Below are positions 1-64,000 of a DNA stretch of 64,000 nt, piece by piece. The notes below the pieces were generated by a model, which was given only the letters and a program-made list of their open reading frames with translations, searched no databases and was not told where the DNA came from. Each line of letters opens with the position of its first letter. The first letter of the stretch is position 1. The stretch is from an uncultured Gemmatimonadales bacterium (lineage in GTDB: Bacteria; Gemmatimonadota; Gemmatimonadetes; Gemmatimonadales; GWC2-71-9). The stretch spans positions 345,291-409,290 of the forward strand of contig CAWCVB010000005.1 of NCBI GenBank assembly GCA_963798915.1. The letters are read 5' to 3'. Both the position numbers and the translations under genes were made by a program.

Positions 1-415
1 CCATCGGTGCCCATGCTGACTGGGCCTGAAACAGAAGGTCGTGCAGGGTCCAGAACTTGCCTTGCCGGGCGGCGCACAGGCCCAGTTCGGCCGCGGGCAG
101 CGCGTTGGGATGAATCTCGGTGATCGGGAAGTTGATGAAGATGTAGCGTACCTTGCCGGTGGCGATGTACTCGCGCTCCAGCACCGGCAGTGTTTCCACG
201 GCATGACGGCGGCAAAAGGGGCACTGGAAGTCCGACATCTCATAGACGGTGACGGGTGCGTCACTCCGGCCCATCACCCGAGCCTCACGCGGGTCCCCGG
301 TGTCGGCGGCCATGGGCCCCGGCGTCGAGACGTTCGGCGGCGGCTCCTGCCTCGGCGGCGATCCGGAGCATGCCGGGGCCAGGAGCGCGGCCAGAATCAG
401 CGAACGGATCAGCAT
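1..415 (-). CDS. DsbA-family thioredoxin-fold lipoprotein (3' end runs off the window)
   Basis: Not in the ORF track; translated manually: MLIRSLILAALLAPAC...GRSDAPVTVYEMSDFQCPFC...GKVRYIFINFP...HPNALPAAE...QGKFW. It has the DF-CPFC active site and a lipobox-like LAPAC. Confidence 0.88.
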   Translation of the reverse strand, partial: MLIRSLILAALLAPACSGSPPRQEPPPNVSTPGPMAADTGDPREARVMGRSDAPVTVYEMSDFQCPFCRRHAVETLPVLEREYIATGKVRYIFINFPITEIHPNALPAAELGLCAARQGKFWTLHDLLFQAQSAWAPM

Positions 416-417
416 CG

Positions 418-1104
418 TCAGCGCGAGCGGCGGCGGCCGCTCTCCGGATCGAGCATCACTGTGTCGCCCGTGACCTTCACGTTCCAGTACCAGGTCCGGT
501 TCGGGTCAAGCGGATCCCATGAACTGGCGCTGACCCACCATCCGCCCGGCAGCGATGGCAGCGTCAGGACTGCCTCTCCTGCGCTATTGGTGGTATCGCT
601 GATCGGCTTGCCACCAGTCTGGCGCATGAGTTCCTTCGCTCGACCGTCATATCCCGCATAGGTGCTATCTTCCCAGCGAGCCACCGCACCCCGCAGTGAG
701 TCAATGCGGTCGCCCACCGCCGTCCGGGCCTTACTGAGCGCCTGTCTGGCCTCGGCCAGTCTGGTGTCGGCGGCCAGCAGCGCCGAGGCTGGCAAGCTGC
801 CCGCGCTGACTGAGTCGCTGATGGCTGAGCGCGCCTGGTTTGCCGTGAAATAGGCCAGGAAGGGCCCCTTGAAGGCATTGTAGAGGGAGTCGAGCTGGTC
901 GGTGAACGGGCGGCCGCCTCCATGCTCGCGCTCCATGGCAGTCGTGAGACTGTCCCGGTCGAATGGAAGCGCGGTTACGGTTACGCCGCTGGCTGGTGTC
1001 AGCCGCTCGGCCAGGTCAGGAATGGCCACGCGGACGACGACCTTCCGAGGGCCGTGGCAGGCGGCCAGCGACAACGCAAGAAGGAGGACTGTTGGGCGGA
1101 GCAC
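418..1104 (-). CDS. Hypothetical lipoprotein
   Basis: Signal peptide with LAAC lipobox; beta-strand segments flank a helical insert; stops 2 nt before the DsbA-like start. Confidence 0.75.
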   Translation of the reverse strand: MLRPTVLLLALSLAACHGPRKVVVRVAIPDLAERLTPASGVTVTALPFDRDSLTTAMEREHGGGRPFTDQLDSLYNAFKGPFLAYFTANQARSAISDSVSAGSLPASALLAADTRLAEARQALSKARTAVGDRIDSLRGAVARWEDSTYAGYDGRAKELMRQTGGKPISDTTNSAGEAVLTLPSLPGGWWVSASSWDPLDPNRTWYWNVKVTGDTVMLDPESGRRRSR

Positions 1105-1106
1105 GA

Positions 1107-1925
1107 ATGAAAGCTATCGCGGCGCTGGTGCCGCTACAACTTCTGGCCGCCGGGCTGCAGGCGCAGGCGGGCCTCCAGCAATACGTTCCAGACCGCCCGA
1201 CCGGCTTCGTGAGTGACTTTGCCGGTGTCGTCGATGCCGCATCCAGCGCGCGCATGACCGATCTCATCCAGCGGCTTCGGGGCACCACCAAGTCGGAAAT
1301 TGCGGTCGTCACCCTCCCGACCATCGGCGATCGTGATGGCGCCGAGGTGGCGCTTGCCATCGGCCGAAAGTGGGGCGTCGGATTCGAGGGCGGGGTCGGG
1401 GACTCCACCCGCAATCGCGGCATCGTTGTCCTGCTGGTCCCGCGCCAGGATGGTCGAGCTGGTTCGGGACATATTCGTATCGAAGTCGGATACGGTCTCG
1501 AAGGTATCGTGACCGATGCCTTGGCGGGCAGGATCCGCGATGACGTCATGGGCCCGCTGCTCGCGAGGGAGCAGTACGGGCGGGGCCTGCTGGCTGGGGT
1601 CGAAGCCTTGGCATCGCTGATCGCGCGCGCCAATGGCGTGACTGACTCCACGCTGACGGCATGGAACCCGGACGCAGTGCGCGGTGGTGGCAGCGGTGGT
1701 TCGCCCATCCGGTATCTGCCTCTCCTGCTGTTCCTCCTCTTTGGGTTTGTGCTCCCACTCCTTTCCCGGCGGGGGCGCCGCCGGCGGGGGATATATTGGG
1801 GAGGGCCCTGGATTGGTGGCGGATTCGGGGGCGGAGGTGGCTGGGGCGGTGGGGGAGGCGGTGGTTTCGGCGGATTTGGCGGAGGCGGCGGATTTGGTGG
1901 CGGCGGAGCTGGAGGGCGGTTCTGA
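1107..1925 (+). CDS. TPM-domain (YgcG-like) membrane protein with Gly-rich tail
   Basis: FVSDFAGVVD, EIAVVTLPTI, WGVG, RIEVGYGLEG motifs, one TM helix, GGGGFGGGGAGGRF tail; GGAG SD 5 nt upstream of ATG 1107. Confidence 0.92.
   Translation: MKAIAALVPLQLLAAGLQAQAGLQQYVPDRPTGFVSDFAGVVDAASSARMTDLIQRLRGTTKSEIAVVTLPTIGDRDGAEVALAIGRKWGVGFEGGVGDSTRNRGIVVLLVPRQDGRAGSGHIRIEVGYGLEGIVTDALAGRIRDDVMGPLLAREQYGRGLLAGVEALASLIARANGVTDSTLTAWNPDAVRGGGSGGSPIRYLPLLLFLLFGFVLPLLSRRGRRRRGIYWGGPWIGGGFGGGGGWGGGGGGGFGGFGGGGGFGGGGAGGRF
1111..1139 (-). promoter_or_regulatory. Putative sigma70 promoter giving a leaderless mRNA for the 418-1104 gene
   Basis: Minus strand TTGTAG (1139-1134), 17 nt, TAGCTT (1116-1111), then 6 nt to the GTG at 1104. 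Confidence 0.45.
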
Positions 1926-2650
1926 TGCATCAGGCAGTGCAATCGACGGTGAACGACTTTCTTGCGTCTGCGGACGCCACGCTGCCAAAGGGCTATAGTG
2001 CGGTGCTCTATGGCTCGGCCGCCCGGGGTGACTATGTCGCCGGCCGGAGTGACGTCAATCTCCTGGTGGTGGCGGACAGCGCCGATTTTCCGGTCCTGCG
2101 GGCACTTGGATCGGCGCTGCGTACGTGGAGCAAGGCGTCACGCGAGCCGCCCCTCCTGTTCACCCGGTCTGAATGGGCAGACTCGACCGACGCGTTTCCG
2201 ATAGAGATTACCGACATGCGGTCCCACTACGAGGTTGTTCGGGGTAGTGATCCGGTGGCGCCCATGCAGGTGAGCCGGGCCGAGCTTCGACAGGCGCTCG
2301 AGAGCGAGCTTCGCGGCAAGCTGATGCGGCTGCGACAGGCGTACGCCACCTTCGGCAACGACGCCGGCAAACTGACTCCCGTCGCCCGGAGCTCAGTCTC
2401 ATCCATCCTGGTCCTGTTGCGGGCGCTGGTCGGCTTGGAACGTGGCGAGGGTGCCGCGTCTGACGATTCCGAGCGGCTGGTTGGGGAGGCAGCCCGGATC
2501 TCCGAATTTGCCCCCGATGCGCTGCTGGCACTGGTTCGTCATCGTGACCAGAAGTCATGGAGCTGCGGCGCCGACCTGTTCGAAGGCTATGTGACGTCCG
2601 TGGCGCGCGCCGCGCACCACGTCGATCAACTTCAGACCGGAGATTCGTGA
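1925..2650 (+). CDS. Nucleotidyltransferase-domain protein (Pol-beta/MNT-like, helical C-terminus)
   Basis: LYGSAARGDY...SDVNLLVV motif; start overlaps the TPM stop (TGATG). Confidence 0.82.
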   Translation: MHQAVQSTVNDFLASADATLPKGYSAVLYGSAARGDYVAGRSDVNLLVVADSADFPVLRALGSALRTWSKASREPPLLFTRSEWADSTDAFPIEITDMRSHYEVVRGSDPVAPMQVSRAELRQALESELRGKLMRLRQAYATFGNDAGKLTPVARSSVSSILVLLRALVGLERGEGAASDDSERLVGEAARISEFAPDALLALVRHRDQKSWSCGADLFEGYVTSVARAAHHVDQLQTGDS

Positions 2651-3214
2651 ATGAAGCGCGTCAGGCTCTCCTCCGCCCTGCTGGCCGTGGCGCTGGCCAC
2701 GTCGGGCTGCGGATACAACACGATTCAGACGAAGGATGAGCAGGTCAACAAGGCTCAGGGCAACATCCAGACCCAGTTGCAGCGCCGGGCCGACCTGATT
2801 CCGAACCTGGTGGAAACGGTGAAGGGCGTGACCAAGCAGGAGGATACCGTATTCATCTCGATCGCCAATGCGCGGGCTCGCCTGAATGGCGCCGTCCAGA
2901 GTGGCAATGTGCCCGCAATGGCCCAGGCGAACGCGGCGCTGTCGAGCGGACTGGGCCGTCTCCTCGCCATCGCCGAGAATTATCCCGACCTGAAGTCGAG
3001 CCAGAATTTCCGCGACCTGCAATCGCAGCTGGAAGGGACCGAGAACCGGGTGGCCGTGGCGAGGACGGACTACAATGATGCGGTCAACCAGTACAACTCA
3101 TTCATCCGGCGGTTTCCCTATAACCTGACCGCCAAGATCTTCGGCATGAGCAAGCCGAGGGACTACTTCGAGGCGGAACCGGGTGCGACCGAGACGCCGA
3201 AGGTGAAGTTCTAG
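2651..3214 (+). CDS. lemA: LemA family protein (lipoprotein type)
   Basis: SGCGYN, QLQRRADLIPNLVETVKG, ENYPDLKSSQNF, LEGTENRVAVAR.DYN motifs. Confidence 0.96.
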   Translation: MKRVRLSSALLAVALATSGCGYNTIQTKDEQVNKAQGNIQTQLQRRADLIPNLVETVKGVTKQEDTVFISIANARARLNGAVQSGNVPAMAQANAALSSGLGRLLAIAENYPDLKSSQNFRDLQSQLEGTENRVAVARTDYNDAVNQYNSFIRRFPYNLTAKIFGMSKPRDYFEAEPGATETPKVKF

Positions 3215-3230
3215 ACGACGGAAGGAACGG

Positions 3231-3332
3231 AGGCGGGAAGGCGGGAAGGCGGGACGCCAAAAGGGGCAGCTTCGCGATAACGCGGCGCTGCCCCTTGCCT
3301 CACTCCACTTCCCGTCTTTCCGTCTTCCCGTC
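3231..3332. terminator. Bidirectional terminator-like hairpin flanked by complementary octamer repeats
   Basis: Core stem AAGGGGCAGC (3261-3270)/GCTGCCCCTT (3287-3296); left arm (AGGCGGGA)x3, right arm CTTCCCGT-CTTTCCGT-CTTCCCGT; lies between convergent lemA and M23 genes. Confidence 0.7.
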
Positions 3333-4258
3333 TAATCAGTAACCACATCCGGCAGCACGTACCGCAGCGGGTTCACCGGACGCCCATTGACGTGCACTTC
3401 GTAGTGAAGATGTGGGCCAGTGGCGAGGCCGGTGCTGCCGACCAGCGCAATCCGCTCGCCCCGCTTGACGCGCTGGCCCTTCCGGACCAGTGCCTTGGAG
3501 GTGTGGGCAAACTTGGTCACGATGCCGTACCCGTGGTCCAGCTCGACGACGTTGCCGTAGCCTGATTCCCACCCCACTTCGATGACCCGGCCAGCCGCGG
3601 GTGCTTCAATCGGCGTTCCGGTCGGCGCTGAGACATCGATGCCTTCATGCGGCCTGGCGTAGCCGAGAATCGGGTGCAGCCGGGCCGACGTGAAGTTGCT
3701 GGTGAGCCAGCCCTGCGTGGGCAGGATCGAAGGCATGGCCTCCACCCGGTCCTTGTGGGAGGCAAGGCTGTCGGCGGCTTCGTTGAAGGACGTGGCCAGC
3801 AGGTTGGCGCGGCGGATCATCGCGCTGAGGTCCACCTTGATTTCATCGGCACGACGAACCAGCACGCTCTTGGGCTGGCTGTCAGCGCGCTTGGGCTCGG
3901 CCGGACCACCGATGCCGGCCTCCCGCACCTCAGGTGCGATCGGGTCGAGGTTGGCGAGCACGCGGATCTGTTCATCGCGCTCGGAGAGCGCGGCCACGGT
4001 ATCGGTCAGGTGATGCAGCCGGCCATGCAGGTCGCCCAGCTCGGCGGCGAGGGCGCGGTTCTCTTTTTCCAGCTGGTCGGCGCGGGAGAGGTCGATCGAA
4101 TGGGAAAGATTGGCGTAGCCGAACAGCAGCGAGGCAGCGACCAGCACGACGGCAAGGCCGGCGCCCAGCTTGAGCAACGAGTAGGACACTTCGATGATCC
4201 GGGACGGTTCCGAATCATGGGGAACCAGCACGAGAGTCCAGCGGCGCTTCTTGGCCAT
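3332..4258 (-). CDS. M23 family metallopeptidase (TM, coiled coil, M23 domain)
   Basis: HEGID, YGN, FAH, STGLATGPHLHYEV motifs; start MAKKRRW at ATG 4258. Confidence 0.93.
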   Translation of the reverse strand: MAKKRRWTLVLVPHDSEPSRIIEVSYSLLKLGAGLAVVLVAASLLFGYANLSHSIDLSRADQLEKENRALAAELGDLHGRLHHLTDTVAALSERDEQIRVLANLDPIAPEVREAGIGGPAEPKRADSQPKSVLVRRADEIKVDLSAMIRRANLLATSFNEAADSLASHKDRVEAMPSILPTQGWLTSNFTSARLHPILGYARPHEGIDVSAPTGTPIEAPAAGRVIEVGWESGYGNVVELDHGYGIVTKFAHTSKALVRKGQRVKRGERIALVGSTGLATGPHLHYEVHVNGRPVNPLRYVLPDVVTD

Positions 4259-4344
4259 CCACAGCTCGCATCTCTGGGATTGAATCCACCCCTGCCTGAC
4301 CAGTCGACCGGGGAGAATCTGAACGGCCGGCAAAGCCCGGCAGG

Positions 4345-4373
4345 AAGATGAACCGTGTTCAGCCAGATGTCAA
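4345..4373 (-). promoter_or_regulatory. Putative sigma70 promoter of the M23 gene
   Basis: Minus strand TTGACA (4373-4368), 17 nt, CATCTT (4350-4345). Confidence 0.55.
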
Positions 4374-4461
4374 GAACTGCGCCCAAATAGCAAGTGACTG
4401 TCTGGCAATGACTTATGCTCGCCAGATCGGCTCGCGTGCAAGATCGTGCTCTGGCAGTCTG

Positions 4462-5982
4462 CTAGGATGGGGGATTCTTCGGAAACAGCACCGCAGGACG
4501 GGTCGTCTGCTGTCCCTGCACCGAGAGTTTCCCCAGCTCGTTCAGGCGGACCTTGGTAAGCGGCTCGCTGAAGCCCAGGGCCTGCCAGAGCACCTCGGTC
4601 GTCGCAGGCAGGAACGGACTGGCGAGTACCGCGAGCCGGGCGAGACAGGACGCGAGCGCGCTCAGGATCCGGTCAAGCGTTGCGTCATCGCCGGCCTTGG
4701 CCACGGCCCAGGGCGCCGACGTCTGGATGAACCCGTTGGCGGCTGCCACCAGTTCCCAGACGCCATCGGCGGCGCCGCGCAGGTCCAGCGCGTCCATCCG
4801 CTGGCGATAGCGGGACACCGCCTCGAGCCCGGACGCCTCCAGCGCGTCGGACGGTATCGCCGCTGGCACCTGGCCGTTGCGGTACTTCTCGAGCATGGCG
4901 AGCGAGCGGGCGGTCAGATTGCCGAGGCCGTCCGCCAGATCGGCGGTGTAGCGTTCCTCGAAGCGTTCCCATGTGAAATTGCCATCCGCATCCCAGGGAA
5001 TTTCCCGCAAGAGGTAATACCGGAAGGCATCCGGGCCGAAGCGGGTGATGGCATCGTCGAGATCCAGCGTCGTGCCGGCACTCTTGCTGAACCGCTCGCC
5101 CCGGAAGTACACGAAGCCATGGGCCCAGATCCGCCGTGGCCGCTCGAGTCCGGCGGCCTTCAGCATGGCCGGCCAGATGACCGCGTGGAAGCGGGTGATA
5201 TCCTTTCCGATGACATGCAACTGGGCCGGCCATTCGGCACCCGATCCCGCCGCTCGGGTGGCGGTCCAGTAGTTCGGGAGGGCATCAAACCACACGTACG
5301 TGGTCTGTTGCTCGCCGTCGCTCGTCGGGCGGGGAAAGGGCACACCCCACGTGAACCGGGCGCGGCTGGCGCTGATGTCCTCGACGCCCTGGCGCAGGAA
5401 ACTCAGGACTTCATTCCGGCGCGACTCCGGCTGGAGGAACTCCGGATCGTTCTGATGCAGCTCGAGCAGGTAGTCGGCATAGCGCGACAGCCGAAAGAAC
5501 CAGTTCCGCTCCTCCACCCACTCGAGTGTCCGTGTCGGATGGAGCGCACACCGGCCATTCTCGATCTCGGCGTCCTGCTTGAATGACTCGCAGCCAACAC
5601 AATACCAGCCGGCATAGGACTTTTCGTAAAAATCATCCGGATTGCGTTCGAAGATTCGCTCGATCAGCTCCTGCACCCCGGCCTTGTGCGCTGCGGCAGT
5701 AGTGCGGATGAATTGGTCGTGGGAGATGGCCAGTCGCGTCCACATGGCTTCGAAGCGAGCGGCGACCTGACCGGTGAGGTCCTCCGGCGTCAGGCCGCGT
5801 TCCGCTGCGCTCTGCGCGACTTTCTGGCCATGCTCGTCCATGCCGATCAGGAACCAGACCTCATCGCCCGCGAGCCGATGATACCGCGCGATGGCGTCGG
5901 CGCCGAGCTTCTCATAGGCGTGGCCCAGATGCGGGTCGCCATTGGCATAGTCAATCGCCGTTGTGAGGTAGAACCGGCTCAC
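4462..5982 (-). CDS. metG: Methionine--tRNA ligase (short form, no C-terminal tRNA-binding domain)
   Basis: YLTTAIDYANG.PHLGH, GMDEHGQK, CVGC...CALH knuckle, YVWFDAL.NY, GKDITRFH, RFSKS. Confidence 0.96.
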   Translation of the reverse strand: MSRFYLTTAIDYANGDPHLGHAYEKLGADAIARYHRLAGDEVWFLIGMDEHGQKVAQSAAERGLTPEDLTGQVAARFEAMWTRLAISHDQFIRTTAAAHKAGVQELIERIFERNPDDFYEKSYAGWYCVGCESFKQDAEIENGRCALHPTRTLEWVEERNWFFRLSRYADYLLELHQNDPEFLQPESRRNEVLSFLRQGVEDISASRARFTWGVPFPRPTSDGEQQTTYVWFDALPNYWTATRAAGSGAEWPAQLHVIGKDITRFHAVIWPAMLKAAGLERPRRIWAHGFVYFRGERFSKSAGTTLDLDDAITRFGPDAFRYYLLREIPWDADGNFTWERFEERYTADLADGLGNLTARSLAMLEKYRNGQVPAAIPSDALEASGLEAVSRYRQRMDALDLRGAADGVWELVAAANGFIQTSAPWAVAKAGDDATLDRILSALASCLARLAVLASPFLPATTEVLWQALGFSEPLTKVRLNELGKLSVQGQQTTRPAVLFPKNPPS

Positions 5983-6974
5983 GGCTCGTCCAGGCGGCGA
6001 TCGCGCCGCCGGCGGCGCTTCCGGCGGCGTTCCGGGTCGTCGGCAACGGGAGCCGGCGTCGGGCCCGGCACGGCGACGTCGGTGGGTGCCGCTCCCGCCC
6101 GGACGGGCGCCGCCGCTTCAGCAGCTTCCTGCTCTTCCCTGAGCTGAACCAGTGGAATGATGCGGGACTCGTTGTTCTCACCGCGGAGATAGACGCGCTC
6201 CCGGAAGATGTCCACCGCCACGACCTTTTCGGCGCCCTGCGCGGTGCGGAGAATCTTTCCCTCGCGCGGGAACCGTTTGCGACTGGAGACGTAGAACTCG
6301 TGCTCGTACTTCAGGCAGCAGAGCAGCCGTCCGCATCCGCCTGAGATCTGAGATGGATTGAGGGAGAGATGCTGGTCCTTGGCCAGTCCCAGGTTGACCG
6401 GCGTCAGTTCCTTGAGCCAGCTGGAGCAGCAATATTCCCGGCCGCAGCGGCCAACCCCGCTCAACCGGGCGGCCTCGTCCCGGACCCCGATCTGCCGCAG
6501 TTCGATTCGCGTGCGGAAGAGACTGGCCAGGTCGCGCACCAGCGACCGGAAGTCCACGCGCTTCTCGGCCGTGAAGAAGATGGTGAGCTTGGCGCGATCC
6601 CACTGCCACTCGCAGTCGCTCACTTTCATGATCAGCTCGTGGGCCCGGACCCGTTCCATCACCTTCCGGCGCACGTCCTCCTCCGACGCCCGGACCTCCC
6701 GGTGGACCTGCCGGTCTTCGGGGCTGGCCTTGCGCACCACGTCGCGCATGGTGGCACCCTGATCGCCGGCGATCGCCTCGCCCACGGCGCAGCCGGTGCA
6801 ACTGCCGGCGCATTTCTTCTCCGCGACCTCACCTACCGCGGTCACATGTCCATAGTCCCGCCCGCGCTCGGCATCCACCACGACCGCATCACCATCACGG
6901 AGCTGAACCGGAGAACGGAAGAACGCCTTGCGCGTGCCCTTGAAGCGGACTTCGACCGTGAGTGGCGTATCCAT
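5979..6974 (-). CDS. ricT: PSP1-domain / RicT(YaaT)-like Fe-S protein
   Basis: FFTAEKRVDFRSLV, RIELRQIGVRDEA, GRCGREYCC, AKDQ.LSLNPSQISGGCGRLLCCLKYE. Confidence 0.9.
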   Translation of the reverse strand: MDTPLTVEVRFKGTRKAFFRSPVQLRDGDAVVVDAERGRDYGHVTAVGEVAEKKCAGSCTGCAVGEAIAGDQGATMRDVVRKASPEDRQVHREVRASEEDVRRKVMERVRAHELIMKVSDCEWQWDRAKLTIFFTAEKRVDFRSLVRDLASLFRTRIELRQIGVRDEAARLSGVGRCGREYCCSSWLKELTPVNLGLAKDQHLSLNPSQISGGCGRLLCCLKYEHEFYVSSRKRFPREGKILRTAQGAEKVVAVDIFRERVYLRGENNESRIIPLVQLREEQEAAEAAAPVRAGAAPTDVAVPGPTPAPVADDPERRRKRRRRRDRRLDEP

Positions 6975-7939
6975 CAGTGCTCAGTGTACGCGCCGATGGC
7001 CGCGTACTTCTCGGCTCGGCGGCGGACCAGACGCTCGGGCCTGGTCTTTCGGAGATCGGCCAGCTGCCGGATCAGCGCAGCGCGGAGCGCTTCGCCTGCG
7101 GCATCGGGATCAAGGTGGGCGGCTCCCAGTGGTTCGGGAATGATCTCATCCGCGATCTTGAGGCGCAGCAGATCCTCCGCGGTGAGCTTGAGCGCTTCGG
7201 CGGCACGGGCGCGCTGTGAGGCGTCCTTCCAGAGGATCGCGGCGCACCCCTCGGGCGAGATCACCGAGTACACCGAATTTTCCAGCATGAGAATGCGATC
7301 GGCGACCCCCAGGGCCAGCGCGCCGCCTGAGCCACCTTCACCGATGACCACCGCGATGCACGGCACCGGCAGGGCGCTCATCTCCAGGATATTGCGCGCC
7401 AGCGCCTCGCTCTGGCCACGCTCCTCGGCACCAAGACCCGGGAATGCTCCGGGCGTGTCGATGAGGGTGATCACCGGTACGCCGAACTTGGCGGCCAGTT
7501 GCATCAGGCGGAGCGCCTTCCGGTAGCCTTCGGGATGCGGCATGCCAAAATTGCGCTTGAGGTTCTCGCGAGTATCGCGTCCCTTCTGGTGTCCGATGAC
7601 CATGACCGTATCGCCATCCAGGCGGGCCCAGCCACCGACGATGGCGGGATCATCCATGAACAGTCGGTCACCGTGCAGTTCAATGAAGTCGGTAAAGATC
7701 GTGCTCAGATAGTCGAGCGTGTACGGCCGGCGGGGATGGCGCGCGACCTGCACCCGCTGGATCGGGGTCAGGGCCGCGTAGATGCCACTGCGGGCGGTCT
7801 CGAGCTTCCGCTCCAGGCCGAGCAGCTCGTCATCGACATCGATCTCCCGCTCCGTATCGATGCGCCTGAGCTCGTCGATCTGCCGTTCCAGTTCCTGCAG
7901 CGGCTTCTCGAAGTCCAGCGTGTAGAGTGACGGTGCCAT
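6974..7939 (-). CDS. accA: Acetyl-CoA carboxylase carboxyltransferase subunit alpha
   Basis: [55 protein letters not shown]. Confidence 0.97.
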
Positions 7940-7942
7940 GCG

Positions 7943-10900
7943 TCAACCGGCCTTGACGTAGTGGACGGCGTCCGGTCCGAGGATCTCGCGCAGCGCGCGC
8001 ACCAGATTCTCATCGGCCTGAACGCGAATACGACGGGCTCGGAGGCGGACAGCCTCCCCATTCCCGTCGCTCCAGTCAATATACAGGGGGGTCGGGCCCG
8101 GGTGGGCCGCGCAGATCGCGCTGGCAGCCCGGACCGAGTCGGTGGGCGGGGCCCCGGTCAGGCGCCATCGGAGGCAGAGCGCCAACGCTCCCGAGCTCTT
8201 GAGCTCTGCCAGGGGCCGAGCCGACTCCACGATGAACGGCGCACGGTCTTCTCCGCGGTCACGGTCACTGTATCCGCCAGTCAGCAGCATCGGGCTGTCG
8301 GCGACGATGACCTGGCTCAGGCGGGCCCAGGCGTCCGGAAAGACGATCGCCTCGGCGGTGCCCTGAAAGTCCTCGAGGACCAGCCGGGCGTATTCCTTCC
8401 CGGTCTTCTTGGAAATCTGCCGTTTTACGACGGTCACGACGGCACCGATCGTCACGGGATGCTCGCTCCATTCGTGCAGCGTGGCGGTGCTGCGTGAGCC
8501 GAACAGCTCGACCTCGCTCCGGAAGCGTTCCAGCGGATGGCCCGAAATGAAGAATCCCAGGACCTCCTTTTCGCGTGCCAGCCGTTCGCCCTCGCTCCAC
8601 GCGGGCACCTCCGGCAGCGCCACTGCGTGGGTGCGGACTGGCTGTGCCTCCCCGAAGAGGGAGGATTGGCCGGCCTCGCGTTCCGCCTGCTTGAGCTGCG
8701 CCTCGGCCAGGACGTGCTCGAGCGCCTCGCTCAGCTGCTTGCGATGGCCGCCCAGCCCGTCGCAGGCCCCGGCGGCGACGAGCGACTCCAGCACCCGCTT
8801 GTTGCACAGACGAATGTCGATCCGCTCGGCAAAATCATCGAGCGAGCGGAAGGGTCGCTCCGCGCGCGCCTCGATGATGGAGCGGATCGCGCCCTCCCCG
8901 ACATTGCGCACGGCGCCCAGGCCGAACCGCACCCGCTGGTCACTGACCACGGTGAACTTGAAACCCGATTCACTCACGTCGGGCGGCAGGATCTCGATGT
9001 CCAGACTGCGGGCCTCGTTGATATACTGGACCACCTTGTCGGTGCTGCCGATTTCCGAGGAGAGCAGTGCCGCCATGAACTCGGCGGGATAGTGAGCCTT
9101 GAGCCACGCCGTCTGGTAGGACAGCACCGAGTACGCGACCGAGTGCGACTTGTTGAAGCCGTAGCGCCCGAACGTCACGATCTGGCGGCCCAGCTCCTCG
9201 ATCATCGGCTTGGGATGCCCCAACGCCGCGGCCCGCTCAACGAAGCTGGCCACCGCTGCGTTGGCCATCTCCTGGTCCTTCTTGCCAACGGCCTTGCGCA
9301 GCACATCGGCTTCGGCCAGGGAGAAGCCGGCCAGCACGTTGGCGATGCGCATCACCTGCTCCTGATAGGTGATGACGCCGAACGTCGGTTCGAGAATCTC
9401 GCGCAGCAGCGGATGCGGATAGCTCACCTGTTCCTGGCCGAGCTTGCGCCGGATGAACACGGTGTGCATTCCGGCATCGAGCGGGCCCGGTCGGAGCAGG
9501 GCGTTGCAGGCGACCAGGTCGTCGAACCGATCACACTTGAGGGCCCGCAGCGTCTCGGTCGCCAGCGCTGACTCGAACTGGAACACTCCGCCTGTGCGGC
9601 CCGCCCGCAGCAGGCTGTAGACCGCCGGGTCGTCGAACGTCAGCGCATCCACATCCACCGCGATGCCGCGCCGCGACCGGATCATCTCCACCGCGTCATG
9701 AATCACGGTCAGCGTCTTCAGGCCGAGCATGTCCATCTTGAGCATGCCGACTTTTTCGAGCGGCCCCATCTCGAACTGAGTGATGATGGAATCCGCGCCA
9801 TTCAGCCCGGCCCCTGCACCACGGGTCGGCGCAGTGCATACCGGCACGTAGTCGGCGAGCGGGCCGGGTGCGATGACGACGCCGGCGGCATGCACTGACA
9901 TGTGCCGGCTGACTCCCTCGATTCGCGCGCTGAGGTCCATCAGGCGCTGATAGGCCGGGTTGCCGCGCACCAGCTCTCGCAGTTCATCGACCCGGCGCAG
10001 CGCCTCCGGAATCGTGAGACTGTAGGCGGGTCCCGACGGGATCAGCTTGGTCAGGCGGTCGGCCTCGCCGGGCGGAATGCGAAGCACCCGTGCCACATCC
10101 TTCACCGCAGCCCGAGCCTTCATGGTGCCGAACGTCACGATCTGCCCGACGCTGTCCCGCCCGTAGCGCTCACGCACATACTCGATCACTTCGCCCCGCC
10201 GCTCGAAGCAGAAATCCACGTCGATGTCCGGCATCGAGACACGTTCCGGATTGAGGAAGCGCTCGAACAGCAGGTCGAACTTCAATGGGCACACATTGGT
10301 AATGCCCAGCGCATAGGCCACCAGCGAGCCGGCCGCCGAGCCTCGGCCCGGTCCGACCGGGATGCCCCGCTCGCGCGCGGCCTGAATGAAGTCCTGGACG
10401 ATCAGGAAGTAGCCGGCGTAGCCTGCGGTCTCGATGACCTGCAGTTCGTACTCCATTCGCTCCTGCACCGGCGCGGGCAGGGGTGTCCCGTAGCGGCGCG
10501 CTGCGCCCTCCAGCGTCAGGTGCCGCAGCAGCGCTTCGTCGCTCTCAAACCCCGCCGGCTTGGGAAAACTGGGGACGAAGTAGCGCTTCTCGAAGTCGAA
10601 CTCGCATCGATCGGCCACGGTCTGGGTGCTGGTGATCGCTTCCGGCTGGTCCCGGAACAGCGCCCGCATCTCGGCTTCACTCTTGACGTACGACTCGGTG
10701 CCGGTGAAGCGGAAGCGCCTGGGGTCGTCGAGGTCGGCGCCGGTGCCGATGGCAAGCAGCACATCGTGACTCTCGGCATCCTCACGGCGGAGGTAATGCG
10801 CATCGTTGGTGGCCACGACGCCAAGCCCGAGATCGCGACTCAAGCTCAACATGCCCTCCGTGACCAGGTCTTCCTCCGGAATACCATGTTTCTGGATCTC

Positions 10901-11422
10901 GAGCCAGAAGTTCTCCGGCCCAAAGACTCCCGACAGCCATTGGGCGGTCTTCCGCGCCTCATCGAACTTCTGCTGGCGCAAGTACAAGGCGATCTCGCCG
11001 GACATGCACGCGGCCAGACACACCAACCCTTCGGAGTGCCGCTCCAGTACCTCACGGTCAATTCGCGGCCGACGGTAGAAGCCCTCCGTGTACCCGATCG
11101 ATGAGAGTCGGACGAGGTTGTGGTATCCGGCCCGGGTTCGGGCGAGGAGGACGAGGTGGCTGTATGCTGCGGGTGCCCAAGTGGGCTTTTCCCGCGCCTG
11201 GCGGGGGCCGAAGGCCAGGTAGGCCTCAAAGCCCAGGATGGGCCGAAGTTGCTGGGCTCGGGCGGCCTCGTAGAACGTCCACGCAGCATGCAAGTTGCCG
11301 TGGTCGGTCACGGCAAGCGAATCCATGCCAAGCCGCCGGGTGTGCGACACCAGGTCGCCGATCCGGTTGGCCCCATCCAGCAGCGAATATTCGCTATGCG
11401 TGTGCAGGTGTACGAATGCCAT
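7943..11422 (-). CDS. dnaE: DNA polymerase III subunit alpha
   Basis: FVHLHTHSEYSLLDG PHP domain, GRGSAAGS, FERFLNPERVSMPDIDVDF, YGFNKSH; start MAFVH at 11422. Confidence 0.97.
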   Translation of the reverse strand: MAFVHLHTHSEYSLLDGANRIGDLVSHTRRLGMDSLAVTDHGNLHAAWTFYEAARAQQLRPILGFEAYLAFGPRQAREKPTWAPAAYSHLVLLARTRAGYHNLVRLSSIGYTEGFYRRPRIDREVLERHSEGLVCLAACMSGEIALYLRQQKFDEARKTAQWLSGVFGPENFWLEIQKHGIPEEDLVTEGMLSLSRDLGLGVVATNDAHYLRREDAESHDVLLAIGTGADLDDPRRFRFTGTESYVKSEAEMRALFRDQPEAITSTQTVADRCEFDFEKRYFVPSFPKPAGFESDEALLRHLTLEGAARRYGTPLPAPVQERMEYELQVIETAGYAGYFLIVQDFIQAARERGIPVGPGRGSAAGSLVAYALGITNVCPLKFDLLFERFLNPERVSMPDIDVDFCFERRGEVIEYVRERYGRDSVGQIVTFGTMKARAAVKDVARVLRIPPGEADRLTKLIPSGPAYSLTIPEALRRVDELRELVRGNPAYQRLMDLSARIEGVSRHMSVHAAGVVIAPGPLADYVPVCTAPTRGAGAGLNGADSIITQFEMGPLEKVGMLKMDMLGLKTLTVIHDAVEMIRSRRGIAVDVDALTFDDPAVYSLLRAGRTGGVFQFESALATETLRALKCDRFDDLVACNALLRPGPLDAGMHTVFIRRKLGQEQVSYPHPLLREILEPTFGVITYQEQVMRIANVLAGFSLAEADVLRKAVGKKDQEMANAAVASFVERAAALGHPKPMIEELGRQIVTFGRYGFNKSHSVAYSVLSYQTAWLKAHYPAEFMAALLSSEIGSTDKVVQYINEARSLDIEILPPDVSESGFKFTVVSDQRVRFGLGAVRNVGEGAIRSIIEARAERPFRSLDDFAERIDIRLCNKRVLESLVAAGACDGLGGHRKQLSEALEHVLAEAQLKQAEREAGQSSLFGEAQPVRTHAVALPEVPAWSEGERLAREKEVLGFFISGHPLERFRSEVELFGSRSTATLHEWSEHPVTIGAVVTVVKRQISKKTGKEYARLVLEDFQGTAEAIVFPDAWARLSQVIVADSPMLLTGGYSDRDRGEDRAPFIVESARPLAELKSSGALALCLRWRLTGAPPTDSVRAASAICAAHPGPTPLYIDWSDGNGEAVRLRARRIRVQADENLVRALREILGPDAVHYVKAG

Positions 11423-11565
11423 GGCGTCTATCGCGGGGAGCGCGCGCGCGTGCCCGCTTCTTGCAACCGGATGGGGCACACCCAGAGCGGCGACAGCCCC
11501 CACATCGGGCCAGTTACATTGTTGCAGAAGTGAACGTGAATTGCAAACTCGTGTCTCACGGCGGG

Positions 11566-11594
11566 AAGGTATCGGCCGTGTCACCGATTGTCAA
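11566..11594 (-). promoter_or_regulatory. Putative sigma70 promoter of the dnaE operon
   Basis: Minus strand TTGACA (11594-11589), 17 nt, TACCTT (11571-11566). Confidence 0.65.
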
Positions 11595-11616
11595 AAACTG
11601 TTGTGATACCTACGCT
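11588..11616 (+). promoter_or_regulatory. Putative sigma70 promoter of the metalloprotease-aminopeptidase genes
   Basis: TTGTCA (11588-11593), 17 nt, TACGCT (11611-11616). Confidence 0.55.
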
Positions 11617-11665
11617 TAATGGTCCTGGCCGTGGTCGGGATGGTGATCTGGAGGCAGATTTGCAC

Positions 11666-13390
11666 ATGCGAAGGCTGGGCACGCTGGCGCTGTTTGTGCT
11701 CGCCATTGGCGCCTGCGGCGGCGACGCAGTCGCACCAAACCCAGGCAACGGGCCGCCCGGCGACAGCACGCCGTCTCCCGGCATCGTCAGCTGTTCCAAC
11801 CCGACGGACATCAGTCTCCCCGTTGGCGGCGCACAGGTCCTGGATCCGGCGAGCAACGGCGGGTGCGTCCGGTTCCCGGCGGCCGCAGCGAACGGGGCCG
11901 AGTATCTCTACTTGGCGGCGGCCACCAATGGGCACGAATCGTCCGCCGGTGTTTCGGTCAGCTACGAGCTGCGTGGAGCGCCAGTCTCGCTGACCGCGTC
12001 GATGGCGAATCCTTCCTCGCCCGTTCCCCAGTCCCTTTCCTTGAGCACGGTACCGCATCGCAACGCTGGCTTCGACGCCATGCTGCGCCAGCGCGAGCGG
12101 AGCCTGGCCCGGAACACGGCGGCGGTCTCGCTGAGTCGGGCCCGCATCAGTGCCAACCTGGTACCCATTCCTCCAGTGGTTGGCAGTCACCGGACGTTCA
12201 AGGTCTGCAAGACCATCGACTGCACCGCCTTCGTGGATGTCGCGGCCACGGCCAGGCATGTCGGACCCAAGGGCGCCATCTACCTGGACGATAGCGTTCC
12301 GTCCGGCGGCTACACGCTGGCCGAGATTGATTCGGTCGGCTTCCTGTTCGACAACTACCTGTATCCAGTGGATACGGTGTCATTTGGGCGGGAGTCGGAC
12401 CTGGACAACAATGGCGTTGTCGCGGTGCTGCTGACCGACCAGGTGAACGCGCTGAGCCCCAACTGCGATGCCGATGGCAGTGTGATTCTGGGTTTCTTCT
12501 ACGGCAATGACCTGCTGCCGTCCAATGTGGGCTCCAACGGCGGTGAGGTATTCTACGGCCTCGTTCCGGACCCGACCAACACCAAGTGCGGTATCTCGCA
12601 CGAGTTCGCCAGCGCGTACCTGGCACCTACGTTCATTCATGAATTCCAGCACATGATCAGCTTCAACCAGCATGTGCTGGTGCGTGGCGGGTTGAGCGAG
12701 GACACCTGGTTGAACGAGGGATTGTCGCATTATGCCGAAGAGCTTGGCAGCCGGAGCATTCCGGATCAATACTGCGTGAACAATGATTGCCTCACCCAGT
12801 TCGCCATCGGCGATCTCCAGAACGCCTACAGTTACCTGGGAGATCCCGAGTCGTTCTTCCTGGTGGAGCCCAGTTCCTCAACGGGGCTGCTCGAGGAACG
12901 CGGTGCCAACTGGCTGTTCGTGCGTTGGCTGGTGGACCAGTTCGGGTCCGATATCATCGGCGCCACCTTCACCCGTTCGCTTGTGGCGACGTCCAAGCTT
13001 GGCGCCGACAACGTAGCGGCTATCACGGGCGTGGCCTTCGCCACGCTGGTGCCACAGTGGCAACTCGCCAACTACCTCGACGACCTGCCGGGCTTCGTGG
13101 CCCAGGACGCCCGGCTTCGATATTCCAGCTGGAATTTCCGGACAACGTTCGATGCGTTCCATCAGCAGAATCCCGGCAGCTTCGCCGCTGGCTACCCGTT
13201 ACTGCCGGACACCATGCTGTCGTCGGCCTATGACCGGAAGGGCACACTTCGGGCCGGTTCGGGGCCGTTCCTTCGGGTGATTCAGCCAGCTCAGGGAGAG
13301 ACGGTCACGGTGCAGTTGACCGACAGTCTGCGTCGCGCGATCGGCGCGAGCACCGCGGCGCCGCGCATCGGCATCGCGCGGATTCGTTGA
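11666..13390 (+). CDS. Lipoprotein zinc metalloprotease (gluzincin; M30/M6-like)
   Basis: IGAC lipobox; HEFQHMI plus WLNEGLSHYAEE; GGAGG SD upstream of ATG 11666. Confidence 0.82.
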   Translation: MRRLGTLALFVLAIGACGGDAVAPNPGNGPPGDSTPSPGIVSCSNPTDISLPVGGAQVLDPASNGGCVRFPAAAANGAEYLYLAAATNGHESSAGVSVSYELRGAPVSLTASMANPSSPVPQSLSLSTVPHRNAGFDAMLRQRERSLARNTAAVSLSRARISANLVPIPPVVGSHRTFKVCKTIDCTAFVDVAATARHVGPKGAIYLDDSVPSGGYTLAEIDSVGFLFDNYLYPVDTVSFGRESDLDNNGVVAVLLTDQVNALSPNCDADGSVILGFFYGNDLLPSNVGSNGGEVFYGLVPDPTNTKCGISHEFASAYLAPTFIHEFQHMISFNQHVLVRGGLSEDTWLNEGLSHYAEELGSRSIPDQYCVNNDCLTQFAIGDLQNAYSYLGDPESFFLVEPSSSTGLLEERGANWLFVRWLVDQFGSDIIGATFTRSLVATSKLGADNVAAITGVAFATLVPQWQLANYLDDLPGFVAQDARLRYSSWNFRTTFDAFHQQNPGSFAAGYPLLPDTMLSSAYDRKGTLRAGSGPFLRVIQPAQGETVTVQLTDSLRRAIGASTAAPRIGIARIR

Positions 13391-13394
13391 GCAG

Positions 13395-14480
13395 GTGCGC
13401 AGGCGGCGGCGCATGATCTTTCTCGTGATCGTGGGAGCCCTCGTCGCCGGTGCGAGCACGGCGTACGTCGCCAGCGACGATGTCCGCTATGTGACCCGCG
13501 CCGGGTTTGAGGAAATCCGTATCCTGCAGGCGCGCGAACCCATTGCGCGCCTGGTGGCCGATTCGGCGACGCCGCCGGAATTACGCGCCTCCCTCCGGCT
13601 CGTTCTCGATGCCAGGGACTATGCCGATTCCCTGGGGTTGGAGGCGGCGCGGACCTACACGACCTATGCCGATGTCGGCCGGGACACACTGTTGCTGGTG
13701 CTGCAGGCCGCGCCTCCCGACTGTATCTGTCCCTACACCTGGAAGTGGCCCATTGTCGGACGGATGCCCTACAAGGGGTTCTTCGACCCGGCATCGGCGA
13801 AAAGGGAAACCGAGCGGCTGGCCGGGCGCGGCTATGACACGTACCTCCGGCCGTCGGGCGCGTTTTCCACGCTGGGATGGTTTGAGGACCCGCTGCTGTC
13901 CACGGCACTCTCAGCCGACTCGATGGAGCTCGTGGCAACAGTCTTCCATGAAATCGCTCACAATTCGCTCTATGTGCCCAGCGCGACCCCATTCAACGAG
14001 AGTTTTGCCCAGCTGGTTGGCTACCGGGCGGCCGAGCGCTTTTTCCGGGAGCGAGGCGACACGCTCGACGCCCGCCGGGCCGCTGACCGCTGGCACGATG
14101 AGCAACTGCTGGGAGCGTTCTACACCGAGCTGACCGATCGGCTGGACCGGTTCTATGCCGGGGCGCCGGACTCGGCGGCGCTCGACTCAGGCCGGCTGGC
14201 GGAGGGCCGGTGGGCTCGCAGCCAACTGGAGGGACCGCTGGCGGATTCCCTCCGGACCTATCGGGTTGGCGCGCTTCCCGAGCGACCGGTCAACAATGCA
14301 CGCCTCATTGGCGCCACGATCTACCGTTCGCACCTTGACTGGTTCGAGGCGTACTTCAGGCGGCATGACACCGACATTACCAAGACGGTCGCCGCGCTTC
14401 GTTCGCTCATGAAGGATGCGGATGGAGATGAGGCCTTTCGCCGCCTGGAGCACGCAGTGGTGGACCCCGCGCCGTCGTAA
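13395..14480 (+). CDS. Putative aminopeptidase (zinc-dependent)
   Basis: W.WPIVGRMPYKGFF, AFSTLGWFEDPL, HEIAH...FNESFA, NNA motifs. Confidence 0.88.
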   Translation: MRRRRRMIFLVIVGALVAGASTAYVASDDVRYVTRAGFEEIRILQAREPIARLVADSATPPELRASLRLVLDARDYADSLGLEAARTYTTYADVGRDTLLLVLQAAPPDCICPYTWKWPIVGRMPYKGFFDPASAKRETERLAGRGYDTYLRPSGAFSTLGWFEDPLLSTALSADSMELVATVFHEIAHNSLYVPSATPFNESFAQLVGYRAAERFFRERGDTLDARRAADRWHDEQLLGAFYTELTDRLDRFYAGAPDSAALDSGRLAEGRWARSQLEGPLADSLRTYRVGALPERPVNNARLIGATIYRSHLDWFEAYFRRHDTDITKTVAALRSLMKDADGDEAFRRLEHAVVDPAPS

Positions 14481-14501
14481 GGGCAGGCCGAGGCCTCTGA
14501 T

Positions 14502-14540
14502 ACGCAAATGCCCCGGCGAGCGGCCGGGGCATTATTGCGT
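14502..14540. terminator. Bidirectional terminator hairpin
   Basis: ACGCAA-ATGCCCCGGC-gagcg-GCCGGGGCAT-ta-TTGCGT between convergent genes. Confidence 0.75.
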
Positions 14541-14556
14541 CAGGAATCCACGAGGG

Positions 14557-15081
14557 TTACTGCGGGGGGCTCGTGGTGGTGGCCGGCGTGCTGTCCGTCC
14601 GCCCATTCGGGTCAACCACCGGGTTGTTGCCAGGGGTCGCAGGTGAAGCCGGCGTCGCCGGGCTCGCCGGGGTGGCAGGCGTCACTGTGGGATCGACCGA
14701 CGACGATGGCGGCGTGGCGGGGGTAACGGCGTTCGTGCCAGGCGCCGACTGTGGCGTGGCAGCCGTGGTGTCGCGATCCGGCGTGCCAGTGGAGGGATAG
14801 TCACGCTTGTCCCGCTTTTCCATCTTCGTCTGGAAGTCAGGATTGGCCGCGTTCACACTGTCGCACATGGTGCGCAGGGAGTCGGTCACGGCGGGAGCTG
14901 GCGCGGCCATGTTCGAGTTGTCCCGTGCACTGTCCCGCTCGGCGAGCGAAAGGCACTGCTTCTGCAGGGTCTTGGAATTCACCTTGGGTTTGCCTGAATC
15001 CTGCGCCTGCGCCGAACCAGCGCCGATTGCAAGCAGACCCAGGACCAATCCGGTGGAAAGAAGTGGGATTCGGTGTCTCAT
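14557..15081 (-). CDS. Secreted hypothetical protein with Pro/Ala/Thr/Ser-rich repeats
   Basis: Signal peptide ending AQA-Q, two Cys, PATPASPATPASPATP repeat; GAGG SD upstream. Confidence 0.7.
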   Translation of the reverse strand: MRHRIPLLSTGLVLGLLAIGAGSAQAQDSGKPKVNSKTLQKQCLSLAERDSARDNSNMAAPAPAVTDSLRTMCDSVNAANPDFQTKMEKRDKRDYPSTGTPDRDTTAATPQSAPGTNAVTPATPPSSSVDPTVTPATPASPATPASPATPGNNPVVDPNGRTDSTPATTTSPPQ

Positions 15082-15300
15082 AACGTTACGCCTCTTTTGC
15101 GGTAGAGCGCTTGGAGCTGGTCCGGAGTCACGTTCGGCACCAGCCGCGAGGCCATAGTTTAGCGATCTGCTCCCGTTCGCTCTGTGAGTCCGCTCACCAC
15201 CGCGCGTTTCGCCACGTCACGTCGGACGGTGCGCTGGTGACTGGCTCTCATTAAGCTTTTGGGGTTTGGCTGCGAGATTCGTCCCTAACCAGGTGATCGC

Positions 15301-16671
15301 ATGGACAGTGGCTTCGTGCAGGACAACCGCGAGCGCATGCTCCGGGAACTTACGGACTTTCTGGCCATCCCGAGCGTCAGCGCGTTGCCTGAGCATGCCG
15401 GAGATTGCCGTCGTGCGGCGGAATGGCTCGTGGCCGAGTTTCGGCGGCTCGGATTTCCGGTCGCCCAGCTGCTGGAGGGGCGAGGCCACCCGGTCGTCTG
15501 GGCGGAGGGACCGGCCGCGCCGGGTCGCCCGACGCTGCTCATCTACGGCCACTATGACGTGCAACCGGCCGATCCGCTGGACGAATGGGTGACGCCACCC
15601 TTCGACGCGACCGTTCGGGATGACAAGCTCTATGCCCGTGGTGCCGCTGACGACAAGGGACAGGTCTACTGCCTGCTCAAGGCATGGGAAGCGGCTTGCG
15701 CGGAGAGCAGCGGGCCGCCGCTGAACATTCGCTTGGTGATCGAGGGCGAGGAGGAGTGCGGCGGCGAGGTGGTCGCGGAAGTGCTCGCCGAGGAGCCGGA
15801 ACGACTTGCGGCCGATGCGGTGCTGGTTTGTGACATGGCGTATTATGCCCGCGGGTGGCCAGCGGTCTACACCGCCTTGCGGGGGATCTGCTATGCAGAG
15901 ATCCATCTGCGAACGCTGCGGCGCGATCTGCACTCGGGGAGCTATGGCGGGGTTGCTCCCAATGCGCTCGAAACCCTGGTACGGATCCTGGCGCAATTGA
16001 AGGACGCGGACGGCACCATCCGCATTCCGGGCCTCTACGAAGCCGTCAAGCCGCCATCGAAAGCGGAGCTGGACGCCTGGGCAGCCCTGCCCTTGAATGC
16101 CGACCGGTATCTGCGGGATGAACTGACCGCCAAGGCACTAACAGGACTGCCTGGCCGTTCCGTGCTTGAAAAGACCTGGGCACTGCCCACCTTCGAGGTT
16201 CATGGGATTCGCGGCGGCTTTGTCGGTGAGGGAGCCAAGACCGTGATACCTGCGGCGGCGCTCGCGAAGGTCAGCCTGAGGCTGGTGCCGGGCCAGACGC
16301 TCGACACCGTGCTGGCGGGGCTTCGAAGCGCAGTTCAGGCCCTCACGCCGGGCTGGGCGGACGTGGAGGTCCGGCTGATTCACGGTGCCGATCCGGTGCA
16401 GATCGACGTCTCGAATCCGGTGTTCGAACTGCTGGACCAGGCATTCCGGGAGAAAGTTGGCCGGGGTACGGTGATGGTGCGTTCTGGCGGCAGCATACCC
16501 ATCGTGTCAGTGCTGGGCTCGCGCGGGACTCCGGTGGTGCTCTCCGGCATCGGATTGCCGGACGATGGCCTTCATTCGCCCAACGAGAAGCTCGACCTGC
16601 AGCAGTTGTGGGATGGGGTGGACATCTTTGCGAACTTCTTCCAGTTGTTCCGCGATGCTCAGGCTGGGTGA
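15301..16671 (+). CDS. M20 family dipeptidase
   Basis: IYGHYDVQP, ARGAADDKGQ, IEGEEE, DLHSGSYGG, LHSPNEK. Confidence 0.93.
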   Translation: MDSGFVQDNRERMLRELTDFLAIPSVSALPEHAGDCRRAAEWLVAEFRRLGFPVAQLLEGRGHPVVWAEGPAAPGRPTLLIYGHYDVQPADPLDEWVTPPFDATVRDDKLYARGAADDKGQVYCLLKAWEAACAESSGPPLNIRLVIEGEEECGGEVVAEVLAEEPERLAADAVLVCDMAYYARGWPAVYTALRGICYAEIHLRTLRRDLHSGSYGGVAPNALETLVRILAQLKDADGTIRIPGLYEAVKPPSKAELDAWAALPLNADRYLRDELTAKALTGLPGRSVLEKTWALPTFEVHGIRGGFVGEGAKTVIPAAALAKVSLRLVPGQTLDTVLAGLRSAVQALTPGWADVEVRLIHGADPVQIDVSNPVFELLDQAFREKVGRGTVMVRSGGSIPIVSVLGSRGTPVVLSGIGLPDDGLHSPNEKLDLQQLWDGVDIFANFFQLFRDAQAG

Positions 16672-16710
16672 GGGAGCCGACGTTACCACGCGGACCCAGG
16701 CAGCCGCTGC

Positions 16711-17256
16711 TCAGCGTTCCTCTGGCGGAATGGCAGGGCGGGGAACTCCGCCCGAATAACGGGCCTCGGTGCGGGCTTGCAGTTCGTCCACGCCGATCAG
16801 TGCGCGCGCCGACGCAATTATCCCTGCGACCACGTCGTCGGCCCAGTAGGGATCTGGACGCTCGGCTTCGGGAAGTGCCTCGGCGCACCGCTCCAGATAC
16901 CGAATGGCCGTCTCGATCCATTCGCTCTGGGCCGATGCCACCAGCGACCAGGAGCCCGTTGAACGCAGCTCCATCTCGGCCAGCGCCGCCAGGTGCGGCC
17001 GGATATCGCGGGAGACCTCGGCTGAACGCAGCCGCTCCGCCACCTGCGCCAGCACTTCCTTCCGCTCACTCTCCTGCGGCTCGGGCAAGGGGGCGAGGTA
17101 GTGCCGCTGGTCCGCCACCATTTCAGCCAGGCGAATGCACACCGCACGGATGGCCGGCTCCAGCGCCGCCGGGGCCTCTGCCGCCCAGCGCCGGGCCGCC
17201 CGCAGGATATCCTGCACCCGTTGGTCGGGCGTGCCCGGCCTGGTGTCGTCAACCAT
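16711..17256 (-). CDS. Hypothetical all-alpha protein
   Basis: Ala/Glu/Arg-rich helical ORF with genome-typical codon use; start uncertain. Confidence 0.55.
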   Translation of the reverse strand: MVDDTRPGTPDQRVQDILRAARRWAAEAPAALEPAIRAVCIRLAEMVADQRHYLAPLPEPQESERKEVLAQVAERLRSAEVSRDIRPHLAALAEMELRSTGSWSLVASAQSEWIETAIRYLERCAEALPEAERPDPYWADDVVAGIIASARALIGVDELQARTEARYSGGVPRPAIPPEER

Positions 17257-17345
17257 GGTTCGGAGAATGGCGGAGTCGTGCCGCCAAATCAACCGGTGCC
17301 GACAGGGCAGGAATTCAACGACGGAGGTGGGCGGCGCGCGGTTGA

Positions 17346-17807
17346 TCAGATGGCGAGCCGCCGGACAGTTCGGCCGAGGAGCAGCGCACCAAGCAGGCAC
17401 AGCGCGGCAAAGCCAACCAGCCCTGCCGGGCCCAGCAGCGCCCGCACCGGCAGCGCCAGCAGCATGCTGATGACCGTGGCGAAGGCGCTGACCGTGGCCA
17501 GCATGCCACGACGGAACCAGTTGCCGAGGGGAGCGAGCACGAGCCAGGTGGTGAGTGCCGCTCCGGCGAGCCCTGCCATGGTTCCGCCCGCAATCAGCAG
17601 CACGGCGGTGCTCTCGCTGGGGGTCATCCGGACCTGGAATGCGAGCACGGCGAGCATCGCAAGGACGACGATGGCGGTACCGGCCAGTGTCCCCATGGCC
17701 GTGCCGCGGAGGGCGAGTTGCACCAGCCGCCTGACGGCCGCATCGGCCTCGTGCTGAGCGACCCCGGCGTCTGGCTCCGGCGCCGCCTGCTCCTCGAACG
17801 ACGCCAT
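17346..17807 (-). CDS. Hypothetical membrane protein (about 4 TM)
   Basis: Four hydrophobic segments; starts 1 nt after the lpdA stop. Confidence 0.7.
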   Translation of the reverse strand: MASFEEQAAPEPDAGVAQHEADAAVRRLVQLALRGTAMGTLAGTAIVVLAMLAVLAFQVRMTPSESTAVLLIAGGTMAGLAGAALTTWLVLAPLGNWFRRGMLATVSAFATVISMLLALPVRALLGPAGLVGFAALCLLGALLLGRTVRRLAI

Positions 17808-17808
17808 G

Positions 17809-19203
17809 TCAGATGTGGATGACGCGACCCATCGAGTCGAGGCACGCCTCGGCGACGGCTTCGCTCAGCGTCGGGTGGGCATGCACCGCCAGGTCCACTT
17901 CCTCCACGGTGAATTCGTTTTCGCGTGCGACGGCGAGTTCGTGGATGATCTCGGAGGCGTGGCCGCCCACAATGTGGGCACCGAGGATTTCCCCGTACTG
18001 CTTGCCTCGAATGACCTTGACGAATCCCTCCGTTTCGTTGGTGGCTCGCGCCCGCCCATTGGCGCTGAAGGGGAAGCGACCAACCTGATATGCCAGCTTC
18101 TGTTCCTTGCACTGGTCTTCCGTCAGGCCGATGCTGGCGACTTCGGGCTTGCAATAGGTGACGCTGGGAATGTTGTCGTACTTGATGGCTGGCGGCTGAT
18201 GGCCTGCGATCCGCTCGGCCACCACCACGCCTTCACGGCTGCCCTTGTGGGCCAGCATCGGGGGGCCTGCGACGTCACCGATGCAGTAGACGCCCTGGGC
18301 CGTGGTTTCGAGCGTATCCATGTTGACCTTGACGAAGCCGCGGTCGGTGAGTTCGATCCCGGCCTCCTTGAATCCCATGTCCTCCGTATTGAGGGCGCGG
18401 CCGGCTGCCATGAGGACCTTTTCCGCCTCAACGGTCTTCTTGTCGCCGCCGACCTCCAGCGCGAGCGTCACCTTGTCCTTGCCCACCTTGGCCGAGGTCA
18501 CCTTGGCGCCGGCGTAGATGTCGATGCCACGCTTCGTATAGCTCTTGCTCACGGCCTCGGAACTTTCGGCGTCCTCGATCGGGAGGATGCGAGGCAACGC
18601 CTCGATCAGCGTCACCTTGGTGCCGAAGGCATTGAAGATGTCAGCGAATTCAGTACCGACGGCCCCGGCGCCGACGATCGCCAATGTCCGGGGCGCAGAC
18701 TCGAGAAACAGTGCTTCGTCGGAGCTGATGACCGTGCTCCCGTTGAGTTCAAGCCCGATCTGGGGGATGCCCTTCACCCGCGAGCCGGTGGCGAGGACGA
18801 GTGCCTTCTTCGCCTCGTGTGTGTCCTCACCCACCTTGACCTTCCGACCCGGCAGCACGGAGCCGGTGCCGTTCAGGACCGTGACCTTGTGCTTCTTCAT
18901 GAGGAACCCGACGCCCTTTGAGTTCTGCTCCGAGACCTTGCGGGAGCGTTTCATGGCGACGCCGTAGTCGGTCTTCATTTCGCCCGTCGAGATGCCGAGG
19001 TCCTTGGCCTCATGCGCCAGGACGCGCGCGATGTACGCGCTGTACAGCAGGGCCTTGGTCGGAATGCAGCCGATATTGACGCAGACGCCGCCCAGTTTGT
19101 CCTTCTCCACCACGGCTGTGGCCAGGCCGAGCTGCGCGGCACGGATGGCGCACACATAACCGGCCGGGCCGCCTCCCAGGATGATGACATCGAATTGTGC
19201 CAC
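17809..19203 (-). CDS. lpdA: Dihydrolipoyl dehydrogenase (E3)
   Basis: GGGPAGY, GGVCVNIGCIPTK, GAGAVG.E, HAHPTLSE. Confidence 0.97.
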   Translation of the reverse strand: MAQFDVIILGGGPAGYVCAIRAAQLGLATAVVEKDKLGGVCVNIGCIPTKALLYSAYIARVLAHEAKDLGISTGEMKTDYGVAMKRSRKVSEQNSKGVGFLMKKHKVTVLNGTGSVLPGRKVKVGEDTHEAKKALVLATGSRVKGIPQIGLELNGSTVISSDEALFLESAPRTLAIVGAGAVGTEFADIFNAFGTKVTLIEALPRILPIEDAESSEAVSKSYTKRGIDIYAGAKVTSAKVGKDKVTLALEVGGDKKTVEAEKVLMAAGRALNTEDMGFKEAGIELTDRGFVKVNMDTLETTAQGVYCIGDVAGPPMLAHKGSREGVVVAERIAGHQPPAIKYDNIPSVTYCKPEVASIGLTEDQCKEQKLAYQVGRFPFSANGRARATNETEGFVKVIRGKQYGEILGAHIVGGHASEIIHELAVARENEFTVEEVDLAVHAHPTLSEAVAEACLDSMGRVIHI

Positions 19204-19236
19204 GGGTGTCCTCGATCGTAAGCGTAGGTCGTAGAG

Positions 19237-19285
19237 GTCAAGGGCCAGCGGTCAATGGTCGACAGTCAACCGTCGACTGTCACCA
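19237..19285. repeat. Degenerate heptamer tandem array (GTCRAYN-like) between pdhC and lpdA
   Basis: gtcaagg gccagcg gtcaatg gtcgaca gtcaacc gtcgact gtcacca. Confidence 0.55.
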
Positions 19286-20584
19286 CACCATCGCCAGCGG
19301 GTTCTCCAGCATGCGCTTCAGTGTCTGCAGGAACCTGGCCCCGGTCGCGCCGTCGATCACACGATGGTCGCATGACATGGTCACCTTCATCCGCCTGCGC
19401 ACTTCCAGCCCGTCCGCTGCGGGCACCGTGCGCTCGGCAATCCGGCCGATGGCAAGGATGCCGGCTTCGGGCGGATTGATGATTGCGGTAAATTCATCGA
19501 TGTCCAACATGCCCAGGTTGGACACGGAGAAGGTGCTCCCACTGTACTCCTCGGGCGTCAGCCGGCGGTCGCGGGCGCGGGCCGCCAGGTCCCTCGCCTC
19601 CGTTGCGATCTCACGAAGCGACTTGAGGTCCGCGTGCCGGATGACGGGCGTGATGAGGCCATCCTCGATCGCCACCGCCATGCCGATGTGCACCTCGTTC
19701 CAATAGCGGATATGATCATCCTGCCACCAGCCATTGCATTCAGGATGCTGCCGGAGCGCCAGCGCGGTGGCCTTGATGACGATGTCGTTGTACGAAATCT
19801 TGCCTTCGCCCAACGTGTTGATGGCATCCCGCGCCTCGGCGGCGCGTTCCATGTCGATGTCGGTCGTGAGGTAGAAGGTCGGCACCGGCCCGATTGACTG
19901 GACCAGCCGGCGGGCAATGGTCTTCCGGATCTGGCTCAGCGGGACATCTCGAAAGGGCTCACCCGGGGGAACGAGCGGAGCCCGCGCGGGCGCCTTCGCG
20001 GCGGCCCCGGCCGGAGCCGCAACTTCCGCCGATTCGACGTCACGCTGCACGATTCGGCCGGCCGGCCCCGAGCCGCGCACGCCAGCGAGGTCGATGCCGC
20101 GTTCCTGCGCAATGCGTCGAGCCAGCGGGGAAGCTTTGACCCGCGCCCCAGCCGGACCTGGCGCCGCCGCCGCCGCGACCGGTGCCGCTGCCGGGATGGG
20201 TTCGGCGCGGCGCTCGGGGCGCGGCGCTTCGACCGGTTCCGGACGTGTCACGCCGCCGGTGGCGGTGGGTGGGTTGGCGGCCGGCTCCTCGGTCGCCGGC
20301 TGGCTCCCGCCGGCCTCGGTCGGCGCTCCATCGCCCACTGCCTCGCCCGGCTGGCCGATCCACCCGACGGTCTCCGAGACCGGCACGGTGGCGCCCGTGG
20401 CGGCGACCTGCTTCAGCAGGGTGCCGTCCGCACGCGCCACCAGCTCCATCACGGCCTTGTCCGTTTCGACGTCCGCCAGCACGTCGCCGACAGCCACCGT
20501 GTCGCCCTCCTTCTTCTTCCATTCAACGAGGCGCCCTTCCTCCATCGTGGGCGAGAGCGCCTCCATGACGACTTTAGTTGCCAT
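19280..20584 (-). CDS. pdhC: Pyruvate dehydrogenase E2 (dihydrolipoamide acetyltransferase)
   Basis: One lipoyl domain (ETDKA), ASPLARR binding domain, SNLGM, SCDHRVIDGA; alternative start 20593. Confidence 0.96.
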   Translation of the reverse strand: MATKVVMEALSPTMEEGRLVEWKKKEGDTVAVGDVLADVETDKAVMELVARADGTLLKQVAATGATVPVSETVGWIGQPGEAVGDGAPTEAGGSQPATEEPAANPPTATGGVTRPEPVEAPRPERRAEPIPAAAPVAAAAAPGPAGARVKASPLARRIAQERGIDLAGVRGSGPAGRIVQRDVESAEVAAPAGAAAKAPARAPLVPPGEPFRDVPLSQIRKTIARRLVQSIGPVPTFYLTTDIDMERAAEARDAINTLGEGKISYNDIVIKATALALRQHPECNGWWQDDHIRYWNEVHIGMAVAIEDGLITPVIRHADLKSLREIATEARDLAARARDRRLTPEEYSGSTFSVSNLGMLDIDEFTAIINPPEAGILAIGRIAERTVPAADGLEVRRRMKVTMSCDHRVIDGATGARFLQTLKRMLENPLAMVW

Positions 20585-20593
20585 CGTATCCAT

Positions 20594-20614
20594 CGTGGGT
20601 CATGAGTCGTGGAT
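20594..20614. repeat. Degenerate heptamer repeat x3 between pdhB and pdhC
   Basis: cgtgggt catgagt cgtggat. Confidence 0.4.
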
Positions 20615-20631
20615 CGGGTGCCGCACCGGCA

Positions 20632-21615
20632 TCACTCATCGAGGTAGAGCACTTTCCTCGCGGCCGCGACGACCGTATCCGGGTCGGGCTTGGCGGCCTT
20701 CTCGAGGGCGCGGTTGTAGGGCATGGGCACGTCGGCCTGGGTGATCCGCAGCACCGGCGCGTCGAGTTCGTCGAAGATCTGTTCCTGGATCTCGTACACG
20801 ACCTGCGCGCCGACGCCGGCAAAGGGCCAGCCTTCTTCGACCACGACGCACCGATGCGTCCGGGCCACCGAGTTGAGGATCGTCTCCGTGTCCAGCGGGC
20901 GGATGGTGCGCAGATCGAGCACCTCTGCCGCGACGCCCTGCCCGGCAAGCTTGTCGGCCGCCTTGAGCGCCACCGACAATGTCTTGGAGTGGCAGACAAT
21001 CGTCAGGTCCCGGCCCTCCCGCTTGATCTCGGCCTTGCCGATGGGCGTGGTGAATTCGTCCTCGGGCACCTCACCCTTGGTGTTGTAGAGCATCTCGCCT
21101 TCCATGAACACCACCGGGTTGTCGTCCCGGATGGCGCTCTTGAGCAGCCCCTTCGCATCTGCCGGTGTGGCGGGCGCAATCACCTTGAGCCCTGGCACGT
21201 GGGCGTACCACGACTCGAACGCCTGGGAGTGCTGGGCGCCGAGCTGCAGCGCGGCGCCGCCCGGCCCACGGAACACGATCGGGCACCCGATCTGGCCGCC
21301 CGACATGTAACGGACCTTGGCGGCGGCATTGACGATCTGGTCGATCGCCAGGAGCGCGAAGTTCCACGTCATGAACTCGATGACAGGACGGAGGCCCGTC
21401 ATGGCGGCACCGACGCCGATCCCGGTGAACCCAAGTTCGGCAATGGGTGTGTCCACCACCCGCATCGGGCCGAATTCTTCGAGCAGCCCGCGGCTGACCT
21501 TGTAGGCGCCGTTGTACTCGGCCACTTCTTCGCCCATCAGGAACACGTTCTCGTCCCGCGCGAGTTCCTCGCGCAGCGCCTGGTTCAGTGCATCACGGTA
21601 GGTGAGGACGGTCAT
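20632..21615 (-). CDS. pdhB: Pyruvate dehydrogenase E1 beta subunit
   Basis: [38 protein letters not shown]; start MTVLTYRD. Confidence 0.96.
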
Positions 21616-22637
21616 CAGGCGCCCGCTTCCGGCGCGTAGACGTTGGTGCGCAGCTCGCTCAGGTCCGGTTCCGGGGATTGCTCCGCGAACTGCTCGGCGT
21701 CGGTTACCTCCGCGGCGACCTCTTGCTCGAGTTCGGCCATGGCCGCATCGTCCAGCAGACCGGCTTCGCGAAGCCGCGCCGCCAGCACCTCGATCGGGTC
21801 GCGCTTGCGGTACTCGTCCACTTCGTCCCTGGTGCGGTAGGTCCCGTGCGCGGCGTCGGACATGGAGTGGCCGACGTAGCGATAGGTCCGGATCTCCAGC
21901 AGCGTCGGCGCCGAATCCTCGCGGGCGCGCCGCACCGCGTCGTCCGTGGCACTCTTCACCGCGACGACGTCCTGGCCGTCGACGACCACGCCGGGCATGT
22001 TGTAGCTTGCCGCGCGCTCGAACAGATCGGTGATGGCCGACGCGCGCCCGACGGCGGTACCCATGCCGTAGCCATTGTTCTCGATCACGAAGATGGCTGG
22101 GAGCCGCCACAGGCCCGCCATGTTCAACGTCTCATGGAAGGCGCCGATGTTGGCTGCGGCCTCCCCGAAGTAGCAGAGCGACACCTGATCGGTGCCGCGG
22201 TACTTGGCCGAGAAGGCAAATCCGGCTCCCAGCGGAATCTGGCCACCCACAATGCCATGCCCACCCATGAAGTGGAGCGAGGCATCGAAGAGGTGCATCG
22301 AACCGCCCTTGCCGCTGGAGCATCCCGTGGCCTTGCCATATAGCTCTGCCATCACGCTGCGCGCCGAAATGCCGCGCGCCAGCGCCTGGCCGTGCTCGCG
22401 ATACGCGCTCACGACGTAATCGTCTTCGCCCAGCGCCGCGAGCGTGCCCACGGCCACGGCCTCCTGCCCGATGTAGAGATGACAGAAGCCACCGATCTTG
22501 CCCAGGCTGTACGCCTCGCCCGCCTTCTCTTCGAACCGCCGGATCAGGAGCATCTGGCGCAGCCAGTGACGCCATTCCCTGGCGGTGTCGTCATTGACGC
22601 CCTTTTCCTTGCGCGACCGTGTTGCCGTTCCTGCCAT
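21615..22637 (-). CDS. pdhA: Pyruvate dehydrogenase E1 alpha subunit
   Basis: [23 protein letters not shown]...[12 protein letters not shown] motif, [10 protein letters not shown]. Confidence 0.96.
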
Positions 22638-23563
22638 CACATGGTCCTCTGCTGGGCCCGGGCATGGTCGACCTGCGCCCAGGCATGGTACGAGCTGCGC
22701 GTGAGGGGGCTTGCTTCGACATGGGCAAAGCCCATGCGGCGTCCCGCCTCTGCCAGTTCGGCAAACTCCTCAGGGGTGTAATAGCGGGCGACCGGCAGGT
22801 GGCCATCGCCTGGGCGCAGGTACTGCCCCAGGGTCACGATATTCACGTCGGCGCGCCGCAGGTCCCGCAGGCAGACCAGGATTTCATCCCATTCTTCACC
22901 CATGCCCAGGATCATGCCGCTCTTCGTCAGGGCGCCTGGCCCGCCCAGCGTCCGCGCGTTGCGCAGCAGCTGCAGCGCCCTCCGGTAGCGGCCACCCGGC
23001 CGCGCCAGCCGATAGAGCCGGTCCGCTGTTTCCAGGTTGTGATTGAGTATGTCGGGACGGGCGTCCATGACTATGCCCAGTGCCCGACGCGAACCCTTGA
23101 AGTCGGGAACGAGCACCTCGACCGACGTGTCCGGCAACCGCCGCCGGATCTCGGTAATGCAGCCGGCAAACGCCTCGGCGCCGCCGTTGGGGAGGTCGTC
23201 GCGGTCCACCGAAGTGATCACGACGTGCTGCAGGCCCATCTGCGCCACCGCCTCGGCCAGCCGGGTTGGCTCCAGTGGGTCGAACGCCTTGGGCGTGCCG
23301 TGCGCCACCGCGCAGTACGTACAGTTACGAGTGCAGACGTCGCCCAGGATCATGAACGTTGCTGCACGGTGCTCCCAGCACTCGCCCATGTTGGGACAGC
23401 GCGCCTCCTCGCAGACCGTGTGCAGGTCCAGTGTGCGCATCACCTGCTTGAGGTGCGCATAATTGGGCCCGCCAGGCGGCTTGATCGTGAGCCAGCCCGG
23501 CTTGCGCGCCGGGGCCGAACGAGCGGCCGGAGCGCGCGTCAGCTGTACCAATGGTGCCGCCAC
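22637..23563 (-). CDS. lipA: Lipoyl synthase
   Basis: CEEARCPNMGEC, CTRNCTYC radical-SAM motif, RSSYHA. Confidence 0.97.
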   Translation of the reverse strand: MAAPLVQLTRAPAARSAPARKPGWLTIKPPGGPNYAHLKQVMRTLDLHTVCEEARCPNMGECWEHRAATFMILGDVCTRNCTYCAVAHGTPKAFDPLEPTRLAEAVAQMGLQHVVITSVDRDDLPNGGAEAFAGCITEIRRRLPDTSVEVLVPDFKGSRRALGIVMDARPDILNHNLETADRLYRLARPGGRYRRALQLLRNARTLGGPGALTKSGMILGMGEEWDEILVCLRDLRRADVNIVTLGQYLRPGDGHLPVARYYTPEEFAELAEAGRRMGFAHVEASPLTRSSYHAWAQVDHARAQQRTM

Positions 23564-23661
23564 TCCATCTCCTCAGTCCGAAGTCCGGACGGAGCGTCCG
23601 AAGGCCGGAAAAGTAGTCGGGCTGGGGAGGGTTTTGTATGGGGACGGGCAGCAGGACGGAC

Positions 23662-24837
23662 TCAGAAAAACAGCATCATTCCAGCCGCCAGGCCCATCGA
23701 TCGGTTGGTTGCCGACGCCGGATTGTCGTCGAGGCTCCACGCTTCCGTCACTTCACTCACCAGTTTGAGTGAGCGGGTCGCCTGATAGTAGGCGCCAAGC
23801 GTGGCGGCACGATTGATCGTGCGGAATGCGGGCTCACCAGGCGCCGACGAGAGGCGGCTTGCGCCCAGCGCCGCGCCCAGGGTGAGCGGCCCCATGCGGG
23901 GTTGCAGCGTCACCTGGCCGTAGACCCCGGCGCTTCGGCGTAGCGCCGCACTGGTGCTGTCCGCCGTACGCCCATCGCGAAACAGCAGCGTGGTGCCAAT
24001 GCCGCGTCCGGTGTAGCCCTGCAGCGAGAGCGCGAGCGCTCGATACTGGAGCCGTCCGCCGACCGAGGTGCCCCAGGCCGTCGCACTGGCGCCCAGATGG
24101 GTGTCCTTCTGCGGTTGCACCAGGCCCGAGGCCCACAGCGAATTCCCGTCCCGTTCCCACTGCACCTCGCCCTCGACGCGAGGGGCGATCAATTCGTCAA
24201 ACCCATTGTTGCTGCTCGGGTCGAAGAGCGCCAGTGTGACCTGGAGCGGCCGCTCCGCTGGCGAGCTGTAGGCAAACTGCGCGTTGAAGCCGGGATAGAT
24301 GTAACCAAACCCGCTATGTCCCCGCGTCGTGCCGCCGGGGTTGCCGGCGATGCCGCCCGTCGCGCCGGTACCGAACAGCGACATGTCGCTCAACATGCTC
24401 TGGCGGCCGAAGACGCCCACCTCGCGCCCCGCCAGCACCCGGCCCCAGGTGCCAGCGGCCGAGACGTATGCCTGGCGCAGGTCGATCCGCGCGCCAAGGT
24501 CCTCGCCATCGTCGTGGCCACCCGCGGTCTGAATGACCGGTGCAAGGCCGAAATGTGCCGTGAGTTCCGTGACGCCCTCAGTGCCCTTGGCATCGAGCAC
24601 CGCAAAGGCCGGCAAGTAGCCCGACCGGATGGCGGAGCCCTGGTGGCCCACGCCGACCTCAGTGCCCGGCGTGGCGACCTGACCGCCGTCACGTTCGTGC
24701 TCGAAGACGTAGAACGCGCCGACGTTGCCCGCAAACGTGAAGGTCCAGCCATCGGGAGTGGCCAGTTGAACCTGGGCATGCAGCTTGGCGACTGCCGTCA
24801 GGAGCAGCAGCATGCAGCCCAGCACTCTTGGCATCAC
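23662..24837 (-). CDS. Outer-membrane porin-like beta-barrel protein
   Basis: Signal peptide, amphipathic beta strands, RQAYVS...WGRVLAGR, PRVEGE, C-terminal Phe. Confidence 0.75.
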   Translation of the reverse strand: MMPRVLGCMLLLLTAVAKLHAQVQLATPDGWTFTFAGNVGAFYVFEHERDGGQVATPGTEVGVGHQGSAIRSGYLPAFAVLDAKGTEGVTELTAHFGLAPVIQTAGGHDDGEDLGARIDLRQAYVSAAGTWGRVLAGREVGVFGRQSMLSDMSLFGTGATGGIAGNPGGTTRGHSGFGYIYPGFNAQFAYSSPAERPLQVTLALFDPSSNNGFDELIAPRVEGEVQWERDGNSLWASGLVQPQKDTHLGASATAWGTSVGGRLQYRALALSLQGYTGRGIGTTLLFRDGRTADSTSAALRRSAGVYGQVTLQPRMGPLTLGAALGASRLSSAPGEPAFRTINRAATLGAYYQATRSLKLVSEVTEAWSLDDNPASATNRSMGLAAGMMLFF

Positions 24838-26009
24838 GGTTCTCCCAGAAGACGTGTGATGTATGAGTGAAATGCATCGCGCTGCTGCTGGTGCATGGCG
24901 CCGGTGCTGGCCCCGTAGAATCCCGCGTAGACCCGGCGAACCCGACCATCCCGCCCGAGGAAGATCGACGTCGGGTAGGAGGTGAAGCCATCGAGCTGCG
25001 GTAGCGTTGCCGCCGTGGCTTCGACCGTGTTGGTGCCGCCCAGCGCAAGCGGGAAGGGAATCCGGTGTCGCGCCCGGTAGCGACGGACCAGTGCGGCATC
25101 GACCGCGGTGTCGCCCGACACTTCATAGGCAATGCCCACGATCTCGAGTCCCCTCGAGTGAAATTCGTTCCACAGCGCGACCAGCTCCGGCGCTGCCTCC
25201 TGGCAGGTGGGGCACCAGGTGCCGAAAATGTCGATCAGCACCACCTTGCCCTGGAACCTTGGGTCGCTGCTGCGCACCATCCCGCCGTCCACACCTGGGA
25301 AGGCAAACTGAAACGGCGCGCTGGTGTCGGCGCGGGTCATGCTGGTCGGCCGCTTGAGGTGCGGCCGCCCCGAGCTGCGGACCGCCGTGAACGGCGTCTG
25401 GGTGCGGAGCCCCGCGTGGAAGGTGCCGCGCAAGGTATCGCCGTCGAGGCGCGCCGTCACCAGATAAACAAACGAGCCATCAAAGTGGGCCATGACAATG
25501 CTGTCACCAGCCGCGTGGCCGGCAAACCGGCCATAATCGCCGGTGTTCGCGACGACGGTTCCCTCGAATCCGCCGGGCGTGTTCTGGAAGAGCAGGAGCC
25601 GCGGGCTGCGCCGCTCCCCCGTCACGAAGGTGGCGTCCCAGCTTCCCACCACCGCGCGGGGCGCTTCGCTCCGCGGAAAGGCACCCCGACTCGCGTGGAA
25701 GGGAATCACCCGCGGGCCTCGGTTACCCACGTTGCGATACATGCCGGCCAACGTGTCGCCAACGCAGCGCGCGCCAATGGTGGCCGCATAATCTGCCATC
25801 TCGAAAATGACCGAGTCGCCAACTTGCCGAACGCCGCTCAGCCGCTCGCAGGAACCCGCATTGCAGATCTGCCCCGCCGTCCCGCTGTCATCGATGCGCA
25901 GCACAAACTCGAGTTCGCCGCCGGCGAGAGAAAGCGCGGCCCGCCAGGGGCCATCCAGCGAAGTTCCGCAGGGGAGCGCGAGGGCAAGCCCGAAGAGCAC
26001 CGAGTTCAT
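24834..26009 (-). CDS. TlpA-family disulfide reductase with duplicated N-terminal beta domains
   Basis: GKVVLIDIFGTWCPTC, SYPT; repeats LDGPWRAAL / VVGSWDATF. Confidence 0.85.
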   Translation of the reverse strand: MNSVLFGLALALPCGTSLDGPWRAALSLAGGELEFVLRIDDSGTAGQICNAGSCERLSGVRQVGDSVIFEMADYAATIGARCVGDTLAGMYRNVGNRGPRVIPFHASRGAFPRSEAPRAVVGSWDATFVTGERRSPRLLLFQNTPGGFEGTVVANTGDYGRFAGHAAGDSIVMAHFDGSFVYLVTARLDGDTLRGTFHAGLRTQTPFTAVRSSGRPHLKRPTSMTRADTSAPFQFAFPGVDGGMVRSSDPRFQGKVVLIDIFGTWCPTCQEAAPELVALWNEFHSRGLEIVGIAYEVSGDTAVDAALVRRYRARHRIPFPLALGGTNTVEATAATLPQLDGFTSYPTSIFLGRDGRVRRVYAGFYGASTGAMHQQQRDAFHSYITRLLGEP

Positions 26010-26821
26010 CAATGCTCGAGGTACTGCTCGCCAGCCCGGATCGGCGCATCAATGGTGTTGCCGCGCCAAGGAGCAGGACAGGCGTAGGCAGAACTGTACG
26101 AACAGAACGGATTGCGTGCGCGGTTGAAGTCAAGACGCCAACCGCGGGCTCCTGCCGGTATGAGTGCCACAAAGCGACCCGCGGGATAGGTCCCCTGACC
26201 GTTGGTTCCGTCTCGGAAGTAGATCTCGAGATCCGCCTCATCGGTCGCTGGATCGGGAAGGCGCAGCACTGCGAGACGCACATCGTGTCCATTGATCGGC
26301 ACAAGAACGGAGCCCGCCTCCTCGGCCAGTACCTCGACGCCATCCGGTGACAGTACGGTGCGCCGACGAGTCGAATCGGGTGGAATGAGGCGGCCGACGA
26401 AGCTGAGGCTCGGGTCGAATGGGTACCAGGCGGGCCGCCCCCGTGCCCTGGTGCTGTCGAAGATGGTCACTACCGGGCGATCCGCAGTTCCATTGGCGAC
26501 CAGCAGGTAATGTCCCGCGCGCACGGGCCGTCCGCGCGACATGGCCTGACGACCCTGCGGTCCGACCAGCTGCATCGAGCCACCTGTCGTCGTGACCTGC
26601 AAGGACCCGATGCCAGGAAGGGCGAGGTCGGCATCGGCCGGACCCAGCTGAAGACCGGAGCCGACCGGCAGCTGCGCCACGGCGGCATAGGGAGAAATCG
26701 GCGATTTGGCCAGCCACGTCGCAAAGGCATCGCGCTCGGCGCGAATGAGGGCCGGCTCCTGCGCCGGAAGCTGGCCGGCGACGATGCAGAGGAGGGCCAG
26801 CACTGCACGGGGCTGATTCAC
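26009..26821 (-). CDS. DUF1684 domain protein (exported)
   Basis: FRDGTNGQGTYPAGRF, LDFNRARNPFCSYS.AYACP, IRAGE. Confidence 0.88.
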   Translation of the reverse strand: MNQPRAVLALLCIVAGQLPAQEPALIRAERDAFATWLAKSPISPYAAVAQLPVGSGLQLGPADADLALPGIGSLQVTTTGGSMQLVGPQGRQAMSRGRPVRAGHYLLVANGTADRPVVTIFDSTRARGRPAWYPFDPSLSFVGRLIPPDSTRRRTVLSPDGVEVLAEEAGSVLVPINGHDVRLAVLRLPDPATDEADLEIYFRDGTNGQGTYPAGRFVALIPAGARGWRLDFNRARNPFCSYSSAYACPAPWRGNTIDAPIRAGEQYLEH

Positions 26822-26858
26822 AAGTGGGGCTCCCGGAAGTTCGACTCACGATGCGCGA

Positions 26859-27962
26859 CTACCACACCCACATCCGTGCTGGATCGAGCACCTTGGCGTG
26901 TTCGTGTACCGGCTCGCCGCGAATCATCTGCTGCAAAAGGATGGCCGTAATAGCCGCAAGCAGGATCCCGTTCCTGCCATGGCCAGTCGCATACCAGAGA
27001 TGACCGAGGTCCGGCGCAGGCCCGACGAGAGGCAGTCCATCAGGTGTGACTGGCCGCAGACCGGCCCAGCTGCGGCTTTCAGGACGAGCACCGAGCGGAG
27101 GGCAAAGTTCCCGCACGGATGCCCAGATCCGTTGCTGGCCAATGTCGGTGACAGAAGCGTCAAAACCGGCATACTCCATGGTCGAGCCAATGAGGGCCTC
27201 GCCTCCGCGCGCCAGGACGTACGCGTGTTGATGATAGAGAATGGCTCGCCGCATGTCGGACGGCCAGGTGAAGGCCGCCATCTGTCCGCGCACGGGCTCC
27301 ACCGACAAAGGGCGGGGCAAACCCTCGAGGCGCCCGGACCAGGCGCCGCCCGCCACGATGATGTCGTCGGCCGCAAACCGGTCGTCGGCAATGACCGCCG
27401 TGGCCCGGTCCCCATCCCGCTCGAGGCGCGTGGCGGTGCGGCGGAGAATGGTTGCGCCGTGCTGCACGGCGTCGGCCAGCAGCGCATTGACGAGGCTGAC
27501 CGGATCGAGCGCGCCATCCAGGGGAGACCAGAGCGCGCCCAATGGCGCGCGCAACCAGGGCCACTGCTGCCGGACCTCGCCCGCATCCAGCCAGTCGCAC
27601 CGGTGTCCCTGTTGCCGCTGCCATGCCACGTCCGCCTTGAGGCCGGTCGCGTCGGCTTCGTCGAAGGCAACCCGGGCGATACCCTCGCGCCAGAACCCCA
27701 CGTCGATGCCGGTGGCATCCTGAAGCTCCGCCGCCAATTGCACATACCGGTCGCGGCTGGCGACGCCCAGCTCGTAGAGTGACTCGCTCTTGTCGCTCTC
27801 GATCTGGGGCGCAAGCATTCCTCCCGCCGCGCGCCAGGCTGCCCCGGCGACGTCGGGGCGGTCCAGGACGAGGACCCGGCGCCGCTCGCGGGCGAGTTCA
27901 CGGGCACACGCTGCCCCTATCGCGCCGCCCCCGATTACGATAACATCATAGTTGGAAGCCAC
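26859..27962 (-). CDS. thiO: Glycine oxidase ThiO-like FAD-dependent oxidoreductase
   Basis: IGGGAIG, AAGGMLAP, PVRGQM, WAGLRP.TPD, GHGRNGILLA. Confidence 0.82.
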   Translation of the reverse strand: MASNYDVIVIGGGAIGAACARELARERRRVLVLDRPDVAGAAWRAAGGMLAPQIESDKSESLYELGVASRDRYVQLAAELQDATGIDVGFWREGIARVAFDEADATGLKADVAWQRQQGHRCDWLDAGEVRQQWPWLRAPLGALWSPLDGALDPVSLVNALLADAVQHGATILRRTATRLERDGDRATAVIADDRFAADDIIVAGGAWSGRLEGLPRPLSVEPVRGQMAAFTWPSDMRRAILYHQHAYVLARGGEALIGSTMEYAGFDASVTDIGQQRIWASVRELCPPLGARPESRSWAGLRPVTPDGLPLVGPAPDLGHLWYATGHGRNGILLAAITAILLQQMIRGEPVHEHAKVLDPARMWVW

Positions 27963-28036
27963 TTAGTGCCTCGACGAAACTTAATGAAACATCGGGGCGT
28001 ATGGTGACGCGACCGGCCACCTCGGAGGAAAATAGC

Positions 28037-28249
28037 ATGGTCCGGAGCATACTCGGCTTTTCGATTTTCGCGTTCGTCGGCGTACTGGCGATGAAGTTGG
28101 TGCTCGGGTTGTTGGGCGGCATCCTGTCCCTGATCGTTACCATCCTGATCTGGGCATTCTGGGGCTGGGTGTTCTATCTGATCCTCAAGGCGGTCGCCCC
28201 GGATACGGCGGCGCGGCTCCGCGGCGTGATCAGCGGCAAGGCGGACTGA
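28037..28249 (+). CDS. Small membrane protein (70 aa)
   Basis: GGAGGA SD; two hydrophobic helices. Confidence 0.75.
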   Translation: MVRSILGFSIFAFVGVLAMKLVLGLLGGILSLIVTILIWAFWGWVFYLILKAVAPDTAARLRGVISGKAD

Positions 28250-28260
28250 CCAGCGCTTCG

Positions 28261-29016
28261 TCAGGCGTGCTCGGCGGCCTGGGCCCGGGACATTGCCGGT
28301 ACGCCGCCGAGATCTCGCCGCGCTTTCCAGAGCGATCGGGCAGCTTCGAGCGGCACAACCCGGCTGGGCCGCGGCCGATACTCGTGATGCTCTGGTGCCC
28401 GTAAGCTCTCGATCTGCCGGGCGTGAACCGCTGTGACCGCCAGGAGTTCCGCCCGCGCGGCCCAGCCGTCGGTGCGCAACAGGCGTTGCGGCCGGTCACG
28501 AAACGCGTGCCGCAGCGTGATCAGCCGGAACGCGGCATATCCACTGACAATGTCCCTCACCCCCGGGATCCGCACGCCAAGCAGCAACGGCGCCAGCTGA
28601 CGCAACCACCGCCGGGCCCGTGAGGGCTCGCCGTCATGTTGCCCCTCTGCCACCACCAGGTCTGCTCCACTGTCCAGCCGCCTCACGATGTCGGGCAGCA
28701 CCTCCGCGTCGTGGGTGAAGTCGGCGTGCATGACAACCGCGTAGTCGCGCTTGGGCCGGTCGCTTCGCTCCAGCGCAGCGCGAAGCAGCGCCTCCACCGT
28801 CGCAGCGTACCCCAGACGCGTCTCATGGGTCGTCACCGTCAGGGGCAGCACCCGCGAATAGGGTGACAGCACCTCGGCGGTCGAATCCGTCGAGCCGTCA
28901 TTGGCGACCAGCAGCTGGTACTCCCGGGGGAAATCCGTGAAGATGCGCCGGATCTTCCAGAGCAGGAGCCCGACAGTGCGGGCCTCATCATGGGACGGAA
29001 TGCAGACGTAGATCAT
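28261..29016 (-). CDS. Glycosyltransferase family 2 protein
   Basis: YVCIPSHDE, NDGSTDST, MHADFTH, DIVSGY motifs. Confidence 0.85.
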   Translation of the reverse strand: MIYVCIPSHDEARTVGLLLWKIRRIFTDFPREYQLLVANDGSTDSTAEVLSPYSRVLPLTVTTHETRLGYAATVEALLRAALERSDRPKRDYAVVMHADFTHDAEVLPDIVRRLDSGADLVVAEGQHDGEPSRARRWLRQLAPLLLGVRIPGVRDIVSGYAAFRLITLRHAFRDRPQRLLRTDGWAARAELLAVTAVHARQIESLRAPEHHEYRPRPSRVVPLEAARSLWKARRDLGGVPAMSRAQAAEHA

Positions 29017-29076
29017 GCGTCGTTTTCTGGGTCGAGGGTCGCCTGCATGATAGCGGGGTGGCCGGCTCCTGCGAAA

Positions 29077-31023
29077 TCAGGGCGGGTCAGCGATAGCCAT
29101 GTGGTGTCCCGAGTCACGGCCGGTCGCCATGCGGGCGGCGGTGGCCAGCAGCGAACGGAGTTCGGAGAGGCCGAAGGGCTTGTGAAGCCACGGGCGCTCC
29201 AGGCTTTCGAGGAATTGCAGGGTGTCGCCCCGGATCGTATCGCCGGTGGAGAAGAAGATCCGCCGGGCCAGCTGGGGCCGCTCCCGGGCGACATCTTCGA
29301 ACAGTTCGCGCCCGCCAATCCGCGGCATGCGCAGGTCGCAGATGATCAGGTCGTGCGTCTCTTTGAGCGCCAGCTGGCGTCCTTCGGCACCGTCCGCGGC
29401 CACTTCGACCTCGTGTCCCCATGCCTCGAGGGTGGCACGCATATAGTGCAGAATGTGCGGCTCGTCGTCGACGATCAGCACGCGCAGCGTCCGCTCCAGC
29501 GGCCGCACCTGCTGGAGGCGTGTGGAGGCGGGGCTCGTCGCCTCGGTGAACGGGATGTACACCGTGAACGTGGCACCCTGGCCCGGTTCGGTGACCAGCG
29601 TAATACGTCCACCGTGCTCGCGGACAATGCCCTGGCTGATGGGCAGGCCCAAGCCGGTGCCATCGCCATCGCGCTTGGTGCTGAAGAACGCGTCGAAGAC
29701 GTGCTGTGCCACTTCCGGTGCCATGCCCGGTCCGTCATCCCGCACGTCGACGGCGACACCTTCGTGGAACCGCCGGGCCGTGAGCGTCACCGTTCCCGGG
29801 CGATTGGTCGAGGCGATCGCCTGCGCAGCGTTTGTCAGCAGATTGACGAAGACCTGCTGCATCCGGTTGGAGTCAAGAACGATAGGCGGCAATCCTGCTT
29901 CCACGTCGAGGTGCGCTTCCACCCGGCTCGACATCAGCGGGTTCCGCAGGAGCGCCATGGTGGAACCCAGCAGTTCGCGCAGGTCGGCGGGTGCCCGCTG
30001 ATGATCCTGCTTGCGAGCAAAGTTGAGCAGGTTGCGAACGATGGCTGAGGCCCGCTCCGCTTCCTCGCGGATGACGGCCAGGGGCTCCCGCAGCGGGGCG
30101 GGCACGTCGGGTATTTCGCCGAGGAAATCAGAAAAGCCGACGACCGAAGCCAGGGGATTATTGAGCTCGTGTGCCACGCCGGCAATCAGCTGGCCCATGG
30201 CGGACAGCTTGGCACTCTGCAACAGCTGCTCCTGGAGGCGCCGCTCCTCGGTCTGGTCCTGGAACAGCAGGACAATGCCGGCGTTCTCACCCTCGCCAAC
30301 GGGAATGCCGCTCACCGCATAGGAGCGTGAGGCGGTCTGGAGCTCGACCTCCTGCCGGAGGGGAAACGCGAGGACCCGCTCGAGATCTTCGGCCCACTCG
30401 CTGGGCACGAATCCGGTCCACGGACGGCCGACCAGCACCGCCGGCGGAGCACTCACGAGCTCGGCGAAGGCGCGATTGGCACGCCGTATGCTTCCGGAGC
30501 GGTCCACGATGCAGATGGCGAGCTTGAGGGCGTCGACGACCTCTTGCCATGAGCGCCGGCCATCATCATAGATATCGACGAGTTTGGCGCTCTCAATCGC
30601 CACTGTGCCTTGTGCGGCGATGGCGGCGAGAAGGTCACCAGCAATGGCGGCGAGCCCGCCGACCGGGTCGCGAACCGCGATGAAGCCGCGCACTTGTCGG
30701 CGAGCGAGGAAAGGGGCCAGCTTCCAGTGGCCGGCGGCGTCGTCGAACGTTACGGGCATCTCGCCCGCCAGATGGTCGGCGATTGAGCTGCGGTCCGCAT
30801 CGGGCTCCGGCCACGTGTGCAGCAGCGGCGGGCGCGAGGCGTCGCCCTCGGACAGGGCGAGCACGATTTCCGCGGGGCGGAAGACCTCGCGTGCGGTCTC
30901 CATCAGGATGTCGATCACCGCATCCTGGCGTAGTACTCCGGCAAGTTCGTGGCTCAGGCGGGCCAGGCGCCTGGCGAGGGCGCCGGAATCAGCAAGGTCT
31001 GGACGTGCGAGAGGATGTTCCAT
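29077..31023 (-). CDS. Hybrid sensor histidine kinase (GAF-like, PAS, HisKA, HATPase, REC)
   Basis: GVAHELNNPL, QVFVNLLTNA, DDGPG, GTGLGL, VLIVDDE...DLRMP...KPF. Confidence 0.92.
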   Translation of the reverse strand: MEHPLARPDLADSGALARRLARLSHELAGVLRQDAVIDILMETAREVFRPAEIVLALSEGDASRPPLLHTWPEPDADRSSIADHLAGEMPVTFDDAAGHWKLAPFLARRQVRGFIAVRDPVGGLAAIAGDLLAAIAAQGTVAIESAKLVDIYDDGRRSWQEVVDALKLAICIVDRSGSIRRANRAFAELVSAPPAVLVGRPWTGFVPSEWAEDLERVLAFPLRQEVELQTASRSYAVSGIPVGEGENAGIVLLFQDQTEERRLQEQLLQSAKLSAMGQLIAGVAHELNNPLASVVGFSDFLGEIPDVPAPLREPLAVIREEAERASAIVRNLLNFARKQDHQRAPADLRELLGSTMALLRNPLMSSRVEAHLDVEAGLPPIVLDSNRMQQVFVNLLTNAAQAIASTNRPGTVTLTARRFHEGVAVDVRDDGPGMAPEVAQHVFDAFFSTKRDGDGTGLGLPISQGIVREHGGRITLVTEPGQGATFTVYIPFTEATSPASTRLQQVRPLERTLRVLIVDDEPHILHYMRATLEAWGHEVEVAADGAEGRQLALKETHDLIICDLRMPRIGGRELFEDVARERPQLARRIFFSTGDTIRGDTLQFLESLERPWLHKPFGLSELRSLLATAARMATGRDSGHHMAIADPP

Positions 31024-31732
31024 GATCCGTGCCGATCTGCGCAGTAGTCTACAGGCTGATGATCTGGACCTGGTGCTGCAGCTGCTCAGTGGCGGCTCCG
31101 CCGGGCACCGGAAGCGTCTCGAGCGGCAGCTTGCGGTCGAAGGTCCAGATGCGCTGCTGGATTCGCCGGGCCTGCTGGAGCTGCTGGTTGCCGCGCGGAG
31201 CATGCTCGTGCCGGGTGAGCGGCTTTTTCTCTACGTCGCGATGCGCCATTTCCTGCGAGCGTCCGGGCTCGACGACCGGGATCTCACCGACTACCTGGCC
31301 TCGCTGGTGCTTGCATTCGGCGAACGGGACCGCGCCAATCGCGTGGCATGGCACGACGACCAGCATCACACCTACCTGGTCGATATCCTGGCCGACCTCG
31401 AAAGCACCGAGGGCGAGCGACGTTTCCAGGTGATGGTCCACCTTGGCAACTATGCTCTGTGGCTCTCCGGCCTCTTCCCGGATTATATCGCCGCGCGGCG
31501 CGCGCGCCACGGTGGACCCGACGTTTCGTACTATGACTCGATGGGCCGCCGGGGTTTCGGCCTCGCCGCTGAGCACGTGCTCGCCGGCCGCTATGGTCTG
31601 GATGACGTTTTCCGCGTGGCGGCTGCTTCCATTGTGCCGTTGCGTGCCGCGCTCAATGGTGTCAGCGACCGCTTCCTGTTTCCGTCATCGCTGACCCCTG
31701 AGCGCCTCATGCGGCAACTGGGCGTGCACTGA
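31022..31732 (+). CDS. Hypothetical protein
   Basis: Protein-like ORF MIRADLRSSL...DYLASL...HLGNYALWLSGLFPDYI...YYDSMG; GAGGA SD 6 nt upstream. Confidence 0.8.
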   Translation: MIRADLRSSLQADDLDLVLQLLSGGSAGHRKRLERQLAVEGPDALLDSPGLLELLVAARSMLVPGERLFLYVAMRHFLRASGLDDRDLTDYLASLVLAFGERDRANRVAWHDDQHHTYLVDILADLESTEGERRFQVMVHLGNYALWLSGLFPDYIAARRARHGGPDVSYYDSMGRRGFGLAAEHVLAGRYGLDDVFRVAAASIVPLRAALNGVSDRFLFPSSLTPERLMRQLGVH

Positions 31733-32405
31733 GCGCCTGGGCGAACGCTTGAAAAAGGCCTGCCTCGGGTGCGCCGCGGTCCACACCCACGAGGTCTTCC
31801 GGGTGCCATTGCACGCCGACCATCCAGGGACCGGCATGGGTTTCGATCGCCTCGACCAGGCCGTCATCGCTGGAGGCCACCGGGACGACGCCCGGCCCCA
31901 GCTCGCGCAGGCCTTGATGATGCGCCGAGTTGACGGCCAGTTCTCCGCAGCCGAGGGCGCGCGCCAAGGCACTGCCTGCGACGACCTGCACGGCATGAGT
32001 TCGCTGCTCGCGCGGCACATCGGGTGCATGGCCCACGGCGCTCGGGCGTTCGGATGGCAGGTCCTGCCAGAGTGTGCCCCCGAGCGCGACATTGACCAAT
32101 TGCATGCCCCGGCAGATGGCGAGCACGGGCAGTCCTCGAGATCGCGCCTCATGGAACAGGGCGAGCTCAAGCTGGTCCCGGTCGCGCGCCATGGCCGGAT
32201 CAATGTCTTCGCCGCCGGTCAGCAGGAGTCCGGCCATGCCGTCCAGCAAGCGTGGCGCCAGCGCCAGCGGGCTGAGCGGCGAGGCGACCAGCGTGGGCAC
32301 GCCCTGCATTGACAGCGCGCGCAGATAAGGCGCGTCGACGCCAGCGTGCGCTCGTGCCCCCCGCTGGTCTATGTCGCCCGTGACCAGCACGCGCCCGCCA
32401 CTCAC
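31707..32405 (-). CDS. Class I glutamine amidotransferase / gamma-glutamyl-GABA hydrolase (peptidase C26) family
   Basis: LLLTGGED, AICRGMQ, VNSAHHQ, GVQWHPE. Confidence 0.9.
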   Translation of the reverse strand: MSGGRVLVTGDIDQRGARAHAGVDAPYLRALSMQGVPTLVASPLSPLALAPRLLDGMAGLLLTGGEDIDPAMARDRDQLELALFHEARSRGLPVLAICRGMQLVNVALGGTLWQDLPSERPSAVGHAPDVPREQRTHAVQVVAGSALARALGCGELAVNSAHHQGLRELGPGVVPVASSDDGLVEAIETHAGPWMVGVQWHPEDLVGVDRGAPEAGLFQAFAQALSARPVAA

Positions 32406-32899
32406 TTGCGGAGCGAATCCGGGAACGCGCCGCAGCTCGGATCTTCGTACACATCCGATCCGGCCTCGACGCCGATCAGCGGCGCGGTCATCTCGCCAAA
32501 CGTGACGGTGCCCAGTTCGGGCGCGCCCTCGATGGGCGGACCCTTGTACAGCATGACGCCCTTGGCAGTACCGTCAGGATCGGTGACCAGGACCCCGAAG
32601 CCGAGCACGAAATTGGCCGGCACGGCGCCCTCCACACCAACGAGAACTACCGAGTCAGCGGCCGCGGACCTGCCGATCACGCTGGAAAATGCCCCGCCCC
32701 CGGCGATGCGAGCCGGCAGGCGCGGGGGCAGCCGCCGTGGGGCGCGGCCCAGCGTCCTCTGCGGGATGGTGAATTGATTGAGCAGTTGCGACGGCCCGAC
32801 CATGGCGGCGATGCCACAATTGGCACGGCCCGACGTGCCGCTGCCCTTGCAGGCAAGCACCGCGAGCAGCAAGCAGAACATTGCATGAGATCTTGGCAT
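32402..32899 (-). CDS. Hypothetical lipoprotein
   Basis: LLAVLAC lipobox; stop overlaps the next start (GTGA); start uncertain. Confidence 0.65.
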   Translation of the reverse strand: MPRSHAMFCLLLAVLACKGSGTSGRANCGIAAMVGPSQLLNQFTIPQRTLGRAPRRLPPRLPARIAGGGAFSSVIGRSAAADSVVLVGVEGAVPANFVLGFGVLVTDPDGTAKGVMLYKGPPIEGAPELGTVTFGEMTAPLIGVEAGSDVYEDPSCGAFPDSLRK

Positions 32900-33030
32900 T
32901 CCAAAGCTCCAGCCGGGGCCTCGCTGAGTCGCTGATGGCAAAGATAACGTGCCTTTGGTCGCCGAGTGGTCGCTTGACGCCCCGGGTTGCCCCTCGTAAC
33001 GTTTGCCTTTCCCTTGAGAGCAGGCGCCCC

Positions 33031-33588
33031 GTGGCAGCATTTGACGGACTCAAAGCCCGTCTGGAACGACTCTTTGCGGAATCGGCGGGCGATCCCGCCG
33101 CCGGCCTGCGGGAGGCGCTGGTCGAAATGCGCGTGGGCCTTGGCGTCATGCGCGATGCGCTGCACCGGACTGAGCAGGAGCTGGCCGCCGAGCGGCGTCA
33201 GCTCGGTGATGCGGAGCGGCGACAGTCGCTGGCCGCCGACATCAACGATGCGGAAACGGTTCGAGTCGCGGAGCGCTTCGTCATTCGCCATCGGGAACGC
33301 TCGGCGGTGCTTGAGCGCAAGCTCTCGGTGCAGCGCGACGAGCTTGCGCTGGCCGAGCGCGAGGTCGAGGAACTCACGGCTCAGTATCGCTCGTCTTCCC
33401 TCGGGGCCGGGGAGGCGGCGGCGTCGATCAAGCGCGCCTGGCGCGATCTGGCGGCGGCCGGCGGTACCCGGCCCGAGATGGATCTGGACGCTGAACTGGA
33501 GAAGGCCGAGGCAGATCGGAAGCTGCATGAAGCTGCCGTAGAAGCACAGCTGGCACAGCTCAAACGCAAGCTCGGACGACAACCCTGA
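33031..33588 (+). CDS. Coiled-coil protein, divergent PspA/Vipp1-like
   Basis: Amphipathic N-helix FDGLKARLERLF, DP motif, long heptad repeats, C-terminal VEAQLAQLKRKLG. Confidence 0.6.
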   Translation: MAAFDGLKARLERLFAESAGDPAAGLREALVEMRVGLGVMRDALHRTEQELAAERRQLGDAERRQSLAADINDAETVRVAERFVIRHRERSAVLERKLSVQRDELALAEREVEELTAQYRSSSLGAGEAAASIKRAWRDLAAAGGTRPEMDLDAELEKAEADRKLHEAAVEAQLAQLKRKLGRQP

Positions 33589-33614
33589 TCCTTCTCACGA
33601 CAGGAGCCCGCTCC

Positions 33615-35150
33615 TTGCCCTCCCATGCCCAAGCGGCCGAGACCGCGCTGGATCCAGCCGCCGACCGCGGCTTCTTTGGCCATCCCCGCGGCCTGGCAAC
33701 GCTCTTCTTCACCGAAATGTGGGAGCGGTTCAGCTATTACGGGATGCGAGCCATCCTGATGCTGTTCATGACGGCCGCGGTCGTCAACGGTGGTCTCGGA
33801 TTCGATGCCGCGACCGCGGGGCCGATCTACGGCCTGTACACCTCGATGGTGTACGTCGTGGCACTGCCAGGCGGGTGGTTTGCCGACCGGGTAATCGGCC
33901 AGCGGCACGCCGTGCTGATCGGTGGCATCGTCATCATGCTTGGCCATATCTCGCTGGCCATGGAAGGGCTTCCATTCTTCCTCCTGGGCCTCTTCCTGGT
34001 GATCTGTGGCACTGGACTGCTCAAGCCGAACATTTCGACCATGGTGGGCCAGCTCTACTCGGCAGATGATGCCCGCCGTGATTCCGGCTTTTCGCTCTTC
34101 TACATGGGCATCAACCTGGGCGGCTTCCTCGCGCCGCTTGCGTGCGGCTTCCTGGCCCAACATCCCCGCTTTCATATGCTGCTGGAATCGTGGGGCATGA
34201 ACCCCAACCGGTCCTGGCACTGGGGCTTCGGAGCGGCCGCGGTCGGGATGTTCTTCGGGATCCTGCAGTATGTGCTGGGTGCGCGGCACCTGCGCAGCGC
34301 GGGTCTCGCGCCCGGGGACCCGCTTGCGCGCAACCGACGCAATCTCGCCAAGATCGTGCTGGCCGCGCTGATCCTGGGGGGCGCCGCCATCCTGCTGCTG
34401 TCGGGCAGCAGCGCCATCGCTGCGATGCCCACCGTCAACAAGACCATGGCCGTGGTGCTGCTGGTTACCCCGATCGCGTTCTTCACCTGGTTGCTGACCG
34501 TCGGCAGCCGGAACCGCGACGAGCGGAAGCGACATCTTGTCATCTTCGTGCTCTTCCTGGGAGCATCCGTCTTCTGGTCGGCCTTCGAGCAGGCGGGCTC
34601 GACGCTCACACTGTTCGCCAAGGAAAGCACGAGGCATGCATTCCTTGGCATCACCTTTCCCGCGTCGTGGTTCCAGTCGGTCAACTCCCTCTGGATCATT
34701 CTGCTGGCACCGGTATTCGCATGGCTCTGGCTCCGGCTCGGCAGGCGCGAACCATCCACACCCACCAAGTTCGCCCTTGGGTTGTTCTTTCTGGCGGCCG
34801 GATTTGCCATCCTCATCCCGGCGGCGCGGTTCTCGGCCGGCGGAGGGTCGGTAAGTCCCGGCTGGCTGATCACCACCTACCTGCTGCATACCATCGGCGA
34901 GCTGTGCCTGAGCCCGGTCGGCCTGTCGGCCATGACCAAGCTTGCGCCGATACGCTATGCGGGCCTGATGCTGGGCGTATGGTTCCTGGCGGCGTCGGTC
35001 GGGAATTTCATTGGCGGCAACGTGGCCGGCCTGTACGATGCCTTCACCACGGACCAGATTTTCACGGCCGTGACGGTCTTTGTCCTCGGCGCATGTGCCC
35101 TGATGCTGGTATTCGTCCGGCCCATCAAGCGGATGCTGGCGAGGGAATGA
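33615..35150 (+). CDS. POT/PTR-family di/tripeptide:H+ symporter
   Basis: FFGHPRGL, EMWERFSYYGMR, GTGLLKPN, FYMGINLG, FQSVNS, GELCLSPVGLS. Confidence 0.95.
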   Translation: MPSHAQAAETALDPAADRGFFGHPRGLATLFFTEMWERFSYYGMRAILMLFMTAAVVNGGLGFDAATAGPIYGLYTSMVYVVALPGGWFADRVIGQRHAVLIGGIVIMLGHISLAMEGLPFFLLGLFLVICGTGLLKPNISTMVGQLYSADDARRDSGFSLFYMGINLGGFLAPLACGFLAQHPRFHMLLESWGMNPNRSWHWGFGAAAVGMFFGILQYVLGARHLRSAGLAPGDPLARNRRNLAKIVLAALILGGAAILLLSGSSAIAAMPTVNKTMAVVLLVTPIAFFTWLLTVGSRNRDERKRHLVIFVLFLGASVFWSAFEQAGSTLTLFAKESTRHAFLGITFPASWFQSVNSLWIILLAPVFAWLWLRLGRREPSTPTKFALGLFFLAAGFAILIPAARFSAGGGSVSPGWLITTYLLHTIGELCLSPVGLSAMTKLAPIRYAGLMLGVWFLAASVGNFIGGNVAGLYDAFTTDQIFTAVTVFVLGACALMLVFVRPIKRMLARE

Positions 35151-35160
35151 GGACGCTGGC

Positions 35161-36003
35161 GTGAGGCGGCTTCGGATCGCCGCCTGCATGGCCCTCGGAA
35201 GTGTCGCGTTGACGGCGTGCGACCGGCCGCCGGCCAGCCCGGCCTCCACCAGCCTGCCGGGTGTCGTCGCGCTGCGGGTGCCGCCTGACTCGGAGATTCC
35301 GGACGGGCCGATGGGGATTGCCATCCGGCGCGGCCGTGCCTTGCTGGATCACACGCGTGACAGCATGCCAGCATTTGTAGGCAACAGGCTGAACTGCACC
35401 AGCTGTCATCCCGCCAATGGCACTCAGGCCAACGCCATTCCCTGGGTGGGCGTGTATGCCCGCTTTCCGCAATACCGTGCGCGCAGTGCTGCCGTCCTCA
35501 CCATCGAAGAGAGAATTGCCGGCTGCTTCCGAAGATCCATGAACGGCACGGCGCCGCCAGCCGGGAACCGGGATGTCGCCGACATCGTCGCTTACTTTGC
35601 GTGGTTATCGCGGGGCGTGCCGCAAGGAGCCAAGGTGGAAGGACAGGGCCTGCCGCGGTTCGAACTGCTGCATGGCGATACGGCGGCCGGCCGCGCGCTC
35701 TACGCCGCCGAATGCGCCCGATGTCATAACGCCGATGGCTCGGGCAACGTGGGGCCGGCATTATGGGGAGACGGCAGTTACAACATTGGCGCCGGCATGG
35801 CGCGCATCCGCACCGCTGGCTCGTTCATCCGCCACAACATGCCGTTTGACAAGCCGGGGACGCTGTCAGACGCCCAAGCGGCCAATCTCGCCGCCTACAT
35901 CAATGCCCAGCCCCGTCCCGACCTGCCCGGAAAGGAAAACGACTGGCCCAACGGCGATGCACCACCGGATGCGGCCTATCCGACGCTGGCGTCCCCGCGG
36001 TAG
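35161..36003 (+). CDS. tsdA: TsdA-like diheme cytochrome c (thiosulfate dehydrogenase/tetrathionate reductase), lipoprotein
   Basis: LTAC lipobox; GNRLNCTSCH, RIAGCFRRSMNG, CARCH, LWGDGSYNIGAGMAR, NMP. Confidence 0.78.
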   Translation: MRRLRIAACMALGSVALTACDRPPASPASTSLPGVVALRVPPDSEIPDGPMGIAIRRGRALLDHTRDSMPAFVGNRLNCTSCHPANGTQANAIPWVGVYARFPQYRARSAAVLTIEERIAGCFRRSMNGTAPPAGNRDVADIVAYFAWLSRGVPQGAKVEGQGLPRFELLHGDTAAGRALYAAECARCHNADGSGNVGPALWGDGSYNIGAGMARIRTAGSFIRHNMPFDKPGTLSDAQAANLAAYINAQPRPDLPGKENDWPNGDAPPDAAYPTLASPR

Positions 36004-36045
36004 GGCAGAGAGATGAGAGCTAAAAGCTGAAGGCAGTAGCTTCGC

Positions 36046-36097
36046 TCAGCCTTCAGCCTTCAGCCTTCAGCCTTCAGCCTTCAGCCTTCAGCCTTCA
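36046..36097 (+). repeat. Perfect heptamer tandem repeat (TCAGCCT)x7 plus TCA
   Basis: Counted directly; the last TCA is the stop of the convergent receptor gene. Degenerate complementary heptamers lie at 36005-36034. Confidence 0.95.
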
Positions 36098-38890
36098 AAA
36101 CACCAACTCCACACCCAGTCGCGCCAGCCGGGGGGTCCCGTAGGCAAAGAGCGGTTGGGTGTAGTCAATGGCGGCCGCCTGGTAGAGTGGCAGCAGTTCG
36201 GTCTGGCCCGCGATGAAGCCGTCATGGTTCAGGTCGGCGGCCGCGCGATATCGCTCCGACTCATACGGTATGGCTTCGGGGTGCTGCAGGTACGCATCCA
36301 TGGCCATCGACGAAAGGACGCTGGCAGGGGCGTCAGGCGTCCCGGTATCGCGTCGGACCGCGACGACATTGCGTCGGTTCAGCAGGTTCCGCACGTCCAG
36401 GTAGATGCCGCCACGCACCCCGGCCAGCGTGAGCGGCCGGCGCAGCAGCACGTCGAACGTGGTCGTGAACGGCAGCCGGGCGTCATTGGGAAGCCCGTTC
36501 ATCGTGTCGCTGCCGATCGGCCTGCTGGTGTATGGCAGGCCGGAGTTGATCCGGCTGATGAGCGCCGCTTCGAAACCGGCGAACGGCCGGATCCCCGCGA
36601 ATGAGGGCCCTGCGCTGTCGCGTACCTGCCCCTGCAGGATCATCGTCAGCGTGTGGCGCCGATCGAAGTCGAGCGGGAACTCGACCTTGGCAGGGAAGAT
36701 CGTGTCGTGCGTGAGGGTGTCGATCCGTATGGCGCGACGAAGCAGGAAGGCGCTGCTCGACGAAGCGGTCGCCTGCTGGAGTGTGTACGCGACTCGCACG
36801 CCGATCCCATGCTGCAGGTCGCGATCCAGGATCAGCTCCATGCCCTTGACCGTGCCGATATCCGTGTTGCCGAAAATCGACGAATCGGGGTCCTGGCCCA
36901 GCGGGACTGACGAAACCAGCCCTTCCAGCCGTTTGACGTAGATATTGGCCCGCACCGTAAGATTGTCGCGCGGACGGGCGCGCAAGCTCATTTCGTACTG
37001 CCACGAATCTTCAAAGCCGAGATTCGGGTTGCCCTGGCGGAACCGTCCGGTACGAGTCGTGTCGTCAAAGGCCGCGTCCACGAGGTACTGATAATCGGGT
37101 GGCTGGCTGAAGCGGCCAATGCTCGCCACGAACGTGGCATGGTGGAAAACAGTCGATACACCAATGCGGGGATTGACTCGCAGCTTCGCGCCGGCGTCGG
37201 TTCCGGGCAGGTCCACGCGCGTGTCAAAGCGATCCACGCGCAGTCCGGCGGTGAAGCCCAGCTCGGCCAGGCGGAATTGACCCTCCGCGTAGGCCGCGGC
37301 GGCCACTGGCGAAAATTCGGAGGCCGTTGCCGGTGGAACCGAGTCGCCCGTGGGCAGGTACCCGAGGATGCGCTGGAAGGTGCGCACGCGTTGCTGAACC
37401 AGCTCTCCGCCGGCGTAGATATCACCATGACTACCGGCGCTGAAGGTCAAGTCGAGCTGTGACCGGAGTTCCCGGAACTGGTTCCAGGCCAATTCGCCTC
37501 GGGAGCCCCCGGTAAGGAAGAACGCCGGAACGCCCCACGGAGTACCCGCCGCCAGGGTTGGCGCCTCGAGCCCCGGGATGGGAGCGGCCGCCGCGGTGGT
37601 GTCCTGCGCCCGCGCGATATCTTCGCCGACGACGTTGAAGCGTGAGCCAGTGAAGGCGCCGAACTGGTAGTCCGGACTGCTGTCGAGTGTGCCGCGCACG
37701 AAATCACGATTAAAGACCGAGAGGCGCAGGTCCGCCACGAACGGGTGCCGCGAGGTCGGTCCGCTGGCGTGCTGGAAATGGATGCTCCCCAGCGTGCCCG
37801 CCACGCGTCGCGCCGGACCACCGTCGGGGTCGTACTTGAAGACGGGATCGTAGAGCAGGCGCTGGTCGATCGACCGCAGTCCGAAGACCCGAATCGTTTC
37901 CGTGTGGCCAAGCGGAATCGTGAGCTTGCCGCCAAAGTTGTACTCTTCGCCTCCGTTGTGCGGCAGCATCCAGGGATTCCCCGCTCGGGGATCGAGCGCG
38001 TTCTCAGGCGGCGGCGCGTTGACCGGGTCGGCATCCAGCCGGGCGGAGAGATCCGCCGAGACGACCGCCCGAATGCCGCCCGCCACCGGCCCGTCTGCCT
38101 CGAAGACGGCCCGGTCGAGACCATAGTCCCAGCCATCGCCAAAGGGCCGATCGGTTTCATATGCCGTGCGTCCCGACCACTGCTCCCCACCGTCCTTGGT
38201 GACGATGTTGACGATGCCGGAGATGGCCTGCCCATAGCGGGCGGAGAAGCCATTGGTCACCAGGGATGCCTCGGTGAGCATGTCGGTCGGAAAACGGAGG
38301 CCGAGCGCGCCGGTGGAGGCGTCCAATTGGTTCTTGACGCCCAGCCCGTCGATCACAAACGCTTGCTGGCCCAGACGGCCGCCCCGGTAGCTTTCGCCGA
38401 CAGCACCCGCCGAAAGCGCCAGGGCATCTTCGAGTGTGCTGACTGGAAGCCGGCGGAGGTCGGCGCTCGAAATCACCTGCTCGGACTGGGTGGCGAGCGG
38501 ATCGAGAACCCGGTCGGAGGTCTCGACAATCAGGGGGGCGAGTTCGATGGCGCGGGGCCGCATCGTGACATTGGCGACGCTGGTGGCACCGGCGCGGACC
38601 ACGAGGCTGTCGCGGCGAAGGGGAGCATAGCCGAGGGCACGGACATTCAGCGTATAGCTGCCGGCCCGAACGGCGCGGATCCGGTAGGCACCCGCGGTGT
38701 CGGTCACACTTCCGCGACGTCCGTCGTCGATGGTCACGAGCGCCCCGCTGATGCCTGCGCCAGTGGCACTGTCGGTGATGATACCGCTGATGGCCCCGGC
38801 GGACTGGGCGGTTGCGCGAGTGGCGCTGAAGGTCAGCACGGCGCAGGCAAGCATCAGCGTCACGAGACGTGATTGGCTGCGGGCGCTCAT
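36095..38890 (-). CDS. TonB-dependent receptor with N-terminal carboxypeptidase-regulatory-like domain
   Basis: Signal peptide, GAISGIITDSATG, plug GFSARYGQAISGIVNIVTK, beta barrel, C-terminal ELVF. Confidence 0.9.
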   Translation of the reverse strand: MSARSQSRLVTLMLACAVLTFSATRATAQSAGAISGIITDSATGAGISGALVTIDDGRRGSVTDTAGAYRIRAVRAGSYTLNVRALGYAPLRRDSLVVRAGATSVANVTMRPRAIELAPLIVETSDRVLDPLATQSEQVISSADLRRLPVSTLEDALALSAGAVGESYRGGRLGQQAFVIDGLGVKNQLDASTGALGLRFPTDMLTEASLVTNGFSARYGQAISGIVNIVTKDGGEQWSGRTAYETDRPFGDGWDYGLDRAVFEADGPVAGGIRAVVSADLSARLDADPVNAPPPENALDPRAGNPWMLPHNGGEEYNFGGKLTIPLGHTETIRVFGLRSIDQRLLYDPVFKYDPDGGPARRVAGTLGSIHFQHASGPTSRHPFVADLRLSVFNRDFVRGTLDSSPDYQFGAFTGSRFNVVGEDIARAQDTTAAAAPIPGLEAPTLAAGTPWGVPAFFLTGGSRGELAWNQFRELRSQLDLTFSAGSHGDIYAGGELVQQRVRTFQRILGYLPTGDSVPPATASEFSPVAAAAYAEGQFRLAELGFTAGLRVDRFDTRVDLPGTDAGAKLRVNPRIGVSTVFHHATFVASIGRFSQPPDYQYLVDAAFDDTTRTGRFRQGNPNLGFEDSWQYEMSLRARPRDNLTVRANIYVKRLEGLVSSVPLGQDPDSSIFGNTDIGTVKGMELILDRDLQHGIGVRVAYTLQQATASSSSAFLLRRAIRIDTLTHDTIFPAKVEFPLDFDRRHTLTMILQGQVRDSAGPSFAGIRPFAGFEAALISRINSGLPYTSRPIGSDTMNGLPNDARLPFTTTFDVLLRRPLTLAGVRGGIYLDVRNLLNRRNVVAVRRDTGTPDAPASVLSSMAMDAYLQHPEAIPYESERYRAAADLNHDGFIAGQTELLPLYQAAAIDYTQPLFAYGTPRLARLGVELVF

Positions 38891-40026
38891 GGGACATCGA
38901 TCCGGTAAAGGTCAGCAACCGGAGAAACGACGGTGTCGGGGTAGCTTGGAGTGCCGTCCGGCGGCACTGTCGTGACGATCTCGTAGGGATAGCCTTCGGC
39001 CACAAGGGCCTTGCCATCCGGGCTCCAGCGCGGCCGCCGGAAGAAGAGGTTTGGGACCGGCATTGGCGTGATGAGGCCGGTTGTCGCGTCCACGATCTGC
39101 AGCTCACCGCCCTGATCAAATCCCTGCGCGGGGTCGCCGGCATCGTCAGTCACCTGCAGCAGCTTGCCGCCCGCGACGACGACGATGCGACCATTCGCCT
39201 GGTCAGCATCGCGCGGGATGCGCGTCGGGTCGAACGTCGCTATGACCGACTCGGCGCCCGAGCCGACGTCATGGCGCACCACACGCGGGTCACTGGCGAA
39301 CGTGAGCACTACCTGCCCTGAAGCGCCGGGCGTGGCCGAGGTCGCGAAGTCGGCACCCGGAAGCACCTGAGGCGCTCCCGAACCCGAGGCCGCCAGCAGG
39401 TAGGCGTCACGCCATCGGCGCACAACGAGCGGGTCGCAGGTGGGGCATGGTGACGAGACCGCATCGTCGGCCCCAAGGAATACCAGCGTGCCGGCGGACA
39501 TCCAGCGGAGCAGCCCGATGGCCACGACCTGGCCGTGCGGCCCGGGAAAGCGCGCGTTGGCGAGCACCACACCGTCGGGAATCGAGTCTAGCGGCCCGGC
39601 CACTACGCTGGTGAGACCGGATTGGTTGGCCGGATCGAGCCTGGCCCGGATAAAGGCCAGCCGGTCCGATCCCGGTTCTGGAGCCGCCTGGGTGAAGATG
39701 TCGAGCGTGTCAGCCTCGAGCGCGGACGCGCTGCAGATGCTGCGCACGCGGGTTCCACCCGAAGAAGGGAGAATTCCGAGGCAGATGTCGGGGCTGTGAT
39801 GATGGTTGCCGTGCTCGAGCGAAGCGTACGAGTAGAGGATCTCGGTGTCCGACAGCCAGGCTGGATCGGTGCCGCCGCCATAGGTCAGCCGGAGCGGATG
39901 GACGTTGGGCTCGAGCGGGCTGTCCGTGGCCGTATCAGGTGGGGCAAAGGGCTCGCTGTGGGAACAGGCAAGCTGCATGAGCGTGAGCAGTACCAGTGCT
40001 GGATGGAGCGGCTGCCATCTACGCAT
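38887..40026 (-). CDS. Lipoprotein with TolB/WD40-like beta-propeller features
   Basis: QLAC lipobox; RLTY, PAWL, PRWSPDGK blade motifs; ATGA overlap with the receptor gene. Confidence 0.72.
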   Translation of the reverse strand: MRRWQPLHPALVLLTLMQLACSHSEPFAPPDTATDSPLEPNVHPLRLTYGGGTDPAWLSDTEILYSYASLEHGNHHHSPDICLGILPSSGGTRVRSICSASALEADTLDIFTQAAPEPGSDRLAFIRARLDPANQSGLTSVVAGPLDSIPDGVVLANARFPGPHGQVVAIGLLRWMSAGTLVFLGADDAVSSPCPTCDPLVVRRWRDAYLLAASGSGAPQVLPGADFATSATPGASGQVVLTFASDPRVVRHDVGSGAESVIATFDPTRIPRDADQANGRIVVVAGGKLLQVTDDAGDPAQGFDQGGELQIVDATTGLITPMPVPNLFFRRPRWSPDGKALVAEGYPYEIVTTVPPDGTPSYPDTVVSPVADLYRIDVP

Positions 40027-40030
40027 CTCT

Positions 40031-40131
40031 GGCCTCGGCTGGATTCGTCAGAGGGGACGCCTTGGCTGAAAGCCGGTGCACAGGGCACTCCTCTTCCGGT
40101 GGACCATCGGGAGACGGCAGTCCAGCCGGCC
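40031..40131 (+). ncRNA. Candidate structured RNA (three-way junction), family unknown
   Basis: Manual folding pairs most of the 101 nt and includes 5 G-U pairs, all compatible with the + sense; see findings. Confidence 0.35.
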
Positions 40132-40276
40132 GTGCTGCCCGCTTCCGCAGCGGCGGTTCACGCCGTATATGTTCTGGATCAGCCCGGGCAGGACACTGCG
40201 CGGGCTCTCTATCAAACGTCCCGCTGCGAGAAAACGCAAGTCGCATCCGCCGGTTTCTTCCACTCCCGAGGCCACC

Positions 40277-40720
40277 ATGTTCAGGGATTTCAAGACGTTT
40301 ATCATGCGCGGCAATGTGCTCGACCTGGCTATCGGTATCATCATAGGCGGCGCATTCGGGACGATCGTGAAGTCCTTCGTGGACGACATCCTCATGCCGC
40401 CGATTGGCATGTTGCTGGGCAATGTGGACTTCACTGACCGCTTCATCCTGCTGAAGGAGGGGACCAGCGTGTTACCCCGCGGCGCGAGTCTGGAACAGGC
40501 CAAGGCCGCCGGGGCTGTCACCATCAATTACGGCTCGTTCATCAACGCCGTGGTCGCGTTCCTGATCATCGCGTTCTGCGTCTATCTTGTGGTGCGAGCC
40601 GCCAATCGGCTTGAGGGCCCCAAGGAGGCAACAGTGCCAACCACGAAGAACTGCCCCTTTTGCGCGACCGCTATTCCGCTGGCCGCCAAGAAATGTCCCA
40701 ACTGCACGTCGGCCCTGTGA
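40277..40720 (+). CDS. mscL: Large-conductance mechanosensitive channel with C-terminal CxxC-CxxC ribbon
   Basis: FKTFIMRGNVLDLAIGIIIGGAF, NYGSFINAVVAFLIIAF; tail CPFC...CPNC. Confidence 0.95.
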   Translation: MFRDFKTFIMRGNVLDLAIGIIIGGAFGTIVKSFVDDILMPPIGMLLGNVDFTDRFILLKEGTSVLPRGASLEQAKAAGAVTINYGSFINAVVAFLIIAFCVYLVVRAANRLEGPKEATVPTTKNCPFCATAIPLAAKKCPNCTSAL

Positions 40721-40728
40721 TCTCCGGC

Positions 40729-40757
40729 TTGACGAGGACGGGCCAATGCTTTACACT
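40729..40757 (+). promoter_or_regulatory. sigma70 promoter of the membrane protein-regulator operon
   Basis: TTGACG (40729-40734), 17 nt, TACACT (40752-40757). Confidence 0.78.
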
Positions 40758-40764
40758 GTAAAGT
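40748..40764. promoter_or_regulatory. Palindromic operator 1
   Basis: G-CTTTACA-C-TGTAAAG-T, a perfect 7-bp inverted repeat covering the -10. Confidence 0.75.
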
Positions 40765-40769
40765 AGTTT

Positions 40770-41375
40770 ATGGCTTCGCCACCACGACGAGTGGACGCGC
40801 CGGCGGCGCTGCATGACCGGGCGATGGATAACCTGTCTTACATCCGATCTGCCATGGAGCGCGCCGGGACGTTCACGGCCGTGCCGGGGTGGGGCGGAGT
40901 GGCCATGGGGCTGTCGGCCCTCCTCGCGGCGGCGCTGGCCGCCGTCCAGCGGCAGGTGCATGGCTGGCTGGCAGTGTGGATGGCCGAGGCCGTGGTGGGG
41001 GCCGCCATCGGTGGCCTTGCCATGCGTCGGAAGGCGCGGCGCATCGGCTCTCCCATGCTGGGGCGACCCGGCCGCCGCTTCTTCTTGAGCTACGCTCCAC
41101 CTATTGTGGTGGGAGCGCTGCTGACGGTGGTATTGTACCGGGGGTCGCTGGCCGAAGCCCTTCCCGGCACCTGGCTCCTCTGCTACGGGACCGGGGTGGT
41201 GACCGGCGGCGCGTTTTCGGTGCGAGTGGTGCCGGTGATGGGACTGTGTTTCATGGGGCTGGGCGCGTTGGCCTTGGCGTTGCCGGCGTCAGCAGGCAAC
41301 TGGCTCCTCGCGGCGGGTTTCGGAGGGCTGCACGTGATTTTTGGGTTGGCAATTGCCCGGAGGTATGGTGGCTAG
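40770..41375 (+). CDS. Integral membrane protein (about 6 TM)
   Basis: RAMDNLSYIRSAMERA N-helix, hydrophobic helices, WLLCYG, GFGGLHVIFG, ends RRYGG overlapping the regulator start. Confidence 0.85.
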   Translation: MASPPRRVDAPAALHDRAMDNLSYIRSAMERAGTFTAVPGWGGVAMGLSALLAAALAAVQRQVHGWLAVWMAEAVVGAAIGGLAMRRKARRIGSPMLGRPGRRFFLSYAPPIVVGALLTVVLYRGSLAEALPGTWLLCYGTGVVTGGAFSVRVVPVMGLCFMGLGALALALPASAGNWLLAAGFGGLHVIFGLAIARRYGG

Positions 41376-41751
41376 GAGCAATGCGGCACGAAAGACGGGA
41401 CGGGACCACGAGGCGGCTCGCCGCCTGACTGGCGTGCGCGGCGGACAGGAAGGCGAGGCGCTGGCGCTCGACCGGGTGATTCATGAACGGGTCCGGCTCG
41501 CCATCGTCAGTGCGCTCGCGGTGAATTCCACGCTCTCGTTCAGCGAACTCAAGGCGCTGCTCGACGTCAGTGACGGTAACTTGAGCGTGCACGCCAGGAA
41601 ATTGGAGGAGGCTGGCTACGTCGCCTGCCGCAAGTCCTTCGATGGGCGGATGCCGCGCACCGAGTATTCACTCACCGCCGCCGGACGCCGGGCGCTCGAG
41701 CAGTATCTGTCGCACATGGAGGCCCTGATCGCCGCGACCAGAAGCGGCTGA
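41368..41751 (+). CDS. Winged-helix transcriptional regulator (ArsR/MarR-like, HTH_34 type)
   Basis: [56 protein letters not shown]. Confidence 0.92.
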
Positions 41752-41779
41752 GCGGTGGTGGCTTTTTTTTGCCGTTGCA

Positions 41780-41796
41780 ACTTTGTGATACAAAGC
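41780..41796. promoter_or_regulatory. Palindromic operator 2 upstream of uppS
   Basis: A-CTTTGT-GAT-ACAAAG-C; same length and outer bases as operator 1; follows a T8 run. Confidence 0.68.
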
Positions 41797-41819
41797 ACTT
41801 ATTGGAAAGGACCGAGCCG

Positions 41820-42569
41820 ATGGCAGGAGAGTGGGCAGGCCGCCGCACAGGCCTGCATGTAGCGGTGATCATGGACGGCAACGGGCGCTGGGCCACCAGG
41901 CAGGGATTGCCCCGTGCCGCGGGCCACCGGGAAGGTGTGGAAGCCGTGCGCCGCCTGGTCGAGGGCGCACCCGGCGCCGGGATCAGCACGCTCACGCTGT
42001 ACGCCTTTTCCTCCGACAACTGGCAACGGCCCACGCGCGAAGTGCAATGGCTCATGCGCTTGTTTCGCGAATATCTGCGTGGGGAAACGGCGCGCTGTGT
42101 GGCGACCGGGACCCGGCTCAGCATCATAGGGCGGCGCGACCGCCTTGCCCCATCGGTGCTGCGACAGATCCAGCGTGCCGAGGCACAGACGGCTGAGGGT
42201 ACCCGGCTGCATCTCCGCGTTGCCGTCGACTATTCAGCGCGGGACGCCATCCTGCGAGCGGCCGCATGTGCCGGCACGGAGGAACTGACGCGCGAGCGCT
42301 TCGGCCGGCTCCTCGCCATTGCGGACCACGGTTCCACCCGCACGCCGGATGTCGACCTCCTGATCCGGACCGGTGGAGAACAACGCCTGAGCGACTTTCT
42401 GCTCTGGGAGTGCGCCTATGCAGAGCTGCTCTTTCTTCCCGTCATGTTTCCCGACTTTGCGGAGGCCGACCTGATGGCGGCGCTGCATGCCTTTCACGCT
42501 CGAGAGCGGCGCTTCGGCAGCCTCCAGGCCGTGCCCCAACCCGTCCAGACGGATCGGAGGATCTCCTGA
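41820..42569 (+). CDS. uppS: cis-prenyltransferase (undecaprenyl/polyprenyl diphosphate synthase)
   Basis: [62 protein letters not shown]. Confidence 0.93.
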
Positions 42570-43148
42570 TGAGCACGCTCCTGCGCCTGGCCGGGCCGGT
42601 GCTATTCTTCGCAGCGGTCACCAGCCTCGTCGCGTTGCTGGCTCTGGGTGTAACCGTCCTGGCGCGCGGGAGGAGTCGCGCGACCCGGTGGGCGACGGCT
42701 GCCTGCGTGACGGTGCTCGCCACCTATGGGCTGGCAATCGCCGCCGGATGGCTGCTGGCGCCGCGGCGCACTCTCGCCATGGGGGAAGAAGTGTCGTTCT
42801 GTGGCCTCGACTGCCATCTGCACGTTGCGGTGCTCGATGTCGACGGCGCCCGCGTGCAGGTTCGTCTGCGAAGCGACGCGCGCCGGGCGCCAGAGTATCC
42901 GTCGCATCTCGACGTTCGCGCCGTGGACGATCGTGGCGCCGTCCTGCGTCCTCATGCCGGTCTGGGAATCGGGTCCGCTTCTGGCCGGCCGGCAGCATCA
43001 GGAGGAACTACAGTTTTCGCTGGCACCAGGCCGGCGCATCACGGGGCTGCGGGTCACCTGGGGTAGCTGGCTTGATTACCTGGTGCCGGGCCCGCAGAAC
43101 GCGATGGTGCAGTCGCGAACTTTGCTGACTGCTATCCCGCGCCTGTAA
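42569..43148 (+). pseudogene. Membrane-anchored hypothetical protein split by a +1 frameshift near 42964-42966 (pseudogene or sequencing error)
   Basis: First frame gives two TM helices, FCGLDCH and VRAVDDRG, then degrades; the next frame continues ESGPLLAG...ELQFSL...LRVTWGSWLDYLVPGPQN. Removing one G from GGG joins them. Confidence 0.65.
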
Positions 43149-43405
43149 TGTTGGCCTGTGGCGTGACTCACACCGGCCGGGGCACGGCGCTGATATCTTG
43201 CGGAGTGAAACGCGCGGGCGGTGGCCGGCGCGGCTGGGAGCGGAGACTGGACGTCTTGCACAAGCATGGGCAAAGGAGGCGACACATTCAGCAGGCACTG
43301 GCGCGCCAGCGCATCGGGACGGATTATAGGGGTGAAGCGCTGCCCGTTCTGGTGCCGCGGGGACGCGGCACAGCGGTCAGCGTCCGCTCGGGAGGACGAG
43401 TCCTC

Positions 43406-43753
43406 ATGCGCCTGGTTTTCGTGGTGCTTGGTCTTGGTGCCGGGACAGGCATTGGCTTTTTCAACGTCGGCACGGGAAACACGCTGGTGACGGCTGTCTT
43501 GCTGGCAGCCGCGGCATTCCTGCTCGCCGTGCTGCGCCCGGCATTTGCCTGGATGTCGGCCACGCTGGTCGGGCTCGGCGTGCCAGCTGCCTATCTCTGG
43601 GCCACCATTGCCGGCGCGGTGATCGACTACCCGCCGCAACCCAACCTTGCTGCCACCCTGCTTGCGCTTCTGCCCGCCGTGGCGGGGGCCCTCGTGGCGC
43701 TCGCTCTCCGGCGCGTCCTGCTGGGCGCCTCGGAGTCCCGTGTTCACCGCTGA
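43406..43753 (+). CDS. Small membrane protein (about 4 TM)
   Basis: GGAGGA SD; hydrophobic 115-aa ORF. Confidence 0.72.
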   Translation: MRLVFVVLGLGAGTGIGFFNVGTGNTLVTAVLLAAAAFLLAVLRPAFAWMSATLVGLGVPAAYLWATIAGAVIDYPPQPNLAATLLALLPAVAGALVALALRRVLLGASESRVHR

Positions 43754-43804
43754 TCCGCGCCACTTTCAGTCATGTCCGCGCGTCCTGGGCGTCCTGAGGC
43801 GCGC

Positions 43805-44641
43805 ATGACCGGTGGTCCGTCCGAGGCGCCCCGGATTTCCAGCAGGGTGCCGACGGCCCTCATCACCGGAGCCTCGACAGGAATCGGGCGCGAACTGGCA
43901 CGGCTGTTTGGCCGCGACGGGTTTGCGCTTGTGCTGGTGAGTCGGAGTGGCGACAAGCTCGCGACCGTGGCGACCGAACTGCGTGACGCGTATGGCGCCA
44001 CGGTCACCACGGTTCCTGCCGACCTTGGCGTGCCTGCTGAACTGGAGCGGCTCCTCTCCACGCTCGCGGCGTCCGATATTCGTGTGGATGTCCTCGTAAA
44101 CAATGCCGGGTTCGGCGGGGCGGGCCGATTCTCCGAGACGTCCTTGACGGATGAACTGGCCATGATCGCACTCAACGTGGATGCGCTCGTGACGCTGAGC
44201 AAGCGCCTCCTGCCGCCAATGCTGCAGACTCGCCGGGGCCGGATTCTCAATGTCGCCTCCACGGCGGCCTTTCAGCCTGGCCCCTTCCAGGCGGTGTATT
44301 TCGCGACCAAGGCGTTCGTGCTGTCCTTTTCGGAAGCGATCGCCGAGGAGTTGCGTGGCTCCGGCGTGACAGTGACAACGCTCTGTCCGGGGCCCACCGA
44401 GACCGGCTTCGCCCAGCGCGCCGGATTCCGCTCGTCGCCCATGATGGGTGCACGGATGGATGCCCGAAGCGTCGCGGAGGCGGCCTACACCGCGACGCTT
44501 CGGGGTGAGCGGATCGTGGTGCCCGGTGTCGTCAACAAGATGCACGCCCAGGCGGTCCGGCTTACGCCACGCGGGCTGCTGACGCGACTCGCCGGCGCTG
44601 CCCAGCAGCGGCGGATGGGGGCGGGGGATGAGGCGCCGTAG
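43805..44641 (+). CDS. SDR family oxidoreductase
   Basis: TGASTGIG, LVNNAGFG, NVAS, YFATK; alternative start 43772. Confidence 0.92.
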   Translation: MTGGPSEAPRISSRVPTALITGASTGIGRELARLFGRDGFALVLVSRSGDKLATVATELRDAYGATVTTVPADLGVPAELERLLSTLAASDIRVDVLVNNAGFGGAGRFSETSLTDELAMIALNVDALVTLSKRLLPPMLQTRRGRILNVASTAAFQPGPFQAVYFATKAFVLSFSEAIAEELRGSGVTVTTLCPGPTETGFAQRAGFRSSPMMGARMDARSVAEAAYTATLRGERIVVPGVVNKMHAQAVRLTPRGLLTRLAGAAQQRRMGAGDEAP

Positions 44642-44651
44642 GGGGCGGGCA

Positions 44652-47582
44652 TCAAATTCCCAGTTCAATCCCGATCCGTATCCGCCGCGGCGTGCCGTTG
44701 AGCCCCACTCCGTACGTCGCATCAAAAGCGGCGTTGACGGCCGCACGCTGCTCACCCACGGTGTAGACCCCGTCGCCATCGCCATAGCGCGCTTCGGCAC
44801 GACGGAGGGCCACGCAGTTGGGCGCGCCGCCGTGATTCCCGTTGATCGTGACCCATGACTGGCACGCATCAGGCGTGGACAGGTTCACGCTACCGTTCGT
44901 GTCGTCGTACGCTCCATTCATGAGGGCTTCGGTGCGGACCTCCCCGAGGCCATTCTGGACAGCCCGCTCGCGCGCAACGCCGACACTTCCCGAATCGCGC
45001 AAGGCACGAATGACATTGTGGAAATTGAGGGCGTTGCGCGCATCAATGAAGAACCGCGGTGCATACGCGGCGCTTCCCAGTGCCTTCGCGAACCGAAGGT
45101 CCAGCACTTTCCTCATTGGCAGGCGAGTATAGGCGGCGCTGATTCCGCCGATGCCGGTCGGGGGTGGGCAGGCCTGGTCCGAGTACGTGAGCGCCAAGGT
45201 GAGAGGGTACCCGCAGCCGAGGTAACTGGTTCCGCTCGCCAGCTGGAATCCTGCCCAGAGTTGTGAACGGGCCAGCCAGCCGGAGCGAAGCGCTGCGGGC
45301 GCGCGGATCTGGACCACGGCCAAGAGCATATGCGGCCGGCTCCACGCATTCCAGCTGGCATTCTCGAAAGTCTCGTCGGTATCGAGGTACTGGTAGCTGA
45401 GCATGGCGCCGAGCGTCGCCGTGGAGTAGTCGAGCGAGAAGGACGCACCCTGCGTCGCGTAATGCCCGATATCGACATATTGCCTGATCGAGGTCGGGCT
45501 GTCGTTGCGCGTGGGATTCCGGAGATTCACCAGTCGCGACAGGGCCACACTGTCGATCGTGCGGTGGAAGCCGACCAGGTCCAGCGACAGATCGTCGCCC
45601 AGCCGCTGGCGCACGCCCAGCTCCTCGTGCCAGCTGCGCTCGAACCCAAGATCCGTTCCGAAGATCTGCCCCGCACTGGTCAGGGTGAGATCAGTGTTGA
45701 TACCGGCATAGAGCTGGGCCAGGTCGGGCATGCGGACTTCGCGCGAAATGCCTCCTCGGAGGACGGTGCCCTCGCCAATCCGCAGTGACGCCCGGACGCG
45801 CGGACTCCAGGCCGCATGTCGCTGGTCCTCGATAGTACCTCGCAGGGGCAGGACCTCACCGTTGATCGTGGCCGTCTGCCCTTCCGCGCCATAGCTCGAG
45901 ATGGCGGGGTACTGCTGGTACGTGCCATAGTCGGGGTTGGCCTGTCCACTGCAACAAATGAAACCGACTGTATCGAGCGTAGCCGGCCGGTCGGCATTTG
46001 AGGAAAAGAAGTCGTAGCGCAGGCCCGCGGAGAGTTCCACGCGGTCATAGCTGAACTTCTGCTCGGCGTACACCGCGCCGCTGCGGGGATGCTCGATGTA
46101 AACGTCGGAGAAGATCTGGCTGGTCAGTTGGTGCTCATAATTGGTGACATCGTAGCGGGCGAAGGTGCCGCCCACACTGACCACGGAATTGCGGTTGACC
46201 TGCCAGGCAAGGTCTGCAAAACCGGTGGTCCGCCGTTCGTGGAAGAGTGCGAGCCCACCCACGGGACCGCCAGCTTCATAAAAGGGCGTGAGACCGCCGA
46301 ACCCATACAGGCCATAGGGACCGTCACGGTAGTTGTTCTGAAGATTGTATTGGTCCACATTGGCCAGGTCATAGGGCGAACGTCGGCTACCCTGCCGGTT
46401 GAGGCGATAATTGTTGACCAGCGCGGTATCGACGGGGAAACTCTCGAAGTCCCAGCGGAAATCGAGGCCGCCAAGCATGAGTCCCAGCGCCGGGTTCCGG
46501 GTCTTGCGTTCGCCTTCGGCAGTGAGTGGCCCATCCATGCGCTGGTTGGCCTGCCTGGAGACGCCCAGGCGGTAGGCACCCGGTGTCGGTCCGCGTCCCA
46601 ACTGGCCAGAGAGGGTGACTGCATAGACGCTCGCCAGTTGCTGGTCACCCCTGAGATTCGCGGGATTATTGATGTTGGAGTAATCGAAGAGTCGTGCGTC
46701 CGTGCGCGATTTGAGCGCCAGGAAGCCAAGCCGTGCCGTGCGGTTCAGGTCGAATTGGCCACTGACGGCGAAGCGATACCGGGACTGGGCCGACCGCGGC
46801 GTCCGGTCCCCGGTGCAGTCGGTGCCGTAATTGCTGGCGATCCCGGTATTGGCGCTGGCCTGGAAGGCGTCACAGTCGCCGCGAGTCACGCCCCACGCCG
46901 GCACGTCCACCACCAGCGTGTCGCTGAAGCTGTTCCCCGGGATGGCGGCGAAGCGGACGGTCGTATCGACGCCGAGTGGCGCGAAGATCGGGACGCTGCG
47001 CGCGTCGGTGCCGAAGTCGGCGCTCTTCTGCCCCATCAACGTGCCCGCCAGGAAGAGGCGATAATTGCGTCCCGTTGTACCGGCGTGGGCCTCGAAGCGG
47101 TTGATGCCAAGGCTGGAGGCGCCGAGCCAGCGGTCGGTGCTGTACGCGAAGCGGGCGCCCGCCGAGTCCAACCCTGTCGGCACTTCAAACTGCAGCGCAC
47201 GAGCGGCAGCGTAGCGGGCGGAAAGCGGACCAGTGACCGCCCATGCATTGCGAACGCCATTGGTGGGCAGCGCGACCCACGCGGTGCGAGTGCCGGGCGT
47301 GATGTCGATCCCGTTCACCAGCACGCCGGTCTGGCCCGGCTCGGCGCCGCGGACGGAAATGCCCCGAAGCGAACCATCCACACCCGGCAGGAAGAGCAGT
47401 GGGCCCTCCACGCTGTCCGCCGCCGCACCACCGAGACCATCGCTGGTCAGGTGCTGGACGGTGGACAGCGAATCCGGCCGGCGCAGCACGGAATCCGCCA
47501 GGGCAGGCACTCCTTGCGCGATCAATGCGGATGGCGCCAATAGCAGCAAGGCACACGACCATTGCCGGGCGGATGCGAACAT
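44652..47582 (-). CDS. TonB-dependent receptor-like outer-membrane protein with reduced N-terminus
   Basis: Signal peptide, ISVRG...VNGI plug remnant, GLRYDFF, WSPRV, DARNALN, PRRIRIGIELGI. Confidence 0.8.
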   Translation of the reverse strand: MFASARQWSCALLLLAPSALIAQGVPALADSVLRRPDSLSTVQHLTSDGLGGAAADSVEGPLLFLPGVDGSLRGISVRGAEPGQTGVLVNGIDITPGTRTAWVALPTNGVRNAWAVTGPLSARYAAARALQFEVPTGLDSAGARFAYSTDRWLGASSLGINRFEAHAGTTGRNYRLFLAGTLMGQKSADFGTDARSVPIFAPLGVDTTVRFAAIPGNSFSDTLVVDVPAWGVTRGDCDAFQASANTGIASNYGTDCTGDRTPRSAQSRYRFAVSGQFDLNRTARLGFLALKSRTDARLFDYSNINNPANLRGDQQLASVYAVTLSGQLGRGPTPGAYRLGVSRQANQRMDGPLTAEGERKTRNPALGLMLGGLDFRWDFESFPVDTALVNNYRLNRQGSRRSPYDLANVDQYNLQNNYRDGPYGLYGFGGLTPFYEAGGPVGGLALFHERRTTGFADLAWQVNRNSVVSVGGTFARYDVTNYEHQLTSQIFSDVYIEHPRSGAVYAEQKFSYDRVELSAGLRYDFFSSNADRPATLDTVGFICCSGQANPDYGTYQQYPAISSYGAEGQTATINGEVLPLRGTIEDQRHAAWSPRVRASLRIGEGTVLRGGISREVRMPDLAQLYAGINTDLTLTSAGQIFGTDLGFERSWHEELGVRQRLGDDLSLDLVGFHRTIDSVALSRLVNLRNPTRNDSPTSIRQYVDIGHYATQGASFSLDYSTATLGAMLSYQYLDTDETFENASWNAWSRPHMLLAVVQIRAPAALRSGWLARSQLWAGFQLASGTSYLGCGYPLTLALTYSDQACPPPTGIGGISAAYTRLPMRKVLDLRFAKALGSAAYAPRFFIDARNALNFHNVIRALRDSGSVGVARERAVQNGLGEVRTEALMNGAYDDTNGSVNLSTPDACQSWVTINGNHGGAPNCVALRRAEARYGDGDGVYTVGEQRAAVNAAFDATYGVGLNGTPRRIRIGIELGI

Positions 47583-47683
47583 CAGCTTTCTCCCGAGGAC
47601 AGGACTGACGGATGGATGGGCTAATATACGGCATGCACGCACCAGAATCACGGAACGTGACGACGGCCACTTCGGATCTTCGC

Positions 47684-48502
47684 ATGCCTGGGCGTCGCCG
47701 CCTGCTCGTTGGGGGCACGCTTGCGGCGTGCGGTCTTGCGCTGGACGGATTCGGGCTGGAAGCGGCTGAAGTACTGCTGACCCGCAGCGACCTTCCGGTA
47801 CCGGGCCTCGACCGGGCGTTTGAGGGGATGACGATCGCGCAGGTCAGCGACGTGCATTTTCCCGGCAATCATCGCGCGGCGCGCGAGGCACTCGGCATCC
47901 TGCGGCGAGAGAAGCCCGATGTGGTGATCTGTACCGGCGACCTCGTCGAGAATCACGCGGCACTCGGCATGCTGACCGAATTTGTTCGCGCCGCACGCGG
48001 TTCGCGTGCCACTATCGGGATTTTCGGTAACTGGGAACGCAAGAGCCACATTCGCGATGCCGAGCTCGCGGCAGCCTATCGAGCAGCGGGTGCGACCATG
48101 CTGCAGGACGCCCGGATGGTGTTGCGGGAGGGAGGGGGACGGCTGGGCATCGCCGGACTCGGTGATGCGCTCTACCGCGCGCCATCCCTCGGCCCGCAGA
48201 TTCTCGATCCCTCGCTGTCCGATGCCGATCTCTGGCTGGTGCACTGTCCGGCCTACGCCGAACGCATCCCGCATGTTTCCCGCCTGCCGGCTGCGATCAT
48301 TGCGGGCCACACCCATGGCGGCCAGATTCGTCTCCCGGGCTGGGTGCCGTACCGACCCATCGGCTCGGGCCGGTTTCTCGAAGGGTGGTACCGCGACACG
48401 CCGGCGCCGCTCTTCGTGACACGCGGCGTTGGCACCGTGGAAATCCGCGCACGCTTCTGCTGCCCACCTGAACTACCCATCTTCACGCTTCGGCGCGGTT
48501 GA
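47684..48502 (+). CDS. Metallophosphoesterase (YkuE-like), possible Tat substrate
   Basis: SDVH, TGDLVE, GNWE, HCP, GHTHGGQI, TRGVG; RRRLL N-terminus; alternative start 47633. Confidence 0.88.
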   Translation: MPGRRRLLVGGTLAACGLALDGFGLEAAEVLLTRSDLPVPGLDRAFEGMTIAQVSDVHFPGNHRAAREALGILRREKPDVVICTGDLVENHAALGMLTEFVRAARGSRATIGIFGNWERKSHIRDAELAAAYRAAGATMLQDARMVLREGGGRLGIAGLGDALYRAPSLGPQILDPSLSDADLWLVHCPAYAERIPHVSRLPAAIIAGHTHGGQIRLPGWVPYRPIGSGRFLEGWYRDTPAPLFVTRGVGTVEIRARFCCPPELPIFTLRRG

Positions 48503-49216
48503 TCACCAGGGCTGCGGCTTGCCCTGGTAGTCAATGAAGCACCCGCTGTCCTCCAGCCGGAGCCGATCCGCCATGGCGAGCAGGCCGCGTACCGAGTCGG
48601 CCGGCGACAGGGTAGCGTTACGGCCACCCATCTCGGTGCGCACCCACCCGGGCGTGATCGCTACCGCAATGATGCTGTCCCGGCGGAACTCCGCCGCGAA
48701 GCTTCGGGTCATGATATTGAGCGCCGCCTTGCTCGCGGCATAGGCATAGTCGCCGCCGTTCGTGCGATCAGAGACCGAGCCCAGCAGCGACGACAGGTTG
48801 AGAATCCGCGGCCGTGGCGCACGGCGGAGGAGGTCGAGCAGCGCCTGGATGACGAGCATCGGGCCGGCGGCGTTGACATCGTAGATCGTCGCCAGCTCGC
48901 GGCGCGACAGCGACGCGAACCCGGTCGCCGCGGCGTCCCAATGGTCCGAGTGCAGCGAATAGCGACCGGCGCTGTTAACCAGTATATCGATCGAGGGGAC
49001 GACGCCCTCCAGCGACCGGCGCACCGACTGGATGGATTCGTCGTCGGCGACGTCGCATGGGAGCGCAATGATGTGGTCACCATACGTCGAGCGCAGCTCG
49101 GCCACGGCGTCAGAGCGCCTGGCCGTGGCAATGACCCGGTCACCGCGCTCGGTGCACTGCCGTACCAGTTCCCGACCGATGCCGCGGTTGGCCCCGGTGA
49201 TGAATACGGTCTCCAC
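48503..49216 (-). CDS. SDR family oxidoreductase (C-factor/CsgA-like subgroup)
   Basis: TGANRGIG, SSLLGS, YAASKAALN, PGWVRTEMGG. Confidence 0.9.
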   Translation of the reverse strand: METVFITGANRGIGRELVRQCTERGDRVIATARRSDAVAELRSTYGDHIIALPCDVADDESIQSVRRSLEGVVPSIDILVNSAGRYSLHSDHWDAAATGFASLSRRELATIYDVNAAGPMLVIQALLDLLRRAPRPRILNLSSLLGSVSDRTNGGDYAYAASKAALNIMTRSFAAEFRRDSIIAVAITPGWVRTEMGGRNATLSPADSVRGLLAMADRLRLEDSGCFIDYQGKPQPW

Positions 49217-49218
49217 AA

Positions 49219-50043
49219 TTACTCCACGCCCGCAAGGTTATACATGGCGCGCCAGGCGGAGAAGGCGGCGAGGTAGTCGTCGTGTTGGTAGCGTACCGTG
49301 CGGCCGTCGATCCGTTCCGTACCGGGCACCAGCTGGGCCATGTCCGCCTGCACTGACCGGGCGTACTCGGTTTCGAAGATGACGGGCGTCCCGAAGCTGA
49401 AGACGGGATGGCTTCGCTGGAGCGCCTCGGCCACGCCAGCGCGGATGGCCTGGCGGGCCCGCTCGGGGGAGAGACTCCGCGCCGAGTATCGGCTGAGGGC
49501 GTACTTGACGGCAACGATGCCCACCTGCTCCCCCAGGAAGTCCACCGCCTCGGCGACAAGCGTATTGTCGCCGCTGGCAAACGCCACTGGAACGCCGTGA
49601 CATCCCGCAGCGGCCGCATTCAGCGCCAGCTCCCCGACCGGCCGGCCGTTGACGCGGACCTGATGAACTCGGTCGGTGTAGGTGTGGTCAATGACTGACT
49701 GGCGGGTGCCGGCCTGCCCGTGATAGCCGATGAAGCAGGCGGCATCAAAGCCTTCCTGGATGCCTTCCACCATGGAGAGGGTCTTCGGGCTTCCGCTGAT
49801 GAGCTCTGCCTCCGGGTGCAGTTCATCGGCGATGAGATTGCGCATCAGCCAGTGGCTGTCGTTGAGCACGATGCGGTCGGCACCGGCATCAAGGGCACCC
49901 TGAATGGCAGCGTTGGCCTCTCCCGTCATCAGCCGGCACGAACGCGCATACTCGGCGGCGGCGGCCGGATTGGTGGGATCGGTCTGGATCTCGTGCACGA
50001 CGCCGGCAATGCCTTCCATGTCCACTGAGAGATAGACCTTCAT
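49219..50043 (-). CDS. M55 family D-aminopeptidase (DppA-like)
   Basis: MKVYLSVDMEGIAG, NDSH, FIGYH, HTY, GE..LNA, SGD. Confidence 0.93.
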   Translation of the reverse strand: MKVYLSVDMEGIAGVVHEIQTDPTNPAAAAEYARSCRLMTGEANAAIQGALDAGADRIVLNDSHWLMRNLIADELHPEAELISGSPKTLSMVEGIQEGFDAACFIGYHGQAGTRQSVIDHTYTDRVHQVRVNGRPVGELALNAAAAGCHGVPVAFASGDNTLVAEAVDFLGEQVGIVAVKYALSRYSARSLSPERARQAIRAGVAEALQRSHPVFSFGTPVIFETEYARSVQADMAQLVPGTERIDGRTVRYQHDDYLAAFSAWRAMYNLAGVE

Positions 50044-50113
50044 GCCGGCTCCGGCTTGCGGGAAGAAGAAGCATGGTGCTAGGCTCAAGGTACGCCTTCA
50101 TGGAGTGTGGAGC

Positions 50114-50518
50114 ATGCCTGCGTCCCTGCGGATGCTGATCCTGGCCGGACTGACTGTGCTCGCCGCCTGCGCCGGGCAGGGGCACCGCGCCCGCCAGCAT
50201 GGCCGCGCGTATACGGAATGGTTCTATCAGCGCGACTTCGCCTCGCTCTGGGCGCGATTCTCGCCCGAAATGAAGCAGACCTTCCCGTCGGCGGACGCCC
50301 TCGCGTCCTTCGCGGGCCGTACGGTGGCCGAGCTCGGGGCCGAGCAGGGAGCGGCGGTCGAGCAACTTTCCCACGAGGGCACACTCACGGTGTACTCCCG
50401 GCGGGCCCGCTTCGCGCGGTCGTCACGGCCGATGCTGCTGCAGTGGACCATGGCTCCGGACGGCACGGTCACTGGCTTCATGCTCCGACCGGCCGGGGAT
50501 TCCCTCCCGCCCGGCTAG
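50114..50518 (+). CDS. Small lipoprotein (DUF3887-like)
   Basis: LAAC lipobox; LWARFSPEMKQ, GTVTGFMLRP. Confidence 0.6.
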   Translation: MPASLRMLILAGLTVLAACAGQGHRARQHGRAYTEWFYQRDFASLWARFSPEMKQTFPSADALASFAGRTVAELGAEQGAAVEQLSHEGTLTVYSRRARFARSSRPMLLQWTMAPDGTVTGFMLRPAGDSLPPG

Positions 50519-50851
50519 TCAGAACACGCGGCCGCCGACCGGCACGTCGCGTTCCGGCACAAGCAACACAACATTGCCCGCAGGATCGGGCACGCCCAGC
50601 ACCAGCACCTCCGACTCAAAACCGGCGATGCGGCGGCTACCCAGATTCATGGCGGCAATGACCAATCGCCCCTCCAGGGCCTCAGCGCCATAGAGGCTGG
50701 TCAGCTGCGCGCTCGAGCGACGCTCACCCAGTGAGCCGAAGTCAATCCAGAGACAATAGGCCGGTTTCCGGGCCCTCGCGTTGGCCTCGACCCGGGTGAC
50801 ACGCCCTACCCGCAGGTCGAGGGTCTCGAACGCGTCGGCGCCGCTGGTCAC
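50519..50851 (-). CDS. csaA: CsaA / Trbp111-like tRNA-binding OB-fold protein
   Basis: DLRVGRV, ARKPAY, SSAQLT, GFESEVLVLG; GGAG SD before GTG. Confidence 0.88.
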   Translation of the reverse strand: MTSGADAFETLDLRVGRVTRVEANARARKPAYCLWIDFGSLGERRSSAQLTSLYGAEALEGRLVIAAMNLGSRRIAGFESEVLVLGVPDPAGNVVLLVPERDVPVGGRVF

Positions 50852-51642
50852 AGCAGGAGCTCCCCGCGCAGGACGGTCACGGCACACCCACGCAGGAGTA
50901 CCCGGTCGCCGCGGAGTTCCGTACCGACCACCCCGCCACGCGCCGAGGCCTGGTAGCCCGTCAGAACGTCTCTCCCAAGTCGTCCCGACCAGAACGGCGC
51001 CAGTGCGCAATGCGCCGATCCGGTGACCGGATCTTCAGGAACGCCCGACCCGGGCCCGAAGAATCGCGACACGAAGTCAAATCGCGGGTCATCGCTCGCC
51101 GCCGTGACGATGACGCCTCGGGCCGGGATGGCGGCCAGCTGGTCCAGGTTCGGGCTGAGCTCGCGGACGGCGCTCGCGCTTTCCATTTCTACCAGCCAGT
51201 CCATGCGATTGCGGGCCACCGAGCGCGCCGGTGCCCCGAGCGCCTGCAGCAGCCCGTCGGGCGCGGCCTCGGCGTGCACCTGGACCGCCGGGAAGTCCAG
51301 CACGATTGCGTTGCCAGACTGTCGCGCCGTCAGCGTTCCGCTGCGGGTCTCGAAGACAAGCTCGGCGTCGGTCAGGCGCAGCTCCTGCCACAGGACATGG
51401 GCGCTGGCGAGCGTGGCATGGCCGCAGAGGTCGACTTCCACGGTGGGGGTGAACCAGCGCAGGTCCCAGCGACTGTCATCACGACGGTGCAGAAATGCCG
51501 TCTCGGAGAGGTTCATCTCCATGGCGATCTTTTGCATGACTCCGGCGTCGGCGGGCGTGTCAAGCACGCAGACTGCGGCGGGATTGCCTTCGAACGGACG
51601 CTCCGCAAAGGCATCGACCTGAATGATGGGCTGGCGCGTCAC
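50848..51642 (-). CDS. PhzF family isomerase/epimerase
   Basis: QVDAF...GNPAAV, NLSETAF, EVDLCGHATLA, EDPVTGSAHC. Confidence 0.93.
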   Translation of the reverse strand: MTRQPIIQVDAFAERPFEGNPAAVCVLDTPADAGVMQKIAMEMNLSETAFLHRRDDSRWDLRWFTPTVEVDLCGHATLASAHVLWQELRLTDAELVFETRSGTLTARQSGNAIVLDFPAVQVHAEAAPDGLLQALGAPARSVARNRMDWLVEMESASAVRELSPNLDQLAAIPARGVIVTAASDDPRFDFVSRFFGPGSGVPEDPVTGSAHCALAPFWSGRLGRDVLTGYQASARGGVVGTELRGDRVLLRGCAVTVLRGELLL

Positions 51643-52040
51643 GCTCGGTGCTCCTCCGGGATGATGGCATCCACCTCGATTTCGACCAGCATCGCCGGAT
51701 CGATGAGCCGGCGAACCTCCACCATCGACGTGGCGGGCCGCACGGCGCCGAAGAATTCGCCGTGCGCTCGACCGATCGCTTCCCACTGCGAGATGTCGGT
51801 GACGAACATCCGGGTGCGCACGACATCACTGACCGATGCCCCAAGTGTCGTGAGTGCCTGCATGATGATCCGGAGCGCGAAGCGGGTCTGGCCAGCGGCG
51901 TCGCCAGGCGCATGGACCTGGCCATCGTTGTCCACGGCGGCGGTGCCGGACACGGAGACATGATTGCCGACGCGTACCGCGCGGGAATAGCCCACCGGCG
52001 CCTCCCACGGGGCTCCGCTCGATACGTTTTGACGACTCAC
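51639..52040 (-). CDS. RidA/YjgF (Rid) family protein, lacking the catalytic Arg
   Basis: SSGAPWE..VGYSRAVRVG, DVVRTRMFV, PATSMVEV, LVEIE. Confidence 0.9.
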   Translation of the reverse strand: MSRQNVSSGAPWEAPVGYSRAVRVGNHVSVSGTAAVDNDGQVHAPGDAAGQTRFALRIIMQALTTLGASVSDVVRTRMFVTDISQWEAIGRAHGEFFGAVRPATSMVEVRRLIDPAMLVEIEVDAIIPEEHRA

Positions 52041-52094
52041 CTGGACTCAACCTCCGGTTCATCTCAGAATGGGCTTGGTGGGGCGGGGCAGCAT

Positions 52095-52126
52095 AAAAGT
52101 AAAACCGGCGGCCATTGGCCGCCGGT
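52095..52126 (-). terminator. Intrinsic terminator after the CsbD-like gene
   Basis: ACCGGCGGCC-aat-GGCCGCCGGT followed by TTTACTTTT on the minus strand. Confidence 0.85.
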
Positions 52127-52133
52127 CGGAACA

Positions 52134-52382
52134 TCATGACTTGTCATTGTCGAGGTTGTCGTCGGGCTCCGAGGCCTCGGCCAGGTGCTGCTCGACCTTG
52201 CCCACCTCCTGTCGCAGCTTGCCCTTGAGCTCCTTGGCCTTGCCCTTGAATTCCTGGCTCTCGTCGTCCGCCGCGACACCATAGGCACCGCGTATCTTGC
52301 CGCCCACTTCCTCGACCTTGCCCTTCACGCGATTCTCCGCGCCCTTCTCGGCAAGCGAGTTCCGCCGTTCGTCCGTCGCCAT
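52134..52382 (-). CDS. CsbD family stress protein
   Basis: NRVKGKVEEVGGKIR...G...D...KGK...LKGK; AAGGAG SD. Confidence 0.82.
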   Translation of the reverse strand: MATDERRNSLAEKGAENRVKGKVEEVGGKIRGAYGVAADDESQEFKGKAKELKGKLRQEVGKVEQHLAEASEPDDNLDNDKS

Positions 52383-52449
52383 GTTGCACTCCTTGACGGG
52401 GCTTGAAAGGGCCCGTTCTCCGGGCTTGTGTGACTGTACGATACGGCGC

Positions 52450-53466
52450 TCAGCGCGAGGGCGCCGTGACGCGAGGCACAGCCACCGTTTCCGCGTAGTG
52501 ACAGGCGGCCCGGGTCCTGGAGATGGGGCGCAGGAGCGGAACTTCATCAACGCAGCGTTGATTGCGCAGTGGATGGAAACAGCGCGTGTGGAACCGGCAA
52601 CCGGCTGGTGGTCGGGAGGGACTCGGCAGGTCGCCGGTCAACAGGATGCGATCCTCCGGCGCGTCAGGATCGGGCTCCGGGACAGCCGACAGCAGCGCCT
52701 GCGTGTACGGGTGGCGCGGGTCGGCCAGCACGTCTTCCGCAGGCCCCGTCTCCACAATCTGTCCGAGGTACATCACCGCGATGCGATGGGCGATCTGCCG
52801 GACCACCGCAAGGTCGTGCGCAATGAAGAGGTACGAAAGCCCGCGCCGCTCCTGCAAGTCGCGCAGCAGATTGACAACCTGGGCCTGGACTGAGACATCG
52901 AGCGCCGACACCGGCTCGTCGCACACGATGAAGGACGGTTCGACGGCCAACGCGCGGGCAATGCCGATCCGCTGCCGCTGCCCGCCCGAGAATTCGTGCG
53001 GATATCGGCTGGCATATCCCGGGTCCAGGCCGACCTCTTCGAGGAGGGCGCTCACCCGCCTGCCAACCTCGGCACCCCGGGCGAGCCGGTGAATCCGGAT
53101 GCCCTCGGCGACCGCATCACCGATCGTCATGCGAGGGTTGAGCGACGAATAGGGGTCCTGAAAGATGATTTGCATGCGCCGACGCAACTGCCGCAGCGGT
53201 TCGCGCCCCAGGCTGAAGACATCGCGCCCCTCGAATCGAACCGTACCGGCGGTCGGCTCCTGAAGACGAAGAACGGTGCGTCCTACCGAGCTCTTCCCGC
53301 AGCCGGATTCACCGACCAGCGCCAGCGTCTCGCCACGACCGATCTCGAATGACACACCATCCACGGCTCGCACTGGCGGCCGCTGGCGCTGCAGAAACCC
53401 CCCGGCTTCATAGTGCTTGACCAGGTCCTTGACCATCAGGATCGTCTCGGCCGCAGCGACAGTCAT
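52450..53466 (-). CDS. Oligopeptide ABC transporter ATP-binding protein (OppF-like)
   Basis: [42 protein letters not shown]. Confidence 0.93.
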
Positions 53467-54437
53467 TCCGGGTCCTCCGCAATCCAGCAGCGCATCCGGT
53501 GGCCGGGTTCGACTTCGAGAAGCGGCGGCATCGTACCGCTCTTGGGATGCTTGATGGGGCATCGGGGCCGGAACCGGCACCCATCCGGCCACGCGTTGGG
53601 CGGAGGAACCGTGCCCGCAATCGGCGAGAGGCGTGTCACCGGCCCGGAGAGGCGCGGGACCGAGGCAAAGAGACCGATGGTGTAGGGGTGGGAAGGCCGC
53701 TCGAAAAGCTGCCTCGTTGATGCGGTCTCGATCAGCTGGCCGGCGTACATCACCGCAACGTCGTCGGCCCGCCCTGCGACAATGCCCAGGTCATGTGTGA
53801 TGAGAAGCATGGACATGTCGCGGGATTGGCGGAGGTGGTCGAGCAGTTCGAGGATCTGAGCCTGGACCGTCACGTCGAGCGCGGTGGTGGGTTCGTCGGC
53901 GATGAGCAGCTCCGGCTGCCCCGCCAGGGCGATCGCGATCATGACGCGTTGGCGCATGCCTCCGGACAACTGGTGGGGATAGGCGCGAAGGCGCTCCTCA
54001 GCATCAGGAATGCCGACCTCCTTGATCAGCGAAACCGCCTGATCCCTTGCATCGGCCTTGGTGACGTCAAAGTGGGCATGGATCACTTCGGTGATCTGGT
54101 CGCCCACCCGAAAGACCGGATTGAGACTGGTCATCGGATCCTGGAAGATCATCGCAATGCGACGGCCGCGGACCCGGCGCAGGGCCTCGTCCTTCAAGCC
54201 GAGCAGGTCAGTACCGTCGAGCATGACGGCGCTGCCGGTCTCGATCCGGCCGGGCGGCGGGACCAGGCGGAGCAGCGCCAGGCTGGTCAGGCTCTTTCCG
54301 CATCCCGATTCACCGACCAGCGCCAGCGTCTTCCCGCGTTCGATCTCGAAGGTGATGCCGTCCACCGGATATATCCGTCCGGTGTCTCGGTCGGGAAAGG
54401 ATATGCGGAGGTCACGGACCTGGAGTAGACTGCTCAT
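53463..54437 (-). CDS. Oligopeptide ABC transporter ATP-binding protein (OppD-like)
   Basis: [38 protein letters not shown]. Confidence 0.93.
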
Positions 54438-55273
54438 GTTTCTCGCGGATCGGTGGCGGCGCGCAGCGCATCGCCGAAAAGGTTGACGGCCAGCACCGTG
54501 GCAATGATGGCGAGCCCGGGAAAGATGCTGACCCACGGCGCAGCGGTGAGCACGTCCTTGCCGTCCAGGATCATGCCACCCCAGGAGGGGGTCGGCGGCC
54601 GCACGCCCATGCCCAGAAATGACAGGCCGGCCTCCAGCAGGATGACATCGCCCACGCCCAGCGTCGCGGCCACGAGCAGGGGACCCAGGGTATTCGGTAG
54701 CAGGTGCCGTAACATAATGCGCCAGCCCCTGGCCCCGAGGGCCTGAGCGCTGTGCACAAATTCGGCGTGTTTGAGCCGCAGCACTTCGGCTCGAACCAGG
54801 CGGCTGGTACCCAGCCAGCCGGTGGCGCCGATCGTGATCATGAGCGCCACCAGCGGCATGCGCTCCCAGGCAGCCACGAGCAGCAGCAGCACGAACAGCC
54901 TGGGCACCGCCATGGCCGCATCGACTGCGCGCATCAGGAGCGTATCGAGCAGGCCGCCGGCGAATCCGGCCAGCAGGCCCACGAGCGCGCCCAGCGTGAT
55001 GGAGAGCGCGACAGCCACGCCGGCGACAGAGAGCGAGATGCGGGCACCGGAAGCCACGCGGGCGAGGACATCCCGGCTCAACTGGTCGGTTCCGAATGGG
55101 TGGAGCAGGCTTGGTGCAGTGGCGCCCCCGACGATATCAGGCTGCGCAAACGGGTCCGGCAGGGCAAGGGGCGCGAGCACACCGAAGAGTACGATGACAC
55201 CGAGGGCCATCGCGCCCGCGCGTCCCGCGGGACTCCGGAGTGCGCGGCGGAGGGCAGGCGCCGCCGGCATCAT
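54434..55273 (-). CDS. Oligopeptide ABC transporter permease (OppC-like)
   Basis: HPFGTDQLSRD, RHLLPN, EAGLSFLGMG, PSWG. Confidence 0.93.
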   Translation of the reverse strand: MMPAAPALRRALRSPAGRAGAMALGVIVLFGVLAPLALPDPFAQPDIVGGATAPSLLHPFGTDQLSRDVLARVASGARISLSVAGVAVALSITLGALVGLLAGFAGGLLDTLLMRAVDAAMAVPRLFVLLLLVAAWERMPLVALMITIGATGWLGTSRLVRAEVLRLKHAEFVHSAQALGARGWRIMLRHLLPNTLGPLLVAATLGVGDVILLEAGLSFLGMGVRPPTPSWGGMILDGKDVLTAAPWVSIFPGLAIIATVLAVNLFGDALRAATDPRET

Positions 55274-56238
55274 GCGCGTCGCACCCTGGGATCGAGCACG
55301 GCATACGCGGCATCCGCCACCAGCGCCCCAGCCACCACCATCAGTGACACGAGGACGGTGATCCCCATCAGCAGTGGATAGTCGCGGGCCCCGACTGCAT
55401 CGGCCGCCAGCGCGCCGAGGCCCGGCCAGGCAAAGACCTTCTCGACGAACACGGATCCCGCCACCACAAGCGGCAGCCAGAGCCCGAACAGCGTCACGAC
55501 CGGAAAGAGTGCGTTCCGGAAGGCATGTCGCCATCGGACGGCGGCCTCGCCCAGCCCGCGGGCGCGCGCCGCCTGCACGTACGGTTCACGCAGCGCGTGC
55601 AGCATGGCACTGCGCTCGTGGCGCATGGTCGCGCCGATATTCACGGCCGCCAGGGTCACGGCTGGCAGCACGAGATGGCGCAGGATATCGACCGCCCGCA
55701 CGCCGAAGCCGGCGTCCGATGGCAGCAATGGATCGTGCATGCCGGCGGCCGGCAGCAGGCGCCATTCGATGCCGACCAGCCACGCGAGTACCAGCCCCAG
55801 CCAGAACGACGGGGTGGCGTAGGCGGCCAGCGACACAAGACCCGCGGCCTGCTCACCCGGACTGCCGGCCCGAGTGGCCTGGAAGGCGCCAAGCCACGAC
55901 CCCAGGACGAACGTGATGAGGAGGACGGTGCCACCCAGGAGGAGGGAGGCCGGCACCCGCTGGGCGATCAGGGCCGTCACAGGTCGGCCGTATTCGATTG
56001 ACGTGCCGAAGTCGCCCCGCAATGCGCCGGCGACAAACGAGCGAAACTGTGCCGCGAGCGGCTGGTCCAGGCCGTAGCGGGCCCGTAGGACGGCCGTCTG
56101 CTGCGGCGAAAGGGGATGCTCTTCGCCCAGCCGCGAGAGGGGGTCGCCCGGCGCAGCGCGCATGAGGAAGAACGCCAGGATGACCGCGAGCAGGGCGGTC
56201 ACCACCGCCTGGCCCACCCGTCCGGCGAGCCATCTCAT
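55270..56238 (-). CDS. Oligopeptide ABC transporter permease (OppB-like)
   Basis: APGDP, YGLDQP, GDFGTS, ARARGL, HAFRNAL, VEKVFAWPGLG, RDYP. Confidence 0.93.
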   Translation of the reverse strand: MRWLAGRVGQAVVTALLAVILAFFLMRAAPGDPLSRLGEEHPLSPQQTAVLRARYGLDQPLAAQFRSFVAGALRGDFGTSIEYGRPVTALIAQRVPASLLLGGTVLLITFVLGSWLGAFQATRAGSPGEQAAGLVSLAAYATPSFWLGLVLAWLVGIEWRLLPAAGMHDPLLPSDAGFGVRAVDILRHLVLPAVTLAAVNIGATMRHERSAMLHALREPYVQAARARGLGEAAVRWRHAFRNALFPVVTLFGLWLPLVVAGSVFVEKVFAWPGLGALAADAVGARDYPLLMGITVLVSLMVVAGALVADAAYAVLDPRVRRA

Positions 56239-56239
56239 G

Positions 56240-57883
56240 TCAATGGGTCACGCGATCCCGGGCCAACTCCTGGCCATGCCGCACCCGCCAGTGCCACAGC
56301 ATCAACCAGGGCGAGCCGTCCCGGAGTTCGACGCGCTCGAACCGTCGATGCACGGCGAGGACCTCGAGTGGAGCGAAGAGGAAGGTGGCGGCCGCATCGT
56401 CCTCCATGCGGCGGAGGGCCTGCAGGTAAAGCGGCGTGGCGTTGTCCTGCGCCATGATGGCCTCGGCGAGGAGCGAATCCGACGCCGGGTCGCAGAAGTG
56501 CGAGACGTTGCTGGCACCGCCGCAGGTCCAGGAATCGGTGAGCCCGGATGGTGAGGGCACCTGGCGCATCGCACCGAAGGAGATGTCGAAGCGCCCCGAC
56601 ACGAATCGCTCCTGCCAGACAGGCCGTTCGAGTACGAGCACATCCAGCTTGATGCCGATCTGCCGAAGTTGCTCCTGCGCCATCATTCCGATCTGGCGGC
56701 GCATGAGACTGGAGGACGGGATCATGACCGAGAGTTCAAGTGGGGTTCCGCCCCGTTCGAGCATGCCGTCGCCGTCTGCATCGCGCCAGCCAGCGTCCCG
56801 CAGCAGCGCGGCGGCGCGTGCAGCGTTCCTCGGCCGGGCCTTGGGCGACACATTGCCCAGCCAGAGCATCTGCGAGACCGGACCAAACGGGACCGAACCG
56901 TAGGGGCCGAACTGGGACTGCACCATCGCCTGGCGATCAAGTCCGAGGGTGATGGCCTGCCGCACCCGCTCATCGGCCAGGATGGGGTGCGCCCGCGCTG
57001 TGTCCGCCGGCGCGCGATAGTTGAAAAGCAGATAGCCGAGCAGGTCGGATGGAGTCGTCACCAGGCGGAAATCACCGGTGCGCTCGAGCCGCGACCGGTT
57101 GGCGAGCGGAGGCACCACGGCGGCCATGGCATCAGCTTCCCCACTCAGGAGCAGGTTCATCCGGGCTGCCGGGTCGGTGGCAGTGCGGAAGACGACTCGG
57201 CCCAGGCCGGGGTGGCCGAGAAAGAACTGGGAAACCGCCGCCAGCTCGACGGATTCCCCCGGCACCATCCGGACCCATCGGAAGGCGCCGTCTCCCACGG
57301 GCGCTCGCGCATAGGCCGAGCGCGCAACGGCGTCAGGCGGCATGGATTCCAGCAAATGGGCGGGAATGGGCTGGACGTAATACGTCGCGTCGAAGAACTG
57401 TTCGCCGTACGGCTGGTCAAAGCTGATGACCACCCGATGGTCACCTTCGGCCCGCACGTCGCGAATATGTTTCAGGAGGTCGGCCAGTGAGGGCGCGATG
57501 GCCGGATTCCGGGCGCGACGGAAGGTGAAGACGACATCGCGGGACGTGACCGGAACGCCGTCGTGCCAGCGCGCTCGTGGATCGAGCTCGAACACGAGCG
57601 TGACCGAGTCGCGCCGGGTCCAGCTCCGGGCCAGCTGCGGCTCGTATCCCGACTCATCGGTCGTCGCATGTCCCGGCTTCCGGACAGCGAGGCGAAGGAA
57701 GAGCTGGTCCGCCAGTTCCTGGTTGGCCCGGGTGTTGGCCGCACCTTCGATCAGGGTGGGAATCGGCAGGCTCGCCTGCTCCCCCGTGACGATCACGATC
57801 GTGCCAGAGGGCCCCTGGGCGCAGAGCGGCGCTCCAGCGGCCATCAGGCATATGCAGGTGGAGATCGAGGTCAGTCGGCGCAC
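56240..57883 (-). CDS. Peptide ABC transporter substrate-binding protein (family 5)
   Basis: LARSW, WHDGVPVTSRDVVFTF, PVGDGAF, RVRQAI, DADGDG; start uncertain. Confidence 0.88.
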   Translation of the reverse strand: MRRLTSISTCICLMAAGAPLCAQGPSGTIVIVTGEQASLPIPTLIEGAANTRANQELADQLFLRLAVRKPGHATTDESGYEPQLARSWTRRDSVTLVFELDPRARWHDGVPVTSRDVVFTFRRARNPAIAPSLADLLKHIRDVRAEGDHRVVISFDQPYGEQFFDATYYVQPIPAHLLESMPPDAVARSAYARAPVGDGAFRWVRMVPGESVELAAVSQFFLGHPGLGRVVFRTATDPAARMNLLLSGEADAMAAVVPPLANRSRLERTGDFRLVTTPSDLLGYLLFNYRAPADTARAHPILADERVRQAITLGLDRQAMVQSQFGPYGSVPFGPVSQMLWLGNVSPKARPRNAARAAALLRDAGWRDADGDGMLERGGTPLELSVMIPSSSLMRRQIGMMAQEQLRQIGIKLDVLVLERPVWQERFVSGRFDISFGAMRQVPSPSGLTDSWTCGGASNVSHFCDPASDSLLAEAIMAQDNATPLYLQALRRMEDDAAATFLFAPLEVLAVHRRFERVELRDGSPWLMLWHWRVRHGQELARDRVTH

Positions 57884-57962
57884 TTTGGGCCACTCCTGGA
57901 CGGGGGTCGCGAGCGCGTCACTCTTTCCAATGTGAGAACGCAGGTCCGCTGCGTCCAGTGGC

Positions 57963-58739
57963 TCATCGCCGCCAGGTCCACTCCGCGGACTGGAAGCGGG
58001 GCGCATGCTGCGCCGCCAGCTGTCGCAAGTGGTGTGAGGGTGTGCGAAGGTCATGCCAGCTGCCTCGCCAGCTCTCCGCGGCCAAGCGGATGGCCTGGGC
58101 CACCTCGCCAAAGGCGACCGGACGCCGCAGTTCGGCGCTGAGCGAGGTGCTGCGGGCCTCAGCCGCGGGGCCCAGGGCCACCGTTCGCACCAGGGACTGG
58201 TCGCCTGCAAGCAGCAGCGATCCATGCTGCAGCAGCGCTCCCTCATGCCGCAACTGGGCGCTGCCAACCAGCTTGCCCCGCCGCGTCATCACCTCGCCGC
58301 CCACCGGATTTGCAAAGCAGGCGCCAGCCTCCAGTGAAAGCGGAACGACCTCGGCCGGGGCGAGGGTGGCGCGAACACGGAGAGAACAGACGGCCCGGCA
58401 GAGCATCGAGTGGATCAGCCGGTAGGCTGCGGCCAGGTCGCCAAACGCCGCGGTGGGCGCGGCCACGGCGTAGGTGAGTTCCTCCGCGTGCCAGACGGCC
58501 CGACCGCCAGTCGGCCGGCGGACCGTATCGATGCCCAGCGACTCGACGACGGCGCGATCATAGCGGCGAGCAGCCGGTTCGTGTCGCCCGAATGAGAGGC
58601 AGTGAGGATCCCACCTGTACAGGCGCAGCACCGCGCCACCCCCAGCCGCGAGGTCCAGCAACGCGGCATCGAGCGCCATGTTGGACCAGCCAGGCCGGGG
58701 AACCTCATCCAGCCAGAGTTGCCAGTCGAGCGGAGCCAC
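57963..58739 (-). CDS. Lipoate-protein ligase A / LipM-like octanoyltransferase (single domain)
   Basis: NMALD, LRLYRW, RRPTGGRAVWH, ACF, KLVGSAQ, LQHGS; start uncertain. Confidence 0.85.
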   Translation of the reverse strand: MAPLDWQLWLDEVPRPGWSNMALDAALLDLAAGGGAVLRLYRWDPHCLSFGRHEPAARRYDRAVVESLGIDTVRRPTGGRAVWHAEELTYAVAAPTAAFGDLAAAYRLIHSMLCRAVCSLRVRATLAPAEVVPLSLEAGACFANPVGGEVMTRRGKLVGSAQLRHEGALLQHGSLLLAGDQSLVRTVALGPAAEARSTSLSAELRRPVAFGEVAQAIRLAAESWRGSWHDLRTPSHHLRQLAAQHAPRFQSAEWTWRR

Positions 58740-58791
58740 GGGCGTCGGGGTGATTGGCCACCGCGCTCCGGCCGACGATCGAGCCCGCCCG

Positions 58792-61722
<2,931 letters not shown>

Positions 61723-61759
61723 CGAACTACCTCGAAGAAACCAGGCGTAAACGGACGGA

Positions 61760-61786
61760 CGCCCCGGGCGAACGCAGCCCGGGGCG
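61760..61786. terminator. Stem-loop between gcvH and gcvP
   Basis: CGCCCCGGGC-7 nt-GCCCGGGGCG; weak U-tail, so a partial terminator or mRNA stabiliser. Confidence 0.5.
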
Positions 61787-61819
61787 CCGATAAAGACTCA
61801 TTCTCATGCCGCCGGCGCA

Positions 61820-62209
61820 CTATTCGCCGATGTGCTTCCGGTAGGCGGCGGCGTCGAGCAGGCCATCCAGCGCGGACTTGTCGGACATGCGAATCTTGAC
61901 CATCCATCCCGCCCCGTAGGGATCCCGGTTCACCACCGCGGGGTCGGCGTCGAGCGCCTCGTTGATGGCGATCACCTCGCCAGCCACGGGCATGAAGAGT
62001 TCGGAGACCGCCTTGACGGCCTCGATGGTGCCGAACGACTGGTGGGCGTCAAAGGTGTCCCCCACCTTGGGCAGGCTCACGTATACGACGTCGCCCAGCT
62101 CGCCCTGCGCATAGTCGGTGATCCCGACCGCGGCGGCCGCACCGTCGCCGGTGTCCTGCACATATTCATGCTCTGTCGTGTACCGCAGCGCTTCCGGGAC
62201 GTTCGACAC
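61820..62209 (-). CDS. gcvH: Glycine cleavage system H protein
   Basis: YTTEHEY, GITDYAQGELGDVVY, IEAVKA (lipoyl Lys), NRDPYGAGW. Confidence 0.96.
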   Translation of the reverse strand: MSNVPEALRYTTEHEYVQDTGDGAAAAVGITDYAQGELGDVVYVSLPKVGDTFDAHQSFGTIEAVKAVSELFMPVAGEVIAINEALDADPAVVNRDPYGAGWMVKIRMSDKSALDGLLDAAAYRKHIGE

Positions 62210-62271
62210 GGGCACTCCCCTTGATCGTGGGCTGTTCTGCGGTGAGAGGATAGGTACGCGCCAGCATGAAA

Positions 62272-62871
62272 TCAAGCAGGGTGGGTGAGTGCGCGCCACA
62301 CCTCCTGCGCGGCGGCCCGGAGGTGGTCGAGCGAGCCATCATTGAGGATGACAAAATCGCTCTGCTGGCGGACCAGACTGGCCATGGCCTGCGCGTCGAG
62401 AAATCGCTCCGCGCTGTCCCGATCCAGGTGCCGTTGCTCCTCGAGTCGCTGGACGATGAGGGGCCGGGGTGACTCGACCAGCACCACCCGGTCGAACAGG
62501 TGTGCCGTGCCGGTCTCGAACAGCAGCGGGATTTCGACCACGACATACGGGGTCCCGCGTTTCGCAAGGTCCGCCAGTGCGGTTCTGATGGCCGAGAAGA
62601 CGGCGGGGTGAATGAGCGCGTTGAGGGCGGCCCGGGCATCGGCGTCGGCCAGAATCAGCCGACGAAGGGCGGCGCGATCGAGGCTGCCGTCCTCCTGCAC
62701 CATGGCATCGCCGAACCGATCAACGATGGCAGCGAACACCGGAGTGCCGCGCGCCTGAAGGCCGCGGACCGTCTCGTCCGCATCAATCCGGACGGCGCCC
62801 CACAGCTCGAACAGCCGGGCCACGGTGCTCTTGCCGGATGCGATGTTGCCGGTGACGGCAATACTGCGCAT
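62272..62871 (-). CDS. coaE: Dephospho-CoA kinase
   Basis: VTGNIASGKST, IDAD, LDRAAL, LIHPAV, IPLLFE. Confidence 0.95.
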   Translation of the reverse strand: MRSIAVTGNIASGKSTVARLFELWGAVRIDADETVRGLQARGTPVFAAIVDRFGDAMVQEDGSLDRAALRRLILADADARAALNALIHPAVFSAIRTALADLAKRGTPYVVVEIPLLFETGTAHLFDRVVLVESPRPLIVQRLEEQRHLDRDSAERFLDAQAMASLVRQQSDFVILNDGSLDHLRAAAQEVWRALTHPA

Positions 62872-62880
62872 GCGCCCCGC

Positions 62881-63513
62881 TCAGGAGGCGTGGCGGGCGG
62901 CCGCGTTCAGCGCCAGGTCGCCCTGGTCTTCGTCCCGCCGGGGCACCGCATGGCAGGTGCGGCAGCGGGCCTCGTAACTCTCGCGACCGCCGACCATGAT
63001 GGTGGGAGAGTCGTATCGTGCCGGGCGGCCGTCGATGAGTCGCTGGTTGCGACAGGCCAGCTCCCCGCAGCGCACACAGATGGCGCGCAGCTTGTCCACC
63101 TGCTCGGCCACGCACATCAGCGGCCCCATGAAGCCGAACGGCTCGCCCCGGAAATCGGTGTCGGTGCCGGCCAGGATGACGCGCTTGCCCTGATTGGCCA
63201 GCATCGTGACGACCTCGACGAGGCCGGCATCCAGGAACTGGGCCTCGTCGATGGCGACGATGTCCGTGTCAGGCCGGACCTGCCGGAATATTTCCGCGGC
63301 GCTGTCCACGGGCGCCGCGTCCAGCTCGCCGCCGCTGTGACTGGAGACACTGTACAGTCCCGCGTAGCGGCTATCGAGATGCGACTTGAAGACCTGCACC
63401 CGTCGTCGTGCAATGATGCCACGGCGCACGCGCCGGATGAGTTCCTCGCTCTTGCCGCTGAACATCACGCCGGCAATGACTTCGATCCATCCCGACTGGG
63501 GCTGTTCGTGCAT
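62881..63513 (-). CDS. tdk: Thymidine kinase
   Basis: [28 protein letters not shown]...YEARCRTCH. Confidence 0.96.
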
Positions 63514-63655
63514 GACCTGTCCTGTGGCGTGCGGGGCCCGAGAGATTACGGCGCGCAGCGGCTGCGGTCAAGCGCCGGTCGGCGCAGCTTGCGGGATGTG
63601 CGTTCGGCGCGGCATATTGACGCCCTCAATCCCCGTCCAGTACAAGGAGTCGCCC

Positions 63656-63988
63656 GTGAACCGGCAGGACCTGGTTGCCGCACTCGCGAAGCGCGCCGGA
63701 CTGACCCGCGCCCGCGCGGCTGAACTCGTGGACGTACTCTTCGGGGACGAGGGACTGATTGCGGCCGAGCTGAAGCGGGGCGGCAAGGTGCTGATCAGCG
63801 GCTTTGGCCAGTTCGAAACGCGTGCGCGGGCCGCACGCAAGGGCCGCAATCCCGCCACCAACGAAACCATTACGCTCAAGGCGACCACCGTACCCGCGTT
63901 CCGGCCCGGCAAGACGCTCAAGGACCTCGTGAGCCGCGTCCGACCGGCCGCCGGGGCCGCTCGGCGCCGCGGTCCAGCCGGGCCGTAA
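63656..63988 (+). CDS. HU family DNA-binding protein
   Basis: MNRQDLV, GFGQF, RAARKGRNPAT, PAFRPGKTLK; AAGGAG SD before GTG. Confidence 0.94.
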   Translation: MNRQDLVAALAKRAGLTRARAAELVDVLFGDEGLIAAELKRGGKVLISGFGQFETRARAARKGRNPATNETITLKATTVPAFRPGKTLKDLVSRVRPAAGAARRRGPAGP

Positions 63989-64000
63989 CCTTCCGGCGGC

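Follow-up and report, generated by a model that had tools for sequence, protein, structure and literature searches.

Undecaprenyl phosphate is the scarce carrier common to the peptidoglycan, O-antigen, capsule and teichoic-acid pathways, and to our knowledge the transcriptional setting of its supply in bacteria is largely unknown; a literature search for a repressor or an operator of uppS yielded nothing relevant. Pairs in which a membrane protein works with a small winged-helix repressor are known from BlaR1-BlaI and MecR1-MecI, which are co-transcribed, autoregulated via palindromic operators and in control of a cell-envelope-related gene, and in the case of Mlc-PtsG the repressor is sequestered at the membrane.

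In the HAAS/PadR-HTH two-part systems, according to passages of PMC12419801, a partner in the membrane either retains a small HTH repressor or sets it free. The closest described system comes from the same source (Burroughs et al., eLife 2025;14:RP108061, PMC12419801), passages of which predict a switch of a helix+6TM protein and a winged-helix (wHTH) protein that would couple lipid/exopolysaccharide metabolism to transcription, report this system in the FCB group and call Prenyltransf genes "loosely associated" with it, at 7 loci.

Here we analyse a locus that an earlier note on this DNA had put forward as undescribed. This holds in part: a helix+6TM/wHTH switch is already present in the passages of Burroughs et al. 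(PMC12419801), whereas novelty lies in the operator, in the regulon and in the tight linkage to uppS. The locus is probably an autoregulated operon, which would encode a helix+6TM protein, a translationally coupled HTH_34 repressor, uppS2 and a membrane-anchored protein.

The probable operon in the window

The window, by which we mean the whole 64-kb stretch of DNA that was analysed, contains the following features.

40729-40757, + strand: promoter P1, TTGACG-17-TACACT, from a sigma70-like scan
40748-40764, no strand assigned: candidate operator O1, GCTTTACACTGTAAAGT, covering the -10 of P1; core CTTTACACTGTAAAG at 40749-40763
40770-41375, + strand: TM gene, 201 aa, one cytoplasmic helix plus 6 TM helices
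41365-41751, + strand: HTH_34 winged-helix regulator gene (PF13601), its start overlapping the TM stop by 11 nt
41763-41770, + strand: T8 tract, placed after the wHTH stop and ahead of O2
41780-41796, no strand assigned: candidate operator O2, ACTTTGTGATACAAAGC, 23 nt before the uppS2 ATG at 41820
41820-42569, + strand: uppS2, cis-prenyltransferase paralogue with 44% identity to the housekeeping UppS
42569-43148, + strand: gene for a membrane-anchored protein, ATGA-coupled, frameshifted near 42969
43148-43753, + strand: small multi-TM protein, start uncertain, a recurrent operon follower in relatives, no Pfam family

The promoter, both palindromes, the 6-TM/wHTH overlap, the T8 run and uppS had all been placed correctly in the earlier note. 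P1 is the sole sigma70-like match of the promoter scan within 40500-43400, where shuffles predict 0.3. The TM start codon follows the -10 after 12 nt, and the transcript would therefore be almost leaderless. The core of O2, CTTTGTGATACAAAG, lies at 41781-41795, and CTT comes after it as a third half-site at 41798-41800 (whole feature 41780-41800); with a PWM score of 36.1, O2 is the top site of the genome.

A hairpin preceding the T8 run was not found by a simple terminator scan. RNAfold gave -16 kcal/mol for the 40 nt upstream of it, with a bulged stem ending 4 nt before the Ts, and in relatives the folds before the T tract range from strong hairpins down to -2 kcal/mol. Two further candidate elements were considered. 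The sequence TTGCAA-17-CTTATT at O2 may serve uppS2 as a separate promoter; it is weak and is not called by the promoter scan. A role of the T tract as a -35, as a -10 or as a Bacteroidetes-type element was rejected for its spacing, as judged by inspection of the logos.

The TM protein, whose AlphaFold model (pLDDT 87.5) consists of a helix at residues 14-31 plus six TM helices, belongs to no NCBIfam family and to no Pfam family even at E<=5. With this model, Foldseek found nothing in the PDB at E<=0.001, and a broader fold search returned generic helical bundles only (best Z 9.6, a designed 6-helix barrel). A Protein Atlas search gave unnamed clusters only. The alignment of the TM family, which is widely distributed, contains 39 invariant columns.

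The regulator, in turn, matches PF13601 with 98.3 bits (cut-off 27), spanning model positions 1-80 of 80, and it is the only strong HTH_34 gene of this genome; a literature search on HTH_34/PF13601 returned no relevant paper. Its model (pLDDT 83.4, with residues 1-27 predicted to be disordered) comprises the wHTH, one C-terminal helix and a disordered tail, and a separate ligand domain is absent. The nearest solved relative is PH1061 (PDB 1ub9), both by sequence (E 2.8e-8) and as the top fold match, with PadR Rv3488 and MarR also among the nearest folds. The alignment shows 43 invariant columns; D70, G71, N72, S74, V75, H76 and R78 of the recognition helix are invariant, and so are the CTTT/AAAG arms of the palindromes.

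UppS2 scores above the cut-offs of PF01255 (237.8 versus 27), TIGR00055 (222.4 versus 109.55) and NCBIfam NF011412 (359.9 versus 334) and matches the E. coli UPPS 1jp3 at E 2.4e-52. The NCBIfam models that it matches carry differing names, and it is a putative synthase of C55 undecaprenyl diphosphate. The gene is located outside frr-uppS-cdsA-dxr, flanked by the wHTH gene and the gene for the membrane-anchored protein.

The second uppS that the earlier note had expected at frr-cdsA does indeed exist, in the order rpsB-tsf-pyrH-frr-uppS-cdsA-dxr on contig C15, separate from the window contig. Of 101 family genomes searched, however, 22 have a lone PF01255 match, namely the uppS behind the TM-wHTH pair, and "extra uppS" is therefore a clade-specific description.

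As to the coupled membrane-anchored protein, the ATGA-coupled ORF at 42569 is present as described, but the gene is frameshifted. The ORF is divided between two frames (42569-43066 and up to 43148), and intact homologues of 207 aa and 253 aa (in G060 and G036) align to it in both; in relatives it is a single ORF. One contig of run X2 shows one base missing at 42969. Homologues of the multi-TM protein come after uppS2 or DUF4153 in four relatives (G024, G095, G060 and G036).

Conservation of the module and its sites in relatives

The wHTH gene follows the TM gene in all 80 related loci, which come from Gemmatimonadales and several orders of Acidobacteriota, as well as in all 29 family loci, and the two genes overlap in every locus; uppS is present in 38 of the 80. 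The inverted repeat CTTTRY-N3-RYAAAG stands before the TM gene in 78/80 related loci, in agreement with the predicted conservation of the motif upstream of orthologues, and after the regulator in 58/80, site 2 being absent from 22. Among the 29 family loci, 26 have an exact site 1 and 23 an exact site 2 (24/27 and 21/27, respectively, when two unpublished genomes are left out). The same two places are conserved in relatives of two phyla, which is consistent with the proposal that the palindromes are operators of the adjacent wHTH. Taken as a whole, sequence comparison gives strong evidence that the TM-wHTH-motif footprint is conserved across Gemmatimonadota and Acidobacteriota.

Logos made from 102 site-1 and 79 site-2 sequences indicate that the flanks are conserved too. 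Site 1 lies over the -10 in this genus and abuts or overlaps the -35 in most relatives; in 77 of the 102 sequences it is followed by NN and a CTTGAC-like sequence, which is the -35. A T run of at least 4 (mostly 7-9) stands ahead of site 2 in 76 of 80 folded sequences, and TTTG is found exactly at -12..-9 of this site in 62/79, the window being offset by 1 nt, while CTT occurs at +17..19 in 71/79. In 39 of the 79 site-2 sequences uppS starts with an ATG that occupies positions 4-6 of the palindrome; most relatives with uppS at this place carry site 2 on its start codon, and the window carries it further upstream. In five cases (L025, L029, L037, G035 and G031) uppS comes directly after the wHTH gene with no space for a promoter.

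Motif frequency and candidate regulon

In the window, the core CTTTRYNNNRYAAAG with at most 1 mismatch occurs 2 times versus 0.39 expected; since 7 of 100 shuffles reach 2, the window count is by itself suggestive only. The full pattern RCTTTRY-N3-RYAAAGY has 4 exact copies in the 3.3-Mb genome, all of them intergenic, and the reversed-pattern control has 0; simple arithmetic from 66% GC gives an expectation of about 0.13 per genome. Across 41 family genomes, 101 sites stand against 34 for the reversed-pattern control, so that roughly one third of the genome-wide pattern matches is background. Some sites precede unrelated genes such as Amt or ABC, and three genomes in which a TM match is absent (G040, G048 and G053) have 1-2 motif matches each.

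The earlier note had proposed a motif scan for defining the regulon, and further copies do mark a small set of membrane, isoprenoid and exopolysaccharide genes. In this genome they are found before DUF4153, a 132-aa membrane protein ("WWESRR") and a membrane-anchored MBL-fold protein. For the site at C7:41277 a recognisable target was not found, and a decayed "MKKWLRRIRG" membrane gene sought behind it was not found either. In relatives, the motif also precedes idi, Wza-like exporters, CreD-like and geranylgeranyl-reductase-like (GG-reductase-like) genes. In detail, DUF4153 accounts for 6 standalone sites, Poly_export/SLBB for 5 (in 4 genomes) and idi for 2 (NF002995, 181 and 171 bits; cut-off 127), and the WWESRR protein is linked to the motif in 5 genomes. 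In Acidobacteriota, DUF4153, CreD, GG-reductase-like and B12-rSAM genes lie behind the switch. In the DUF4153 and idi promoters, as read from the sequences, the whole interval from TTGACT to TAnnnT is taken up by the site.

With the idi, Wza-like, CreD, GG-reductase-like and rSAM sequences of relatives, tblastn gave no match at E<1e-6 in this genome (84.8% complete). A literature search on DUF4153 returned nothing relevant. Copies that precede DUF4153, idi and the genes for Wza-like exporters and small membrane proteins point to an isoprenoid and envelope theme.

Proposed mechanism and comparison with known systems

In the mechanism that we propose, a wHTH dimer would bind the inverted repeat CTTTRY-N3-RYAAAG, usually together with the third half-site NN-CTT. 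The site at P1, over the -10 in this genus or at the -35 in most relatives, would exclude RNA polymerase, which would amount to autorepression, and uppS2 would have a gate of its own at O2, in the simplest case a roadblock against transcription that comes through from P1. A few further promoters (DUF4153, WWESRR and MBL-fold; in relatives idi, Wza-like, CreD-like and GG-reductase-like) would also be under this repressor. Judging from this gene content, the overall function would be to control the supply of the polyprenyl lipid carrier together with envelope and exopolysaccharide functions. What the sequences show directly is how the locus is built, that its sites are conserved and which genes carry the motif; we infer that the wHTH binds and represses at these sites, with its activity under the control of the 6TM partner.

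How the partner might do so can be stated with less confidence. The chances of a direct contact between the 6TM protein and the wHTH via the conserved cytoplasmic N-terminal helix are nearly even, while it is doubtful that the TM protein makes or moves a ligand of the wHTH. With neither a known fold nor a known family for the TM protein, its role as a sensor is conjectural. The same applies to the proposal of the earlier note that it senses envelope or lipid-carrier status and sequesters the repressor, and a link to bacitracin-type stress is speculative. Tentatively, and with the balance tilting against it, the pair may be a lipid-carrier homeostat, in which the 6TM protein gauges how much free polyprenyl phosphate (or diphosphate) the membrane contains and the conserved cytoplasmic helix holds or releases the repressor; if true, synthesis (uppS, idi) and carrier use (exporters, DUF4153, CreD) would be set by feedback. 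The T7-9 tract keeps a constant spacing ahead of operator 2, in many cases with no hairpin, and it is conceivable but rather improbable that the bound repressor is a roadblock which parks RNA polymerase on the U tract and leads to hairpin-independent, repressor-dependent termination before uppS.

The wHTH could also be a plain ligand-sensing autorepressor following the logic of ArsR-ArsB or TetR-TetA. Its own ligand would be a small molecule, for instance a metal, a lipid or a prenyl phosphate, and the 6TM protein would be a co-transcribed transporter or enzyme, a mere cargo that never touches the wHTH. Indeed, the wHTH matches ArsR, MarR, PadR and HxlR models too, its nearest folds are small ligand-responsive repressors, and the conserved His40, Glu41, Cys88, His117 and Glu119 could make a ligand site. 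However, a separate ligand domain is lacking in the model, and the ArsR metalloregulator model NF033788 gives only 31.4 bits (cut-off 55). The TM-wHTH pair, with its overlapping genes, is invariant in both sets of loci (80/80, 29/29) whereas all other cargo varies, which is the pattern of a two-part switch, and passages of Burroughs et al. (PMC12419801) interpret the pair in the same way. We regard ligand sensing of this kind as unlikely, if a serious option.

It is highly improbable that the palindromes work as RNA, be it as a hairpin, as a terminator or in translational control of uppS, or that they bind another, unlinked factor. Site 2 does lie within the transcribed region, beside the T tract, and often holds the uppS start codon, and the wHTH is a candidate for the site-binding protein; another factor could bind the motif. 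Site 1, however, is upstream of the -35 in 77/102 sequences and therefore outside the P1 transcript; the stem would consist of 4-6 mostly A-U pairs around a non-complementary centre; the identical motif is found inside promoter spacers of unlinked genes; and the motif accompanies the wHTH gene in 78/80 loci. If, on the other hand, the wHTH were an activator or dual regulator which recruits RNA polymerase upstream of the -35, the -10 site seen here would be a derived exception. The palindrome centre is found ~11 bp upstream of the -35 hexamer in most relatives, where activators can sit, but the promoters are near consensus (TTGACA-17-TAnnnT) and would not need an activator. Moreover, the site varies in position (upstream of the -35, spacer, -10, start codon), which fits occlusion and does not fit a fixed activating geometry, and we consider activation very unlikely.

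With autorepression by the wHTH as the preferred reading, the sequences would reveal a dedicated regulator together with its DNA signal and the list of its targets, all conserved in Gemmatimonadota and Acidobacteriota. Both phyla have cultured members, and in one clade no uppS was found other than the one linked to this regulator. The helix+6TM, DUF4153, CreD-like and WWESRR families would thereby be named as players in carrier-lipid or exopolysaccharide biology. What is a gene-neighbourhood prediction of one line in passages of the published account (eLife 2025, PMC12419801) becomes a directly testable regulon.

Compared with the Skillet-DUF2809 switch, as it appears in passages of Burroughs et al. 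(PMC12419801), the locus is alike in that a cytoplasmic helix+6TM protein adjoins a wHTH gene in both, and in being joined to CreD, "12TM", isoprenoid (undecaprenol) and exopolysaccharide genes, here uppS in the window and CreD, DUF4153, GG-reductase-like, idi and Wza-like genes in relatives; this likeness to the 6TM/wHTH families described there is one of architecture and neighbourhood. It is unlike in that uppS stands directly behind the wHTH gene, versus the loose Prenyltransf association reported there, and in that an operator, a regulon or a mechanism was not found in those passages. Skillet-DUF2809 (PF10990) was not found at E<=1 in this genome (G000, 84.8% complete) and matches 0/79 downstream ORFs in related loci, and none of the 15 DUF2809 loci of the phylum adjoins TM/wHTH or the motif.

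With the HAAS/PadR systems the locus may share a wHTH fold, which in the model is close to small PadR proteins; a HAAS domain is absent, and PadR PF03551 gives 23.6 bits, under the cut-off of 27. The ArsR/SmtB and MarR autorepressors share with the present proposal a wHTH core, autoregulation and the logic of a dimer on a palindrome, whereas the present wHTH scores below both family cut-offs and belongs to HTH_34. BlaR1 and MecR1 are alike in the pair of membrane protein and winged-helix repressor, in the palindromic operators and in the envelope-related target. They differ in that Pfam (E<=5) shows neither a zinc-protease domain nor an extracellular sensor or penicillin-binding domain in the 6TM protein, the two genes overlap here and the target is a lipid-carrier synthase.

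Organization and conservation of the predicted TM-wHTH-uppS operon

All elements listed in the earlier note (promoter, palindromes, genes and T run) are present in the window, so that its observation is confirmed.

40274-40720, plus strand: mscL, with a small zinc-ribbon-like C-terminal tail (weak UPF0547 match, 22.3 bits vs 29)
40729-40757, plus strand: near-consensus promoter TTGACG-17-TACACT, the only sigma70-like match in 40500-43400
40748-40764: palindrome GCTTTACACTGTAAAGT (site 1), covering the -10
40770-41375, plus strand: membrane protein (TM) gene, 201 aa
41365-41751, plus strand: HTH_34 winged-helix (wHTH) gene, PF13601 98.3 bits, 11-nt overlap with the TM gene
41763-41770, plus strand: T8 run
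41780-41796: palindrome ACTTTGTGATACAAAGC (site 2), the uppS ATG 23 nt further on
41820-42569, plus strand: cis-prenyltransferase gene (uppS2), PF01255 237.8 bits, NF011412 359.9 bits (cut-off 334)
42569-43148, plus strand: ATGA-coupled membrane-anchored ORF, frameshifted near 42969
43148-43753, plus strand: small TM gene, with a homologous small membrane protein in the relatives G060 and G036
43772-44641, plus strand: short-chain dehydrogenase, 3' of the small TM gene

A search of 101 genomes from the window's GTDB family identified the membrane protein in 89. In the 29 best family loci the wHTH gene follows the TM gene without exception and uppS comes next in 26 (tblastn); in L013, another of these loci, the contig ends just where an uppS starts. 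The exact core palindrome lies 5' of the TM gene in 26/29 and after the wHTH gene in 23/29. Two loci (L017 and L035) stem from genomes flagged unpublished, and without both the counts are 27/27 for wHTH, 24/27 for uppS, 24/27 for site 1 and 21/27 for site 2. Scanning a single genome per species gave at least 590 relatives, the best 80 of which belong to Gemmatimonadales and Acidobacteriota (Pyrinomonadaceae, Bryobacterales, Terriglobia, Acidiferrales, Chloracidobacterium and Blastocatellia), plus one MAG labelled Chloroflexi; among these 80 loci wHTH follows TM in 80, and site 1, site 2 and uppS are found in 78, 58 and 38, respectively. mscL lies immediately 5' of the TM gene in the window, in 7/29 family loci and in 7 of the best 80, and the short-chain dehydrogenase keeps its place after the small TM gene in G024, G095 and L076.

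The window's genome (G000) contains two PF01255 genes. The other is located on contig C15 within rpsB-tsf-pyrH-frr-uppS-cdsA-dxr-rseP, as the earlier note had expected, and the window copy (44% identity between the two proteins) is thus a paralogue outside the housekeeping context. The term "extra uppS" is therefore correct for G000 but does not hold as a general rule, since 22 of the 101 family genomes have one PF01255 match, directly behind TM-wHTH; these 22 form a clade with a TM protein 39-47% identical to the window's. According to Pfam annotation, the order TM - HTH_34 - Prenyltransf with frr/cdsA not nearby is seen in G035, G031 and G077 (on one contig in G035 and G077), where the switch is placed on the only uppS found. 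For the module in general, control of carrier-lipid synthesis is consequently a more apt description than a booster that acts under stress only. Many relatives (L012, L014, L019-L023 and other family loci) have a short UppS2 of about 215 aa, which is without roughly 30 residues of the 249-aa window form and hence gives a two-piece PF01255 match. The uppS2 of L018 (G036) contains an in-frame TAG, possibly a pseudogene or a sequencing error.

Uninterrupted versions of the membrane-anchored gene occur in G060 (207 aa) and G036 (253 aa), and they match the window in two frames with a break near 42952-42978. A 151-nt contig from metagenome run X2 (depth 2, four other differences) is without one base at 42969, which would restore the frame register, so that the break in the window reflects either strain variation or an error of assembly. 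Two same-genus genomes lack this gene altogether. In G060 and G036 the operon extends to DUF4153 and a homologue of window 43148-43753.

Anatomy of the sites and promoter geometry

Positions were counted on logos from 102 site-1 and 79 site-2 sequences. The site 1 consensus is RCTTTRYNNNRCAAAG-TA-CTTGACA, the palindrome running directly into the -35 in 77/102; typically TAnnnT follows 17 nt after the -35 and the ATG about 7 nt further, a spacing which implies that the TM transcript may be leaderless. The window's own clade has another arrangement, with TTGACG upstream of the palindrome and the -10 covered by it, while in front of unlinked genes for DUF4153 and idi, as read from the sequences, the spacer between TTGACT and a TATAAT-like hexamer is occupied by the palindrome. 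This shifting of the palindrome among -35, spacer and -10 fits occlusion by a repressor, presumably the wHTH protein, rather than a fixed activating geometry. Judging from the overlap with promoters and the retention of the sites in relatives, we side with the earlier note in regarding the twin palindromes as putative operators with autorepression.

Site 2 consists of three parts, i.e. a T tract, the palindrome and a third half-site CTT (at +17..19 in 71/79), with TTTG exactly at -12..-9 in 62/79 and the window off by 1 nt. In 39/79 uppS starts within the palindrome, with its ATG at positions 4-6 (M-x-Q-S-T-S-L-H-V-A-I-I-M-D-G), and there a GAGG Shine-Dalgarno sequence lies between T tract and palindrome. 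With the start inside site 2, the space is too short for uppS to have its own promoter, and in L025, L029, L037, G035 and G031 uppS adjoins or overlaps the wHTH stop, which together suggest that uppS is co-transcribed with TM-wHTH and that site 2 is a putative operator within the operon.

A T7-9 tract precedes site 2 at a nearly fixed distance in 76/80 sequences and is not present at site 1 or at unlinked sites. The fold 5' of the tract ranges over the 80 sequences from a strong GC hairpin to nearly none, and the scan of the window found no hairpin 5' of its T8 run. If a putative repressor were bound 8-10 bp downstream, it would halt RNA polymerase while the 3' end of the transcript is within the U tract, and the stalled polymerase might be released there without a hairpin. 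Such a roadblock release would match the spacing of the T tract.

The motif and the candidate regulon

Within the 64-kb window the core palindrome CTTTRYNNNRYAAAG (up to one mismatch) has 2 matches vs 0.39 expected, a number reached in 7/100 shuffles, so that the excess within the window alone is modest evidence. The full pattern RCTTTRY-N3-RYAAAGY occurs four times in the whole G000 assembly (3.31 Mb, 66.2% GC, 84.8% complete) and its reversed control not at all. Beyond the window pair G000 has two exact and two near matches, all intergenic:

C7:177157: 30 nt 5' of the gene for a 132-aa membrane protein (MTAVEKYFFSP...WWESRR)
C2:404697: adjoins a TTGACA -35, followed by a DUF4153 gene (PF13687, E 5e-64)
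C3:119750: one mismatch plus a third half-site, about 30 nt 5' of a membrane-anchored metallo-beta-lactamase-superfamily gene (PF00753, E 2.8e-22) at C3:118811-119719 (L185:812-1720), minus strand
C7:41277 (L007, position 3778): exact copy 3' of a di-haem cytochrome c peroxidase-like gene and its terminator

At C7:41277 a recognizable target was not found, the next features being a 58-aa ORF and, about 300 nt away, a TPR/S41-like gene; a 3' end paralogous to the peroxidase-like gene is present on C14.

In 41 family genomes the full pattern occurs 101 times vs 34 for the reversed control, indicating that about one match in three is noise. Among 40 out-of-locus sites inspected, the following genes recur behind the motif:

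DUF4153: G035, G070, G020, G039 and G042, plus G000
Poly_export/SLBB (Wza-like) exporter: L133, L137, L157, L160 and L164 (five sites in four genomes), plus a partial one in G041
Type-1 IPP isomerase (idi): G069 and G035 (NF002995, 181 and 171 bits vs 127)
WWESRR membrane protein: G000, G070, G027, G012 and G002
Membrane protein starting MKKWLRRIRG: G035, G020 and G022

Some sites precede unrelated genes, such as Amt and an ABC transporter, and probably represent background. In Acidobacteriota without uppS at this place, five kinds of genes follow the switch:

DUF4153
CreD-like proteins
FAD enzymes similar to geranylgeranyl reductases (TIGR02032, 120-135 bits vs a cut-off of 158.8)
B12-radical-SAM proteins
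A 228-aa membrane protein

The motif scan thus yielded the kind of candidate regulon that the earlier note had envisaged, with a predicted theme that combines the supply of polyprenyl lipids with envelope and exopolysaccharide functions.

The proteins and the previously predicted switch

The TM protein is modelled with an N-terminal helix (14-31) and six TM helices (pLDDT 87.5). Conservation covers helix 14-31 and the motifs FTAVPGWG, GRRF, WLLLYGTG..TGGAFSV and GFGGLH..FG, and 39 alignment columns are invariant. Searches of Pfam/NCBIfam gave no family even at E<=5, and fold neighbours are generic helical bundles only. A profile search returned at least 8000 proteins, and among the matches listed 0/120 carried a Pfam domain or a name beyond "hypothetical protein". 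In the wHTH model (pLDDT 83.4) a disordered basic tail (residues 1-27) precedes a wHTH core and a long C-terminal helix, and the folds closest to it are PH1061 (1ub9), the small PadR Rv3488, MarR and HxlR; the recognition helix is invariant among the relatives aligned, and G000 contains a single strong HTH_34 gene. The sensing role assigned to the membrane protein in the earlier note is conjectural, as is the signal proposed for it.

Our literature search found nothing on HTH_34, DUF4153 function or a uppS repressor. Burroughs et al. ("The lipocone superfamily", eLife 2025;14:RP108061, PMC12419801) describe operons of Skillet-DUF2809 with helix+6TM/wHTH proteins, which are joined by isoprenoid lipid (e.g. 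undecaprenol) and exopolysaccharide genes; CreD (92 loci), a "12TM" protein (70 loci), ElyC, Coq4, DUF1361 and TGase are listed as components, and the prenyltransferase appears as "Prenyltransf: 7 loci, loosely associated". In the passages of that paper on these operons we saw no operator, regulon or mechanism for the helix+6TM/wHTH system. Its defining Lipocone gene (DUF2809) was not found here: PF10990 was absent from G000 (84.8% complete) and from the downstream ORFs of related loci (0/79), and a survey of 201 genomes of the phylum turned up 15 DUF2809 loci, none of which lies beside the switch or the motif. In its described architecture, however, a cytoplasmic helix plus 6TM, a wHTH and CreD, the published system resembles ours, and DUF4153 is, by description, probably its "12TM" protein. 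The switch as such, which the earlier note took to be undescribed, has therefore already been predicted, as far as this account of the operons goes, and we rate the locus as a version of that computationally predicted switch for which the cis-element and the regulon are newly defined.
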